A stretch of 7,631 nucleotides of DNA, from the IMG/VR virus record IMGVR_UViG_2695420456_000026; one strand, given 5' to 3'. Made by a program: the position numbers and the translations under genes. Origin of the DNA: a virus. Taxonomy: Duplodnaviria; Heunggongvirae; Uroviricota; Caudoviricetes. Positions within the stretch are counted from its first letter, which is position 1, and each line of letters begins with the position of its first letter. This document shows, in pieces, positions 1 to 7,631 of the stretch. The notes beneath the pieces were generated by a model, which was given only the letters and a program-made list of their open reading frames with translations, did no database searches and was not told the origin of the DNA.

Positions 1-513
1 CTATGTCCTTGACGTCATAGCCGACTGGCCGATAAACCGGGTCGGCGAACTGCTCCCCTGGCGCGTAGCACTGCCGACTGAATAACACATCCCCGTCAAT
101 ACGGTTCTTGCTGCACGCTTACTTTTCTTCACGGTACAGATGCGGCGCATGGTGGATTCATCCGTCAGCATTCGCATGATTTCGGTGTTCAGTTCGGGGA
201 TAACGGTATAACCACCATCAGCGGGAACGCCTGTACTCAATGCGCGGGTTTCACCTGTCAGAATGTAGTGACGTAGTTCGGCGGGGTCAGTGGTCTGGCT
301 GTTTTTGCCTGGTTTACTGCGCTCTTCGTCAGCAACGGCCTCAAGGCGGGAGATGTCTTTATCGAGGGATTCAGCTTTAGCGCGTAATTCGTCAAATTTT
401 GCGCCCTCAGCATCGTTAAGGCTGCGGTTTTCTTTTTCCGCGTTCTCCAGCATGTCGCGCATCTGATTTTTAATGGCGGTTTTCTGCTGGCGTAATTCGA
501 TTATTCTCGGCAT
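1..513 (-). CDS. Capsid-like protein, about 170 aa. Residues 1-130 resemble the N-terminal part of HK97-family major capsid proteins (coiled-coil region followed by a ...LSTGVPADGGYTVIPELNTEIMRMLTDESTMRRI... block). The C-terminal 40 aa do not look capsid-like; possibly truncated or frameshifted.
   Basis: ATG at 513 (MPRIIELRQQ...) with AGGA about 8 nt upstream; the track ORF starts further up at a GTG (561). Stop TAG at 3..1. Family resemblance is from memory of HK97-type capsid N-termini, not a search. Confidence 0.45.
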   Translation of the reverse strand: MPRIIELRQQKTAIKNQMRDMLENAEKENRSLNDAEGAKFDELRAKAESLDKDISRLEAVADEERSKPGKNSQTTDPAELRHYILTGETRALSTGVPADGGYTVIPELNTEIMRMLTDESTMRRICTVKKSKRAARTVLTGMCYSVGSATRQGSSSPTRFIGQSAMTSRT

Positions 514-543
514 AAAAAAAGTCCTGAAGTTAAGTAAGGAACT

Positions 544-669
544 CCAGGACGCGGCAAACACTCAACCGTTTTTCATAAGGAAATCAGCAATCGCACCGAT
601 CGTTTTCCCGCCTGGTAATGAATATTGGCGGGCACATTAACAGGCGGGAAAGTGGCCCCAGCGTCCTGG
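544..669. promoter_or_regulatory. Nested inverted repeats in the intergenic region upstream of the capsid-like gene: CCAGGACGC (544-552) / GCGTCCTGG (661-669) enclosing TTTCCCGCCTG (604-614) / CAGGCGGGAAA (641-651).
   Basis: Repeats read directly from the sequence; function unknown (operator, structured leader or packaging-related site). Confidence 0.3.
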
Positions 670-769
670 CACCACGGGCGAGAATAATCATGATTCAGTT
701 CGGGTAAAATATGCCGATCCGGTCAGCGAACAACGTGGAACAACCACGAACAAATAATTTACAAAACAT

Positions 770-794
770 GACAAAAAGCCGGATTGCTCCGGCT
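770..794 (-). terminator. Rho-independent terminator for the leftward operon: hairpin AGCCGGA-TTGC-TCCGGCT followed on the minus strand by TTTTTGT.
   Basis: 7-bp GC-rich stem at 777-794; the T-run on the transcribed (minus) strand is the complement of 770-776; sits 7 bp downstream of the stop codon at 801. Confidence 0.6.
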
Positions 795-800
795 GTGTGA

Positions 801-1073
801 TTATCTGTCCTGGTAATTTCGCCATATTTCATCACCAGCACCATCCATACCCATTTCGGCATAAGTGCGATCGACCGCCTTTTTCAGGTCTCCGTAATTA
901 TCCGGCGGCTCCGGTGGCCTCTGTGCCTTCCTGGAACATTCCAGCCGTCGCATCGTGATGTGATGCCGTTCCTTGTCTGTCTCCACCAGTTGCATGACTT
1001 CACCCCATCGCGCCGACGCTCTCCGGTAAAAGCCTTTCGCCTCCAGTTCTTCCGCTATGCGGTCATGTACCAT
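801..1073 (-). CDS. Small regulator-like protein, 90 aa, possibly PerC-family (motif ...AEELEAKGFYRRASARWGEVM...RRLEC...).
   Basis: ATG at 1073 preceded by GGGGTGGGGA; the track ORF starts at a GTG (1082). Stop TAA 803..801. The PerC resemblance is a recollection of the KGLWRRAA-type motif and is unverified. Confidence 0.45.
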   Translation of the reverse strand: MVHDRIAEELEAKGFYRRASARWGEVMQLVETDKERHHITMRRLECSRKAQRPPEPPDNYGDLKKAVDRTYAEMGMDGAGDEIWRNYQDR

Positions 1074-1085
1074 CGTCCCCACCCC

Positions 1086-1496
1086 TCAGAACGGAATATC
1101 ATCACCGTAAGGGTCATCGCCTCCCGCTGGTGGCTGATTACCCTGTGTGCCTGTGGTCTTGCGTCGGCTCCCACCAGGACGTGCCGCACGGGCACTGATT
1201 ACGCTGTCTGCAATAACCTGATAACCCTGCCGCGTTTCCCCGTTCTGTCCGGTCCACTGGCTGACCTGCATCGTGCCGGATACGCTGGCAACGTCGCCTT
1301 TTTGATGTTTAGCCAGGAAGTCGGCCTGCTTACCAAATGCGATGACCGATAGCCATAACGTCGCCTGTCCATCCTGTGCCTGGCTGCATGGCAGCGATAC
1401 CGCCATACGCGCCAGCGTCATCGGTGTACCCTTGCTGGTCTGTTTTACCTGCGGGTCGTCCACCAGCCGCCCGTAAGCTGCAATTTGTGCTGTCAT
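1086..1496 (-). CDS. ssb: Single-stranded DNA-binding protein (SSB), 136 aa, OB-fold with acidic C-terminal tail ending DDIPF.
   Basis: C-terminus ...GGDDPYGDDIPF is the hallmark SSB tail; Gly/Pro/Gln-rich linker before it; SD GAGGTGG 4 nt upstream of the ATG at 1496. Confidence 0.85.
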   Translation of the reverse strand: MTAQIAAYGRLVDDPQVKQTSKGTPMTLARMAVSLPCSQAQDGQATLWLSVIAFGKQADFLAKHQKGDVASVSGTMQVSQWTGQNGETRQGYQVIADSVISARAARPGGSRRKTTGTQGNQPPAGGDDPYGDDIPF

Positions 1497-1505
1497 ATTG
1501 CCACC

Positions 1506-1811
1506 TCAGTGAAGCGATCCGGCGTTGTTCTTTTTCATCTCTTCCATCATTTTTTCAGTGAGCATTACGCACTGAAAACCCATGTTTTTGATGTCTACGG
1601 GCTTCATGCCTTTATCAGTGGATATCACAGGCAGAATATCCTGATACACATCGCGGTCAGGGTAACTAAGCACACAAAGCGCCCATGATGCCACGGGTGA
1701 GGATCCTTCGTCTGTTTCAACCCACCAGCCTGGTGTAGCTGCGCTTATTTGCTGAATCGTGATCCGTCCGTTGTGCTTGTAAAGTTTTTCACCAAATTTT
1801 GGTTCGCTCAT
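1506..1811 (-). CDS. Hypothetical protein, 101 aa (MSEPKFGEKLYKHNGRITIQQ...).
   Basis: ATG at 1811 overlaps the upstream stop (ATGA overlap at 1808-1811); SD GGAGAG about 9 nt upstream; ends 9 nt before the ssb start. Confidence 0.55.
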   Translation of the reverse strand: MSEPKFGEKLYKHNGRITIQQISAATPGWWVETDEGSSPVASWALCVLSYPDRDVYQDILPVISTDKGMKPVDIKNMGFQCVMLTEKMMEEMKKNNAGSLH

Positions 1812-2059
1812 GATTCCAACTCTCCGGTTTTAACGTTGATGGTTGTTACCTGTTCCGCTTCGGCAATCTCCCGTTCTGTCAGCGTGGCAAAGTTTGCCGC
1901 CGCCGTGGTCATGAATGCGCTTATCAGGTCGGGATGTTCCTTCGCGTATCCTTCCCGCGTGTGGCGGTCTATCGTTCTGATTGCCACCTTTAAGGTGTGC
2001 TCAGTCATGTCTAACGCTTTATATTTTGGCTCTGTTCTGTCTCTGCGTTTTTGGGTCAT
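1808..2059 (-). CDS. Hypothetical protein, about 83 aa (MTQKRRDRTEPKYKALDMTEHTLKV...).
   Basis: Preferred start is the ATG at 2059 with GAGAGG upstream; the track start at 2089 lies inside the iteron array. Stop TGA 1810..1808 overlaps the next start. Confidence 0.5.
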   Translation of the reverse strand: MTQKRRDRTEPKYKALDMTEHTLKVAIRTIDRHTREGYAKEHPDLISAFMTTAAANFATLTEREIAEAEQVTTINVKTGELES

Positions 2060-2068
2060 TTCTCGCAA

Positions 2069-2261
2069 CCTCTCACTTTTTCGCCTCACTTTTTCAAGCG
2101 TCTCACTTCGTCGCAGTTGGGATTTTCGGTTTTTCTATGTGTGTGTTTCATAAGTATTTTTTTACCCCTCACTTTTGAGGATGTATACAGGTCGAAAAGT
2201 GAGGGGGAGCGGGCTAATTTTGGCCCTCTTTCTATCCCCCTCGCTTTTGCTCCTCACTTTT
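2069..2261. repeat. Candidate replication origin: at least six direct copies of the iteron (C)CTCACTTTT (cores at about 2072, 2085, 2102, 2168, 2253, plus variant CTCGCTTTT at 2240), one inverted copy (AAAAGTGAGGGG at 2195-2206), and an AT-rich stretch (2120-2164).
   Basis: Repeats read directly from the sequence; CCCCTCACTTTT (2165-2176) and its inverted copy form a 12-bp inverted repeat with an 18-bp spacer; array begins at the stop codon of the helicase gene. Confidence 0.65.
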
Positions 2262-3660
2262 ATAGCGGCGCTACATCATCCCCATCGATACGAATAACCC
2301 CATCTTTTTCCAGCTTGTACAGCCAGCGCCGGAAGTTTTTCATTTCATACCCCAGCTTTTTCATGTCATCACGTAACATCTGGATCGTGCACTTGTCGCC
2401 GTTCTGTGTGCGTGAACGGATGCACCCCCATAGCGCGGTATGGTTTTCCGTCTTGTTCCCTGCCTCCTCGATGCGCTCCAGTTCAACAGGAGGGCGCGGA
2501 TCATCCACCACCACCAGCGACGTGATTAATTCACCGTCAGCGTCGGTAAAAAGCTCCACCACGCGTAAGTCATATGCGGCTTCTTTGAGTTCCTCCGCGT
2601 CCTTCATTTTGGTGCATGAGATAACCAGCGCTTCGCTTCCTGCGTCCTCCCTGCGTATCCGGTATTCAGCATCCAGCGAAGCACGAAATGCACTGGAACC
2701 GCGCGCGCCTTTCGTCTCATCCTTGCCGGAATGGTGAACCACCAGCACCGTGGCCCCTGTGCGTCGTTTCAGTTCGTCACAACCACGGATAAACGCCCCC
2801 ATATCACGGGAATCATTTTCATCATTCCCACCAAAGCAACGCGCCAGCGTATCCAGAATAATCATGCGTACAGGTTTACCCGTTTCCCGCTCCACCTGAC
2901 GGGCAGCGATAACCATTTCATCAACATCAAGCGGGGCAGCCGGAAAGATGGGGCGGTTTACCAGATACAGATTTTTCACCTGCTCATCGTGCACAACCTC
3001 CCAGGCTTTTACACGACGCGGAACACCTATACCGCCTTCACCAACCACATAGAGAACCGCACCATGTGCAACCCTGCGGCCTCCCCACTGGCGACCAGTG
3101 GCAACATGGCACGCCCACGATCCGGCAAGGAATGATTTATAGGACCCGCTAGCCCCGTATATGCTGCATAGCGATACCGCCGGAATAATCCCCTTAACCA
3201 CGTAATCCAGTTGCGTGTCGTATCCGGTAGATCCAACGCTCATCGGTAGCGTGGTTTTTCGCTGGTGGTTTTTTTCTTCCGCCGGCTCTTTCCCGCGCAC
3301 CCGTTCCAGGTATTCGCGCCAGTTCTCCCGCATATGGCTGTGCATCCCTTCGGGGTAATAATTCGCATCAGTTACGCCCGCCGCCGCCAGCTTGTGCGCA
3401 ATGGCATTAATATTTGATGGCCTGATGTGGCCTGCCTTGTACAGCCGGACACAATAGCGCCCCTCGTCGATGATTCTCAGGTCTGCCAGTTCATCCAGTT
3501 GATCATCAGCCAGCACAATGGGAGGCACATTATCGCCAGCCAGTCGCCCGTCCTGTTCCTGCCACTGTTTCGCATGTGCCCACGCATCACTACCCGCAAA
3601 AATGATGACTTCGGTCATCTTGTCGTAAGGCTGTTTTTTTAAGTTCGGTGCGCTTTTCAT
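2260..3660 (-). CDS. Replication protein, 466 aa: RepA-like / RecA-fold helicase (AAA_25-type) C-terminal domain with an N-terminal domain of uncertain identity (possibly Toprim-like).
   Basis: P-loop-like YGASGSYKS, VLYVVGEGG, Walker-B-like MIILDTLARCF, and LVVHHSGKDETKGARGSSAFRASLD in the same order as in RSF1010 RepA-type helicases; ATG at 3660 overlaps the upstream stop (ATGA). Confidence 0.8.
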   Translation of the reverse strand: MKSAPNLKKQPYDKMTEVIIFAGSDAWAHAKQWQEQDGRLAGDNVPPIVLADDQLDELADLRIIDEGRYCVRLYKAGHIRPSNINAIAHKLAAAGVTDANYYPEGMHSHMRENWREYLERVRGKEPAEEKNHQRKTTLPMSVGSTGYDTQLDYVVKGIIPAVSLCSIYGASGSYKSFLAGSWACHVATGRQWGGRRVAHGAVLYVVGEGGIGVPRRVKAWEVVHDEQVKNLYLVNRPIFPAAPLDVDEMVIAARQVERETGKPVRMIILDTLARCFGGNDENDSRDMGAFIRGCDELKRRTGATVLVVHHSGKDETKGARGSSAFRASLDAEYRIRREDAGSEALVISCTKMKDAEELKEAAYDLRVVELFTDADGELITSLVVVDDPRPPVELERIEEAGNKTENHTALWGCIRSRTQNGDKCTIQMLRDDMKKLGYEMKNFRRWLYKLEKDGVIRIDGDDVAPL

Positions 3661-3956
3661 TTCTTGCCCCTGAATCCGTTAACCATGGTTTTCAGCTTCT
3701 GGATGTTTGCCCGTGCCCTGGCGTTGCTGGTGGGCACGTTATGCGGCGCGGTCTGTACCAGAGAAAAATCACGCCGGAACTGATAAACAGGCATCACGCA
3801 ATCATATTCGTAACCTTCACGGCGGTAGGTTACGCGCCGTTCTTCCACGCCCTTAATCATTACCGTGCCGCCGTACTGGTCGCGGTAAATATCACCGCGC
3901 GTAAATTTAGGGTGAGTGTTGCCACTGGCAGTTAAGCCAGAATATTTAAGTTTCAT
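3657..3956 (-). CDS. Hypothetical protein, 99 aa, basic C-terminus (MKLKYSGLTASGNTHPKFTRGDIYRDQYGG...).
   Basis: ATG at 3956 with SD GGAGA about 9 nt upstream; stop overlaps the helicase start codon. Confidence 0.6.
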   Translation of the reverse strand: MKLKYSGLTASGNTHPKFTRGDIYRDQYGGTVMIKGVEERRVTYRREGYEYDCVMPVYQFRRDFSLVQTAPHNVPTSNARARANIQKLKTMVNGFRGKK

Positions 3957-3961
3957 TATTT

Positions 3962-4195
3962 TTATTCTCCGGTGTGCTGTTCTTTATATCTGTCGTGCAA
4001 TAGATCTATTTCTTGCAGTTCCATTATTACAGGCTCAAGAAGCGTTATTAATGCCGTGGCAATTCTTGATTTTTGTTTGTCGCGTTCATTGTCGCCAAGT
4101 GTTTCAAGCCATATGCGCAATATTTCCAGCATGTTTTCACTGTGAGAAAGTGCAAGAAATGCGCGGTCTATTGTTTGGTGGTAAATATCACGCAT
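3962..4195 (-). CDS. Hypothetical protein, 77 aa, predicted helical (MRDIYHQTIDRAFLALSHSENMLEILRIW...).
   Basis: ATG at 4195 with SD GAGGATG upstream; start overlaps the stop of the upstream gene by 8 nt (ATGCGTGA). Confidence 0.55.
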   Translation of the reverse strand: MRDIYHQTIDRAFLALSHSENMLEILRIWLETLGDNERDKQKSRIATALITLLEPVIMELQEIDLLHDRYKEQHTGE

Positions 4196-4652
4196 GGCTT
4201 ACATCCTCAGGAAATTTTCTTCTATAACGCGCCTCTGCCACATATTCCGCATAATCGGCGGCGATATTCAGTACATCAAGCCCCGTTGATTTATATTCTC
4301 TCGTGGAAAGTAAGAAAAAAGCCGCTCTAATAAGTTCTGGCATTGACGAAAGCGCATCAGCCGCATCATCAGGAACGCCGGAAAATTCCTGTTTCAGGGA
4401 ATTAAAACGATCATCACGCATAACCCCCCCATTTTCACAATCAGCAATCAGGATAGCTTTGGCCTCATTCAGCGCCGTATCAGCACTAAATTGCATGACA
4501 GCCAGTGAGTGAGGAACGAAAGCACCGGCATATTCTGTTTCGCTGGTGGCGTGCTTATGTGCCCTGTCCGCGATAACAGAAATATCAATCAGCGCGTGCA
4601 TCAGCGTTTTGATGGCTTCGGCGGCTGCGTCCGGTGTGGTTTTATTGTGCAT
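4188..4652 (-). CDS. Hypothetical protein, 154 aa (MHNKTTPDAAAEAIKTLMHALIDISVIADRAHKH...).
   Basis: ATG at 4652 with SD GGGGA 7 nt upstream; 11-nt overlap with the preceding gene (ATGCACAATAA). Confidence 0.6.
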   Translation of the reverse strand: MHNKTTPDAAAEAIKTLMHALIDISVIADRAHKHATSETEYAGAFVPHSLAVMQFSADTALNEAKAILIADCENGGVMRDDRFNSLKQEFSGVPDDAADALSSMPELIRAAFFLLSTREYKSTGLDVLNIAADYAEYVAEARYRRKFPEDVSHA

Positions 4653-4854
4653 AAAGCATCCCCTGAATATTCGTGTTAATCATTCCGGCACGTTTTGTGA
4701 TTTCCTGTAATGATTCCCTTGTGGCGACAATTGCTTCATCTGGTAAGTGGTAATTACACACCACGCGACCTTTATCCACATTGACCAGTAGCTGCCCTGT
4801 GAATTTCTCACGAAACTGAATGCGGTTAAGGTCAGTAAGTGACAGATTAATCAT
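4642..4854 (-). CDS. Hypothetical protein, about 70 aa (MINLSLTDLNRIQFREKFTGQLLVNVDKGRVVCNYHLPDEAIV...).
   Basis: Preferred start is the ATG at 4854 with SD GGAGG 6 nt upstream; the longer track start at 4896 has no such support. Confidence 0.55.
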   Translation of the reverse strand: MINLSLTDLNRIQFREKFTGQLLVNVDKGRVVCNYHLPDEAIVATRESLQEITKRAGMINTNIQGMLYAQ

Positions 4855-5044
4855 GGCGCACCTCCTGACGAATACGGGCGGCAAATACAGCAACACAACC
4901 GGACGGGCAACGGTTACGCGCTTCGCGTTCCGTCCAGGCGGTTACGTGGATGATTTGAGATTCTCCGGCACTCAGTGCCAGAAAACGCCACACAAAGGCC
5001 GTTTGTGTGTGTACAAGGTGTGGTATATGATTTACGGCAACCAT
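4847..5044 (-). CDS. Small Cys/His-containing protein, 65 aa (MVAVNHIPHLVHTQTAFVWRF...RNRCPSGCVAVFAARIRQEVRHD); candidate first gene of the operon.
   Basis: It is the 3' end of the 314-aa track ORF, but only this part has a strong SD (AGGAG, 5-nt spacer) before an ATG (5044); stop TAA overlaps the next start by 8 nt (ATGATTAA). Confidence 0.45.
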   Translation of the reverse strand: MVAVNHIPHLVHTQTAFVWRFLALSAGESQIIHVTAWTEREARNRCPSGCVAVFAARIRQEVRHD

Positions 5045-5106
5045 AACGGCTCCTAGTTTACGTTGTTGGTTAGACGCCCCGTATGTGTTCCCAGCACTGC
5101 GGGGCG

Positions 5107-5177
5107 TTGATTTTTGTGTAATGGCAAGTACAATGGTAATTACCATGTAGGTATAGCAATAAAGGGTAATTACCATG
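5107..5177 (+). promoter_or_regulatory. Candidate sigma70 promoter (TTGATT 5107-5112, 16-bp spacer, TACAAT 5129-5134) with two operator-like copies of the perfect palindrome GGTAATTACC (5135-5144 and 5165-5174; shared 12-mer GGTAATTACCAT).
   Basis: Palindromes are 30 bp centre-to-centre; the first overlaps the -10/start region, the second ends at the RHH start codon. The divergent operon must also initiate in this 5045-5175 interval. Confidence 0.55.
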
Positions 5178-5348
5178 TCAACACCATTAGAAAAACGTTC
5201 GCCTCCATACCAAATGCGATTACCGGAAGACTTCAGAGCGCAGCTAGAAGAAGCAGCTAAGGCCGATGGCGACACATCTTTAGCCACTTGGATTAAACGC
5301 GTTCTCCGCAAAGAATTACAGCAACGCGGCATAGAACCCAAAGGATAA
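5175..5348 (+). CDS. Arc/MetJ-type ribbon-helix-helix DNA-binding protein, 57 aa (MSTPLEKRSPPYQMRLPEDFRAQLEEAAKADGDTSLATWIKRVLRKELQQRGIEPKG).
   Basis: Absent from the ORF track (under 60 aa); read by hand. The xRLPxEL...A...G.S.N..I pattern is typical of the Arc family; the palindromic operators overlap its own promoter and start. Confidence 0.7.
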   Translation: MSTPLEKRSPPYQMRLPEDFRAQLEEAAKADGDTSLATWIKRVLRKELQQRGIEPKG

Positions 5349-5405
5349 AAACTATCAGCGCCGTGGTGTGAGGTATTACGGCGCATTGCTATGCAGGACA
5401 ACACA

Positions 5406-5579
5406 ATGACCGATAAAGAATTGACCAAAACATTATCACCGGCACGGAAAAGACGGCGCAGAAAGATAGAGCATGAATCAGAAAGATTCGCGCCATGTGC
5501 TTTTGCCCTTGAGCAATTCCTTAAAGAGTACAGGGAAACGCGCCCATTGCAGGTATGGCAACGAACTGAACCAGACTGA
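5406..5579 (+). CDS. Possible small basic protein, 57 aa (MTDKELTKTLSPARKRRRRKIEHESERFAPCAFALEQFLKEYRETRPLQVWQRTEPD).
   Basis: ATG at 5406 with AGGA about 8 nt upstream (track ORF starts at the in-frame ATG 5391); lies between the RHH gene and the terminator on the same strand. No family recognised. Confidence 0.35.
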   Translation: MTDKELTKTLSPARKRRRRKIEHESERFAPCAFALEQFLKEYRETRPLQVWQRTEPD

Positions 5580-5673
5580 TAGCATTGCCCACCAGCCTGA
5601 TAGCGGCTATCATCCCCGTGCTTATGTTTGGGATCATATACACATAAGGCGCAGCGGGTTATCTGTTCAGAAA

Positions 5674-5702
5674 GGCGGCTCCATTTCGGGGCCGCTTTTT
5701 TT
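5674..5702 (+). terminator. Rho-independent terminator: GGCGGCTCC-ATTTC-GGGGCCGC followed by seven T.
   Basis: 8-bp GC-rich stem (one G-U pair), 5-nt loop, T-run 5696-5702; closes the plus-strand RHH cassette. Weaker in the opposite direction (only TTT). Confidence 0.75.
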
Positions 5703-5848
5703 ATGCCTGAAAAACCCCAATTTTGTGGTTTTCCAGTCTCACCAGGGCGAACGAATCCCCGCCCACGTTCTGGCGTATATTCAATCTTCATGGTTATAGC
5801 TCTGTGTTCAGATGATTGATGTGTGGCGGCTGTGTGCCGCCAGCGTGA

Positions 5849-6037
5849 TTAATGAACTGCCTTGCAGCTATCCTTCCAGGCCAGAACCTCGGATAAAAAC
5901 CAGCCAACGGAACGACCGCCAAGTTTACGACGTGATGGGAATTGTCCGGCCTTTTCCAGGCGGTAGCGACACGTACGGCTAAGGCCGGTTAGTTTTTCGC
6001 ATTCTTTTTCACGTATAAACCGATCAGTGCTTAACAC
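5849..6037 (-). CDS. alpA: AlpA-family phage regulatory protein (MerR-like HTH; Xis/Vis-like), 62 aa.
   Basis: ...ECEKLTGLSRTCRYRLEKAGQFPSRRKLGGRSVGWFLSEVLAW is the typical AlpA HTH block; GTG start at 6037 with AGGGGG 5 nt upstream; located just downstream of int. Confidence 0.85.
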   Translation of the reverse strand: MLSTDRFIREKECEKLTGLSRTCRYRLEKAGQFPSRRKLGGRSVGWFLSEVLAWKDSCKAVH

Positions 6038-6309
6038 TATTGCCCCCTTTCGTTTCTTAAAGAGTCATCAGGTGTCTTATTGTGTCGTATTGTTCCCGCT
6101 AGAGTGATGAATGGCAAATACTGAGGATGTATGATTTACAGAAAATGAAAAAGTAAGAATAAAATCTTTTAAATTCATGTTAATACAAAGGCATAAAATA
6201 TTGTTCCATGCCTTTTTTCTCGCTCTTTAAAGAGTGATTCGCTAGTGTATAAAAAACCAGTAACACATTAAAAATCAGCTACTTATAAATCCGTACGCTT
6301 TTTCGCCTC

Positions 6310-6362
6310 TTGTTCGTAGTTGTTCCACATTGTTGCTCATTGTTGCACGTTGTATCTGTTCG
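6310..6362. repeat. Five to six phased 10-bp tandem repeats, TTGTT(C/G)C-like (TTGTTCGTAG, TTGTTCCACA, TTGTTGCTCA, TTGTTGCACG, TTGTATCTGTTCG), between the int 3' end and alpA.
   Basis: Exact 10-bp periodicity read from the sequence; phasing places every copy on one face of the helix, which suggests a protein-binding array. Confidence 0.5.
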
Positions 6363-6368
6363 CATATC

Positions 6369-6384
6369 CAGTATGCGCATACTG
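6369..6384. promoter_or_regulatory. Perfect 16-bp palindrome CAGTATGCGCATACTG, 18 bp downstream of the int stop codon.
   Basis: Self-complementary over all 16 positions; no T-run follows on either strand, so more likely a dimer binding site than a terminator. Confidence 0.4.
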
Positions 6385-6401
6385 AAAAAACACGAAAAAA
6401 A

Positions 6402-7631
6402 TTATTTTCTTCTGGCTACTGGTAGCGTGGTTACGTTTTCATGTGTTCCCGCCAGTATCCCTAACCGCTCCGTCCACATATCCAGCGCATTGCGTTTCGC
6501 ATCCAGATAACGGGAATGATTATAAACTCGCTGCATTCCTGGCATCTGGTGGCCTGTAAGCTGCTCCACGACATGCGGATCAACGCCTAAATCGTTCAGC
6601 ATGGTTGTAAAGGTGCGCCGGATGTCATGCAGTGACCAGTGAGGGTGATTAAGCCTCCTGTGCGCTAATCTTCCATACTGCGATACGCTGGCCTCCTGTT
6701 TCACTTCCCCCAGCAATAAGCCCGTGTGCCTGTTCTGCTCCACCAGCTGCGTGATGAACGGCAGTATTGCTTCCGGTATAGGCCGGAATATGGCTACCTT
6801 CGTTTTGCTGTGCTCCTTCGGAACGGTCCAGAGCATTTCGGTAAAATCCCACTCGCTGATCTCCGATAACCTCAGTTCTACCGTCCGGCATCCGAACACA
6901 ATCAGGAGGCGGATTAACGCGATGTAGTAGGGGGAGAATATTTTTTTGTCCAGTGCCTGCAATAATTCGCCCAGTTCTTTGGTGCTTAAGACACGCTCGC
7001 TTATATCCGGTTTTTTCCCAACGTCCGCCACACTCATATCATCAAGAACGTTGCTGATTGCATAGCGCCGCCTCCGGCAGAACTTAAGCGCCTGTTTGCA
7101 CGTCTGTAGCAAGAATCCGGCAGTAACAGGCGTTCGCTTTGCCACCTGGTCAAAACAGGCCAGCCAGTGCCGTAGCTCGCATTTATCCAGCGGCATAGCA
7201 CCAATGTGCTGTATTACGTGATTATTAAGGCGCTTTTTCAGGGCGGCATAATCCACGCGGTTTTCCTTTGCGTACGACTCAAGCCAGTAGGTGAGCGCAT
7301 CGCCAACCGTTACCGGCTTTAACGCTTCCTGTACGGTGTAATTAAGCTCATGACGTGGATTTTTCCCCTCTGCCAGCCATGCGCGACACTGGGCGGCTTT
7401 TTCCCTGGCTGATTTCAGGCTCAGATCAGGATAATTTCCCAGCTTAATGCGTTCCGGTGGTGCCCCCCTTCCCGTTCCGGCCCTGTAAGTGAAATACCAG
7501 GTTAAAAGGCCACTGGTTGAATGCCTGACGCTCAGGTTTCCACCGTCATTAAGAAAGGCTGTTTTTTGGGCGGGTGTGCCGTTGATTTTCCTCAGCTGTG
7601 TATCGCTCAGTTTGTTAAGTGCTCTGCTCAT
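6402..7631 (-). CDS. int: Tyrosine recombinase, P4-family phage integrase with N-terminal arm-binding domain, 409 aa.
   Basis: N-terminal ...GNLSVRHSTSGLLTWYFTYR... arm-binding block; catalytic-domain residues in ...HDIRRTF... and ...VYNHSRYLD... (candidate Tyr). ATG is the last three bases of the window, so the true start or att site may lie beyond it. Confidence 0.9.
   Translation of the reverse strand: MSRALNKLSDTQLRKINGTPAQKTAFLNDGGNLSVRHSTSGLLTWYFTYRAGTGRGAPPERIKLGNYPDLSLKSAREKAAQCRAWLAEGKNPRHELNYTVQEALKPVTVGDALTYWLESYAKENRVDYAALKKRLNNHVIQHIGAMPLDKCELRHWLACFDQVAKRTPVTAGFLLQTCKQALKFCRRRRYAISNVLDDMSVADVGKKPDISERVLSTKELGELLQALDKKIFSPYYIALIRLLIVFGCRTVELRLSEISEWDFTEMLWTVPKEHSKTKVAIFRPIPEAILPFITQLVEQNRHTGLLLGEVKQEASVSQYGRLAHRRLNHPHWSLHDIRRTFTTMLNDLGVDPHVVEQLTGHQMPGMQRVYNHSRYLDAKRNALDMWTERLGILAGTHENVTTLPVARRK

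Follow-up and report, generated by a model that had tools for sequence, protein, structure and literature searches.

Probable left half of a cf-PICI with a RepA-type replication cassette and an IS66-interrupted capsid gene at the phoQ/roxA site of Escherichia coli

The stretch of DNA analysed here (7,631 nt, "the window") is very probably the left half of a capsid-forming phage-inducible chromosomal island (cf-PICI), with functions for integration, regulation and replication, that resides in E. coli between phoQ and roxA. With the same high confidence, we regard it as a mosaic sibling of the island EcCIEDL933, with a replication cassette of the RepA type and a major capsid gene that an ISEc22-like IS66 insertion has disrupted after codon 130. 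The window originates from E. coli contig CYCZ01000062.1, where it adjoins roxA and pepT (exact protein match); the contig ends 6 nt past window position 1, inside the insertion sequence. An earlier note had read the window as a satellite (PICI), which is right. Its further proposal that the whole window is a compact island needs correction, as the window is only about half of a 14.8 kb element and positions 1-122 are the end of the insertion sequence.

The island, its boundaries and the broken capsid gene

Island copies that are 95-98% identical to the window sit between phoQ and roxA. The insert in one intact relative (L001), as compared to the empty K-12 site, measures 14.8 kb, within the ~10-18 kb range of cf-PICIs, and is bounded by a 10-nt direct repeat, AAATATGTCC, at this specific site. 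The att core overlaps the phoQ stop codon and no tRNA is involved, contrary to the earlier expectation of a tRNA or tmRNA 3' end. Extension of the contig, which had been recommended for locating the attachment site and the other island end, succeeded on one side: 172 nt beyond position 7631, past the right window end, the source contig has the attR core in identical form. Leftward, the contig ends in the insertion sequence, and the attL boundary is that measured in L001.

By profile searches and gene order, the integrase gene, the AlpA-type regulator and the replication module of the window run in one direction at one end of the element, as is usual for cf-PICIs. In the intact relatives the island continues with genes for capsid, prohead protease, portal, head closure, connector, HNH, TerS and TerL; the att repeats of L001, L002 and EcCIEDL933 enclose no tail or lysis genes, and in the window itself, searches with Pfam, PHROGs and NCBIfam profiles gave no match to genes for tail, lysis or terminase. 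Capsid, protease, portal, TerS and TerL without tail or lysis genes are the defining set of cf-PICIs and do not point to a prophage; terminase genes in the flanks, once proposed as a refutation of the satellite reading, do not discriminate, as intact relatives carry both TerS and TerL. Of the packaging genes, the window retains the first 130 capsid codons only. Portal, head-tail connector/adaptor and TerL, which are forbidden components for a classical PICI in SatelliteFinder (PMC10085698), are absent from the window, but positions 123-800 are of the cf type, whose intact copies carry such genes. Because the source contig breaks off within the insertion sequence, the packaging module of this genome is out of view; the remaining part of the island could still be there, have been lost or have undergone rearrangement. 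Relatives that are 99.9% identical over the perC-capsid junction have the full packaging module, and RepA-type replicases are found together with full cf packaging modules in seven other genera.

Positions 1..122 (plus strand) are the right end of an IS66-family, ISEc22-like element, 95-99% identical to thousands of E. coli ISEc22 copies; as mapped on an annotated ISEc22 copy, they comprise the 3' end of the transposase gene tnpC (1-85) and a terminal inverted repeat (86-122) that ends ...CTGCACGCTTAC. The reverse complement of 111-122 is GTAAGCGTGCAG, in agreement with the IS66 pattern of a terminal inverted repeat starting GTAAGCG beside the tnpC 3' end; the assignment is made from one end of the element, its right end. 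Similarity to cf-PICI capsid genes begins exactly at 123, where a truncated HK97-type major capsid gene (123..513, minus strand; codons 1-130 plus one base) matches phrog_10, major head protein, over residues 1-130 (4.4e-23) and is 99.9% identical in nucleotides to intact genes of 385 aa. Its frame runs on into the antisense strand of the insertion sequence, so that gene callers give a fusion ORF of 170 or 186 aa. The gene earlier described as capsid-N-terminus-like is the start of a genuine HK97-type capsid gene that has been truncated behind codon 130. Directly before the capsid ATG, a consensus scan lists a terminator-like hairpin followed by T7 (521..550, minus strand), which is not kept as a terminator in the cf-PICIs of other genera.

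Replication module and mosaic relationship to EcCIEDL933

The replicase gene (2260..3660, minus strand) encodes 466 aa, with a Toprim-like N-domain (residues ~1-125) that lacks the catalytic Glu, a RepA/DnaB-like AAA_25 helicase domain (residues 148-315; PF13481, 2.4e-43) and a C-terminal 150 aa without assignment. More than 2400 relatives are named "helicase RepA family protein", in keeping with the AAA_25 RepA family, and there is remote similarity (E 0.005) to RSF1010 RepA (1g8y), which likewise has a motor of the RecA-fold, hexameric-helicase type. The candidate replication origin (2072..2259) holds two sets of AAGTGAG(G) iterons, five direct and one inverted, that flank a stretch of 65-75% A+T at 2120-2159. 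All six AAGTGAG copies fall within 2072-2259, as compared to 0.56 expected in the whole window, and six copies were reached in 0 of 200 shuffles. Among 80 related loci that were fetched, ~70 were testable, and in most of these, iteron clusters lie directly 3' of repA, with a motif that varies by RepA lineage (AAGTGAGG, AGTGCGGCA or AAGTGGGG(G)A). Such lineage-matched iterons support 2072..2259 as the putative origin; the helicase domain and the iteron count also bear out the earlier note's view of a replication module of the island's own, a helicase followed by iterons. Broadly, the layout is that of the SaPI-type pri-rep-ori modules, a replicase gene and, directly after it, an origin whose iterons flank an A+T-rich stretch (PMC6092414); unlike the SaPI pri-rep, the replicase has no recognisable active primase domain. 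The gene upstream encodes a DUF4222 protein (3657..3956, minus strand; PF13973, 1.6e-24) and its stop overlaps the replicase start. The DUF4222 gene and the replicase N-domain have been inherited as one block, and positions 3306-3971 are 77% identical to EcCIEDL933.

EcCIEDL933 is the prototype cf-PICI, from E. coli O157:H7 EDL933 (NZ_CP008957.1, ~1,680,100-1,695,000). It occupies the same roxA/phoQ attachment site and matches window positions 123-1507, 1808-2061 and 4847-7631 at 92-96% nucleotide identity, the last of these segments (93.8%) containing the integrase and AlpA genes that both islands share. Common to the two, in the same order, are the Icd-like, DUF4222, 83-aa, SSB and PerC genes and the capsid start, so the arrangement, which had been considered not assignable to any named family, can be assigned to the cf-PICIs. 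The replicases agree in their N-terminal 122 aa (66% identical) and then part ways: that of EcCIEDL933 is a 710-aa DUF927 + HTH_56 protein, whereas the window encodes the 466-aa AAA_25 RepA-type helicase, and its iterons differ. In place of three small genes that lie upstream in EcCIEDL933, the window has three others (3962..4854, minus strand; 77, 154 and 70 aa; phrog_2196, phrog_2512 and phrog_340), which have no assigned function and no match in PADLOC. The window also differs in its RHH/operator allele, has an additional gene for a 101-aa protein and is missing a 74-aa gene that separates perC from the capsid gene in EcCIEDL933; its own capsid gene, unlike that of EcCIEDL933, is broken by the insertion sequence.

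All of the genes named in the earlier note (P4-type integrase, AlpA, RepA-like helicase, SSB, PerC and capsid N-terminus) were recovered by profile search. The PerC-family regulator (801..1073, minus strand; 90 aa; PF06069, 2.7e-43) and the single-stranded DNA-binding protein, SSB (1086..1496, minus strand; PF00436, 4.2e-17), are, together with alternative Pri-Rep alleles, already known as usual PICI content (PMC6092414, PMC11773190, PMC10111431). The 101-aa protein (1506..1811, minus strand; phrog_27268, 1e-69; absent from EcCIEDL933) and the 83-aa protein (1808..2059, minus strand; phrog_1231, 7.5e-53; 92.5% nucleotide identity to EcCIEDL933) have no assigned function. The Icd-like gene (4847..5044, minus strand; 65 aa) is part of a called 314-aa ORF, of which residues 266-309 match NF033153 (8.9e-17); family support covers the Icd-like part of that ORF only, and relatives annotate the 65-aa gene.

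Regulators, phased repeats and hairpins

The integrase is a P4-type tyrosine recombinase of 409 aa (6402..7631, minus strand; Arm-DNA-bind_3, 5e-18; Phage_integrase, 1.5e-16), and AlpA has 62 aa (5849..6037, minus strand; PF05930, 6.7e-17; PDB 8c3t, an AlpA-family protein, E 4.9e-6). Upstream of the packaging operon, three TTGTTC repeats phased at 10 bp follow a TTTGTAAAT box (727..753, minus strand) and constitute a candidate AlpA site. Four to five TTGTT repeats with the same phase lie between int and alpA (6310..6353, plus strand) and match the former site at 23 of 27 bases, in the opposite orientation. The pattern AACAA-N5-AACAA has seven matches at four sites, all within the island (0.19 expected), and the phased repeats occur at each att arm and also in front of two operons, upstream of alpA and of the capsid operon. 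Small winged-helix regulators such as P2 Cox and P4 Vis act at att sites and promoters through repeated boxes, and the window resembles these systems in having AlpA together with phased repeats at att arms and operon fronts; judging from the sequence, the TTGTTC repeats may be AlpA sites. AlpA is the activator of the PICI cycle and is needed for induction, excision and transfer (PMC6092414; 10.1101/2022.09.08.507074). The AlpA of Pseudomonas loads at a promoter element and reads through terminators (PMC7969949), a likeness that extends to the terminator-like hairpins of the island after perC, before the capsid gene and after alpA (the last read by eye). The Pseudomonas element, GGGACG-N5-GGTA, is unlike the 10-bp-phased TTGTTC motif, and roles of the window's AlpA in binding and antitermination are putative.

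On the plus strand, a predicted ribbon-helix-helix protein of 57 aa (5175..5348), pointed to by weak profile matches (YlcI_YnfO_N, 0.0014; Arc, 0.038), a structural model and allele covariation, is uncalled in the source assembly and unannotated in four RefSeq relatives that share its alpA/int type. The model has an extended N-terminus and two helices, and its fold matches are mostly RHH proteins, though all have E>1 and none is significant. A promoter-like site, TTGATT-16-TACAAT, with two dyads GGTAATTACC (5107..5176, plus strand) precedes the gene, O1 at the -10 and O2 over the start codon, and operator and beta-strand residues co-vary across nine RHH alleles. We infer that this protein and its matched operators would insert a level of repression between alpA and the icd-like/replication operon. 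A conserved hairpin with a T-run (5073..5112, plus strand), a candidate terminator, shows compensatory changes at 7 of 13 pairs in ten alleles, with G-U pairs that form only on the plus strand; it possibly terminates an antisense RNA directed at the icd-like start. Another hairpin followed by T7 (5674..5703, plus strand), which the consensus scan did not list, was read by eye as a terminator closing the plus-strand unit; seen from alpA, on the opposite strand, it comes 146 nt past the stop codon.

Alternative readings and a proposed life cycle

A PICI and a cf-PICI can have the same left part (PMC10085698), and a classical Gram-negative PICI like EcCICFT073, which forms no capsids but would remodel and use those of the helper, has to be considered. 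An 11 kb island of this type occupies the same site in O145:H28 RM12581 and is 99.2% identical to window positions 773-7631; its int, alpA, Icd-like gene, RepA-type replicase, iteron origin, SSB and PerC are nearly those of the window, and the four-zone layout of Integration, dynamic, Replication and Late regions fits (PMC10111431). Its late module, however, consists of a lambda-type capsid homologue, a decoration protein and TerS, without portal, protease, connectors or TerL, and it lacks the triple TTGTTC site found upstream of the window's late genes. The cf-type and classical-PICI-type matches overlap at 773-800, and within that overlap the consensus scan places an intrinsic terminator-like hairpin after perC (777..794, minus strand), at the junction of the alternative late modules. 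With 773-7631 also joined to a classical late module, the left half alone does not decide the family; only 123-800 does, and there the O145 type diverges (left of 773) whereas the window has the cf-type junction and HK97-type capsid start, at 99.9% identity to cf-PICIs that possess portal, protease and TerL. We therefore consider a classical PICI unlikely.

Still less probable is a P4-like satellite, which the P4-type integrase with its arm-binding domain, the AlpA/Vis-family regulator and the Icd-like gene might evoke. No protein matched a family annotated as Sid, Psu, Delta, Epsilon or alpha primase in the Pfam, PHROGs and NCBIfam searches, Rfam gave no CI, C4 or IsrK RNA match at E<=1, and the relatives' late genes are of the HK97 type, not P2-directed; lacking the Sid, Psu, Delta, Epsilon, alpha primase-helicase and CI immunity RNA by which such satellites are recognised, the window was rejected as one. 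Equally remote is descent from a full-size prophage that lost its tail and lysis genes: phage-like capsid and terminase genes (the latter in relatives) and an IS insertion are typical of decaying prophages, but intact copies in several lineages share the 14.8 kb length and att repeats and have neither tail nor lysis genes, at least 80% of the window is matched in 296 complete E. coli genomes, and there was no megablast match among 50,697 phage records. In published phylogenies, cf-PICI capsid and TerL also fall on long branches apart from those of phages (10.1101/2022.09.08.507074).

For the preferred cf-PICI reading, a life cycle can be proposed by analogy to relatives. Induction by a helper through alpA and transfer in the island's own small capsids with helper tails have been shown for EcCIEDL933 only (10.1101/2022.09.08.507074; 10.1101/2025.02.11.637232), in which mutations of packaging genes abolished transfer in all cases but one (gene 1792, severely reduced) and left replication intact in all (10.1101/2022.09.08.507074). 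A lambdoid helper phage would turn on alpA; AlpA would boost its own expression, switch on island genes and, with the P4-type integrase, bring about excision at the 10-nt core. The replicase is predicted to bind the AAGTGAG iterons, open the A+T-rich spacer and replicate the circle with the island's SSB. The downstream operon of an intact copy (capsid, protease, portal, connectors, HNH, TerS and TerL) would then build small T=4 capsids that package the island and take helper tails. The present copy, with its broken capsid gene, could probably still excise and replicate and would make no particles on its own. Its capsid gene being cut by an insertion sequence, we therefore regard the window as an ordinary, probably immobile copy of a described satellite family.

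A capsid-forming island interrupted by an insertion sequence

At least 80% of the window is present in 296 of the 5426 complete E. coli genomes, and two of its relatives, in strains FORC_042 and JNE132847 (95-98% identity), carry the same genes between phoQ and roxA. Leftward, both islands continue into genes for a 385-aa capsid protein, a prohead protease, a portal, a head closure protein, a head-tail connector and HNH, followed by a small ORF, TerS (P27 type), TerL and one more small ORF, and neither contains tail or lysis genes. By comparison with the empty K-12 site, the insert measures 14.8 kb and is flanked on both sides by AAATATGTCC, an exact repeat of 10 nt that overlaps the stop codon of phoQ (in K-12, attB is AAATATGCCC). 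The published criteria for capsid-forming PICIs (cf-PICIs) are the gene set, the size and the lack of tail and lysis genes (PMC10085698; 10.1101/2025.02.11.637232), and since the intact relatives show all of these features, we assign the element to the cf-PICIs, of which the prototype, EcCIEDL933 of E. coli O157:H7 EDL933, occupies the same roxA/phoQ site. The earlier note was therefore right to read the window as a satellite and mistaken in finding no named family for it; it had also described the whole window as an island, which does not stand, as only half of the element is present and positions 1-122 belong to an insertion sequence. An attachment site at a tRNA or tmRNA had been expected as well. 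A search for such genes found none in the window, the source contig or the FORC_042 locus (L001), and none lies at the attachment site, where the core overlaps the phoQ stop instead. The right junction of the source contig is identical to that of the relatives, with the core beginning 172 nt past window position 7631. Outside the window, a doubled ACTACACC motif occurs at L001 8105-8125 and 22657-22677, the right copy lying ~27-47 nt past 7631. Its distance to the att core is about 84 nt in one arm and about 129 nt in the other, and the doubling agrees with the att motif described for integrases of this clade (PMC10111431).

All of the supported genes of the window but one are encoded on the minus strand. 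From the integrase inward they comprise a P4-type tyrosine integrase (6402-7631; Arm-DNA-bind_3 and Phage_integrase profiles), AlpA (5849-6037; a profile match, and a match to the AlpA-family protein of PDB 8c3t at E 4.9e-6), an Icd-like gene (4847-5044, by family match), three small genes of unknown function (3962-4854), a DUF4222 gene (3657-3956) and a 466-aa AAA_25 "RepA" helicase (2260-3660; a profile match, and RSF1010 RepA, 1g8y, at E 0.005). An intergenic iteron cluster (2072-2259) directly follows the repA stop, and beyond it lie two small genes of 83 and 101 aa, SSB (1086-1496), PerC (801-1073; a profile match) and the start only of an HK97-type major capsid gene (123-513; phrog_10). 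These results thus bore out the gene list first read from the sequence, namely integrase, AlpA, RepA-like helicase, iterons, SSB, PerC and capsid start. An Rfam search of the whole window at E<=1 returned a single chance snoRNA match and did not find C4, IsrK or CI RNA; PADLOC matched no defence system among ten window proteins (the unknown small genes, DUF4222, the replicase, PerC, the ribbon-helix-helix protein and the 62-aa ORF discussed below); and megablast of the window against phage records gave zero matches.

Similarity to the related islands starts exactly at position 123. Thousands of E. coli copies of ISEc22 (IS66 family) match window positions 1-122 at 95-99% identity, and on an annotated copy these positions map to the 3' end of the transposase gene (1-85) and the terminal repeat (86-122), which ends in GTAAGCG in the reverse complement. 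The capsid gene is cut one base after codon 130, and the ORF called there, of 170 or 186 aa, consists of 130 capsid residues plus 40 residues read off the antisense strand of the IS. The source was identified by exact protein look-up as contig CYCZ01000062.1 (GCA_001283765.1), which stops 6 nt past window position 1, as assemblies typically do within a repeated IS. The IS/capsid junction was absent from complete E. coli genomes and, by exact search, from GTDB species representatives, and the insertion appears to be private to one strain or lineage. It disables the window's copy, which, we infer, can still excise and replicate and cannot make capsids. In EcCIEDL933, mutations in packaging genes abolish transfer, except for gene 1792, whose loss severely reduces it, and leave replication intact in all cases (10.1101/2022.09.08.507074).

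Replicase, origin and the exchange of modules

The comparison with EcCIEDL933 is mosaic. Identity at the nucleotide level is 93-96% over the capsid start, PerC and SSB (123-1507), 92.5% over the 83-aa gene (1808-2061) and 93.8% from the Icd-like gene to int (4847-7631), whereas EcCIEDL933 lacks the 101-aa gene (1508-1807) and shows no similarity over the iterons and most of the helicase (2062-3305) or over the three small genes (3972-4846). The replicases differ in kind, that of EcCIEDL933 being a 710-aa DUF927 + HTH_56 protein and that of the window being of the RepA type. Between these dissimilar stretches, positions 3306-3971 are 77% identical and hold the first ~120 replicase codons together with the DUF4222 gene, so that this block is shared with an otherwise unrelated DUF927 replicase. 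The predicted structure of the shared N-domain has a Toprim-like fold that lacks the catalytic Glu, which suggests a probably non-catalytic Toprim-like domain that would travel with the DUF4222 gene.

The heptamer AAGTGAG occurs six times in the window, every copy within 2072-2259, as compared to 0.56 expected in the whole window, and none of 200 shuffles reached six. The copies form two sets that flank a stretch of 65-75% A+T, the layout reported for the origins of E. coli PICIs (PMC6092414). We extended the comparison to 80 loci from other species that encode RepA relatives, ~70 of which have enough sequence 3' of repA. In most of these a heptamer is found in 4-10 copies within 300 nt after repA, and a minority have only 2-3 copies or no related motif. 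The form of the iteron tracks the RepA lineage across many genera of Enterobacterales: AAGTGAGG is seen in the window and in Xenorhabdus, AGTGCGGCA in cf-PICIs of Citrobacter, Leclercia, Kosakonia, Phytobacter, Enterobacter, Kluyvera and Rosenbergiella, and AAGTGGGG(G)A in Pantoea, Serratia, Pectobacterium, Morganella and Yersinia. There is thus good comparative support for the replicase and its cognate origin as a putative single unit. Seven of the loci with RepA relatives carry a full cf packaging module (38-83% protein identity), and the RepA-type cf-PICI is therefore a widespread arrangement.

Each half of the element is also found in other company. Window positions 773-7631 recur at the same site in E. 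coli O145:H28 RM12581 (L089; 99.2% identical), within an island of 11 kb that has neither portal nor TerL. There they are joined to a late module encoding a lambda-type capsid homologue together with a decoration protein and TerS; the exchange point lies at window 773-800, at the perC terminator. Conversely, in an O157:H7 strain the cf packaging half with PerC, SSB and the two small genes (98.7% over window 123-2061) sits with another integrase, at another site and beside a DUF927 replicase. These shared halves indicate that the window is one combination drawn from a pool of modules; that PICI modules are interchangeable has been noted already (PMC10085698, PMC10111431). The capsid-forming type is marked by positions 123-800 only. 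An int/alpA/RepA half is common to a classical PICI and a cf-PICI at one site, a cf packaging half serves two different replicases, and of the exchange points one follows the perC terminator and the other is within the replicase gene, past the shared Toprim-like domain.

A probable plus-strand gene between alpA and the Icd-like gene

The source assembly has a 314-aa ORF called on the minus strand (4847-5791) in the region that separates alpA from the Icd-like gene, and RefSeq relatives are annotated in the same stretch with ORFs of 247 or 286 aa or with a pseudogene. Family support for the 314-aa ORF covers its last 65 codons only, as the Icd-like gene. The minus-strand translations are rich in Cys, Ser and Arg and diverge freely, and the opposite strand carries an unannotated 57-aa ORF, a candidate ribbon-helix-helix (RHH) gene (5175-5348, plus strand; weak matches to YlcI/YnfO and Arc), whose frame is 40-82% identical in islands of other genera, where the antisense frame gives a lower score or none. 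On these grounds we do not accept the N-terminal 250 codons as a gene; the 314-aa call looks like an annotation artefact for the most part, with a shadow ORF at its N-terminus.

The RHH protein falls into 93 clusters across the gamma-proteobacteria. Its predicted model, an extended N-terminus and two helices, finds mostly ribbon-helix-helix proteins in fold searches, none of them significant at such a length, and its alignment profile run against PDB sequences was uninformative, returning mostly designed helical repeats. The ORF is preceded by a promoter-like site (5107-5134), with one GGTAATTACC dyad at the -10 and a second over the start codon, and a hairpin followed by T7 at 5674-5703, read by eye and not listed by the consensus scan, would end the RHH unit. 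Each of nine RHH alleles has its own dyad or repeat pair at the same two positions, and changes in the operator accompany changes in the beta-strand. The strand YQMRL occurs in three alleles, those of the window, an Enterobacterales MAG and a 15.3 kb Pasteurella cf-PICI, all with an operator of the GGTAATTACC type in which one of each pair varies by 1-2 bases. We conclude that the 57-aa ORF probably encodes a real, autoregulated DNA-binding protein, for which we found no description in the PICI literature searched.

Two side observations concern this region. The Pasteurella element (OR544139.1, 15.3 kb) was deposited as a phage, "Pasteurella phage Pmp8", and has the gene set of a cf-PICI; a "tail terminator" ORF is its only tail-related annotation and no lysis genes are annotated. 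Its RHH protein is 79% identical to that of the window, and of its dyads one is an exact GGTAATTACC and one a two-base variant. Downstream of the RHH gene and in the same frame, the window has a putative coding ORF of 62 aa (5391-5579, plus strand), patchily conserved (FALE-FLK) in one other allele and lacking in Pmp8.

Adjoining the first operator, positions 5073-5112 (plus strand) form a 13-pair hairpin that is followed in most alleles by a T-run. Compensatory changes affect 7 of the 13 pairs over ten alleles, and the G-U pairs form in the plus-strand RNA only. It is a candidate terminator for a short RNA that would be antisense to the Icd-like gene around its ribosome-binding site and start; any promoter we might propose for that RNA would be only a guess. 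A broader reading, in which the alpA-icd zone would work as an immunity-type switch built from RHH with its co-varying operators and a hairpin possibly ending an antisense RNA, is tentative and in our judgment rather improbable.

AlpA, phased repeats and the induction of the island

In relatives of this element, helper phages induce alpA, AlpA activates itself and island genes, and excision, replication and transfer all depend on AlpA (PMC6092414; 10.1101/2022.09.08.507074). By extension from these relatives, a helper phage would switch on alpA, whose product would activate its own gene and the island genes and so lead to excision and replication. Short repeats are found in the places where such a protein might act. 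In the gap between int and alpA (window 6310-6353) there are 4-5 units of TTGTTC/AACAA in a 10-bp phase, 5' of the capsid operon (727-753) three units follow a TTTGTAAAT box, and further repeats lie in the att arms (L001 8143-8157 and 22705-22719), ~90-135 nt inside each att junction. Over the 37.6 kb of the FORC_042 locus, the pattern AACAA-N5-AACAA has 7 matches at 4 places, as compared to 0.19 expected, and all are within the island. At the position corresponding to 727-753, cf-PICIs of other genera retain the TTTGTAAAT box with its three phased units. Where AlpA is at least 65% identical, the units resemble TTGTTC in two of three cf-PICIs and are degenerate in the third, and where AlpA is distant or absent other motifs replace TTGTTC. 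The classical PICI with the same left half (L089) lacks the site in front of the late genes.

The phased repeats may be AlpA sites. P2 Cox and P4 Vis act both at att sites and at promoters, a dual role that is paralleled by the placing of the repeats in the att arms of the island and in front of its operons. PerC was weighed as a regulator of the late operon that might bind the repeats, and is an unlikely binder because it is absent from the cf-PICIs of other genera that keep them. In Pseudomonas AlpA is an antiterminator (PMC7969949), and the window does have terminator-like hairpins, after perC and before the capsid ATG in a consensus scan and 3' of alpA by eye; cf-PICIs of other genera do not conserve the one before the capsid ATG as a terminator, and we give little credence to an antiterminator role for the window's AlpA by analogy with the Pseudomonas model.

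An island that had seemed unclassified can now be filed under a described family, in a copy disabled by an IS. Whether a repressor exists in Gram-negative PICIs has been left open (PMC6092414), and the RHH protein, if it acts as a repressor of the early genes and the replication genes, would be the global repressor to which that question refers. The lineage-matched iterons, the AlpA-type boxes and the alleles of RHH and its operators may all bear on how Gram-negative PICIs are silenced and induced and, if true, the RHH switch together with the AlpA-type boxes would offer a testable circuit for the induction of satellites by helper phages.

Follow-up and report, generated by a model that had tools for sequence, protein, structure and literature searches.

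A short capsid-like reading frame in an EcCIEDL933-family satellite, probably truncated by an ISEc22-type insertion

Introduction

EcCIEDL933 is the prototype capsid-forming PICI, or cf-PICI (10.1101/2022.09.08.507074; PMC10085698). Its capsid protein has the HK97 fold and builds a T=4 shell, and during maturation residues 1–92 are cut off, leaving a mature protein that starts at residue 93 in the motif SxGxxAD, which is also found in HK97 (10.1101/2025.02.11.637232). Other satellites encode capsid-size redirectors; SaPI CpmB, SaPIbov5 Ccm and P4 Sid are encoded by conserved, intact genes and target the capsid proteins of the helper (10.1101/2022.09.08.507074).

The locus considered here lies at the left edge of a 7,631-nt stretch of viral DNA (IMG/VR record IMGVR_UViG_2695420456_000026; 'the window'), where a minus-strand ORF of 170 codons begins like an HK97-type capsid protein and is far shorter than one. 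The original prediction allowed two readings: (a) a stand-alone scaffold or delta-domain mimic that could redirect helper capsid assembly and (b) a frameshifted or truncated capsid gene. The ORF is almost certainly a chimeric pseudogene fragment, created when an ISEc22-type element of the IS66 family inserted into the major capsid gene of an EcCIEDL933-family cf-PICI. The capsid gene, the cf-PICI family and the IS are all previously known, and the insertion allele is rare but trivial.

Results

The features located in the window are collected in Table 1. A left-end integrase, an AlpA-type regulator and a replication module, as expected of a cf-PICI, are all present. When window positions 1–1100 were compared by megablast with 5,426 complete E. 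coli genomes, 349 long matches were obtained; the best matches listed all start at query position 123, the top one being strain FORC_042 (99.9%). The FORC_042 island (NZ_CP025318.1, 2.873–2.887 Mb) is roughly 14 kb long and lies between phoQ and roxA/pepT. Its first part encodes an integrase, an AlpA-type regulator, a RepA-like helicase, an SSB and a PerC-like protein; next come a 385-aa "phage major capsid protein", an HK97-type prohead protease, portal, head closure, head–tail connector, HNH, TerS and TerL. The window shares gene order and replication module with this island, with DNA identities of 99.3% over positions 123–5119 and 96.6% over 5651–7631. E. coli O157:H7 EDL933 has an island, EcCIEDL933, that is built in the same way and occupies the chromosomal site used in FORC_042. 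No tail or holin genes are found in the window, nor in the FORC_042 and EDL933 islands between phoQ and roxA. As for packaging genes of its own, the window holds only the 5′ fragment of the capsid gene; evidence for the 3′ part comes from a 285-aa junction protein described below, and the remaining packaging genes are those of the near-identical FORC_042 and EDL933 islands. The window island belongs to the known cf-PICI family typified by EcCIEDL933 and is integrated between roxA/pepT and phoQ in E. coli.

Table 1. Coordinates of features in the 7,631-nt window
Feature	Position	Strand	Description or basis
Chimeric ORF	1–513	minus	ATG 513–511, TAG 3–1, 170 codons (translation)
cf-PICI HK97-fold major capsid gene, 5′ fragment	123–513	minus	391 nt: codons 1–130 and first base of codon 131
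Delta (scaffolding) domain, codons 1–92	238–513	minus	Removed by prohead protease in the intact protein
First 38 residues of mature capsid (putative N-arm region), codons 93–130	124–237	minus	PF05065 match
Read-through tail	1–122	minus	Residues 131–170 = SKRAARTVLTGMCYSVGSATRQGSSSPTRFIGQSAMTSRT, TAG 3–1; IS DNA, non-capsid
8-bp target site, right-hand copy of target-site duplication	123–130		TTTTCTTC (GAAGAAAA in capsid sense); compare three complete copies
IS66-family right end (ISEc22 type; 2,454 bp when complete)	1–122	plus	Identity to reference copies
Terminal inverted-repeat tip GTAAGCGT	122–115	minus	Same tips in complete copies
IS66-family transposase (tnpC), last 27 codons and TAA	2–85	plus	Translation = YVLDVIADWPINRVGELLPWRVALPTE*
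Terminator-like hairpin and T7 run	521–550	minus	Terminator scan; abuts capsid ATG
PerC-like	801–1082	minus	Pfam, E = 3e-43
SSB	1086–1496	minus	Pfam
RepA-like AAA_25 helicase, 466 aa	2260–3660	minus	Pfam
DUF4222	3657–3956	minus	Pfam
AlpA	5849–6037	minus	Pfam
Tyrosine integrase	6402–7631	minus	Pfam

Two regions differ from one or other of these islands. Window positions 5120–5650 cannot be aligned to the FORC_042 island, which is 96–99% identical elsewhere. A 314-aa minus-strand ORF in this area (4847–5791) has an odd composition rich in Cys, Ser and Arg, and its last 65 codons (4847–5044) correspond to a gene that FORC_042 and EDL933 have under the annotation 'Icd-like'. It is overlapped by small ORFs on the plus strand (5175–5579), one of which (5175–5348) resembles a ribbon–helix–helix protein by eye. 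None of the ORFs in the divergent 4850–5800 region, this plus-strand ORF included, matched a Pfam family, and an Rfam scan of the window was likewise negative. The replication module is also mosaic within the family, with an AAA_25 RepA-like helicase in the window and FORC_042 versus a 710-aa DUF927 protein in EcCIEDL933 (L007 12112–14244); the regions that flank the swapped module (int/alpA and capsid) are 96–98% identical.

The capsid part of the ORF can be defined to the nucleotide. DNA alignment shows window positions 123–513 to be identical to the intact FORC_042 capsid gene save for one synonymous mismatch. Residues 1–130 are 100% identical to the N-terminus of the intact 385-aa FORC_042 protein, making the earlier observation that the first ~130 residues look capsid-like exact, and they agree with the EcCIEDL933 capsid protein at 127 of 130 positions. 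The FORC_042 gene is uninterrupted over 1,158 bp, whereas the window copy is interrupted. The intact FORC_042 protein matches PDB entry 9GYI over residues 1–385 (E = 2e-254), and the 'Major head protein' chain of that entry is identical in sequence to the EcCIEDL933 capsid protein from E. coli O157:H7 EDL933. Via FORC_042 residues 1–130 and 9GYI, the ORF is thus homologous to a capsid protein whose HK97-fold structure has been solved. The sequence STGVPAD occupies ORF residues 93–99 and conforms to the conserved maturation-site motif SxGxxAD. The ORF and the EcCIEDL933 capsid gene have in common the delta domain, SxGxxAD at residues 93–99, the upstream hairpin and the roxA/phoQ site.

Relative to the EcCIEDL933 capsid, residues 131 onward of the 385-aa protein are missing, and positions 39–280 of the 280 in PF05065 are unmatched. 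Going by the published domain order of EcCIEDL933 and HK97, codons 93–130 would correspond to the N-arm, and the missing portion would include the E-loop, P-domain, A-domain, G-loop and connector loop; codons 93–130 are all of the HK97 fold that is left in the ORF. The Pfam match to PF05065 (Phage_capsid) covers residues 100–136 only, equivalent to profile positions 1–38 of 280, and its score of 22.5 bits (E = 8.4e-5) falls just below the cut-off of 24.2 bits, so that the 170-aa ORF gives no full-profile match above the curated threshold. Beyond K130, protein alignment reveals no similarity of the ORF to the intact capsid protein. Judged by these alignments, the 170-aa ORF is a fragment of an HK97-fold capsid member and not a complete member.

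Window position 123 is the last that matches the intact FORC_042 capsid gene; identity stops sharply there, and the DNA alignment continues with GTAAGCGTGCAGC; in the capsid sense, the bases after the junction are GTAAGCGTGCAGCAAGAACC... The DNA on the other side belongs to an insertion sequence. Window positions 1–122 match the right end of an ISEc22 copy in strain AST205 with 100% identity, and position 85 is the point at which the annotated ISEc22-family transposase CDS ends (reference copy L002, 3585). A query of window positions 1–135 matches thousands of E. coli sites, all annotated as "IS66-like element ISEc22 family transposase" and located beside unrelated genes, and the IS-end sequence is present in 2,109 of the 5,426 complete E. 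coli genomes, plasmids included. Four independent insertion contexts have the terminus ...GCACGCTTAC in common and diverge directly after it. Since positions 1–122 are an IS end with the 3′ end of tnpC, residues 131–170 of the ORF are IS read-through.

Complete copies were compared at three sites, in cybC, a tape-measure gene and trbC; each measures 2,454 bp, has GTAAGCGT as its tip on either side and is flanked by an 8-bp target duplication. The window end has the terminal inverted repeat beginning GTAAGCG that is expected of IS66/ISEc22. From the tnpA–tnpB–tnpC set, the window holds only the last 27 codons of tnpC, the full set being found in the reference copies with the identical end. The window holds 122 of the 2,454 nt of ISEc22, among them the GTAAGCGT tip and the stop codon of the transposase; the remainder is missing owing to the assembly break.

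Some matches of the IS-end query reach positions 131–135, which raised the possibility of a different IS terminus. This was rejected, as the four contexts share ...GCTTAC and then diverge. The BLAST matches of the IS end run spuriously 9–13 nt into capsid DNA because the target sites are T-rich. Reading outward from the right end, the ISEc22 targets are T-rich in five of five cases: TTTTCTTC, TTTTATTC, TATTGTCT, ATTTCATC and GGTTTTTC (window 123–130; L002 3623–3630; and L004, L005 and L006, each at 3323–3330). This suggests a target preference, and the 8-bp T-rich target in the capsid gene is like those of the other ISEc22 copies.

If the capsid gene was interrupted by a simple transposition, the other half of the gene should follow the left end of the IS. 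We constructed the predicted reciprocal junction in the capsid sense by joining the IS left end, reverse-complemented (...GACGACGCTTAC), to GAAGAAAA and capsid nucleotide 392 onward. The predicted ORF is 285 aa long, starts at an ATG inside the IS, reads MDSVHHIWCPLFSQEFQDLPDGAETTLT-KKISSNEF... across the junction and carries capsid codons 129–385. Only with the 8-bp duplication does the ATG in the IS share a frame with the rest of the capsid gene. The exact 285-aa protein, in its FORC_042-type variant, exists in public E. coli records (CTV37241.1 / CTV70975.1) on two contigs of up to 118 kb, whereas three other variants of the predicted protein are absent from the public collection by exact-sequence look-up. 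The window ORF protein (CTW34291.1 / CTW84197.1) is likewise on two contigs and bears the same product name as the 285-aa protein, although the accession series differ (CTV for the 285-aa protein and CTW for the window ORF). The exactness of the prediction, the equal contig counts and the identical submitter product name strongly suggest that both junctions come from the same two assemblies. That the predicted protein exists exactly argues for a simple insertion with target-site duplication in which both halves were retained. The left-hand copy of the duplication would follow from this exact match, the junction protein being in frame only with the duplication. The 8-bp target-site duplication of IS66/ISEc22 is thus seen directly in the three complete copies and, for the present insertion, deduced from the junction protein.

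The left boundary of the window has a technical origin. The source contig, CYCZ01000062.1 (E. coli GCA_001283765.1), is 100% identical to the window and ends 6 nt past window position 1 (L003 10514–10519), that is, 128 nt inside the IS. This length fits a k-mer-sized overlap at a collapsed repeat, and the window edge is an assembly artefact and no biological boundary; the window and the contig end at the IS because the short-read assembly collapsed at this multicopy element. On the other side of the contig, roxA and pepT lie beside the integrase, an attachment site shared with FORC_042 and EDL933. The window spans exactly from the ORF stop to the integrase ATG at 7631 and was evidently cut at gene boundaries. 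The ORF does end at the window edge after 170 codons, precisely as had been described.

The truncated allele is rare. A junction-spanning megablast gave no full-length match to the capsid–IS junction in the 5,426 complete E. coli genomes, and an exact scan of the GTDB species-representative genomes found none. The exact 170-aa protein is recorded on two contigs in the public protein collection. By comparison, the capsid gene is present in one place at ≥80% coverage in 358 of the 361 complete E. coli genomes that carry it, and the best 120 homolog clusters, from Enterobacterales, are all 380–410 aa. The other short members of the 90% cluster of the ORF are labelled 'partial' and have arbitrary lengths of 41–120 aa, consistent with contig-end fragments. 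As far as these surveys go, the truncation is a rare insertion allele, with no sign of a conserved short form.

Discussion

An ISEc22-type element lies within capsid codons 128–131, at window position 122/123, in the orientation opposite to that of the capsid gene. The other 255 capsid codons would then lie on the far side of the 2,454-bp IS, after the 8-bp target duplication. Given the opposite orientation of the IS, translation from the native start would yield the delta domain (residues 1–92), 38 residues of the mature protein and 40 IS-derived residues. No sequence evidence contradicting the insertion was found in this analysis.

This outcome divides the second reading of the original prediction, in that the capsid gene is indeed truncated but by an IS66-family element at 122/123 and not by a frameshift or indel near 60–120. 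Had a frameshift or sequencing indel been responsible, the rest of the capsid gene would be read in the second minus-strand frame, between position ~118 and the start of the window. Translation of the minus strand of 1–513 in all three frames does recover that frame, open over about 1–118 and reading ...APGEQFADPVYRPVGYDVKDI as reported, but it lies wholly inside the IS end at 1–122, where the DNA is 100% IS, and it runs antisense to the 3′ end of the transposase gene, which encodes the transposase C-terminus. It is therefore IS sequence and cannot serve as the capsid continuation. The real continuation in the intact protein (ISSNEFKQLVSAGGATVNHGEEGK..., beginning ISSNEFKQLV...) has nothing in common with it, and DNA identity falls to background exactly at 122/123, where an indel would merely shift the frame. 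We consider the chance of a frameshift negligible. The case envisaged as a refutation, an ordinary full-length capsid gene disrupted by a sequencing error, is essentially what is found, except that the disruption is a real transposition. A mis-join that produced an assembly chimera, or an IS-mediated deletion of the remaining capsid gene together with the packaging module, might be suspected given that the contig ends inside a multicopy repeat, so that the window by itself hides what follows. Yet the join falls at the exact canonical IS tip, each junction ORF is found on two contigs, and the reciprocal junction protein, with the 8-bp duplication and all 255 remaining capsid codons, is on a contig of up to 118 kb. 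Either event is very unlikely.

The first reading, in which selection maintains the 170-aa product as a small functional protein for redirecting the assembly of helper or satellite capsids, draws on the completeness of what was left behind. The fragment retains its native start and upstream region, the whole delta domain and the cleavage motif, and it could in principle be expressed. It also has a superficial likeness to Ccm, which is satellite-encoded and derived from an HK97-type capsid protein as this fragment is. The comparison goes no further, however, since the window ORF is the satellite's own capsid gene, truncated by an IS in a rare allele and extended by a 40-residue IS tail, whereas CpmB, Ccm and Sid are conserved, intact stand-alone genes across islands. 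Its C-terminal boundary is the IS terminus and there is no conserved stop; the junction occurs in 0 of 5,426 complete E. coli genomes and in none of the species representatives, and the ORF is on two contigs; the best 120 homolog clusters are of full length, and short cluster members are 'partial'. Moreover, the insertion that created the ORF also destroyed its natural partner, the island's own full-length capsid protein. Homolog and junction surveys turned up no signs of selection or function in the 170-aa ORF, and a mimic of this kind is extremely unlikely.

The consequences of the ISEc22-type insertion can be anticipated from work on the prototype. Single mutation of the packaging-module genes of EcCIEDL933 abolishes transfer, gene 1792 excepted, and leaves replication unaffected (10.1101/2022.09.08.507074), and single point mutations in the capsid protein abolish or strongly reduce transfer (10.1101/2025.02.11.637232). 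By analogy with these mutants, the island should still integrate, excise and replicate, yet fail to package itself; self-encapsidation and transfer have probably been lost. The truncated product, having no capsid sequence from residue 131, is not expected to form capsomers, and the 2.45-kb insertion is probably polar on the protease, portal and later genes. One could imagine that the truncated product, expressed on induction from the native late promoter, acts as a dominant-negative decoy scaffold, poisoning the capsid assembly of co-resident related cf-PICIs or of HK97-type helper phages. If so, a dead satellite would have become an accidental interference factor, but we regard this as exceedingly doubtful.

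The appearance of a mini-capsid gene is thus that of the stump of a known, structure-solved capsid gene cut by a common IS, a clean negative. As a single case of IS-mediated inactivation, and likely immobilization, of a cf-PICI, it is in keeping with the expected background decay of mobile elements. For genome scans, the practical implication is that ORFs ending at contig or window edges near GTAAGCG-type tips need an IS-junction check before they are interpreted.

Two further observations concern the region between the replication module and the capsid gene. Genes for a PerC-family transcriptional activator and an SSB are located there (801–1496, minus strand); PerC homologues resemble virulence regulators. 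The hairpin at 521–550, which separates the PerC-like gene from the packaging operon, has an 11-bp stem and an RNA minimum free energy of −16 kcal/mol (z = −3.9) and plays no part in the truncation. The FORC_042 island has the identical hairpin, and that of EcCIEDL933 differs by two changes in the 3′ arm, which convert one G–U pair to G–C and break one A–U pair. Its position suggests that the hairpin could function in antitermination or attenuation control of the late genes.

What the first reader, a model, noticed from the sequence alone, without database searches (positions are those of the whole stretch)
2260..5044. Five small uncharacterised proteins translationally coupled ahead of the helicase
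Six consecutive minus-strand genes have overlapping or abutting stop/start codons (8-nt overlap at 4847-4854, 11 nt at 4642-4652, 8 nt at 4188-4195, ATGA at 3657-3660), each with its own Shine-Dalgarno sequence. Only the last (helicase) has a recognisable function. Tight coupling implies fixed stoichiometry; in satellites this position commonly holds helper-interference or replication-accessory functions.
Basis: partly seen in the sequence, partly recalled or inferred. Interest (0 to 1): 0.6.

Follow-up and report, generated by a model that had tools for sequence, protein, structure and literature searches.

The report
Coupled early operon of an E. coli satellite
The six overlapping genes are real. 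They are the conserved early/replication operon of an E. coli phage satellite (a capsid-forming PICI), so the arrangement is largely known: one "unknown" is the published virulence regulator RgdR and another is an Icd-like protein.

Summary
Six minus-strand genes (65, 70, 154, 77, 99 and 466 aa) are joined by 8-, 11-, 8- and 4-nt overlaps and one 5-nt spacer, and each start has a Shine-Dalgarno-like site.

The claim that only the helicase is recognisable is wrong.
- g5 (3657-3956) is a DUF4222 protein. It is 81% identical to annotated RgdR, the published activator of LEE1/type III secretion.
- g1 (4847-5044) is Icd-like (NF033153).

The island sits at the roxA/phoQ site and is an allelic variant of OI-51/CP-933C (EcCIEDL933). 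Its layout mirrors the left operon of satellite P4 (vis, eta/kil, epsilon, orf151, cnr, alpha), including 8-nt overlaps.

In 86 related loci:
- RgdR overlaps the replicase start by ATGA in 84/84 cases, whichever of three main replicase types follows (one other type occurred once).
- g4 precedes RgdR by the same 5-nt spacer in 82/84.
- g2 is sporadic.
- g3 is two small modules fused by a hypervariable poly-G tract.

Alleles reassort freely. That argues against a fixed-stoichiometry replication complex and favours exchangeable host/helper take-over cassettes expressed as one unit. The functions of g2-g4 remain unknown.

Verdict: real, conserved, mostly already described; moderate-to-low novelty.

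The parts
4847..5044 (-). g1, 65-aa Icd-like protein; first cistron of the coupled chain
   Evidence: NCBIfam NF033153 phage_ICD_like E 5.2e-18, 64.8 bits against a cutoff of 25. It matches phrog_1743, the same PHROG that the C-terminal part of the P4 cI/eta ORF matches. PGAP names it 'host cell division inhibitor Icd-like protein'. An AGGAG sits 5 nt before the ATG.
4642..4854 (-). g2, 70-aa protein of unknown function; a sporadic cassette
   Evidence: phrog_340 E 1e-23. It is present as a stand-alone 70-aa gene in 8 of 86 related loci. It is 64% identical to the N-terminal part of a 121-aa gene that, in other loci, sits between the two g3 modules. No hit in Pfam, NCBIfam, PADLOC, PDB or the phage genomes.
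4188..4652 (-). g3, 154-aa acidic all-alpha protein; a fusion of an N module (4422-4652) and a C module (4188-4421, starting at internal Met78)
   Evidence: phrog_2512 matches the full length, phrog_5146 the N half and phrog_24341 the C half. Only 63 relatives were found among 1.84 billion representative proteins, and most are stand-alone N or C modules of 70-85 aa. The AF2 model is all-helical with mean pLDDT 60. pN/pS is 0.21.
4424..4430 (-). Poly-G tract (G7) that sets whether g3 is one fused gene or two coupled genes
   Evidence: Run lengths of 7/8/9/10/11 occur in 18/16/12/2/1 related loci. In 6 of 9 groups of loci with identical 300-nt flanks, the run length differs within the group. G8 gives ...CENGGGYA* overlapping ATGCGTGA. 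Finished genome NZ_CP077473 is annotated with 79 + 77 aa genes here.
3962..4195 (-). g4, 77-aa acidic helical protein; in the chain directly upstream of RgdR in 83 of the 86 loci
   Evidence: phrog_2196 E 4e-42. In 83 of 86 loci a member of this family precedes RgdR; the spacer string TAAAAATAATG is identical in 82/84 loci that have any gene called upstream. The family ends in ...TGE* (or ...IGE* in one divergent type), which encodes the GGAG of the RgdR Shine-Dalgarno site. pN/pS 0.39; pI 5.1.
3657..3956 (-). g5, RgdR orthologue (DUF4222), 99 aa, pI 10.2
   Evidence: PF13973 E 1.6e-24. 81% identical to PGAP-annotated rgdR WP_000770148.1. It keeps R20-G21-D22 and K35, residues studied in PMC3378721. 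The AF2 core (residues 20-68, pLDDT about 84-90) is a five-strand SH3/Tudor/KOW-like barrel followed by a basic C-terminal helix. It overlaps the replicase start by ATGA in 84/84 loci.
2260..3660 (-). RepA-family replicative helicase (the PICI replicase)
   Evidence: PF13481 AAA_25 E 2.4e-43. phrog_2850 matches the full length, and other PHROG hits are annotated primase/helicase. PGAP names it 'helicase RepA family protein'.
2064..2261 (.). Probable replication origin: iterons CCTCACTTTT in both orientations, starting at the 3' end of the helicase gene (2260) and running downstream
   Evidence: the repeat finder found 4 direct copies plus inverted copies. This is the position reported for PICI origins, after pri-rep (PMC6092414). 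The function is inferred.
5045..5174 (.). Leader and regulatory region upstream of g1, with two copies of the palindrome GGTAATTACC (5135-5144 and 5165-5174) and a GC hairpin (5074-5107)
   Evidence: A promoter-like site on the + strand at 5107-5134 points toward the Arc-like gene. No consensus promoter for the minus-strand operon was found.
5175..5348 (+). Divergent 57-aa Arc/YlcI-YnfO-like ribbon-helix-helix protein; candidate repressor of the operon
   Evidence: phrog_228 'Arc-like repressor' E 1.5e-6; NF041551 E 1.4e-3, below its cutoff. Between alleles there are 25 variable third-position columns against 1 first- and 0 second-position; pN/pS is 0.012.
5849..6037 (-). AlpA-family regulator, upstream in the same orientation
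   Evidence: 45% identical to P4 Orf88/Vis. PGAP calls it a helix-turn-helix regulator. AlpA is the helper-induced activator of Gram-negative PICIs and is required for EcCIEDL933 induction (PMC6092414; bioRxiv 10.1101/2022.09.08.507074).

Best explanation
The six genes are the early/replication operon of a capsid-forming phage-inducible chromosomal island of E. coli. The island is integrated at the roxA/phoQ site and is an allelic variant of OI-51/CP-933C (EcCIEDL933).

The operon is built like the left operon of satellite P4. A first cistron of the Icd/Kil type (g1) is followed by a string of small cassette genes and then the replicase with its iteron origin.

- g5 is RgdR, a small basic protein with a Tudor/KOW-like barrel that is known to alter host transcription.
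- g4 is the acidic gene directly upstream of it in 83 of 86 loci.
- g3 is two small helical modules fused by a slippery poly-G tract.
- g2 is an optional cassette.

Shown here: the identity of g1 and g5, the synteny, and the conservation of the stereotyped stop/start junctions.

Inferred:
- After the helper phage switches on AlpA, one transcript is made.
- Ribosomes that enter at g1 pass from cistron to cistron by termination-reinitiation, so the take-over proteins and the replicase appear together.
- Uninterrupted translation protects the long mRNA from premature termination, as described for eta/kil in P4.
- The small proteins act on the host or the helper (division arrest by Icd-like, transcription reprogramming by RgdR). 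They are not dedicated partners of one replicase.
For: Junctions and SD sites.

Island identity:
- Finished genomes show int, alpA, the same operon, SSB, PerC, HK97 capsid, protease, portal, connectors, HNH and TerS/TerL between roxA and phoQ.
- This is the site described for OI-51 (PMC3378721) and the gene set of cf-PICIs.

Gene identities:
- g1 is NF033153.
- g5 is PF13973 and 81% identical to annotated rgdR.
- RgdR literature.

Conservation:
- The cassette region matches 1765 of 5426 complete E. coli genomes.
- The 86-locus panel gives ATGA 84/84 and a +5 spacer 82/84.
- pN/pS is 0.2-0.4.

P4 parallel:
- The gene order matches, and P4 has 8-nt overlaps GTGCGTAA and ATGTTTGA.
- The C-terminal part of the P4 eta/cI ORF and g1 share phrog_1743.
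- C4 immunity RNA lies next to icd-like genes in P4 and in 14 related loci.
- The role of eta/kil translation in preventing termination is described in PMC10111431.

Against a replicase-specific role: identical RgdR alleles precede RepA, primase and DUF927 replicases.

Satellite specificity: there are no tblastn hits for g2-g5 in 50,697 phage genomes.
Against: - No expression or translation data exist for this island.
- Every cistron has its own SD-like site, so independent initiation could suffice and coupling may be partial.
- No convincing sigma-70 promoter for the operon was found.
- The window lacks the C4 RNA that controls the equivalent operons of P1 and P4. It has a divergent Arc-like gene instead, so the control logic may differ.
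- g2, g3 and g4 have no detectable homology to any protein of known function.
- The link from g1 to P4 Kil/P1 Icd rests on profile matches only. Pairwise BLAST against the P4 ORF gives E 0.58.
- The published phenotypes of RgdR were obtained by deletion and plasmid expression in EHEC, not in a PICI life-cycle context.
Confidence: 0.75

Rival explanations
1. The five small proteins form a fixed-stoichiometry replication-initiation accessory complex for the helicase: loader, origin-binding partner or copy-number regulator.
For: They lie directly upstream of the replicase, and g5 overlaps it by ATGA in 84/84 loci. In P4, orf106 occupies the slot directly before alpha; from memory, orf106 is cnr, whose product regulates alpha. 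RgdR binds DNA non-specifically (PMC3378721). An iteron origin lies just downstream.
Against: The same RgdR alleles are combined with three different replicase families. Divergent g4 types pair with RgdR alleles that are 81-96% identical to the window's. g2 is usually absent and g3 is fused, split or interrupted. RgdR is DUF4222 whereas P4 orf106 is DUF5375, so they are unrelated families. A Klebsiella cf-PICI has the same layout but no DUF4222 gene.
Confidence: 0.15
2. One or more of g2-g4 is a helper-directed factor, such as an anti-repressor or inducer like P4 epsilon, or an interference protein.
For: The position is syntenic with P4 epsilon (Pfam 'Derepression' PF25738) and orf151, with the same 8-nt overlaps. 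These genes are highly mosaic and satellite-specific, as expected for genes in an arms race. hhalign of g3 against epsilon gives P = 0.0023 over 24 columns.
Against: The hhalign probability is only 12%. g3 gave no Pfam hit at E up to 0.1, so it does not match PF25738 at that threshold. No PADLOC hit. cf-PICIs are reported not to reduce helper transfer when their packaging genes are mutated. Induction is attributed to AlpA, not to a derepressor.
Confidence: 0.2
3. RgdR, and perhaps its neighbours, is cargo that benefits the bacterial host as a virulence or motility regulator. Its place in the operon is incidental.
For: Deleting OI-51 or ecs1581 lowers type III secretion, adherence and sheep colonisation (PMC3378721). 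PICI papers list RgdR among accessory or virulence genes (PMC6092414).
Against: RgdR homologues occur in LEE-negative commensal and uropathogenic strains. The gene is present in every analysed E. coli PICI. It is locked to the replicase start by ATGA in 84/84 loci, which places its synthesis in the induced cycle. Typical PICI cargo sits elsewhere in the island.
Confidence: 0.2
4. Some of the small ORFs are not genes but chance ORFs or annotation artefacts.
For: They are short and most lack any functional annotation. g2 shows no sequence variation in the panel, so no selection test was possible.
Against: pN/pS is 0.2-0.4, with third-position excess for g3 and g5 and a weaker excess for g4. Homologues occur at 40-90% amino-acid identity. 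All match PHROG families. Junction strings and SD sites are conserved. g2 has a 64% identical relative inside a longer gene.
Confidence: 0.03

Closest known systems
Early operon of OI-51 / CP-933C = cf-PICI EcCIEDL933, and of EcCICFT073 (E. coli PICIs), which contains rgdR
   Same: Same integration site (roxA/phoQ). The integrase is 100% identical and AlpA 98% identical to a CP-933C-like island in which PGAP annotates rgdR. The gene order is the same: Icd-like, small coupled ORFs, g4-family gene, RgdR, replicase, SSB, PerC, HK97 capsid module.
   Different: The replicase here is a 466-aa RepA-family helicase rather than the 710-aa DUF927 protein. The middle cassettes differ: g2 and g3 here against 61- and 63-aa genes there (phrog_3672 and phrog_1478). 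The RgdR allele is 81% identical. The regulatory module upstream of icd is of the Arc-like type here.
Left operon of satellite phage P4 (vis/orf88, eta-kil with CI RNA, epsilon, orf151, cnr/orf106, alpha)
   Same: An AlpA/Vis homologue lies upstream (45% identity). An Icd/Kil-type ORF sits at the head (shared phrog_1743). Small ORFs are joined by 8-nt stop/start overlaps. The replicase comes last. The primase-type replicases of sister islands are about 50% identical to alpha.
   Different: No C4/CI RNA or isrK/seqA element is present in the window, although both are found in P4 and in some sister loci. g2-g5 show no significant similarity to epsilon, orf151 or cnr: BLAST E values of 0.13 or worse and hhalign probabilities of about 12%. 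The Pfam families differ.
immI operon of phage P1 (c4 antisense RNA, icd, ant1/ant2)
   Same: An Icd-like first cistron is followed by genes that overlap it. In P1, Icd arrests cell division and c4, icd and ant form one operon in which icd contributes to the control of ant (PMC8198154). That ant translation is coupled to icd translation is from my own recollection of Riedel et al. 1993; that paper could not be read.
   Different: No c4 RNA here. The downstream genes are not Ant homologues. g1 matches only the 48-residue Icd-like domain model, and no direct comparison with P1 Icd was made.

Membership tests
Gram-negative PICI, capsid-forming subtype (cf-PICI) | int, alpA and a pri/rep-type replicase in one orientation, followed by an iteron origin | tested here: met
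   int 6402-7631, AlpA-like 5849-6037, helicase 2260-3660. Iterons CCTCACTTTT at 2064-2261.
Gram-negative PICI, capsid-forming subtype (cf-PICI) | Own HK97 capsid, protease, portal, connectors and TerS/TerL, no tail or lysis genes, size about 15 kb | tested here: met
   The window holds only the capsid gene's 5' end (1-561). The complete islands matching the window at 98% (93% covered, H2) and 95% (98% covered, H1) carry the full set between phoQ and roxA, about 14 kb.
Gram-negative PICI, capsid-forming subtype (cf-PICI) | Induction by a helper phage through AlpA, and transfer using helper tails | not testable with these tools
   Shown for EcCIEDL933 in bioRxiv 10.1101/2022.09.08.507074, not for this allele.
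Icd-like proteins (NCBIfam NF033153) | Match to the family model above its curated cutoff | tested here: met
   64.8 bits against a cutoff of 25, E 5.2e-18, residues 17-60.
Icd-like proteins (NCBIfam NF033153) | Preceded by a C4/CI-type antisense RNA, as in P1 and P4 | tested here: not met
   No Rfam match in the window at E up to 1. The positive controls P4, L005 and L023 were detected, and 14 of 86 sister loci have a C4-like RNA.
Icd-like proteins (NCBIfam NF033153) | Inhibits host cell division | not testable with these tools
   Known for P1 Icd (PMC8198154).
RgdR / DUF4222 | Pfam PF13973 domain; 99 aa; basic (published pI 10.09) | tested here: met
   E 1.6e-24, 85.7 bits against a cutoff of 27. 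99 aa, pI 10.16.
RgdR / DUF4222 | More than 77% identity to ECs1581 over the full length (the orthologue criterion of PMC3378721), with RGD at 20-22 and K35 | tested here: met
   81% identical over 99 aa to PGAP-annotated rgdR in a CP-933C-like island. R20, G21, D22 and K35 are present. R20 varies among orthologues, whereas G21 and D22 are invariant.
RgdR / DUF4222 | Activates LEE1/type III secretion and represses motility | not testable with these tools
   Allele-dependent in PMC3378721; the ED1a variant is inactive.
P4 left-operon accessory proteins (epsilon, orf151, cnr) | Sequence or profile homology of g2-g5 to these proteins | tested here: inconclusive
   BLAST E values of 0.13 or worse. 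hhalign of RgdR against orf151 residues 6-52 gives P 0.0023 and probability 12.6%. hhalign of g3 against epsilon gives P 0.0023 and probability 12.4%. The Pfam families differ.
Replication-initiation accessory factors specific to one replicase | Co-variation or co-inheritance with the replicase type | tested here: not met
   Single RgdR alleles are found with RepA, primase and DUF927 replicases. Identity levels of neighbouring genes are uncorrelated.

The most novel reading that the evidence does not exclude
RgdR (g5) may be an RNA-polymerase-binding factor of the CarD or UvrD-Tudor kind: a Tudor/KOW-like barrel that docks on RNA polymerase, plus a basic helix that touches DNA non-specifically. 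E. coli PICIs would make it together with their replicase to reprogram host transcription during induction.

If so, its published effects on LEE1, motility and curli would be side effects of a satellite take-over function. The g4 product, the acidic neighbour found upstream in 83 of 86 loci, could be its modulator.

Probability: 0.15. Interest if true: 0.6.

Novelty: new member of a known kind. Interest (0 to 1): 0.35.

Why it matters
Parts of this cassette occur in about a third of complete E. coli genomes (1765 of 5426), including O157:H7 and O111 strains. One of its genes already links a phage satellite to virulence regulation.

RgdR starts the replicase gene's overlap in every related island examined, it is satellite-specific, and the surrounding small genes behave as exchangeable cassettes. 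Together these points reframe RgdR from 'virulence cargo' to a probable life-cycle gene. They also identify g4, the two g3 modules and g2 as the untested core of PICI early functions.

Practical consequences:
- Annotation of these islands should name RgdR and Icd-like.
- The 154-aa gene should be treated as two modules.
- Experiments on PICI induction should include this operon.

Tried and rejected
- **C4/CI immunity RNA upstream of g1.** Rfam found nothing in the window at E up to 1. The controls worked.
- **Structured leader hiding the g1 SD.** The fold of 5025-5145 is not exceptional (z -1.26) and the SD is not stably paired.
- **The 314-aa ORF (4847-5791), in frame with g1, as the true first gene, like P4 eta.** Its third codon positions coincide with those of the + strand Arc-like and 62-aa genes. 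The Arc-like frame shows pN/pS 0.012 against 0.149 for the antisense frame. Its N-terminal 249 aa match no PHROG. It is most likely an antisense shadow, but this is not fully excluded, because a Klebsiella relative has a 324-aa annotated ORF ending in the Icd-like domain.
- **Sequence search of solved structures for g1-g5.** Nothing was found.
- **PADLOC defence models.** No hits.
- **tblastn against 50,697 phage genomes.** No hit for g2-g5. g1 hit only a Klebsiella cf-PICI-like element that was deposited as a phage.
- **Scan of species-representative genomes with an RgdR alignment.** Only Shigella and E. albertii loci were found.
- **Homology of g3 and g5 to P4 epsilon and orf151.** Too weak to use.
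- **AF2 model of g3.** Mean pLDDT 60, so no fold search was run on it.
- **BFVD fold search for RgdR.** Only uncharacterised small barrels and DUF1653 proteins were returned.
- **Riedel et al. 1993 on P1 icd.** The paper could not be read.

Full report

| Gene | Coordinates | Length |
|---|---|---|
| g1 | 5044-4847 | 65 aa |
| g2 | 4854-4642 | 70 aa |
| g3 | 4652-4188 | 154 aa |
| g4 | 4195-3962 | 77 aa |
| g5 | 3956-3657 | 99 aa |
| helicase | 3660-2260 | 466 aa |

Reading the sequence and a script confirm the junctions:
- ATGATTAA at 4847-4854;
- ATGCACAATAA at 4642-4652;
- ATGCGTGA at 4188-4195;
- a 5-nt spacer between g4 and g5;
- ATGA at 3657-3660.

Every start is ATG and has an anti-SD duplex of -5.7 to -13.5 kcal/mol upstream. 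Only 26% of all ATGs in the window reach -5 kcal/mol. PGAP annotates the same coding sequences in finished genomes.

**What the element is.** The window matches E. coli chromosomes at 95-99% identity. In strains FORC_042 and JNE132847 the complete element lies between roxA and phoQ. It reads:
- integrase, AlpA-type regulator, the operon in question;
- two small genes, SSB, a PerC-family regulator;
- HK97 capsid, protease, portal, closure and connector proteins, HNH, TerS and TerL.

That gene set and size define capsid-forming PICIs (bioRxiv 10.1101/2022.09.08.507074). The site is the one described for O-island 51/CP-933C (PMC3378721). A CP-933C-like island (L003) has a 100% identical integrase and a 98% identical AlpA, but a DUF927 replicase and other middle genes. 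The window is therefore an allelic variant of the OI-51/EcCIEDL933 family. Iterons CCTCACTTTT at 2064-2261, starting at the 3' end of the helicase gene and running downstream, fit a PICI origin (PMC6092414).

**The five small proteins.**
- **g1** matches the NCBIfam Icd-like domain: 64.8 bits against a cutoff of 25.
- **g5** is DUF4222 (E 1.6e-24) and 81% identical over all 99 residues to a gene PGAP annotates as rgdR.
- **RgdR** (ECs1581) is 99 aa with pI 10.
  - It activates LEE1 and type III secretion and represses motility.
  - It binds DNA without specificity, and orthologues above 77% identity occur in many pathotypes (PMC3378721).
  - It is said to be encoded by all analysed E. coli PICIs (PMC6092414).
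  - A 2024 review still lists its mechanism as unknown (PMC10877973).
  - The window allele keeps R20-G21-D22 and K35. Across orthologues R20 varies, while G21 and D22 are invariant.
- **g2, g3 and g4** match PHROG families of unknown function. They match nothing in Pfam, NCBIfam, PADLOC or the sequences of solved structures.
- **Phage genomes.** None of g2-g5 has a tblastn hit in 50,697 phage genomes. g1 hits only vB_KppS-Ant, which is itself cf-PICI-like.

**Conservation and modularity.** The 1.5-kb cassette region matches 1765 of 5426 complete E. coli genomes. Under these matches PGAP shows 'Icd-like ... hypothetical x1-5 ... DUF4222' in front of RepA-helicase, primase or DUF927 genes. I assembled 86 loci and walked the gene chains.
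- RgdR overlaps the replicase start by ATGA in 84/84 loci.
- A g4-family gene precedes RgdR in 83 of 86 loci; the spacer string TAAAAATAATG is identical in 82/84. The family ends in ...TGE* (or ...IGE* in one divergent type), which encodes the GGAG of the next SD.
- ATGCGTGA and ATG(C/T)(A/G)CAATAA recur as cassette boundaries.
- Identity levels of adjacent genes are uncorrelated.
- Single RgdR alleles are found with all three main replicase families.
- pN/pS is 0.21 for g3, 0.39 for g4, 0.30 for g5 and 0.17 for the helicase.
- g2 is present in 8 loci. It is 64% identical to the N-terminal part of a 121-aa gene found elsewhere in the chain.

**g3 is a fusion.**
- PHROGs split it into halves.
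- A profile search of 1.84 billion representative proteins found only 63 relatives, mostly stand-alone proteins matching residues 1-77 or 78-154.
- The halves meet at a G7 tract (4424-4430) followed by TT and an in-frame ATG (Met78).
- In related loci the run is 7, 8, 9, 10 or 11 G in 18, 16, 12, 2 and 1 cases.
- G8 and G11 give an N-module ending ...GGGYA* whose TGA overlaps ATGCGTGA, the start of the C-module.
- In 6 of 9 groups of loci with identical 300-nt flanks, run length differs within the group.
- The finished O111:H8 strain 8B genome is 99.8% identical here and is annotated with 79- and 77-aa genes overlapping by 8 nt.
- Some loci have the 121-aa gene inserted between the two modules.

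**Comparison with P4 and P1.** The P4 left operon reads, in order:
1. orf88/vis;
2. the cI/eta ORF;
3. epsilon, joined by an 8-nt overlap;
4. orf151, joined by an 8-nt overlap;
5. orf106;
6. alpha.

The P4 overlaps are GTGCGTAA and ATGTTTGA. The similarities and their limits are:
- The window's AlpA is 45% identical to Vis, and the primase-type replicases of sister islands are about 50% identical to alpha.
- The C-terminal part of the P4 ORF and g1 hit the same PHROG, but pairwise BLAST is not significant.
- Epsilon is Pfam 'Derepression' and orf106 is DUF5375. g2-g5 show only weak similarity to them, with hhalign probabilities of about 12%.
- Rfam finds C4 RNA in P4 and in some sister loci next to icd-like genes but not in the window.
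- In P1, c4, icd and ant form one operon and Icd arrests division (PMC8198154). That ant translation depends on icd translation is from my memory of Riedel et al. 1993, which could not be read.

**Structure.**
- The AF2 model of g5 has mean pLDDT 71, with a core (residues 20-68) at about 84-90. It is a five-strand barrel followed by a C-terminal helix.
- This fold is too common for a functional call. BFVD returned only uncharacterised barrels.
- The g3 model is all-helical with mean pLDDT 60 and was not searched.

**Upstream control.** Between alpA and g1 the + strand carries two small genes: a 57-aa Arc/YlcI-like gene (5175-5348) and a 62-aa gene (5391-5579, phrog_21027). Alleles of the Arc-like gene differ at 25 third-position columns, 1 first-position column and 0 second-position columns (pN/pS 0.012), so it is a real gene. 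Two GGTAATTACC palindromes lie between it and g1. The 314-aa minus-strand ORF in frame with g1 shares third codon positions with both + strand genes and is probably their shadow. In sister loci this regulatory module is replaced by C4-RNA modules or other variants.

**Interpretation.**

*Shown:*
- The operon, its junctions and its conservation.
- The identity of g1 and g5.
- The cf-PICI context.
- The P4-like layout.
- The cassette behaviour.

*Inferred:*
- A single helper/AlpA-dependent transcript.
- Termination-reinitiation along the chain.
- Protection of the mRNA from polarity.
- Host/helper take-over roles for the small proteins.

A helper-directed role for g2-g4 remains possible.

The finding is real. 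It is a new allele of a known kind of operon, with two of the five proteins already named.

Noticed in passing
window 4424-4430 (poly-G, minus strand) inside g3: A hypervariable homopolymer decides whether g3 is one 154-aa protein or two coupled proteins of about 77 aa. Runs of 7-11 G occur among near-identical loci. This could be phase variation, or both products could be made from the internal Met78 with the G-run acting as its SD.
   Followed up: yes
window 5175-5348 (+) and 5391-5579 (+); palindromes at 5135-5144 and 5165-5174: A divergent Arc/YlcI-like ribbon-helix-helix gene (pN/pS 0.012) and a 62-aa basic gene (phrog_21027) lie between alpA and the operon. Two GGTAATTACC operator-like palindromes and a + strand promoter-like site (5107-5134) accompany them. 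This suggests a protein repressor switch that PICI models with AlpA alone do not include.
   Followed up: partly
window 4847-5791 (-): A 314-aa ORF is open in frame with g1 and antisense to the two + strand genes, with coinciding third codon positions. PGAP calls it 'hypothetical' or 'Icd-like pseudogene' in relatives. It is probably a shadow ORF, but it recalls the nested eta/kil genes of P4 and a 324-aa ORF ending in an Icd-like domain in L087.
   Followed up: partly
L023:2962-3050, L005:6454-6541, and 12 other related loci: C4/CI-type antisense RNA genes sit beside icd-like genes in some sister islands, sometimes between two icd-like copies. An isrK/seqA-like element was found in P4 and in L005. 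The window has none, so the immunity module of these islands is exchangeable.
   Followed up: partly
window 5074-5107: An 8-bp GC hairpin (ACGCCCCG...CGGGGCGT) is followed on the + strand by TGATTTTTG. It is terminator-like for transcripts running antisense to g1, but not for the operon strand. Its purpose is unknown.
   Followed up: no
window 2064-2261: Iterons CCTCACTTTT, at least six copies in both orientations, begin at the 3' end of the helicase gene and run downstream. This is the probable origin of replication.
   Followed up: partly
window 801-1082 (-), 1086-1496 (-), 1-561 (-): A PerC-family regulator (another LEE-regulator family), an SSB and the 5' end of an HK97-type major capsid gene follow the operon. 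Two further small genes (93 aa, phrog_1231, and 101 aa, phrog_27268) overlap each other by ATGA.
   Followed up: no
L087 (LR881103, 'Escherichia phage vB_KppS-Ant'): This 16.5-kb record, deposited as a phage, has the layout of a capsid-forming PICI. It reads int, AlpA, a long ORF ending in an Icd-like domain, two overlapping small genes, primase, capsid module and terminase, and also carries a tape-measure-like gene. It has no DUF4222 gene.
   Followed up: partly
related loci L001-L085, cassette boundaries: The same short overlap strings (ATGCGTGA, ATGTGCAATAA/ATGCACAATAA, ATGCATAA) bound different cassettes, and P4 uses GTGCGTAA and ATGTTTGA. As a result the C-terminal residues of unrelated proteins are alike (...HA*, ...HVQ*/...YAQ*). 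These boundaries may be where cassettes are exchanged.
   Followed up: partly

Follow-up and report, generated by a model that had tools for sequence, protein, structure and literature searches.

An array of short repeats lies directly after the helicase gene of an E. coli phage-inducible chromosomal island (PICI). The array raises the question of whether it is the site at which the island begins to replicate and, if so, which protein reads it. A first-pass annotation of the DNA had proposed a satellite and plasmid type of origin, at which the Rep protein binds iterons next to its own gene. The computational analysis described here covered the window, that is, the full 7,631-base stretch of DNA, which has an overall GC content of 0.50. 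Based on the evidence presented below, bases 2062-2261 are very probably the vegetative replication origin of a Gram-negative PICI, and the helicase (2260-3660, minus strand) would be its initiator.

The island and its genes

The window covers the left-hand part of an E. coli PICI, and all of its convincing genes lie on the minus strand (Table 1). The element is a chromosomal phage satellite and not a plasmid. Bases 1-123 are 100% identical to the end of an IS66-family element. They break off the capsid gene at about codon 135, which leaves this copy of the island unable to form capsids of its own. The region from 123 to 7631 is 98.4% identical to a complete island of about 14 kb in FORC_042, which lies between phoQ and roxA and carries genes for the capsid, protease, portal, connector, HNH protein, TerS and TerL. 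Such a gene set, added to a PICI backbone (int, alpA, rep), is that of the capsid-forming PICIs, whose DNA is packaged by TerS, TerL and HNH proteins encoded in the island itself (10.1101/2022.09.08.507074). The window itself contains the backbone and the first 135 or so capsid codons, while the full module is present in the 98.4% identical relative. Judged by gene content, the closest intact relative of the island in the window has a capsid-forming (cf-PICI) backbone.

The phage collection contained no phage with this module. DNA matches in the collection were restricted to bases 1-123, the IS66 end, and all of the protein matches were below 60% identity. Within the window, two plus-strand ORFs of 57 and 62 aa (5175-5348) oppose a 314-codon minus-strand ORF (4847-5791) that has no family match. 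At the corresponding place, the PICI EcCICFT073 has a gene of the YlcI/YnfO family in the opposite orientation.

Table 1. Position of the predicted origin elements and of the island genes in the 7,631-base window.
Feature	Position	Strand	Remarks
Helicase-distal repeat set	2062..2122	+	CTCACTTTT at 2072 and 2085 (exact); CTCACTTCG at 2102 (2 mismatches)
AT-rich stretch, presumed DNA-unwinding region	2120..2164	.	GC 0.25-0.30
Central inverted pair CCCCTCACTTTT / AAAAGTGAGGGG	2165..2206	.	Arms 18 nt apart, GTATAC centre
Helicase-proximal repeat set	2240..2261	+	CTCGCTTTT 2240-2248 (1 mismatch), CTCACTTTT 2253-2261 (exact); 2229-2235 degenerate
C-terminal winged-helix domain, predicted repeat reader	2263..2463	-	Residues 400-466 of the helicase
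M440-K441-N442 codons	2335..2343	-	N-terminal end of helix 3 (residues 443-452)
HK97-type major capsid gene, start only	124-528	-	First ~135 codons
PerC-family protein	801..1073	-	
SSB with C-terminal DDIPF tail	1086..1496	-	Pfam SSB, E = 4.2e-17
101-aa ORF	Between SSB and 83-aa ORF	-	
83-aa ORF (orf83), first gene after the origin	1808..2059	-	phrog_1231
Initiator-helicase (predicted initiator), 466 aa	2260..3660	-	AAA_25
DUF4222 protein	3657..3956	-	
Several small ORFs	Between other island genes, after AlpA and before DUF4222	-	
AlpA regulator	5849..6037	-	Pfam Phage_AlpA, E = 6.7e-17
Tyrosine integrase	6402..7631	-	Arm-DNA-bind_3 and Phage_integrase (Pfam)

The helicase and the origin region are not confined to one type of island. 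A second island, in O157:H7 FRIK2455, occupies the same phoQ/roxA site as that of FORC_042 but has a different, non-capsid-forming backbone. The FORC_042 island carries the HK97 capsid, portal, HNH and TerSL genes, while the FRIK2455 island has a lambda-type capsid, a decoration protein and TerS as in EcCICFT073. The helicase-plus-origin module is common to both, and the origin is 99.6% identical. Since one helicase and its intergenic region are present in two backbones, the replicon is a module that moves between backbones. This distribution also bears on the idea that the array is a packaging signal (cos or pac) recognised by the small terminase of the island. Repeats are frequent in packaging sites, and capsid-forming islands package themselves, as cited above. 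However, the module is found with two unrelated packaging modules, the cf-PICI type in FORC_042 and the EcCICFT073-like type in O157:H7, and the repeats follow the helicase rather than the terminase. Moreover, the array lies about 7 kb from terS/terL in the intact relative. A packaging function is for these reasons scarcely credible.

The repeat array and its surroundings

The exact sequence CTCACTTTT occurs five times in 2072-2261, compared with 0.04 copies expected for the entire 7,631-base window, and none of 200 shuffles contained five or more exact copies. Four of the copies are on the plus strand (2072-2080, 2085-2093, 2168-2176 and 2253-2261). The copy at 2195-2203 is the sole inverted one in the window, and the two flanking sets share one orientation. 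When one mismatch was allowed, the search of the window added CTCGCTTTT at 2240-2248; CTCACTTCG at 2102-2110 differs from CTCACTTTT by two mismatches. Outside the array, one-mismatch copies were found in the window only at 118 and 6149, which is the chance level (1.6 expected). The original count of six direct copies and one inverted copy is thus correct if imperfect copies are included, but the exact copies number four direct and one inverted. Alignment with relatives places about 10 repeat positions in the region, three of which (2062-2070, 2111-2122 and 2229-2235) are degenerate in the window. At 2111-2122, the relatives have the palindrome TCTCACTTGAGA. The start-to-start spacings in the distal set are 11, 13, 17 and 9.

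The position of the array relative to the helicase gene is as first described. Specifically, 2 nt of the repeat at 2253-2261 also belong to the helicase stop codon (2260-2262, minus strand). The claim that the repeats flank an AT-rich stretch was likewise borne out, with GC contents of 0.25-0.33 for the 40-bp windows from 2120 to 2170 compared with 0.50 overall. This stretch falls within the lowest 1% of the GC values of all 40-bp windows and is the fifth least stable 40-mer. The region therefore has two of the features of published PICI origins: two repeat sets (2072-2110 and 2168-2261) around an AT-rich region (2120-2164) and a site immediately 3' of rep, with the array ending on the helicase stop. 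One part of the AT-rich stretch, GTTTCATAAG..ATTTTTT, is kept in 8/8 E. coli variants, independent of the type of repeat.

The inverted pair said to surround a GTATAC palindrome consists of 12-nt arms (2165-2176 and 2195-2206) that are 100% complementary. Its centre, at 2185.5, coincides with that of GTATAC at 2183-2188. As single-stranded DNA, the pair is predicted to form a hairpin of -11.8 kcal/mol (z = -5.1). The possibility that it is an intrinsic terminator was rejected because A's rather than T's come after it on the coding strand. In the region 1800-2500, a scan for terminators found none on the minus (coding) strand and a single terminator-like site on the plus strand (2211-2226), which is at chance level. 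A sigma-70 promoter scan of the same region found no match on either strand. Similarly, no DnaA box, IHF site, Fis site, GATC site or E. coli 13-mer was found in 2040-2280, and the rest of the window has no more DnaA-box-like matches than expected by chance. No RNA family from Rfam was found in the whole window.

The likely ribosome-binding site of the 83-aa ORF, GAGAGG (minus strand; complement of 2069-2074), is located 9 nt before the ATG at 2059 and, judging by the sequence at 2069-2080, shares bases with the first exact repeat. Because of this overlap, binding of the helicase at the origin could also change the expression of the downstream genes. A stronger form of this idea is that the repeats are operator sites, through which the winged helix of the helicase or another regulator controls the expression of orf83, SSB, PerC and the capsid module. 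The array does sit between two genes of a single operon, the overlap with the ribosome-binding site would suit such a role, and winged-helix domains are common in repressors. However, neither strand has a promoter-like site, and the layout is kept where the downstream genes differ entirely. The combination of flanking direct sets with an AT-rich core and a central inverted pair, placed at a constant distance from the helicase stop, is typical of an origin and not of an operator, and published PICI origins occupy exactly this position (PMC6092414). Hence, it is very unlikely that the repeats are operators instead of an origin.

Conservation of the layout

A search of 5,426 complete E. coli genomes with the 251 bp that surround the array gave matches in at least 492, with identities of at least 99% in 365 genomes and of 60-80% in 108. 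Seven diverged E. coli loci (L002-L008), which are 70-76% identical to the window where the whole intergenic region aligns, keep the repeat positions but differ in the spacers. In L005, L007 and L008, all of the copies possess CCCAC in place of CTCAC. This concerted change reaches the halves of the small palindrome, which becomes TCCCACCTGGGA instead of TCTCACTTGAGA in the CCCAC loci.

A scan of one genome per species identified 80 further loci with a homologous helicase, including loci in Xenorhabdus, Pectobacterium, Serratia, Morganella, Pantoea, Erwinia, Kosakonia, Kluyvera, Citrobacter and Klebsiella. The 300 bp 3' of the helicase stop follow one common layout in about 85 Enterobacterales loci: 3-5 direct repeats, an AT-rich stretch, an inverted pair, a spacer of about 25-30 bp, and 2-3 direct repeats that reach the stop. 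The inverted pair in the relatives surrounds a conserved TATA(T)AC centre. Of the 85 loci, 63 have an inverted pair that matches exactly over 8 nt on either side of a TATA-containing centre. These loci represent all of the repeat classes, and the left arm of the pair mostly lies 90-95 bp away from the stop of the helicase gene. The first-pass annotation had named, as grounds for giving up the origin, repeats that are not conserved in related elements while the helicase is. Instead, the repeats are kept in the E. coli variants and in about 80 other loci.

A 16,971-bp circular 'plasmid' of Klebsiella pneumoniae (CP018459.1) consists of a complete capsid-forming island. It encodes an integrase and an RKSF-class helicase, and its GCCGCACTT repeats follow the same layout (origin at 4867-5080). 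The record probably represents an island, excised or episomal, that was taken for a plasmid during assembly. It is the one piece of circumstantial evidence for the Rep-dependent autonomous replication of this type of replicon. In loci of the CCCCCAC class, such as L060, L052 and L070, the terminal repeat is itself part of the helicase coding sequence and falls within its last 15 bases, where the last codons, K-V-G-D-stop, are AAAGTGGGGGATTAA. The C-terminal residues of these helicases are thus encoded by their own predicted binding site.

The conservation also bears on the state of the copy in the window, which might be an origin by descent that has become a decaying relic and no longer fires. 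The capsid gene has been cut by the IS66-family end, and the degenerate sites make up three of the roughly 10 repeat positions seen in relatives. These features could mean that this particular origin is weakened. In contrast, the helicase ORF is intact, five exact copies persist, including those of the central inverted pair, and the 365 nearly identical E. coli genomes are not what would be expected of a decaying sequence. A relic is accordingly an unlikely, if not negligible, description of this copy.

The helicase

The helicase core matches Pfam AAA_25 (E = 2.4e-43) at residues ~148-315. A sequence search of the PDB with the helicase retrieved only the hexameric helicase RepA of RSF1010 (1G8Y, E = 0.005), and its homologues are named 'helicase RepA family protein' in RefSeq. 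By sequence, the protein appears to be a RecA-fold, RSF1010 RepA-like (SF4-like) ATPase. The Walker B motif (IILD) is canonical. The Walker A motif, GASGSYKS (residues 169-176; 3133-3156, minus strand), possesses a Tyr in place of the Gly that precedes the catalytic Lys, and because of this deviation the ATPase activity is an assumption. GASGSYKS is invariant in 35 homologues, and a few more distant relatives have Phe instead.

The N-terminal domain of about 130 aa has no Pfam match. Its first 125 or so residues (3286-3660, minus strand) are 62% identical to the N-terminus of the Pri-Rep of EcCICFT073 (2242-2616 of that locus). This shared domain is fused to two helicase superfamilies, always just after a DUF4222 gene. 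Longer relatives of 680-730 aa, from Pectobacterium, Xenorhabdus and Serratia, combine Zn_Ribbon_Prim and Toprim_3 domains with the RecA-fold helicase. Confidence in the model of the full-length helicase is low (pLDDT 67, pTM 0.44). A fold search with this model was uninformative beyond the RecA core, yielding scattered RecA-like matches (Rad51/RadA) amid unrelated folds.

The C-terminal domain is predicted with greater confidence. AlphaFold2 models residues 400-466 with a pLDDT of 91.4 as three helices followed by a beta-hairpin. The top Foldseek matches for this region are all winged-helix proteins, namely PcaR, IdeR/DtxR, the SelB WH and the MCM8 WH, with probabilities of 0.9-0.98 and TM scores up to 0.72. 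The E-values are only 0.09-0.3, as expected for a domain of 67 residues.

Which protein reads the repeats

The repeats have a common core, CAC(TT), and vary just 5' of it, as (C)CT-CAC, CC-CAC, GCCG-CAC or CCCCC-CAC. When eight E. coli helicases were aligned, the only columns that separated the CTCAC and CCCAC types were 440 (M/V vs I/T) and 442 (N vs H), which lie in the predicted winged-helix domain (Table 1). The residues before the [FML]xRW motif were then mapped to the repeat class over all loci. KN was found with CT-CAC in 24/24 loci, KH with CC-CAC in 10/10, RKS with CCG-CAC in 7/7 and KK with CCCC-CAC in 22/24, so that 63/65 loci were concordant across genera.

Additionally, three segments of the E. 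coli helicases have separate histories: the N-terminal domain, the ATPase core and the final 41 residues. In each of two pairs, L003/L005 and L006/L008, the first two segments share 99% identity but the final 41 residues share only 78-80%, and the repeats within each pair differ. Conversely, L003 and L006 have an identical tail and the same repeats, while their cores are only 68% identical.

Because the winged-helix codons adjoin the repeats, part of the co-variation could be due to physical linkage, that is, co-inheritance. However, the same pairing occurs across genera whose spacers cannot be aligned, and all of the copies at a locus change together. These observations argue for selection for the match beyond linkage alone.

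The small proteins encoded near the array were rejected as readers of the repeats because they do not co-occur with them. Homologues of orf83, SSB and the DUF4222 protein are missing from most of the loci that keep the repeats. In particular, EcCICFT073 has orf83 but unrelated repeats, while about 78 loci have related repeats but no orf83, which is therefore not the repeat reader.

A related proposal is that a different initiator, either a host protein, orf83 or the DUF4222 protein, binds the repeats and recruits the helicase, as RepC does for RepA in IncQ plasmids. This arrangement has a precedent in the closest solved relative, the RSF1010 RepA, which is a pure helicase that depends on the repeat-binding RepC. 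However, the island proteins named above lack the necessary distribution, and host candidates have no sites for DnaA, IHF or Fis in the array region. Moreover, the repeat class tracks the last 41 residues of the helicase even between helicases that are otherwise 99% identical. Dependence on a separate initiator consequently has a very low probability. Instead, the structural model and the co-variation point to the helicase's own C-terminal winged-helix domain as the predicted repeat reader, with no need for a separate Rep. The third feature of the published origins, a helicase with a specificity-setting C-terminal winged helix, is thus seen here by prediction and co-variation only.

Proposed mechanism and significance

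Overall, computation finds that the array is non-random, that its layout is conserved across genera, that the repeats and the winged-helix residues change together, and that no other gene tracks the repeats. These findings, together with the identity of the island, the concerted change of the repeat copies, the mapping of specificity and the predicted winged helix, are the basis for reading the region as an origin. The absence of promoter, minus-strand terminator, DnaA, IHF, Fis and GATC sites from the regions scanned and the precedent of published PICI origins lead to the same reading. The initial proposal of an iteron array that acts as a Rep-read satellite origin is in this way supported by the conserved layout, by the co-variation between repeat and winged helix, and by the match with published PICI and SaPI origins.

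Replication may then proceed as follows. A helper phage would induce the island via AlpA, leading to synthesis of the helicase. The C-terminal winged-helix domain would bind the 9-10 bp repeats, (C)CTCACTTTT, and helicase subunits would gather on both direct sets as well as on the central inverted pair. Melting of the AT-rich stretch, the TATAC centre or both would allow the RecA-fold ATPase rings to load themselves onto the separated strands, with neither DnaA nor a dedicated loader. The SSB of the island, together with the host primase and polymerase, could finish replication, and the end product would be DNA for packaging.

A broader and more tentative proposal, for which the odds are somewhat short of even, is that RecA-fold (SF4/RepA-like) helicases with a C-terminal winged helix form a distinct class of self-loading PICI initiators that is convergent with the SF3/SF6 Reps of SaPIs. 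Specificity would be set by one or two residues that start the recognition helix and pair with the base or bases just 5' of the invariant CAC (N with T, H with C, RKS with G and KK with a run of C). If true, this rule of recognition would be simple and open to engineering, and it would sort co-resident islands into groups by replication specificity. The invariant TATAC between the inverted repeats might be the loading site of two helicase rings.

The origin and its likely specificity determinant are fixed here for a replicon carried by at least 492 of the 5,426 complete E. coli genomes, including members of the O157:H7, O145 and O55 lineages, and by many other Enterobacterales. Since two helicase residues co-vary with one repeat base, a specificity swap can be tested (N442H; CTCAC vs CCCAC). 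The co-variation further suggests that the origin and the reading domain move between islands as a single cassette. The origin also indicates that PICIs use at least one further helicase superfamily for the same origin design, which bears on the question of how DNA receives self-loading helicases that differ in polarity. In annotations, the region merits the label of an origin instead of being left as unannotated intergenic DNA.

Comparison with known replication systems

The closest parallels are the origins of other PICIs. Fillol-Salom et al. reported that all of the Gram-negative PICIs they found have two sets of repeats flanking an AT-rich region immediately 3' of rep (PMC6092414). A literature search found no paper on the origin of an AAA_25-type PICI replicon, but Fig. 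2a of that study, which gives the repeats of several E. coli PICIs, may include this one. Among SaPIs, the Reps are self-loading helicases of SF3 or SF6, and their C-terminal winged helix reads repeats of 5-6 nt that follow rep directly and surround an AT-rich region in the middle (Qiao et al., 2022, PMC9371898). The origins of SaPIs and Gram-positive PICIs were described by Ubeda et al. (2007, as cited in PMC6092414).

Like these origins, that of the window is located immediately 3' of the rep ORF, and it similarly has short repeats on either side of an AT-rich region, which in SaPIs and PICIs number 6-12 with some in the opposite orientation. The initiator in each case is a replicative helicase with a specificity-setting C-terminal winged helix, although for the window this is predicted, and neither DnaA nor a loader appears to be involved. 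In contrast, SaPI Reps are AAA+ proteins of SF3 or SF6 (MCM-like), whereas the helicase in the window has a RecA fold of the AAA_25/RepA-like (SF4) type. The repeats are also 9-10 bp long rather than 5-6 bp, and both flanking sets consist of direct repeats, the only inverted pair being the central one at the conserved TATAC. Because it fits the PICI design and sits in a PICI, the origin of the window belongs with the PICI/SaPI-type origins.

The rep-ori of EcCICFT073 has been shown to maintain a plasmid (PMC6092414). This island is of the same type as that in the window, with the gene order DUF4222, Rep, origin, orf83, SSB and PerC, and it shares the origin design as well as the similar N-terminal 125 residues of Rep described above. 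However, its helicase core is non-homologous (D5_N/DUF5906/Pox_D5, SF3), and its repeats, GGTAGACAG and GGTAGA(C/T)AG / CTATCTACC, are unrelated to CTCACTTTT. Homology with this experimentally tested origin was therefore rejected, given the other helicase superfamily and repeats, with only the N-terminal domain and gene order in common. The EcCICFT073 origin is analogous, not homologous, to that of the window.

Plasmid RSF1010 (IncQ) encodes the helicase RepA, the primase RepB' and the initiator RepC, which binds 20-bp repeats beside an AT-rich region. Its helicase core is distantly related to that in the window, and in both systems the origin repeats lie next to an AT-rich region. Unlike the helicase in the window, with its predicted fused reading domain and 9-10 bp repeats, RepA lacks a DNA-reading domain. 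The window contains no gene resembling RepC or RepB, and the predicted fusion of the reading domain to the helicase likewise sets it apart from IncQ replicons.

Plasmid origins of the Rep_3 type (RK2, F, R6K and pPS10) possess a WH1-WH2 initiator and repeats of 17-22 bp spaced by about 22 bp. They also contain DnaA boxes, and host DnaB is loaded by DnaA/DnaC. While the way of working is similar, the repeats in the window are only 9-10 bp and are spaced 11-17 bp apart. The window does not contain an origin of this type, as the initiator is an AAA_25 protein without a Rep_3 match and there is no DnaA box in 2040-2280.

The alpha protein of satellite phage P4 combines a primase with an SF3 helicase, and it needs two separated sites, ori and crr. 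Like the island in the window, P4 is a satellite of temperate phages and uses short repeats, and its helicase and C-terminal origin-binding winged helix, the latter predicted in the window, are part of one polypeptide. The repeat sequences are unrelated, and the helicase in the window differs from the primase-SF3 helicase of P4. The longer relatives of the window helicase have the primase-helicase arrangement of T7 gp4, but gp4 is without an origin-reading winged helix and the protein in the window is without a primase part. Overall, the layout of this origin is ordinary for PICIs, and what is unusual is the type of helicase and the clean rule that matches protein to DNA.

What the first reader, a model, noticed from the sequence alone, without database searches (positions are those of the whole stretch)
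4847..5044. Unannotated-looking 65-aa Cys/His ORF with the strongest SD in the operon
It is the tail of a 314-aa track ORF that is otherwise implausible as a gene, but its last 65 codons have AGGAG-N5-ATG and are coupled to the next gene by an 8-nt overlap. It contains three His in the N-terminal third and a CPSGC motif, so it could be a small metal-binding regulator at the head of the operon.
Basis: partly seen in the sequence, partly recalled or inferred. Interest (0 to 1): 0.45.

Follow-up and report, generated by a model that had tools for sequence, protein, structure and literature searches.

The report
Icd-like cell-division inhibitor gene, already annotated
The 65-codon ORF is a real, conserved gene, but it is already annotated in RefSeq: it is a relative of phage P1's Icd, a small protein that blocks cell division by binding FtsZ, sitting as the first, translationally coupled gene of a phage-satellite replication operon, and it is not a metal-binding regulator.

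Summary
The ORF exists as described, on the minus strand (ATG 5044, TAA 4849-4847, AGGAG-N5-ATG, 8-nt ATGATTAA overlap with the next gene). It is not unannotated. RefSeq calls these exact coordinates WP_000226782.1, "host cell division inhibitor Icd-like protein", and it scores 64.8 bits against NCBIfam NF033153 (cut-off 25). It aligns with phage P1 Icd over the 40-residue core shown experimentally to bind FtsZ.

Related islands show dN/dS of 0-0.4 in this frame and above 1 in the other two frames. An SD and ATG are kept behind at least four unrelated leaders. The stop nearly always overlaps the start of a variable downstream gene, as with P1 icd-ant.

No Cys or His is conserved across the family, so the metal-binding idea fails. 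The SD is not the strongest in the operon.

Side findings are more interesting than the ORF. The "implausible" 314-aa ORF is kept open by selection: 67 of 68 relatives have such an ORF, and synonymous sites of embedded opposite-strand genes avoid antisense stops. The leader hairpin is an intrinsic terminator for a transcript antisense to the icd start. An unannotated RHH gene with type-specific operators sits divergently.

Verdict: known gene family, low novelty.

The parts
4847..5044 (-). icd-like CDS, 65 aa (RefSeq WP_000226782.1). The Icd core is residues 17-59.
   Evidence: NF033153 64.8 bits vs cut-off 25; PGAP annotation at identical coordinates; 37% identity to P1 Icd over the core; dN/dS 0-0.4; AF2 model beta-beta-alpha-beta.
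5050..5054 (-). Shine-Dalgarno AGGAG, 5 nt upstream of ATG 5044
   Evidence: Sequence; an SD-like element is kept before the same ATG in at least 4 unrelated leader types; duplex energy -6.5 kcal/mol.
4847..4854 (-). ATGATTAA stop/start overlap between icd-like and the next gene (translational coupling junction)
   Evidence: Sequence; 4-, 8- or 11-nt overlaps are kept in nearly all 63 unique contexts and in distant elements although the downstream gene differs; the same arrangement occurs in P1 icd/ant1.
4859..4867 (-). SD of the downstream gene (CAGGAGGTG), embedded in icd-like codons R59-V62
   Evidence: Duplex energy -11.6 kcal/mol, the strongest in the operon; explains the conserved RIRQ(E/G) tail.
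4642..4854 (-). Downstream coupled gene, 70 aa, function unknown (phrog_340)
5153..5181 (-). Candidate promoter of the icd-like operon: -35 TTGACA 5181-5176, 17 nt, -10 TGCTAT 5158-5153
   Evidence: The same TTGAC(A/G)+17 nt layout is seen in at least 8 leader types and in distant loci. The -10 is weak in the window and the consensus scan missed it. Inferred, no expression data.
5133..5146 (.). Operator-like palindrome ATGGTAATTACCAT (copy 1)
   Evidence: Sequence. A second copy of GGTAATTACC lies at 5165-5174. Other island types carry different paired repeats at the same two positions.
5165..5174 (.). Operator-like palindrome GGTAATTACC (copy 2), abutting the ATG of the RHH gene and lying in the spacer of the icd promoter
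5073..5119 (+). Intrinsic-terminator hairpin (5073-5108) plus T-run (5108-5119), on the strand antisense to icd
   Evidence: 95.3% of cells paired on the + strand vs 86.7% on the icd strand. 20 G.U cells at 5 pair positions are C.A/A.C mismatches on the icd strand. Two pairs covary. Hairpin region -25.9 kcal/mol on + vs -18.4 on -. The same asymmetry appears in L098/L101.
5003..5031 (+). Candidate promoter of an antisense RNA (TTGTGT, 17 nt, TATGAT) inside icd codons 5-14; predicted RNA about 5038-5118
   Evidence: 8/12 match. The -10 persists as TATGAT or TATGCT in three N-terminal sequence types. The predicted RNA folds at -33.6 kcal/mol, z=-4.2, with the anti-SD in a loop. Inferred only.
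5045..5848 (-). Long open frame between the alpA stop and the icd ATG (268 codons, first ATG 5791); in the window it is in phase with icd, giving the 314-aa ORF
   Evidence: 0 stops vs 17 and 29 in the other frames over the alpA-to-icd interval, P~2e-6; present in 67/68 unique relatives, in phase with icd in 34; ends at -27..+13 of the icd ATG; antisense-stop avoidance in the embedded genes.
5175..5348 (+). Divergent 57-aa RHH (Arc / YlcI-YnfO-like) gene, candidate repressor; not annotated in the identical RefSeq locus
   Evidence: phrog_228 Arc-like repressor 1.5e-6; NF041551 E=1.4e-3, below cut-off; Pfam Arc E=0.038; homologous genes annotated as YlcI/YnfO in relatives; dN/dS lower than the antisense frame.
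5391..5579 (+). Second small plus-strand gene (62 aa, phrog_21027)
5849..6037 (-). alpA (PICI activator), same strand and same frame as the long ORF
   Evidence: PF05930 E=6.7e-17. Its stop codon is the only in-frame stop between 6037 and 4849. Role in PICI induction: PMC6092414 and bioRxiv 10.1101/2022.09.08.507074.

Best explanation
The ORF encodes a small Icd-family protein in an EcCIEDL933-like, capsid-forming phage-inducible chromosomal island (int, alpA, icd-like, small ORFs, DUF4222, RepA helicase, SSB, PerC, capsid genes).

Shown here: it is a conserved, purifying-selected gene with its own SD and ATG. It contains the whole region homologous to the 40-residue core of phage P1 Icd. Its stop overlaps the start of the next gene, whose SD lies inside its last codons.

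Inferred from the P1 homologue:
(i) When the operon is switched on during island induction, the protein binds FtsZ and blocks Z-ring formation. This holds the host cell undivided, or kills it, while the island replicates and packages.
(ii) Translation of this first cistron is the gate for the downstream genes. Ribosomes terminating at ATGATTAA re-initiate on the next gene, just as icd translation is required for ant in P1.

Access to its RBS is probably regulated. In some relatives a C4 antisense RNA sits directly upstream, as in P1. In the window that place is taken by a leader with operator repeats, next to a divergent RHH gene, and by a terminator for a transcript antisense to the icd start.
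For: Family membership: NF033153 64.8 bits vs cut-off 25, and P1 Icd itself scores 52.6 on the same model over residues 12-51. BLASTP to P1 Icd gives 37% identity, E=2e-7 in the pairwise comparison. RefSeq annotates the same CDS.

Function of the homologue: P1 Icd blocks Z-rings, binds FtsZ in two-hybrid and pull-down assays, and has its minimal active core at residues 12-51 (PMC11897509). Family-invariant window residues R20, E39, A56 and R57 correspond to P1 R15, E32, A48 and R49, which that paper's AlphaFold3 model places at the FtsZ interface. The AF2 model (beta16-24, beta29-36, alpha39-45, beta50-58, core pLDDT 76-85) has the same elements described for Icd12-51.

Selection: dN/dS is 0-0.4 in frame and >1 out of frame.

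Coupling: overlaps ATGATTAA, ATGCTTAA, ATGCCTGA, ATGCGTAA, ATGCACAATAA and ATGA are kept with at least 6 different downstream genes and in elements only 40-45% identical. P1 icd/ant1 overlap by ATGA, and icd is annotated as required for ant expression. Experimental precedent for such coupling exists in isrK-orf45-anrP (PMC4825925).

A related island's Icd-like gene was required for growth arrest triggered by a phage protein (bioRxiv 10.1101/2023.04.06.535777).

C4 and isrK lie directly upstream of icd-like in L004, L007, L010, L012 and L016.
Against: No experiment on this protein or on any PICI Icd-like protein was found. Identity to P1 Icd is only 37% and P1 Y24 is not conserved. The FtsZ contact residues come from a predicted complex, not a solved one. 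There is no solved structure in the family. The window has no C4 RNA and the downstream gene is not an antirepressor, so the P1 immI circuit is only partly reproduced. PHROG labels two matching families 'transcriptional repressor'. The promoter and the antisense RNA are sequence inferences only.
Confidence: 0.72

Rival explanations
1. Small metal-binding (Cys/His) regulator.
For: The window protein has H6, H9, H12 and C46-x3-C50.
Against: None of these positions is conserved in the family. C46 is L/S/A/I/V and C50 is P/H/R/F/M/Y. The His residues sit in a variable N-terminus with pLDDT below 50. CxxxC is not a standard zinc knuckle (own knowledge). Only two Cys are present. There is no zinc-ribbon or HTH family hit.
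Confidence: 0.03
2. The functional product is the 314-aa protein (long N-terminal extension fused to Icd), and the 65-aa form is an annotation artefact.
For: The frame is open from the alpA stop to the icd stop. PGAP and other pipelines call long Icd-like proteins of 200-644 aa. A long-form Icd-like gene was the likely growth-arrest effector in ECOR61.
Against: The long frame is in phase with icd in only 34 of 68 unique relatives. In the rest it stops at -27, -25, -8, -4 or +13 relative to the icd ATG. The SD and ATG of the short form are conserved everywhere. The extension is Ser/Arg/Cys-rich and has no family hit. Its dN/dS is near 1 in the leader and higher than that of the opposite-strand genes. 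The ATG at 5791 has almost no SD. Distant elements lack the long ORF yet keep the short gene.
Confidence: 0.1
3. The peptide itself is irrelevant: the ORF is only a leader cistron that opens the RBS of the downstream gene, like orf45 upstream of anrP.
For: The stop/start overlap is conserved and the next gene's SD lies inside the ORF. In isrK-orf45-anrP the nucleotide sequence is conserved but the amino-acid sequence varies.
Against: Here the amino-acid sequence is what is conserved: dN/dS is 0-0.4, with invariant F21, E39, A42, R43, P47 and R57 across members at 40% identity. The homologue P1 Icd is active on its own when expressed from a plasmid.
Confidence: 0.08
4. Its selected role is defence (abortive infection or superinfection exclusion): an incoming phage triggers the island, and the Icd-like protein arrests the infected cell.
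For: In ECOR61, growth arrest triggered by phage orf24 needed the Icd-like gene and five linked genes including a primase. This is mechanistically compatible with FtsZ inhibition.
Against: There are no PADLOC hits for any protein of the operon. EcCIEDL933 did not reduce helper-phage reproduction. The ECOR61 reconstitution was weak. Nothing here distinguishes defence from ordinary satellite induction.
Confidence: 0.2
5. DNA-binding transcriptional repressor, as PHROGs 1743 and 6196 are labelled.
For: PHROG hits E=5e-23 and 7e-18 carry that label.
Against: No HTH, RHH or other DNA-binding family is detected. The predicted fold is three strands and one short helix. The label is unverified and probably inherited from old annotations of immunity regions (own inference). 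The curated NCBIfam name and the P1 experiments point to FtsZ.
Confidence: 0.03

Closest known systems
Phage P1 Icd (73 aa; immI operon c4-icd-ant1/2)
   Same: Same NCBIfam family. Shared motifs F[IV]WRF, TE.EAR, P.G and F.AR. Similar size. First translated gene of its operon. Stop overlaps the start of the next gene. The predicted three strands plus a short helix match the active core Icd12-51.
   Different: 37% identity. No C4 RNA and no a/b target sites in the window. The downstream gene is a 70-aa protein of unknown function, not an antirepressor. The host element is a PICI satellite rather than a plasmid prophage. The P1 C-terminal 22 residues are absent.
Icd-like genes of P4-like satellites and PICIs (RefSeq WP_ families; noted as accessory genes in Enterobacter satellites, PMC13612085)
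   Same: The window protein is one of these: same annotation, same position after int and alpA and before the primase/helicase.
   Different: None of substance. The window copy belongs to the leader type that has a hairpin terminator instead of C4 and isrK.
Gifsy-1 isrK-orf45-anrP (PMC4825925)
   Same: A small upstream ORF whose stop overlaps the start of the next gene; translation of the upstream ORF is required for the downstream one; isrK RNA is found next to C4 upstream of icd-like genes in relatives.
   Different: The orf45 peptide is not conserved and was not shown here to be an Icd homologue. The window has no isrK.
Lambda Kil, T7 Gp0.4, T5 Hdi (other small phage FtsZ inhibitors)
   Same: Small phage-encoded proteins that block Z-ring assembly. 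This is what the Icd-like protein is expected to work like.
   Different: Unrelated sequence and fold: they are helix-turn-helix hairpins, whereas Icd is strand-rich (PMC11897509).

Membership tests
Icd-like host cell division inhibitor (NCBIfam NF033153) | Score above the curated cut-off of the family model | tested here: met
   64.8 bits vs 25, E=5.2e-18, residues 17-60 cover model positions 1-48. P1 Icd scores 52.6 on the same model.
Icd-like host cell division inhibitor (NCBIfam NF033153) | Conserved core motifs shared with P1 Icd (F.WRF, TE.EAR, P.G, F.AR) | tested here: met
   Pairwise alignment. Family alignment with F21, E39, A42, R43, P47, R57 invariant and W19, R20, A36, F54, A56 at 90% or more.
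Icd-like host cell division inhibitor (NCBIfam NF033153) | Fold of the active core: three beta strands and one short helix (as described for Icd12-51) | tested here: met
   AF2 model E16-24, E29-36, H39-45, E50-58, core pLDDT 76-85. The comparison is with a published description, not a superposition.
Icd-like host cell division inhibitor (NCBIfam NF033153) | Binds FtsZ and blocks Z-ring formation and cell division | not testable with these tools
   Shown only for P1 Icd. Four of the predicted contact residues are conserved.
P1-type immI module (c4 RNA - icd - ant) | C4 antisense RNA (RF01695) directly upstream on the same strand | tested here: not met
   No Rfam hit at E<=1 in the window. C4 is found in the P1 control and in relatives L004, L007, L010, L012 and L016.
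P1-type immI module (c4 RNA - icd - ant) | icd stop overlaps the start of the downstream gene (translational coupling) | tested here: met
   ATGATTAA in the window, conserved across contexts. P1: icd 48470-48691 and ant1 from 48688. Coupling itself was not tested.
P1-type immI module (c4 RNA - icd - ant) | Downstream gene is an antirepressor (Ant/KilAC/BRO) | tested here: not met
   The 70-aa downstream protein has no Pfam or NCBIfam family, only phrog_340 of unknown function.
Small Cys/His metal-binding protein | Three or four ligand residues conserved across homologues | tested here: not met
   C46, C50, H6 and H9 are variable. H12 is conserved only within the E. coli subgroup.
Known anti-phage defence systems (PADLOC-DB 2.0) | Match to a defence-system protein model | tested here: not met
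   No hit for the Icd-like protein, the 314-aa ORF or 7 neighbouring proteins.

The most novel reading that the evidence does not exclude
The icd-like start codon is the convergence point of three control layers that have not been described for Gram-negative PICIs.
(1) A 250-530-codon 'spacer' ORF runs from the alpA stop to the icd RBS, antisense through the RHH genes. Its frame, but not its peptide, is maintained by selection on the synonymous sites of those genes. Ribosomes can therefore follow alpA-driven transcripts and protect them from Rho across the interval, then terminate or read through at icd.
(2) An ~80-nt cis-antisense RNA ends at the conserved terminator 5073-5119 and masks the icd SD and ATG, replacing C4.
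(3) A divergent RHH repressor has island-type-specific operators. This would be the 'missing' PICI repressor.
Probability: 0.3. Interest if true: 0.6.

Novelty: already known. Interest (0 to 1): 0.27.

Why it matters
The ORF itself adds nothing new. It is a catalogued member of a family whose founder, P1 Icd, now has a known target (FtsZ). Its value is as a pointer. Icd-like genes occur in about 1,550 of 5,426 complete E. coli genomes, always at the entry to the replication operon of satellites, yet no PICI study found here mentions them.

If the protein does arrest division on induction, it may contribute to the growth arrest seen when such an island is triggered (ECOR61). The surrounding control region may also answer the open question of whether Gram-negative PICIs have a repressor (PMC6092414). 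It offers a clean natural case of an ORF kept open without peptide constraint, overlapping real genes in antisense.

It also flags annotation artefacts. Long 'Icd-like' proteins and 'ash family' pseudogenes in RefSeq are read-through frames or translations of C4/isrK RNAs. In the same locus a real RHH gene goes unannotated.

Tried and rejected
- **Rfam on the window:** at permissive threshold there is no C4, isrK or other credible RNA. The only hit is a spurious snoRNA at E=0.33.
- **Pfam on the 65-aa protein:** no family.
- **Structure comparisons:** Foldseek against PDB (best E=0.27) and a profile search of PDB sequences (best E=0.25) found nothing usable.
- **PADLOC:** no hits.
- **Genome-contig scan:** only 3 loci, because that collection holds one genome per species. 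I used E. coli genomes and IMG/VR instead.
- **Consensus promoter scan:** it missed the icd-strand promoter, whose -10 is weak in the window. The promoter is proposed only from its conserved layout in other leader types.
- **dN/dS of the long ORF:** this cannot separate the two strands where they overlap, because third codon positions coincide. I replaced it with a synonymous-shuffle test of antisense stops.
- **AlpA as an antiterminator:** I considered that AlpA might act like Pseudomonas AlpA, which would explain read-through. The window AlpA matches only PDB 8c3t and not that protein at E<=0.01, so the idea is unsupported.
- **A conserved RBS hairpin in the icd mRNA:** inspected by eye. It is not consistent across leader types and I did not pursue it.
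- **Naming the island:** I did not confirm that the window is EcCIEDL933 itself. I showed only that it is 99.9-100% identical over 801 nt (window 4600-5400) to O157:H7 and O55:H7 loci that carry capsid genes.
Full report
**1. What is at the coordinates**

The feature lies on the minus strand. Reading 5200 down to 4600 gives ...AAACTAGGAGCCGTT ATG GTT GCC ... CGC CAT GAT TAA. The ATG is at 5044-5042, AGGAG at 5054-5050 (five nt before the ATG), and TAA at 4849-4847. The ATG of the next ORF is at 4854-4852, so the two genes share ATGATTAA.

The product is 65 aa: MVAVNHIPHLVHTQTAFVWRFLALSAGESQIIHVTAWTEREARNRCPSGCVAVFAARIRQEVRHD. It has His at 6, 9 and 12 and CPSGC at 46-50. It is the last 65 codons of a 314-codon ORF, 5791-4847.

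Two qualifiers in the title are wrong.
- **Annotation.** The locus is 100% identical over 801 nt to E. coli O55:H7 DEC5B and 99.9-100% identical to many O157:H7 genomes. There PGAP annotates exactly these coordinates as WP_000226782.1, "host cell division inhibitor Icd-like protein".
- **SD strength.** The SD is not the strongest in the operon. SD:anti-SD duplex energies are -6.5 kcal/mol here, -11.6 for the next gene and -10.7 for alpA.

**2. What it is**

The protein has no Pfam family. It scores 64.8 bits (cut-off 25, E=5e-18) on NCBIfam NF033153, phage_ICD_like. Phage P1 Icd scores 52.6 bits on the same model over its residues 12-51. The two proteins align directly at 37% identity over 52 residues, E=2e-7 for the pairwise comparison.

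P1 Icd has recently been characterised (PMC11897509). It stops Z-ring formation and binds FtsZ in two-hybrid and pull-down assays. Residues 12-51 are the minimal active core, which is the stretch the family model covers. The window protein contains the whole equivalent region (F17-R59).

An AlphaFold2 model built on 17 homologues gives strand 16-24, strand 29-36, helix 39-45 and strand 50-58, with pLDDT 76-85 in the core and a disordered N-terminus. These are the elements the paper describes for Icd12-51.

In a family-wide alignment the invariant residues are F21, E39, A42, R43, P47 and R57. Window R20, E39, A56 and R57 correspond to P1 R15, E32, A48 and R49, which the paper's AlphaFold3 model places at the FtsZ interface. 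That is suggestive only, because the complex is predicted. No solved structure resembles the family by fold or by sequence.

**3.

I collected 15 E. coli-group loci at various divergences and 80 IMG/VR contigs, and later two more distant element types.

- **Selection.** Nei-Gojobori dN/dS over the core is 0-0.41 in the annotated frame (dS up to >1) and mostly above 1 in the two alternative frames.
- **Start signal.** The ATG and an SD-like element are kept behind at least four unrelated leader sequences: aaacTAGGAGccgttATG, aacAGGAGtaacgattATG, tagAGAGGTAAatttATG and ctGAGGAGgctgcaaacATG.
- **Junction.** The stop overlaps the start of the next gene in nearly all 63 unique contexts. The forms seen are ATGATTAA, ATGCTTAA, ATGCCTGA, ATGCGTAA, ATGCATAA, ATGCACAATAA, ATGTGCAATAA and ATGA. 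The downstream gene differs between contexts. Overlaps of 8 and 11 nt recur in elements whose Icd-like protein is only 40-45% identical.
- **The next gene's SD.** CAGGAGGTG (4867-4859) is encoded by icd codons R59-V62. This explains the conserved RIRQ(E/G) tail and the mosaic last three or four residues.

P1 has the same arrangement: icd and ant1 overlap by ATGA, and icd is annotated as required for ant expression. Coupling of this kind was demonstrated experimentally for isrK-orf45-anrP (PMC4825925).

The gene is real.

**4. The metal-binding idea**

Cys46 is Ser in several E. coli-group homologues and Leu in P1. Family-wide it is L/S/A/I/V. Cys50 is P/H/R/F/M/Y elsewhere. The three His residues lie in the variable N-terminus, which has pLDDT below 50. 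Only His12 is constant, and only within the E. coli subgroup. With two non-conserved Cys and no conserved ligand set, a metal site is not supported.

Part of the N-terminal conservation may instead be at the DNA level (see 6b).

**5. Context and likely role**

The window carries, all on the minus strand:
- int (7631-6402)
- alpA (6037-5849)
- icd-like (5044-4847)
- four small ORFs
- a DUF4222 protein
- a RepA-type helicase (3660-2260)
- SSB
- a PerC-like protein

In the identical RefSeq locus these are followed by major capsid and head-decoration genes, next to roxA and pepT. This is the layout of the capsid-forming PICI EcCIEDL933. That island's induction needs alpA, which a helper phage switches on (bioRxiv 10.1101/2022.09.08.507074 and PMC6092414). 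Neither paper mentions icd.

A matching sequence occurs in 1,552 of 5,426 complete E. coli genomes, with up to six places per genome. A recent survey lists Icd-like proteins in most Enterobacter satellites (PMC13612085).

The best-supported reading has two parts. On induction the protein transiently blocks host division through FtsZ. Its translation also gates the downstream genes. The first part is inferred from homology, the second from conserved anatomy.

In ECOR61, a related locus (an Icd-like gene plus five linked genes including a primase) caused growth arrest when a phage protein was expressed. The arrest was lost when the Icd-like gene was removed (bioRxiv 10.1101/2023.04.06.535777). 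That fits either satellite induction or a defence role. No operon protein matches PADLOC.

**6. What else is there**

(a) **The long ORF is not chance.**
- From the alpA ATG (6037) to the icd stop (4847), the shared frame has only two stops, alpA's and icd's. The other two frames have 17 and 29. For the 268 codons between alpA and icd, P is about 2e-6 from base composition.
- In 67 of 68 unique relatives the 900 nt upstream of icd contain an open frame of at least 150 codons on the icd strand (median 270 of a possible 300). On the other strand this holds for only 4 of 68.
- The long frame is in phase with icd in only 34 of the 68. Otherwise it stops at -27, -25, -8 or -4 (that is, up to or inside the SD) or at +13 relative to the icd ATG.
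- It runs antisense through the plus-strand genes, always in the phase where third codon positions coincide (73 of 73).
- Those plus-strand genes carry 2 antisense stops in that phase, against 238 and 79 in the other phases. Shuffles that preserve the protein sequence and reassign synonymous codons expect 40.5 +/- 5.3. For 14 non-redundant genes the figures are 2 observed against 13.2 +/- 2.9 expected, with 0 of 1,000 shuffles as low.
- The peptide is Ser/Arg/Cys-rich and has no family. Its dN/dS is about 0.6-1.2 in the leader and exceeds that of the opposite-strand genes where they overlap. Its ATG at 5791 has almost no SD.
- A distant element with a similar upstream arrangement has a 350-codon version. 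Elements with no co-oriented alpA upstream have the same leader and icd gene but no long ORF.

My inference is that the frame is kept open so that ribosomes can accompany alpA-driven transcripts across the antisense interval and arrive at the icd RBS, avoiding Rho-dependent polarity. Fusion to Icd would be incidental. This is untested.

It also explains database artefacts. Most 50%-identity cluster representatives with an Icd domain are "proteins" of 200-644 aa with the domain at the extreme C-terminus. PGAP calls a 595-aa Icd-like protein in one strain, and pseudogene fragments in others, including the window's own locus.

(b) **The leader hairpin (5073-5108) is a terminator on the other strand.**
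- Across 18 variants, 95.3% of cells are paired on the plus strand and 86.7% on the icd strand.
- The difference is 20 G.U cells at five pair positions. These are C.A or A.C mismatches on the icd strand. There are no G.U cells on the icd strand.
- Two pairs covary (CG/AU and GC/CG). A T-run follows on the plus strand.
- No plus-strand gene lies upstream of it in the window. It would therefore end a transcript antisense to the icd 5' end.
- A candidate promoter sits inside icd codons 5-14: TTGTGT, 17 nt, then TATGAT at 5026-5031. Its -10 persists as TATGAT or TATGCT in three different N-terminal sequence types.
- The predicted RNA (about 5038-5118) folds at -33.6 kcal/mol (z=-4.2) with the anti-SD CUCCU in a loop.
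- In relatives without this hairpin, Rfam C4 and isrK RNAs sit immediately upstream of icd-like on the same strand, as in P1. PGAP's "ash family" pseudogenes lie on these RNAs.

A cis-antisense RNA replacing C4 is therefore plausible but unproven.

(c) **A candidate repressor and its operators.**
- The leaders share TTGAC(A/G), about 17 nt, a -10-like hexamer, and two copies of a repeat that differs between island types. The window has GGTAATTACC at 5135-5144 and 5165-5174.
- A 57-aa plus-strand ORF (5175-5348) lies divergently. It matches Arc-like and YlcI/YnfO families weakly. Its homologues are annotated as YlcI/YnfO in other strains, but it is not annotated in the window's own RefSeq locus.
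- A plus-strand promoter, TTGATT-16-TACAAT (5107-5134), precedes it.
[quoted passage not shown] This module is a candidate exception.

**7. Verdict**

The finding is a correctly observed, real gene, but it is already annotated and belongs to a known, recently characterised family. The metal-binding interpretation is not supported. Novelty of the ORF is nil and interest is low. The control region around it, in particular the selected-open antisense ORF and the antisense terminator, is the part worth following up.

Noticed in passing
window 5045-5848 (-), continuing into 4847-5044: A long frame from the alpA stop to the icd start is kept open by selection. It has 0 stops vs 17 and 29 in the other frames of the alpA-to-icd interval, is present in 67/68 relatives, and the embedded opposite-strand genes avoid antisense stops at synonymous sites (2 observed vs 40.5 expected). 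The peptide itself looks unconstrained. It is absent where no co-oriented alpA lies upstream.
   Followed up: yes
window 5073-5119 (+), candidate promoter 5003-5031 (+): The conserved hairpin plus T-run is an intrinsic terminator on the strand antisense to icd (20 G.U cells on that strand only, 2 covarying pairs). It implies an ~80-nt antisense RNA over the icd SD and ATG. It occupies the place that C4 and isrK RNAs hold in other islands.
   Followed up: partly
window 5175-5348 (+), operators 5133-5146 and 5165-5174: A 57-aa Arc / YlcI-YnfO-like RHH gene divergent from icd is not annotated in the identical RefSeq locus. Paired operator-like repeats overlap the divergent promoters and differ between island types, suggesting repressor specificity classes in PICIs.
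   Followed up: partly
window 5391-5579 (+) and 5349-5390: A second small plus-strand gene (62 aa, phrog_21027) follows the RHH gene after a GC hairpin (GCGCCGT...ACGGCGC). This two-gene module is tandemly duplicated in some relatives (L006, L008), which lengthens the antisense ORF.
   Followed up: partly
L007 2215-2685, L012 2227-2748, L016 2215-2553 (PGAP features): RefSeq 'ash family protein' pseudogenes upstream of icd-like coincide with Rfam C4 (RF01695) and isrK (RF01394) RNA genes. Pfam PF10554 (Ash) hits on long Icd-like proteins fall on the same stretch, so part of that 'protein family' may be translated RNA genes.
   Followed up: partly
window 5849-6037 (-) and 5825-5841 (-): alpA is in the same reading frame as the long ORF, and its TAA is the only stop separating them. 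In 21 unique relatives the long frame opens exactly at the alpA stop. A GC-only hairpin (GGCGGCacacaGCCGCC) follows the alpA stop, with no U-run.
   Followed up: partly
L057, L059, L060, L062, L064, L067, L078, L080, L081, L095 (about 490 nt downstream of the first icd-like gene): Some islands carry a second, divergent Icd-like ORF (42-48% identity to the window protein). In L081 a C4 RNA lies downstream of the first icd-like gene.
   Followed up: no
window 4859-4867 (-): The strongest SD of the operon (CAGGAGGTG) belongs to the 70-aa downstream gene and is encoded by the last conserved codons of icd-like. The final 3-4 residues of Icd-like proteins are therefore dictated by whichever downstream gene start they overlap.
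   Followed up: yes
L098-L101 (NCBI assemblies GCA_023060505.1 and others): A 63-aa Icd-like gene with the same promoter, operator, hairpin and CTAACCA leader heads a different small element. That element carries a Mu-like gpT capsid gene and a tape-measure gene, and a DUF3950 gene lies divergently.
   Followed up: no

Follow-up and report, generated by a model that had tools for sequence, protein, structure and literature searches.

The island and its oppositely oriented cassette

The locus described here raises the question whether a small cassette, which lies between alpA and the replication operon of a Gram-negative phage-inducible chromosomal island (PICI), encodes a repressor of that island. 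In Gram-positive PICIs the master repressor is known and is taken off by a helper-phage protein. In Gram-negative PICIs the only known regulator is AlpA, an activator, and the founding paper left it open whether a repressor exists. The whole stretch of DNA analysed (the window, 7631 nt) belongs to an EcCICFT073-family PICI of Escherichia coli O55:H7/O157:H7, and the island located between phoQ and roxA in DEC5B (O55:H7) is 100% identical to it. The island comprises ~11 kb, where about 10-15 kb are expected of a Gram-negative PICI, and has its site and gene order in common with EcCICFT073. Profile searches found the genes for Int, AlpA, and a RepA-type helicase, in agreement with the hallmarks of such islands, namely a common orientation of int, alpA, and a replication gene, a dedicated attachment site, and the absence of lysis and tail genes. 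The product of alpA (5849..6037, minus strand, convergent with the cassette; Pfam Phage_AlpA, 6.7e-17) is the activator of this island family (PMC6092414). For EcCICFT073, induction and transfer by helper phages have been demonstrated, with AlpA being needed for induction and its overexpression alone being sufficient (PMC6092414), and AlpA-driven transcription from upstream is the demonstrated activating route in the family (PMC6092414).

The slot between alpA and the replication operon is also occupied in EcCICFT073. In the window it contains the gene of a putative ribbon-helix-helix (RHH) protein, which is located on the opposite strand to every other gene except for a second open reading frame (ORF2) of the same cassette. 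About 60 loci from many genera were compared. They are related elements, and the conservation counts given below are therefore not counts of independent events. Our literature search found no paper tying an RHH protein to a satellite repressor, and in the papers searched the cassette was either passed over or given as an accessory "HicB" or "YlcI/YnfO" gene. All functions proposed here for the cassette are inferred from sequence.

An Arc-like protein on the plus strand

The plus-strand frame at 5175..5348 encodes 57 residues, is preceded by the Shine-Dalgarno (SD) sequence AAGGG (5162-5166), and contains PPYQMRLP as its predicted DNA-reading strand. An earlier reading of the sequence alone (the sequence-only reading) had taken it for an Arc-type RHH protein. 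This assignment is supported by a match to the Arc-like repressors of PHROG (phrog_228, 1.5e-6) and by 93 homologue clusters with a near-constant length of about 57 residues. Length, start, and stop are kept in about 60 loci, and 57-residue homologues are present in Enterobacterales, Pasteurellaceae, Orbaceae, Aeromonas, and Oceanimonas. The matches to Pfam Arc (14.3 bits, cut-off 20.4, E = 0.038) and to NCBIfam YlcI_YnfO_N (0.0014) are below the cut-offs, and there is no significant sequence match to Arc (Pfam 0.038). RHH proteins have an N-terminal beta-strand and then two helices connected by a G-x-S/T turn. The AF2 model (pLDDT 78), a monomer, contains helices at residues 18-31 and 36-50 and the turn D-G-D-T-S-L, while the beta-strand is absent from it. 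RHH proteins (AmrZ, NikR, CopA, Arc, CopG) make up almost the entire set of the 50 best Foldseek matches, every one with E > 1, and the better ones superimpose with an rmsd of about 1 Å over 36-38 residues, also at E > 1. The YlcI/YnfO-type proteins show only a weak profile match to the RHH protein (E 0.0098, probability 4%).

Predicted face-to-face promoters and operators

The promoter that had been proposed ahead of the RHH gene is predicted here as well (P_R, 5107..5134, plus strand). Its -35 box TTGATT (5107-5112), 16-nt spacer, and -10 box TACAAT (5129-5134) give nine of 12 consensus matches, and transcription is predicted to start at about 5141. Of 29 distinct loci, most contain the pattern TTGnTT-16/18-TAnAAT in the corresponding register. 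On the other strand, a promoter P_L (5153..5181) is predicted to face the icd-like/replication operon, with a -35 box TTGACA (5181-5176) that overlaps the RHH start codon, a 17-nt spacer, a -10 box TGCTAT (5158-5153), and a predicted start at about 5146. Both are of the sigma-70 type. The sequence-only reading had spoken of a divergent promoter region; the promoters are indeed opposed, but they are not simply divergent, because P_R and P_L are predicted to lie face-to-face and to overlap. Face-to-face promoters with overlapping transcripts and with repressor sites flanking the -10 box of the lytic-direction promoter are known from the switches of phages P2 and 186. The predicted promoters and sites of the window resemble these switches in both respects, whereas the P2 and 186 repressors are not RHH proteins and the predicted starts are only about 5 bp apart here.

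The predicted P_L is conserved. TTGACA and the 17-nt spacer are each found in 28 of the 29 distinct loci, followed by a -10 box of the TATnAT type; in locus L021 P_L is the only promoter-like site given by the promoter scan (11/12), and similar sites are present in L003 and in EcCICFT073, where the equivalent start would lie at about 1380750 of CFT073. The window allele has a G at the critical -11 position of the -10 box, which is TACTAT in the L002 allele, and P_L may be weak or dead in the window.

The two palindromes that had been noted three helical turns apart are confirmed: the 7631-nt window contains two exact copies of GGTAATTACC and no more, one at 5135-5144 and the other at 5165-5174, and their centres are separated by 30 bp. 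Allowing up to two mismatches there are 10 matches compared to 2.84 expected, a number reached by none of 200 shuffles. The predicted operator O1 (5133..5146, ATGGTAATTACCAT) is a perfect 14-bp palindrome around the first core; it adjoins the -10 box of P_R and spans the predicted start sites of both promoters. Operator O2 (5163..5176, AGGGTAATTACCAT) is predicted around the second core, matches O1 at 13 of 14 positions, overlaps the SD sequence and the ATG of the RHH gene, and occupies the spacer of P_L. A degenerate third site, O3 (5121..5134, ATGGCAAGTACAAT, 11/14), which belongs to repeat family D1 (76%), is located inside the spacer and -10 box of P_R, and clearer copies are present at this position in L004, L017, and L024. 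The position and number of the operators are conserved in other genera.

Protein and sites covary. Across about 35 loci the outer base pair of the palindrome changes along with a residue in the predicted strand of the RHH protein. The strand QYQMRL is paired with GGTAATTACC in most of the loci that have it, QYQ(I/L)RL with TGTAATTACA in nine of ten, and QFPMRL with GGTATATACC in two loci. The E. coli alleles B (AGGTGACCAC) and C have different repeats in the same geometry. RHH proteins use their beta-sheet to read repeated palindromic or pseudopalindromic operator subsites, and the predicted sites, two perfect and one degenerate palindrome covarying with the protein, agree with this. Because protein and operator covary both across genera and between E. 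coli alleles, the palindromes are probably the operators of the RHH protein. The suggested autoregulation is implied by the predicted operator positions at P_R. Likewise, the suggested gating of the leftward operon is implied by a conserved sigma-70-type P_L, whose spacer contains O2 and whose start is covered by O1, and given this layout the RHH protein should repress the replication operon as well as its own gene.

It could be argued instead that the RHH protein is a self-regulating accessory regulator, which may target helper-phage or host genes, and that expression of the operon depends on AlpA-driven upstream transcription and nothing else. In this case the leftward promoter would be no more than a side effect of an AT-rich spacer and of the sequence around the start codon. 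AlpA is indeed both necessary and, when overexpressed, sufficient for the induction of EcCICFT073 (PMC6092414), the -10 box of P_L is poor in the window, and coding for Met-Ser-Thr/Ile could account for some of the conservation of TTGACA. However, 28 of 29 loci use TCA as the serine codon, TGTCAA is retained even when the RHH gene starts with TTG or GTG, and the 17-nt spacing and the TATnAT-type -10 box are kept across genera. In addition, the YlcI-type alleles, including that of EcCICFT073, have an operon-directed promoter bracketed by their own allele-specific repeats, located in the spacer and just past the -10 box. A purely accessory role is thus rather unlikely. Nevertheless, the term master repressor, which had been used for the RHH protein, goes too far, since AlpA-driven upstream transcription could bypass the RHH-controlled promoter, whose -10 box is weak here.

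A predicted antisense RNA upstream of the cassette

The cassette had been regarded as the only plus-strand unit of the window, and a hairpin had been described as overlapping the -35 box of its promoter. The hairpin is present at that place (5073..5108) but it is not a promoter element, as only its 3' edge abuts the -35 box of P_R. It is predicted to be the intrinsic terminator stem (plus strand, -24.9 kcal/mol, z = -4.8, T-run at 5109-5117) of a plus-strand RNA coming from upstream. This ~80-nt cis-antisense RNA is predicted at about 5038..5117, behind a -10 element TGG-TATATG/TATGAT (5021-5031), and the cassette is therefore not alone on its strand: a conserved small RNA gene is predicted just upstream of it. 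The RNA is opposite to the start of the icd-like gene (4847..5044, minus strand; 65 residues, MVAVNH...; NCBIfam phage_ICD_like, 6e-18; WP_000226782.1), the first gene of the leftward operon, and is complementary to both its SD sequence (AGGAG, 5054-5050) and its AUG (5044-5042). In the predicted fold a helix P1 is followed by a hairpin P2, whose loop contains the anti-SD CUCCU, and then by the terminator hairpin and a U-run. The distance from the -10 element to the hairpin is 42-46 nt across genera. In the alignment 96.5% of the cells pair and 15 of 21 pairs show compensatory changes, which is matched by none of 500 shuffles, and the covariance model picks up held-out loci, EcCICFT073 included. 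The homologous hairpin of L003 was also called terminator-like.

Other interpretations of the hairpin were rejected. As a leader structure of the leftward mRNA it would contain A.C mismatches at those positions that are G.U pairs on the plus strand, and its consensus energy is weaker on the minus strand (-14.5 kcal/mol) than on the plus strand (-22.8 kcal/mol). A known RNA family (C4, isrK, CI) was dismissed, as Rfam contained nothing relevant, with no match to C4 or isrK in the whole window (E up to 1) or in 5000-5140 (E up to 10). The inverted repeat I10 connects the 3' UTR of the cassette (5640-5652) with the hairpin; pairing in trans was dropped, because each transcript carries its segment in the same sense as the other, so that the segments cannot pair. 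By label, SpLE1 is the only SpLE island named in the list of Hfq-bound sRNAs of O157 Sakai.

The combination of repressor and antisense RNA has precedents. In the immI region of phage P22 the RHH repressors Arc and Mnt act at palindromic operators over the close, opposed promoters Pant and Pmnt, together with the antisense RNA sar. The window is predicted to share the RHH repressor, the palindromic operators, the opposed promoters, and a short cis-antisense RNA over the ribosome-binding site of a neighbouring gene. In contrast, P22 has two RHH genes and controls an antirepressor, while there is one RHH gene here and the putative targets are an Icd-like protein and the replication/packaging operon. 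In plasmid pMV158, control is exerted both by the RHH repressor CopG and by the cis-antisense RNAII, the latter acting on a translation-initiation region with which the replication operon begins. The same dual logic is predicted here, and the module could accordingly be viewed as a copy-number controller that tunes the replication proteins of the circular island instead of keeping it quiescent. Such a view would fit an RHH repressor and a cis-antisense RNA over a translation-initiation region that heads a RepA-type helicase operon. But copG and repB share a transcript, whereas transcription of the RHH gene leads away from the operon, and the RNA targets the icd-like gene and not a replication initiator. 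Moreover, the element is integrated, a state in which silence is needed rather than copy control, and the allele diversity looks like that of immunity types. Copy-number control is hence quite improbable.

ORF2 and the end of the cassette

The possible basic ORF of 57 residues downstream of the RHH gene is real. ORF2 (5406..5579, plus strand) has its best start at ATG 5406, with the SD sequence AGGA at 5396-5399 and an alternative ATG at 5391. It matches phrog_21027 (3e-16), and its homologues, which share the conserved core ESERFAPCAFALE, vary by in-frame indels. The strong terminator said to bound the cassette could also be verified (5674..5702, plus strand): a stem at 5674-5695, GGCGGCTCC-ATTTC-GGGGCCGC, is followed by T7 at 5696-5702 (-21.7 kcal/mol, z = -6.1). 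It is conserved in L002 and L003, and is absent from the list of a simple terminator scan.

The two genes had also been suggested to form a toxin-antitoxin or abortive-infection module. A small RHH gene followed by a small basic ORF and a common terminator does resemble a type II toxin-antitoxin operon with the RHH protein as antitoxin and ORF2 as toxin. Also, some databases name the RHH homologues "HicB antitoxin", and E. coli allele B scores 20.4 bits against Pfam HicB, just under the cut-off of 21. However, ORF2 is not co-inherited with the RHH gene: the named ones among its 38 homologue clusters are all from E. coli or Shigella, none of 60 loci from other genera has it next to the RHH gene, and it pairs equally with YlcI/YnfO-type genes, whose products have no significant similarity to the RHH protein. 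ORF2 falls into no known toxin family, with no match in Pfam, NCBIfam, or PADLOC, and its structure model (pLDDT 68, two helices) has no structural match in the PDB. The RHH protein has no PADLOC match either, and with 57 residues it lacks a C-terminal extension such as antitoxins use for toxin binding. A toxin-antitoxin or defence module is therefore rejected as highly improbable, and ORF2 is an Escherichia-specific passenger.

A long reading frame antisense to the cassette

The whole cassette is overlapped on the minus strand by a long ORF (4847..5791, 314 residues), which ends in the Icd-like domain and in which the icd-like gene is nested. It shares the frame of alpA, and between the alpA stop codon at 5848 and position 4850 no stop interrupts this frame, which would happen by chance with a probability of about 2e-4. 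In all nine E. coli loci examined the frame is open over 266-477 codons, and in EcCICFT073 it comprises 428 residues. Within the 120-nt "intergenic" stretch it is free of stops in 17 of 28 loci, compared to 0-4 loci for the other five frames. However, it is broken inside the RHH gene in about one third of the distinct loci, and it extends no further than the hairpin in L003 and L064. A strand-specific dN/dS comparison of ORF2 gave no discrimination, because both overlapping frames have their third positions in common and there is too little divergence among the E. coli copies.

Given such a frame, the plus-strand ORFs might be thought spurious. RefSeq annotates only the minus strand at this locus ("Icd-like protein, pseudogene" or "hypothetical protein"), the cassette being without annotation in the RefSeq O157:H7 genomes, and the minus-strand frame is improbably open. 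Yet it is the RHH gene whose length, start, and stop are kept throughout the loci in which the minus frame is so often broken. An independent Arc-like profile also matches the RHH protein, whose beta-strand varies together with the palindromes, and PGAP calls plus-strand genes in CFT073 and other strains. That the long minus-strand ORF is the only true gene is extremely improbable; rather, both strands may be coding.

A similar arrangement exists in satellite P4, where the eta and kil genes are nested and a promoter is internal to eta (PMC10111431). As in P4, an AlpA/Vis homologue is encoded upstream, a long ORF has its start upstream of an internal promoter of constitutive type and contains a shorter ORF in its own frame, an RNA immunity element (predicted here) heads the replication operon, and the region belongs to the "Bro zone", which separates the integration genes from the replication genes (PMC10111431). 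Since P_L is located inside the long ORF and the Icd-like ORF is in the same frame, we suspect an eta/kil-like nesting of the long ORF and the icd-like gene. In P4 immunity is conferred by the CI RNA alone, via transcription termination; here a protein repressor on the opposite strand with allele-specific operators is added, and the predicted RNA, to which the Rfam models of C4 and isrK gave no match, would be truly cis-antisense.

Within the icd-like gene there is also a leftward intrinsic terminator (5009-4989). Its occurrence is limited to the Icd-like alleles of E. coli and does not extend to other genera, and it was discarded as a general attenuator.

A probable regulatory switch of the island

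Taken together, we consider it probable, though far from certain, that the region is the regulatory switch of this EcCICFT073-family PICI, built from the RHH protein on O3/O1/O2 and the antisense RNA. RHH dimers would bind to O3/O1 and to O2. With O1 at the -10 box of P_R and at both start sites, and O2 in the spacer of P_L, they would limit the synthesis of the RHH protein and shut P_L, the internal promoter of the icd-like/replication/packaging operon. Under this repression the island would remain silent, with a specificity that differs between alleles as in immunity, while the antisense RNA would pair with the ribosome-binding site of the icd-like transcript and silence leaky leftward transcripts. 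The release from this state is more speculative. On induction, the helper phage might raise AlpA, and transcription from the alpA promoter would cross the cassette in antisense direction. Translation of the long frame could shield this transcript from termination, as in P4 eta/kil, and could also unwind the antisense pairing, while the passage of the polymerase might disturb RHH expression and flip the switch. Such a translation-coupled step cannot be universal, because the long frame is interrupted inside the RHH gene in about a third of the distinct loci and stops at the hairpin in L003 and L064. Any repression that the cassette does exert can be overridden, since overexpressed AlpA is enough to induce EcCICFT073 (PMC6092414).

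The location of a repressor gene facing away from the operon that it putatively silences, and the high allelic diversity, are shared with Stl of the SaPIs and Rpr of Gram-positive PICIs (PMC6092414). Stl repressors, however, are larger helix-turn-helix proteins that are inactivated by helper-phage proteins, and no such partner is known here; Gram-negative PICIs are induced through AlpA instead.

A broader, more tentative interpretation is that Gram-negative PICIs, EcCICFT073 included, possess a hitherto overlooked immunity switch of three layers, namely interchangeable RHH or YlcI/YnfO-type repressors, a new and widely conserved cis-antisense RNA that would silence the Icd-like gene, and the long frame, with the first two encoded antisense within an eta-like gene. 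Each of the small repressors would have its own operators over face-to-face promoters. The frame would remain free of stops across two genes of the opposite strand together with their promoters and terminator, and ribosomes trailing the AlpA-driven polymerase could override the repressor and the antisense RNA.

PICIs are abundant satellites by which genes for virulence and defence are spread between enterobacteria, and the EcCICFT073 family is well studied but has no identified repressor. The candidate described here would, if true, fill this role. In that case the silence of the island would be explained, heteroimmune allele classes would be predicted, and swaps of operators and repressors would offer a direct handle for engineering PICI-based delivery vehicles. 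The predicted antisense RNA would represent a new RNA family present in dozens of genera, and, should the interpretation with three layers hold, the locus would be a case of unusually extensive functional antisense gene overlap.

The island and its rightward cassette

The 801-nt queried stretch of the window is 100% identical to the island of E. coli O55:H7 DEC5B, which is about 11 kb long and is situated between phoQ and roxA. The same allele is present in at least 314 complete genomes at ≥99% identity, mostly of O157:H7. Site and gene order are shared with the CFT073 island, EcCICFT073, the prototype Gram-negative PICI. Leftward are int (6402-7631), alpA (5849-6037), the Icd-like gene (4847-5044), several small ORFs, a DUF4222 gene, the gene of a RepA-type helicase (2260-3660), ssb together with a PerC-family gene, and a capsid gene that starts at the window's left boundary. 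The sole exception among the called genes is the cassette of the ribbon-helix-helix (RHH) gene (5175-5348, plus) and ORF2 (5406-5579, plus). This PICI has its own major capsid, head-decoration and small terminase genes (window 1-561, minus strand; locus L001, 3255-4310), and a portal, a protease and a large terminase are missing from its annotation.

The RHH gene is real. Its product matches the Arc-like repressor family of PHROG (1.5e-6) and scores under the Pfam cut-off for Arc. The homologues form 93 clusters, nearly all of 56-58 residues, from Enterobacterales, Pasteurellaceae, Orbaceae, Aeromonas and Oceanimonas. The AF2 model (pLDDT 78) contains two helices and a G-x-S/T-type turn, and its Foldseek neighbours are almost all RHH proteins, none being significant for so small a domain. 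In the RefSeq annotation of O157/O55 genomes (NZ_CP038389.1, NZ_CP133130.1) the RHH gene and ORF2 (5175-5579) are absent, and the opposite strand carries an 'Icd-like pseudogene' or a 247-aa 'hypothetical protein'. Elsewhere, homologues are labelled 'HicB antitoxin'.

ORF2 has a good Shine-Dalgarno sequence and a conserved core, and its named homologues are all from E. coli or Shigella. The sequence-only reading had considered a toxin-antitoxin or abortive-infection pair. ORF2 is found beside whichever repressor allele occupies the slot, elsewhere has no linkage to the RHH gene, and did not match anything in PADLOC, Pfam or the structure search; such a role is therefore unlikely.

Probable operators and predicted face-to-face promoters

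The two palindromes proposed earlier are confirmed: GGTAATTACC occurs exactly twice in the window, at 5135-5144 and 5165-5174. The first belongs to the putative operator O1 (5133-5146), a perfect 14-bp palindrome, and the second to O2 (5163-5176), which shares bases with both the Shine-Dalgarno sequence and the ATG start of the RHH gene; a third, degenerate copy is located at 5121-5134. The proposed cassette promoter was recovered by the promoter scan as TTGATT-16-TACAAT, and the hairpin at 5073-5108 and the terminator at 5674-5702, both part of the same proposal, fold far better than shuffled sequence. In addition, GGTAATTACA at 4749-4758, within the second leftward gene (4642-4896), equals the operator core with one mismatch and could be due to chance or be a distal operator.

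In 60 loci of other species the RHH gene has a constant position and is directed away from a leftward operon; in most of them alpA, an integrase gene or both come next, on the minus strand. Upstream of it there are always a hairpin, a T-run, a -35, a partial site, a -10, O1, an AT-rich spacer, and O2 over the start codon. Across loci the DNA-reading strand of the protein covaries with the site. Most loci carrying QYQ-M-RL have G-GTAATTAC-C, nine of the ten with QYQ-I/L-RL have T-GTAATTAC-A, the two with QFPMRL have GGTATATACC, and PFQFRL goes with GTGTCATTACAC-like sites. In E. coli the repressor slot is exchangeable between conserved flanks: allele B (45% identical, hhalign probability 99%) has AGGTGACCAC repeats, allele C is a further variant, and a YlcI/YnfO-type gene is accompanied by TGTCAGCCAC or GTGGGCCACAC repeats. 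Slot exchange and covariation together are the pattern that would be expected of heteroimmune repressor-operator pairs. It is very likely that the RHH protein binds the palindromes, and autoregulation is predicted with nearly the same confidence.

Read on the minus strand, the sequence ATG-TCA-A at the start of the RHH gene gives TTGACA, a hexamer that only one of 29 distinct loci lacks. In the other 28 the serine codon is TCA and a 17-nt spacer follows, the -10 being usually of the TATnAT type. TGTCAA is kept even when the RHH gene starts with TTG or GTG. In locus L021 this leftward site is the only promoter-like match (11/12), and with YlcI-type alleles the sole match is likewise directed towards the operon. 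Both the L003 promoter (TTGACG-17-TAATAT) and that of EcCICFT073 (L073 8715-8764; TTGACG-18-TATAGT) have one allele-specific repeat in the spacer and another just past the -10, in EcCICFT073 two GTGGGCCACACC repeats. The latter promoter adjoins a gene of YlcI/YnfO type that is read from the other strand. The proposed switch has the same design in EcCICFT073, with a protein that has no significant similarity to RHH.

In the window the predicted leftward promoter, P_L, consists of TTGACA (5181-5176), a 17-nt spacer, and TGCTAT (5158-5153) on the minus strand; O2 occupies the spacer and O1 the predicted start. The sequence-only reading had supposed a divergent promoter region. A leftward promoter is indeed predicted, but given their positions P_L and the cassette promoter P_R face each other, with predicted starts about 5 bp apart. 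Protein on O1 and O2 should thus close both, and repression of the operon promoter by RHH is rather probable. The -10 of the O157/O55 allele, TGCTAT, has a G at the key -11 position; the allele of strain 2015C-3121 (L002 3154-3159) has TACTAT here, and other genera have TATGAT or TATTAT. Because of this G, P_L may be weak in the O157/O55 allele, and TGCTAT may be a promoter-down change of the O157 lineage.

A candidate antisense RNA

The hairpin at 5073-5108 has compensatory changes in 8 of 11 pairs, and its mismatches, A.C if read on the minus strand, are G.U on the plus strand. As a plus-strand RNA structure 96.5% of cells are paired and 15 of 21 pairs have double changes; none of 500 shuffles was as good, and slid controls were 38-48% paired. 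A hexamer resembling a -10, in many cases preceded by TG, is found at a constant 42-46 nt ahead of the hairpin despite differing leftward genes. The hairpin is thus predicted to be part of a small plus-strand RNA of about 80 nt (~5038-5117) that has a -10 of its own and ends in an intrinsic terminator. Its parts would be a closing helix, a small hairpin whose loop exposes the anti-Shine-Dalgarno CUCCU, and the terminator, U-run included; the RNA is fully complementary to the Shine-Dalgarno sequence and AUG of the icd-like gene (cis-antisense).

When a covariance model was trained on 23 loci, it recovered the RNA in held-out loci, mostly as one match at the expected place and orientation, and twice in each of six Photorhabdus loci. 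The matches include EcCICFT073, the Pasteurella element Pmp8 and one element without any RHH cassette. The candidate is structurally conserved in dozens of genera and unannotated, and an Rfam search found no matching family. We consider its existence likely. Another terminator-like hairpin (4980-5009, minus strand; CACACAAACGGCCTTTGTGTG then GCGTTTTCT), about 35 nt into the icd-like coding sequence, is kept in E. coli Icd-like alleles and absent in other genera. It would act only while that stretch stays untranslated.

A long frame on the minus strand

Between the stop codon of alpA at 5848 and that of the Icd-like gene at 4850, one minus-strand frame is free of stops for 333 codons. It is antisense to both cassette genes as well as to their promoters and terminator, and shares its third codon positions with the RHH gene and ORF2. 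When both proteins were kept, synonymous codons redrawn and non-coding parts shuffled, the frame stayed open in 4 of 20,000 trials. The nine E. coli loci examined comprise four repressor alleles, and in every one the frame stays open, for 266-477 codons; in EcCICFT073 it is 428 aa long, with a sub-threshold N-terminal Bro-N remnant. Within the 120-nt "intergenic" region it has no stop in 17 of 28 distinct loci (other five frames: 0-4). Not all loci share the open frame: in about a third a stop falls within the RHH gene. P4 eta/kil is a parallel case, in which termination is suppressed when the long form is translated (PMC10111431). By this analogy the long frame might act via translation, which we propose only tentatively.

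A probable immunity-like switch

The region is most likely an immunity-like switch. RHH would repress P_L and its own gene, and the antisense RNA would block translation of the Icd-like protein. AlpA-driven, translated read-through from upstream is a plausible override. The closest analogues are P22 immI with its RHH repressors and sar RNA, P4 immunity with vis, nested eta/kil and an RNA immunity factor, pMV158 CopG/RNAII, SaPI Stl, and the P2 and 186 switches, whose promoters face each other. No analogue fits fully. In the accessible PICI literature the cassette is nowhere described as a regulator. The switch is directly testable in the model island EcCICFT073.

Follow-up and report, generated by a model that had tools for sequence, protein, structure and literature searches.

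Recombination directionality factors recognize direct repeats set one helix turn apart, bind them cooperatively and bend the DNA, and several of these proteins also act as regulators. The Apl protein of coliphage 186 has five sites at att and seven at pR-pL. RdfS of ICEMlSym R7A binds attP and its own promoter without a clear consensus motif, and TorI of KplE1, whose sites lie on attL only, represses intS. In P4, the Vis protein is said to promote excision and to regulate late promoters. In Gram-negative PICIs and cf-PICIs (phage-inducible chromosomal islands and their capsid-forming kind) the master switch is AlpA. Induction of both EcCICFT073 and EcCIEDL933 depends on it, and it is an activator of its own promoter; in EcCICFT073 it activates a PalpA reporter. 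In the searchable literature we found no description of AlpA binding sites in PICIs and no definition of a cis-acting site for the protein. A different element, a doubled motif in attP, was reported as unique to helper-embedded PICIs (HE-PICIs), and its binder was left open (Mageeney et al. 2023; PMC10111431). Here we describe a cf-PICI and its relatives in which both kinds of element can be told apart, and in which 10-bp phased repeat arrays are predicted to be the operators of AlpA.

Results

The island and its relatives

The window, that is, the whole stretch of 7,631 nucleotides that was analysed, represents a cf-PICI related to EcCIEDL933, an E. coli phage satellite. Every gene lies on the minus strand. 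The landmarks needed below are as follows.

7631..6402, minus strand: int, P4-family tyrosine integrase of 409 aa with Arm-DNA-bind_3 (PF13356) and Phage_integrase (PF00589) domains
6037..5849, minus strand: alpA, 62 aa; PF05930, 61.5 bits
3660..2260, minus strand: RepA-type helicase
1082..801, minus strand: PerC
794-777: perC terminator

The remaining genes comprise several small ORFs, a DUF4222 protein, SSB and the start of a head-protein gene. The domain matches listed above bear out the identities first given to int and alpA. AlpA is a small winged-helix protein of the excisionase/transcriptional-regulator family; the product matches phrog_2790 ("excisionase and transcriptional regulator") and PDB 8c3t (AlpA family), an entry for which our literature search found no paper. 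The int start codon falls at the window edge and, as judged from the island boundaries relative to the empty K-12 site, the P arm of att lies just past 7631. Copies of the int-alpA region with 99.8% identity are found in genomes of E. coli O157:H7; there phoQ and roxA border the island, which extends further into genes for capsid, decoration and small-terminase proteins. A search of genome contigs with the integrase returned, among the matches listed, only a Shigella copy and an unrelated MAG. For comparison we used 61 related copies (5 E. coli genomes, 55 IMG/VR contigs and the window; individual loci are cited by L numbers), which hold 36 distinct versions of the first 130 bp past the int stop. 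In the CFT073 copy, L007, alpA and the int-alpA spacer are 74.6% identical to those of the window; L007 can be equated with EcCICFT073, since the primer sequences of Fillol-Salom et al. (2018) map onto it.

Two observations on gene content may be recorded here. An extra gene of about 264 aa lies between int and alpA in L172 (17459-18253) and past int in L160 and L068, and the N-terminus of its product resembles an excisionase-type HTH (YYTLPMAAKKLGCTVDDILHLGA). In the window, a 314-aa ORF (5791..4847) has a C-terminus that matches "transcriptional repressor" PHROGs of phages; in L001 the corresponding ORF bears a pseudogene annotation. Inside the ORF of the window, the segment 5120-5178 holds a 14-bp palindrome-like sequence (ATGGTAATTACCAT, 5133-5146), a one-mismatch version 30 bp away (AGGGTAATTACCAT, 5163-5176) and a weaker third copy; these copies look like operators.

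A phased repeat array downstream of int

The region between int and alpA contains two features close to the int stop codon.

6310..6359, minus strand: array A, five direct-repeat units with an exact 10-bp period; predicted AlpA operator array
6369-6384: perfect 16-bp palindrome, CAGTATGCGCATACTG, made up of CAGTATGC and GCATACTG, 17 bp past the int stop

Array A begins 43 bp downstream of the int stop codon and so lies between int and alpA, as was stated originally. On the plus strand its units read TTGTTCGTAG (6310), TTGTTCCACA (6320), TTGTTGCTCA (6330), TTGTTGCACG (6340) and TTGTATCTGT (6350), which amounts to four perfect TTGTT (6310, 6320, 6330 and 6340) and one TTGTA (6350). The original prediction had spoken of five to six TTGTT-type repeats in exact helical phase. 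Five units at exactly 10 bp stand; the would-be sixth at 6360 (TCGCA) is not a unit. Tandem Repeats Finder marks 6320-6353 as a tract with a period of 10, and the phasing is beyond chance: in 300 first-order Markov simulations of the window, no chain of five TTGT or four TTGTT with one period of 9-12 bp arose (0/300), the longest chain being 3.

Read on the coding (minus) strand, the unit has the consensus G-R-A-ACAA-Y-G-W. Over 193 units from the 36 versions, the ACAA core carries 1.8-2.0 bits per position and the six other positions 0.3-1.1 bits. All the versions have 5 or 6 unit slots in exact 10-bp phase, related islands having 5-7 units, and copy number changes in 10-bp steps, L056 having gained exactly one unit. 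As judged from these alignments, a near-invariant core combined with variable linkers and 10-bp steps is the pattern of selected, phased protein contacts, and shared ancestry alone would not give it.

A λ CII-type site was considered at 6333-6346 (TTGC-N6-TTGC) and rejected: the motif is lost in the L002, L003 and L007 versions and has no -10 at the right distance. As a separate observation, in the F2 family (L069-L092, L009) the first 80 nt past the int stop hold a long inverted repeat, AAATCGTCGAATATCGGCAAATATCGACGATTT, which replaces the post-int array and may be a different operator in the same position.

The palindrome exists as first described, except that it starts 9 bp past the end of the fifth unit and does not follow the array immediately. 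A perfect 16-bp palindrome turned up somewhere in 7.6 kb in 57 of 400 simulations, or about 14% of random sequences, so that chance alone could account for this one. Nor does it behave as a conserved element. It is confined to the window-like lineage. Many related islands (the L002, L007, L008 and L021 to L067 types, including L021/L059-type spacers) have the array without it, and unrelated sequence or one more repeat unit takes its place there; in six loci it is mutated, always on one side only. The region folds no better than shuffles as RNA (z = 0.34), and Rfam gives no match there. An intrinsic terminator was rejected, as no U-run follows the palindrome on either strand and a terminator scan finds nothing at this place; the hairpin has a T-run ahead of it when read on the minus strand and an A-run behind it when read on the plus strand. 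The palindrome is lineage-specific, finds no support as a functional element and is not a terminator.

The int-alpA spacer and the alpA promoter

Closer to alpA, two further features were recognized.

6117-6089, minus strand: predicted sigma-70 alpA promoter, TTGCCA, 17-nt spacer, AACAAT (consensus match only)
6072..6096, minus strand: proximal mini-array, two to three ACAA-type units with a 10-bp period, GGAACAATACGACACAATAAGACAC

The -35 hexamer of this promoter is conserved across related loci. In 60 of the 61 it stands 196-200 bp downstream of the last unit of array A, the distance from promoter to start codon being variable. Such constant spacing hints at a phase-dependent interaction, for example a DNA loop that joins the distal to the proximal array, or a bend. 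The mini-array overlaps the -10/+1 region of the predicted promoter; it shows as a period of 10 over 6072-6093 in Tandem Repeats Finder, has TTGT at 6080 and 6090 and is kept in L144 and L158. No conserved sigma-70 promoter was seen directly downstream of array A when the alignments of related loci were inspected by eye.

The PalpA-lacZ fusion of EcCICFT073, as placed by mapping the primers of Fillol-Salom et al. (2018) on L007, runs from the 3' end of int into alpA and thus holds the whole spacer, with a six-unit array homologous to array A. The AlpA response of this reporter makes the proposed part of array A in regulating the alpA promoter plausible; it is a property of the whole spacer and does not single out the array. 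The primers of the Pint reporter from the same study were not located in the CFT073 locus.

Other sequences in the spacer deserve mention. At 6187-6220 a hairpin (AAAGGCAT ... ATGCCTTT) with a T-run behind it lies on the plus strand, antisense to the island genes; in L002 the stem has a different sequence, but the T-run is preserved. The hairpin resembles a terminator that would end plus-strand transcripts arriving from ylcI/ynfO-like genes, which lie downstream of alpA in other islands. Two CTCTTTAAAGAG-type palindromes, at 6223-6234 and 6056-6065, stand 170 bp apart, both in conserved blocks, and are flanked by a 19-nt repeat that is 79% identical between them.

The same unit at the attachment-site arms and before the head genes

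The original prediction had suggested looking for the repeat in the att-proximal region beyond 7631. It is there: complete island copies carry arrays on both att arms. The island ends are fixed at an 8-bp core, ATATGTCC, by comparison of an O157 copy with the empty K-12 site. On both arms, and in the same orientation, ACTACACC-ATTA-ACTACACC is followed 18 bp on by three to four phased ACAA units. The P-arm array, between the int start and the core, reads TACAACGTGAAACAAGCTGGAACAA, and the P'-arm array at the far end of the island reads AACAACGTGGAACAAATAGACACAA; the 18-bp distance from the doubled motif holds on both arms in L005, L008 and L172 (outside the window). A fourth array is found inside the window.

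725..754, minus strand: array C, three units, TTGTTCGTGG TTGTTCCACG TTGTTCGCTG, inverted relative to array A

Array C is flanked by the perC terminator on one side and the head-gene operon on the other. It accounts for the best inverted repeat of the window (6310-6334 against 729-753; 25 nt, 92% complementary) and holds the window's only three AACAA, 10 bp apart. At least 25 related loci have it, including L083 and L092 of the F2 family, with a divergent AlpA type. In 707 kb of related loci, which leave the P' arm outside, chains of at least three ACAA/TTGT units at exactly 10 bp occur almost only as array A, in the P arm and as array C; three further chains are found, in L067, L078 and L081. 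On this evidence, array A is a real, selected, phased array, predicted to bind protein, and belongs to a set of four sites. The interval from array C to the start of the head genes also holds, at 604-651, an inverted repeat whose 17-nt arms are 94% complementary and enclose a 14-nt loop; no U-run comes after it.

A separate doubled motif varies with the integrase clade

The doubled motif beside the att-arm arrays was located at the following positions.

L005, 9448-9468 and 20425-20445: ACTACACC pairs
L172, 16183-16206 and 27531-27554: GTGTGGTCAGT pairs
L293, about 2226-2250 and 2459-2482: TGTATAAACA pairs
P4 (L010), 80-103 and 288-311: GGGGGCAT pairs

Elements with F1 (window-like) and F2 (L009-like) integrases, which are 77-100% identical, share the motif ACTACACC. 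With the F3 integrase (66% identical) it becomes GTGTGGTCAGT-T-GTGTGGTCAGT, a form that the complete island L172 carries at either end, over a distance of 11 kb. A Klebsiella element with a 50%-identical integrase has TGTATAAACA pairs, the P4 attP has GGGGGCAT pairs, and in HE-PICIs TGTATTGC pairs stand at distances of about 81 and 132 bp from the centre of attP. Throughout these clades the pair spacing is 12 bp and one pair lies just upstream of int; here the motif stands at about +79 and -132 to -152 from the attP centre. P4 Int (24% identical) is too distant for direct transfer, and therefore only its attP architecture was compared. Because the motif changes sequence with the integrase clade, as it does in P4 and HE-PICIs, it is probably the arm-type site of the integrase. 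As far as such comparisons can tell, four half-sites covarying with the integrase match the needs of an integrase tetramer with its arm-binding domains.

The 10-bp arrays behave differently and are unchanged across F1, F2 and F3 integrases (66-100% identity). They are also kept both with the RepA-type helicase (found in the window, L001 and L008) and with the primase family (found in L002-L004, L007 and L009). If the doubled motif accounts for the arm-binding domains of the integrase, the 10-bp arrays are left for another protein.

Arrays and AlpA types

CGAACAA-type arrays occur in all islands whose AlpA combines the RTxRY helix with the GGRSVGW wing. The int-alpA spacer of the F2 family shows no homology to that of the window, yet has its own three-unit CGAAC array in exact 10-bp phase about 130 bp upstream of alpA, with three divergent versions of the sequence. 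No such arrays are present in HE-PICIs, where the recognition helix and wing of AlpA are different. The Klebsiella element, with another AlpA type, has TTGTT motifs near the doubled motif that are not 10-bp phased. Among the islands compared we found no AlpA variant accompanied by a clearly changed motif. This co-occurrence of array and AlpA type is partly trivial, since the array is physically linked to alpA.

Discussion

AlpA as the predicted binder

We propose that the phased arrays are operators for AlpA, which would act as excisionase and activator at once in the manner of 186 Apl or P4 Vis, and we put the probability of this reading at about 0.6. The binder is assigned by elimination and by analogy. 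Array A is read as an AlpA operator because directionality factors bind helical-turn repeats and in several cases are also regulators, and because AlpA activates its own promoter. The original prediction had named either AlpA or the integrase; of the two, AlpA is favoured, and the integrase is disfavoured because the separate doubled motif tracks its clade.

One could envision the following arrangement. Each G-R-A-ACAA unit would take one AlpA monomer, so that array A would offer five head-to-tail sites for the island's own AlpA, all on one face of the helix since they are exactly 10 bp apart. Binding may be cooperative and bend the DNA, as described for other recombination directionality factors. 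From the att-arm arrays, next to the integrase arm sites, AlpA would direct excision; from array A, in the int-alpA spacer, it would mediate the known positive autoregulation of alpA; and from array C (725-753), upstream of the head/packaging operon, it may turn on the late genes. Activation from about 200 bp upstream might be brought about by looping to the mini-array, by DNA bending or by relief of silencing in the 30% GC spacer.

Several points speak against the assignment to AlpA. A distance of about 196 bp from array A to the nearest conserved -35 is far for a simple activator. Arrays A and C stand in opposite orientations relative to the operons they precede. The sites of directionality factors usually occupy one att arm only, whereas these arrays occupy both. 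Furthermore, AlpA was reported to have no effect on Pint in EcCICFT073, yet the P-arm array lies upstream of int. The unphased TTGTT motifs near the doubled motif of the Klebsiella element, present with another AlpA type, count against it as well.

Alternative readings

That the arrays bind some other factor, be it a host nucleoid or response-regulator protein, the DUF4222 protein or a helper-phage inducer of alpA, strikes us as unlikely. The case for it draws on several facts. Helper phages activate alpA transcription, and the reporter used to see this contained the array. Regulators of the OmpR/PhoB family bind direct repeats of 10-11 bp, and the tor boxes, which we take to read CTGTTCATAT, resemble the 10-bp unit. 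The small DUF4222 protein is present in every island examined and makes an alternative candidate binder. However, the placement of arrays on both arms beside integrase sites points to an accessory recombination protein encoded by the element itself, the arrays are absent from HE-PICIs of the same hosts, and nothing positively links any of these factors to the motif. For sites of a host TorR/OmpR-type regulator in particular, the resemblance found no support, and we rejected them.

It is quite unlikely, in our estimation, that the arrays are arm-type sites for the N-terminal domain of the integrase, with array A as an extra cluster serving int autoregulation or blocking read-through into alpA. 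The integrase does have an Arm-DNA-bind_3 domain, and the arrays are on both att arms, as arm-type sites are. In λ, for example, the tandem arm sites P'1-P'3 likewise follow each other at about one turn. L009, in addition, keeps the P-arm array together with a 79%-identical Int N-domain and has lost the post-int array. Against this stands the doubled motif, with four half-sites at fixed positions round the core on both arms, covarying with the integrase clade and matching the architecture of P4 and HE-PICIs, while the 10-bp arrays remain the same with integrases as little as 66% identical. Moreover, an array before the head genes and, in the F2 family, one upstream of alpA make little sense for an integrase.

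There is a slim chance that array A, or all the phased arrays, is the docking site at which a helper-phage factor switches on alpA. If this were true, the array would be a cis-acting sensor coupling satellite induction to helper infection, and more than a site of AlpA autoregulation.

We regard it as very improbable that the repeats are a neutral product of slippage and the palindrome an int terminator or an mRNA-stabilising hairpin. Copy number does vary by whole units and the palindrome does lie just past the int stop; but the core stays invariant over 36 versions while the linkers diverge, the unit recurs at three other, non-homologous places, and the terminator half of the proposal meets a palindrome with no U-run, no terminator-scan match, a fold no better than shuffles and a patchy presence among islands.

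Hardly credible, finally, is a replication origin made of array A and the AT-rich spacer, with iterons bound by Rep and array C in the role of P4 crr: two inverted arrays do flank the replication module, the spacer is 30-37% GC and the unit resembles what we presume to be the P4 type I iteron, TGTTCACC, but this iteron/ori-crr reading is rejected because the array persists unchanged with unrelated replication proteins (RepA-type helicase or primase family) and because the PICI origin lies downstream of rep (an EcCICFT073 clone of rep with the ori downstream of it replicates alone, and origins of GN-PICIs lie downstream of pri), and the arrays are also on the att arms. The window has separate repeats at 2050-2261, in a 450-bp gap just downstream of repA, consisting of three copies of TTTTNCNCCTCACTTTT 83-85 bp apart plus an inverted copy, and these are a candidate replication origin.

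What the arrays may mean

Should the AlpA reading be right, excision, expression of the capsid genes and amplification of AlpA itself would all be coupled through one small protein. The concrete outcome is a unit, G-R-A-ACAA at 10 bp, and a map of four sites (the two att arms, upstream of alpA, and the late operon), together with the predicted separation of two att-arm elements, the doubled motif for the integrase and the arrays for AlpA. The doubled-motif result generalizes a motif that had been reported as unique to HE-PICIs and noted there without an assigned binder (PMC10111431). Elements of this kind are well known, and the analysis refines PICI biology without adding a new category; what is new is the predicted map of AlpA arrays, not previously drawn for these satellites.

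Comparison with known systems

Like the sites of 186 Apl, and the Cox boxes of P2 and HP1, the arrays consist of short direct repeats about one helical turn apart, present at att as well as in a regulatory region. Unlike them, they are found on each of the two att arms, precede a late operon and, upstream of alpA, lie about 200 bp away from its promoter. Apl and Cox, besides, repress the promoters that they bind, whereas the AlpA of PICIs is an activator and belongs to another family (PF05930).

The likeness to P4 goes further. Vis is an AlpA-family homologue working beside a P4-family integrase, and the P4 attP has doubled, 12-bp-spaced repeats on both arms with short 10-bp phased units between the int-proximal pair and the core. 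In P4 these units form two clusters of TCC, the unit here being of the ACAA type. Vis reportedly binds the part of attP in which the TCC clusters lie, and we infer from their sequence that they could be Vis boxes I and II. It is also said to repress Pint and late promoters, whereas AlpA activates.

With the doubled attP motif of HE-PICIs (PMC10111431) the ACTACACC-N4-ACTACACC pairs have in common that they form two co-oriented tandem pairs. Unlike what that report stated, doubled motifs in clade-specific form also accompany further integrase clades among PICIs, and P4 has one too. Nor does that report describe the 10-bp arrays, which form a second element of their own. In RdfS and TorI, lastly, one finds the same combination that we propose for AlpA, namely winged-helix directionality factors that bind attP or attL as well as a promoter, and thereby couple excision with transcription.
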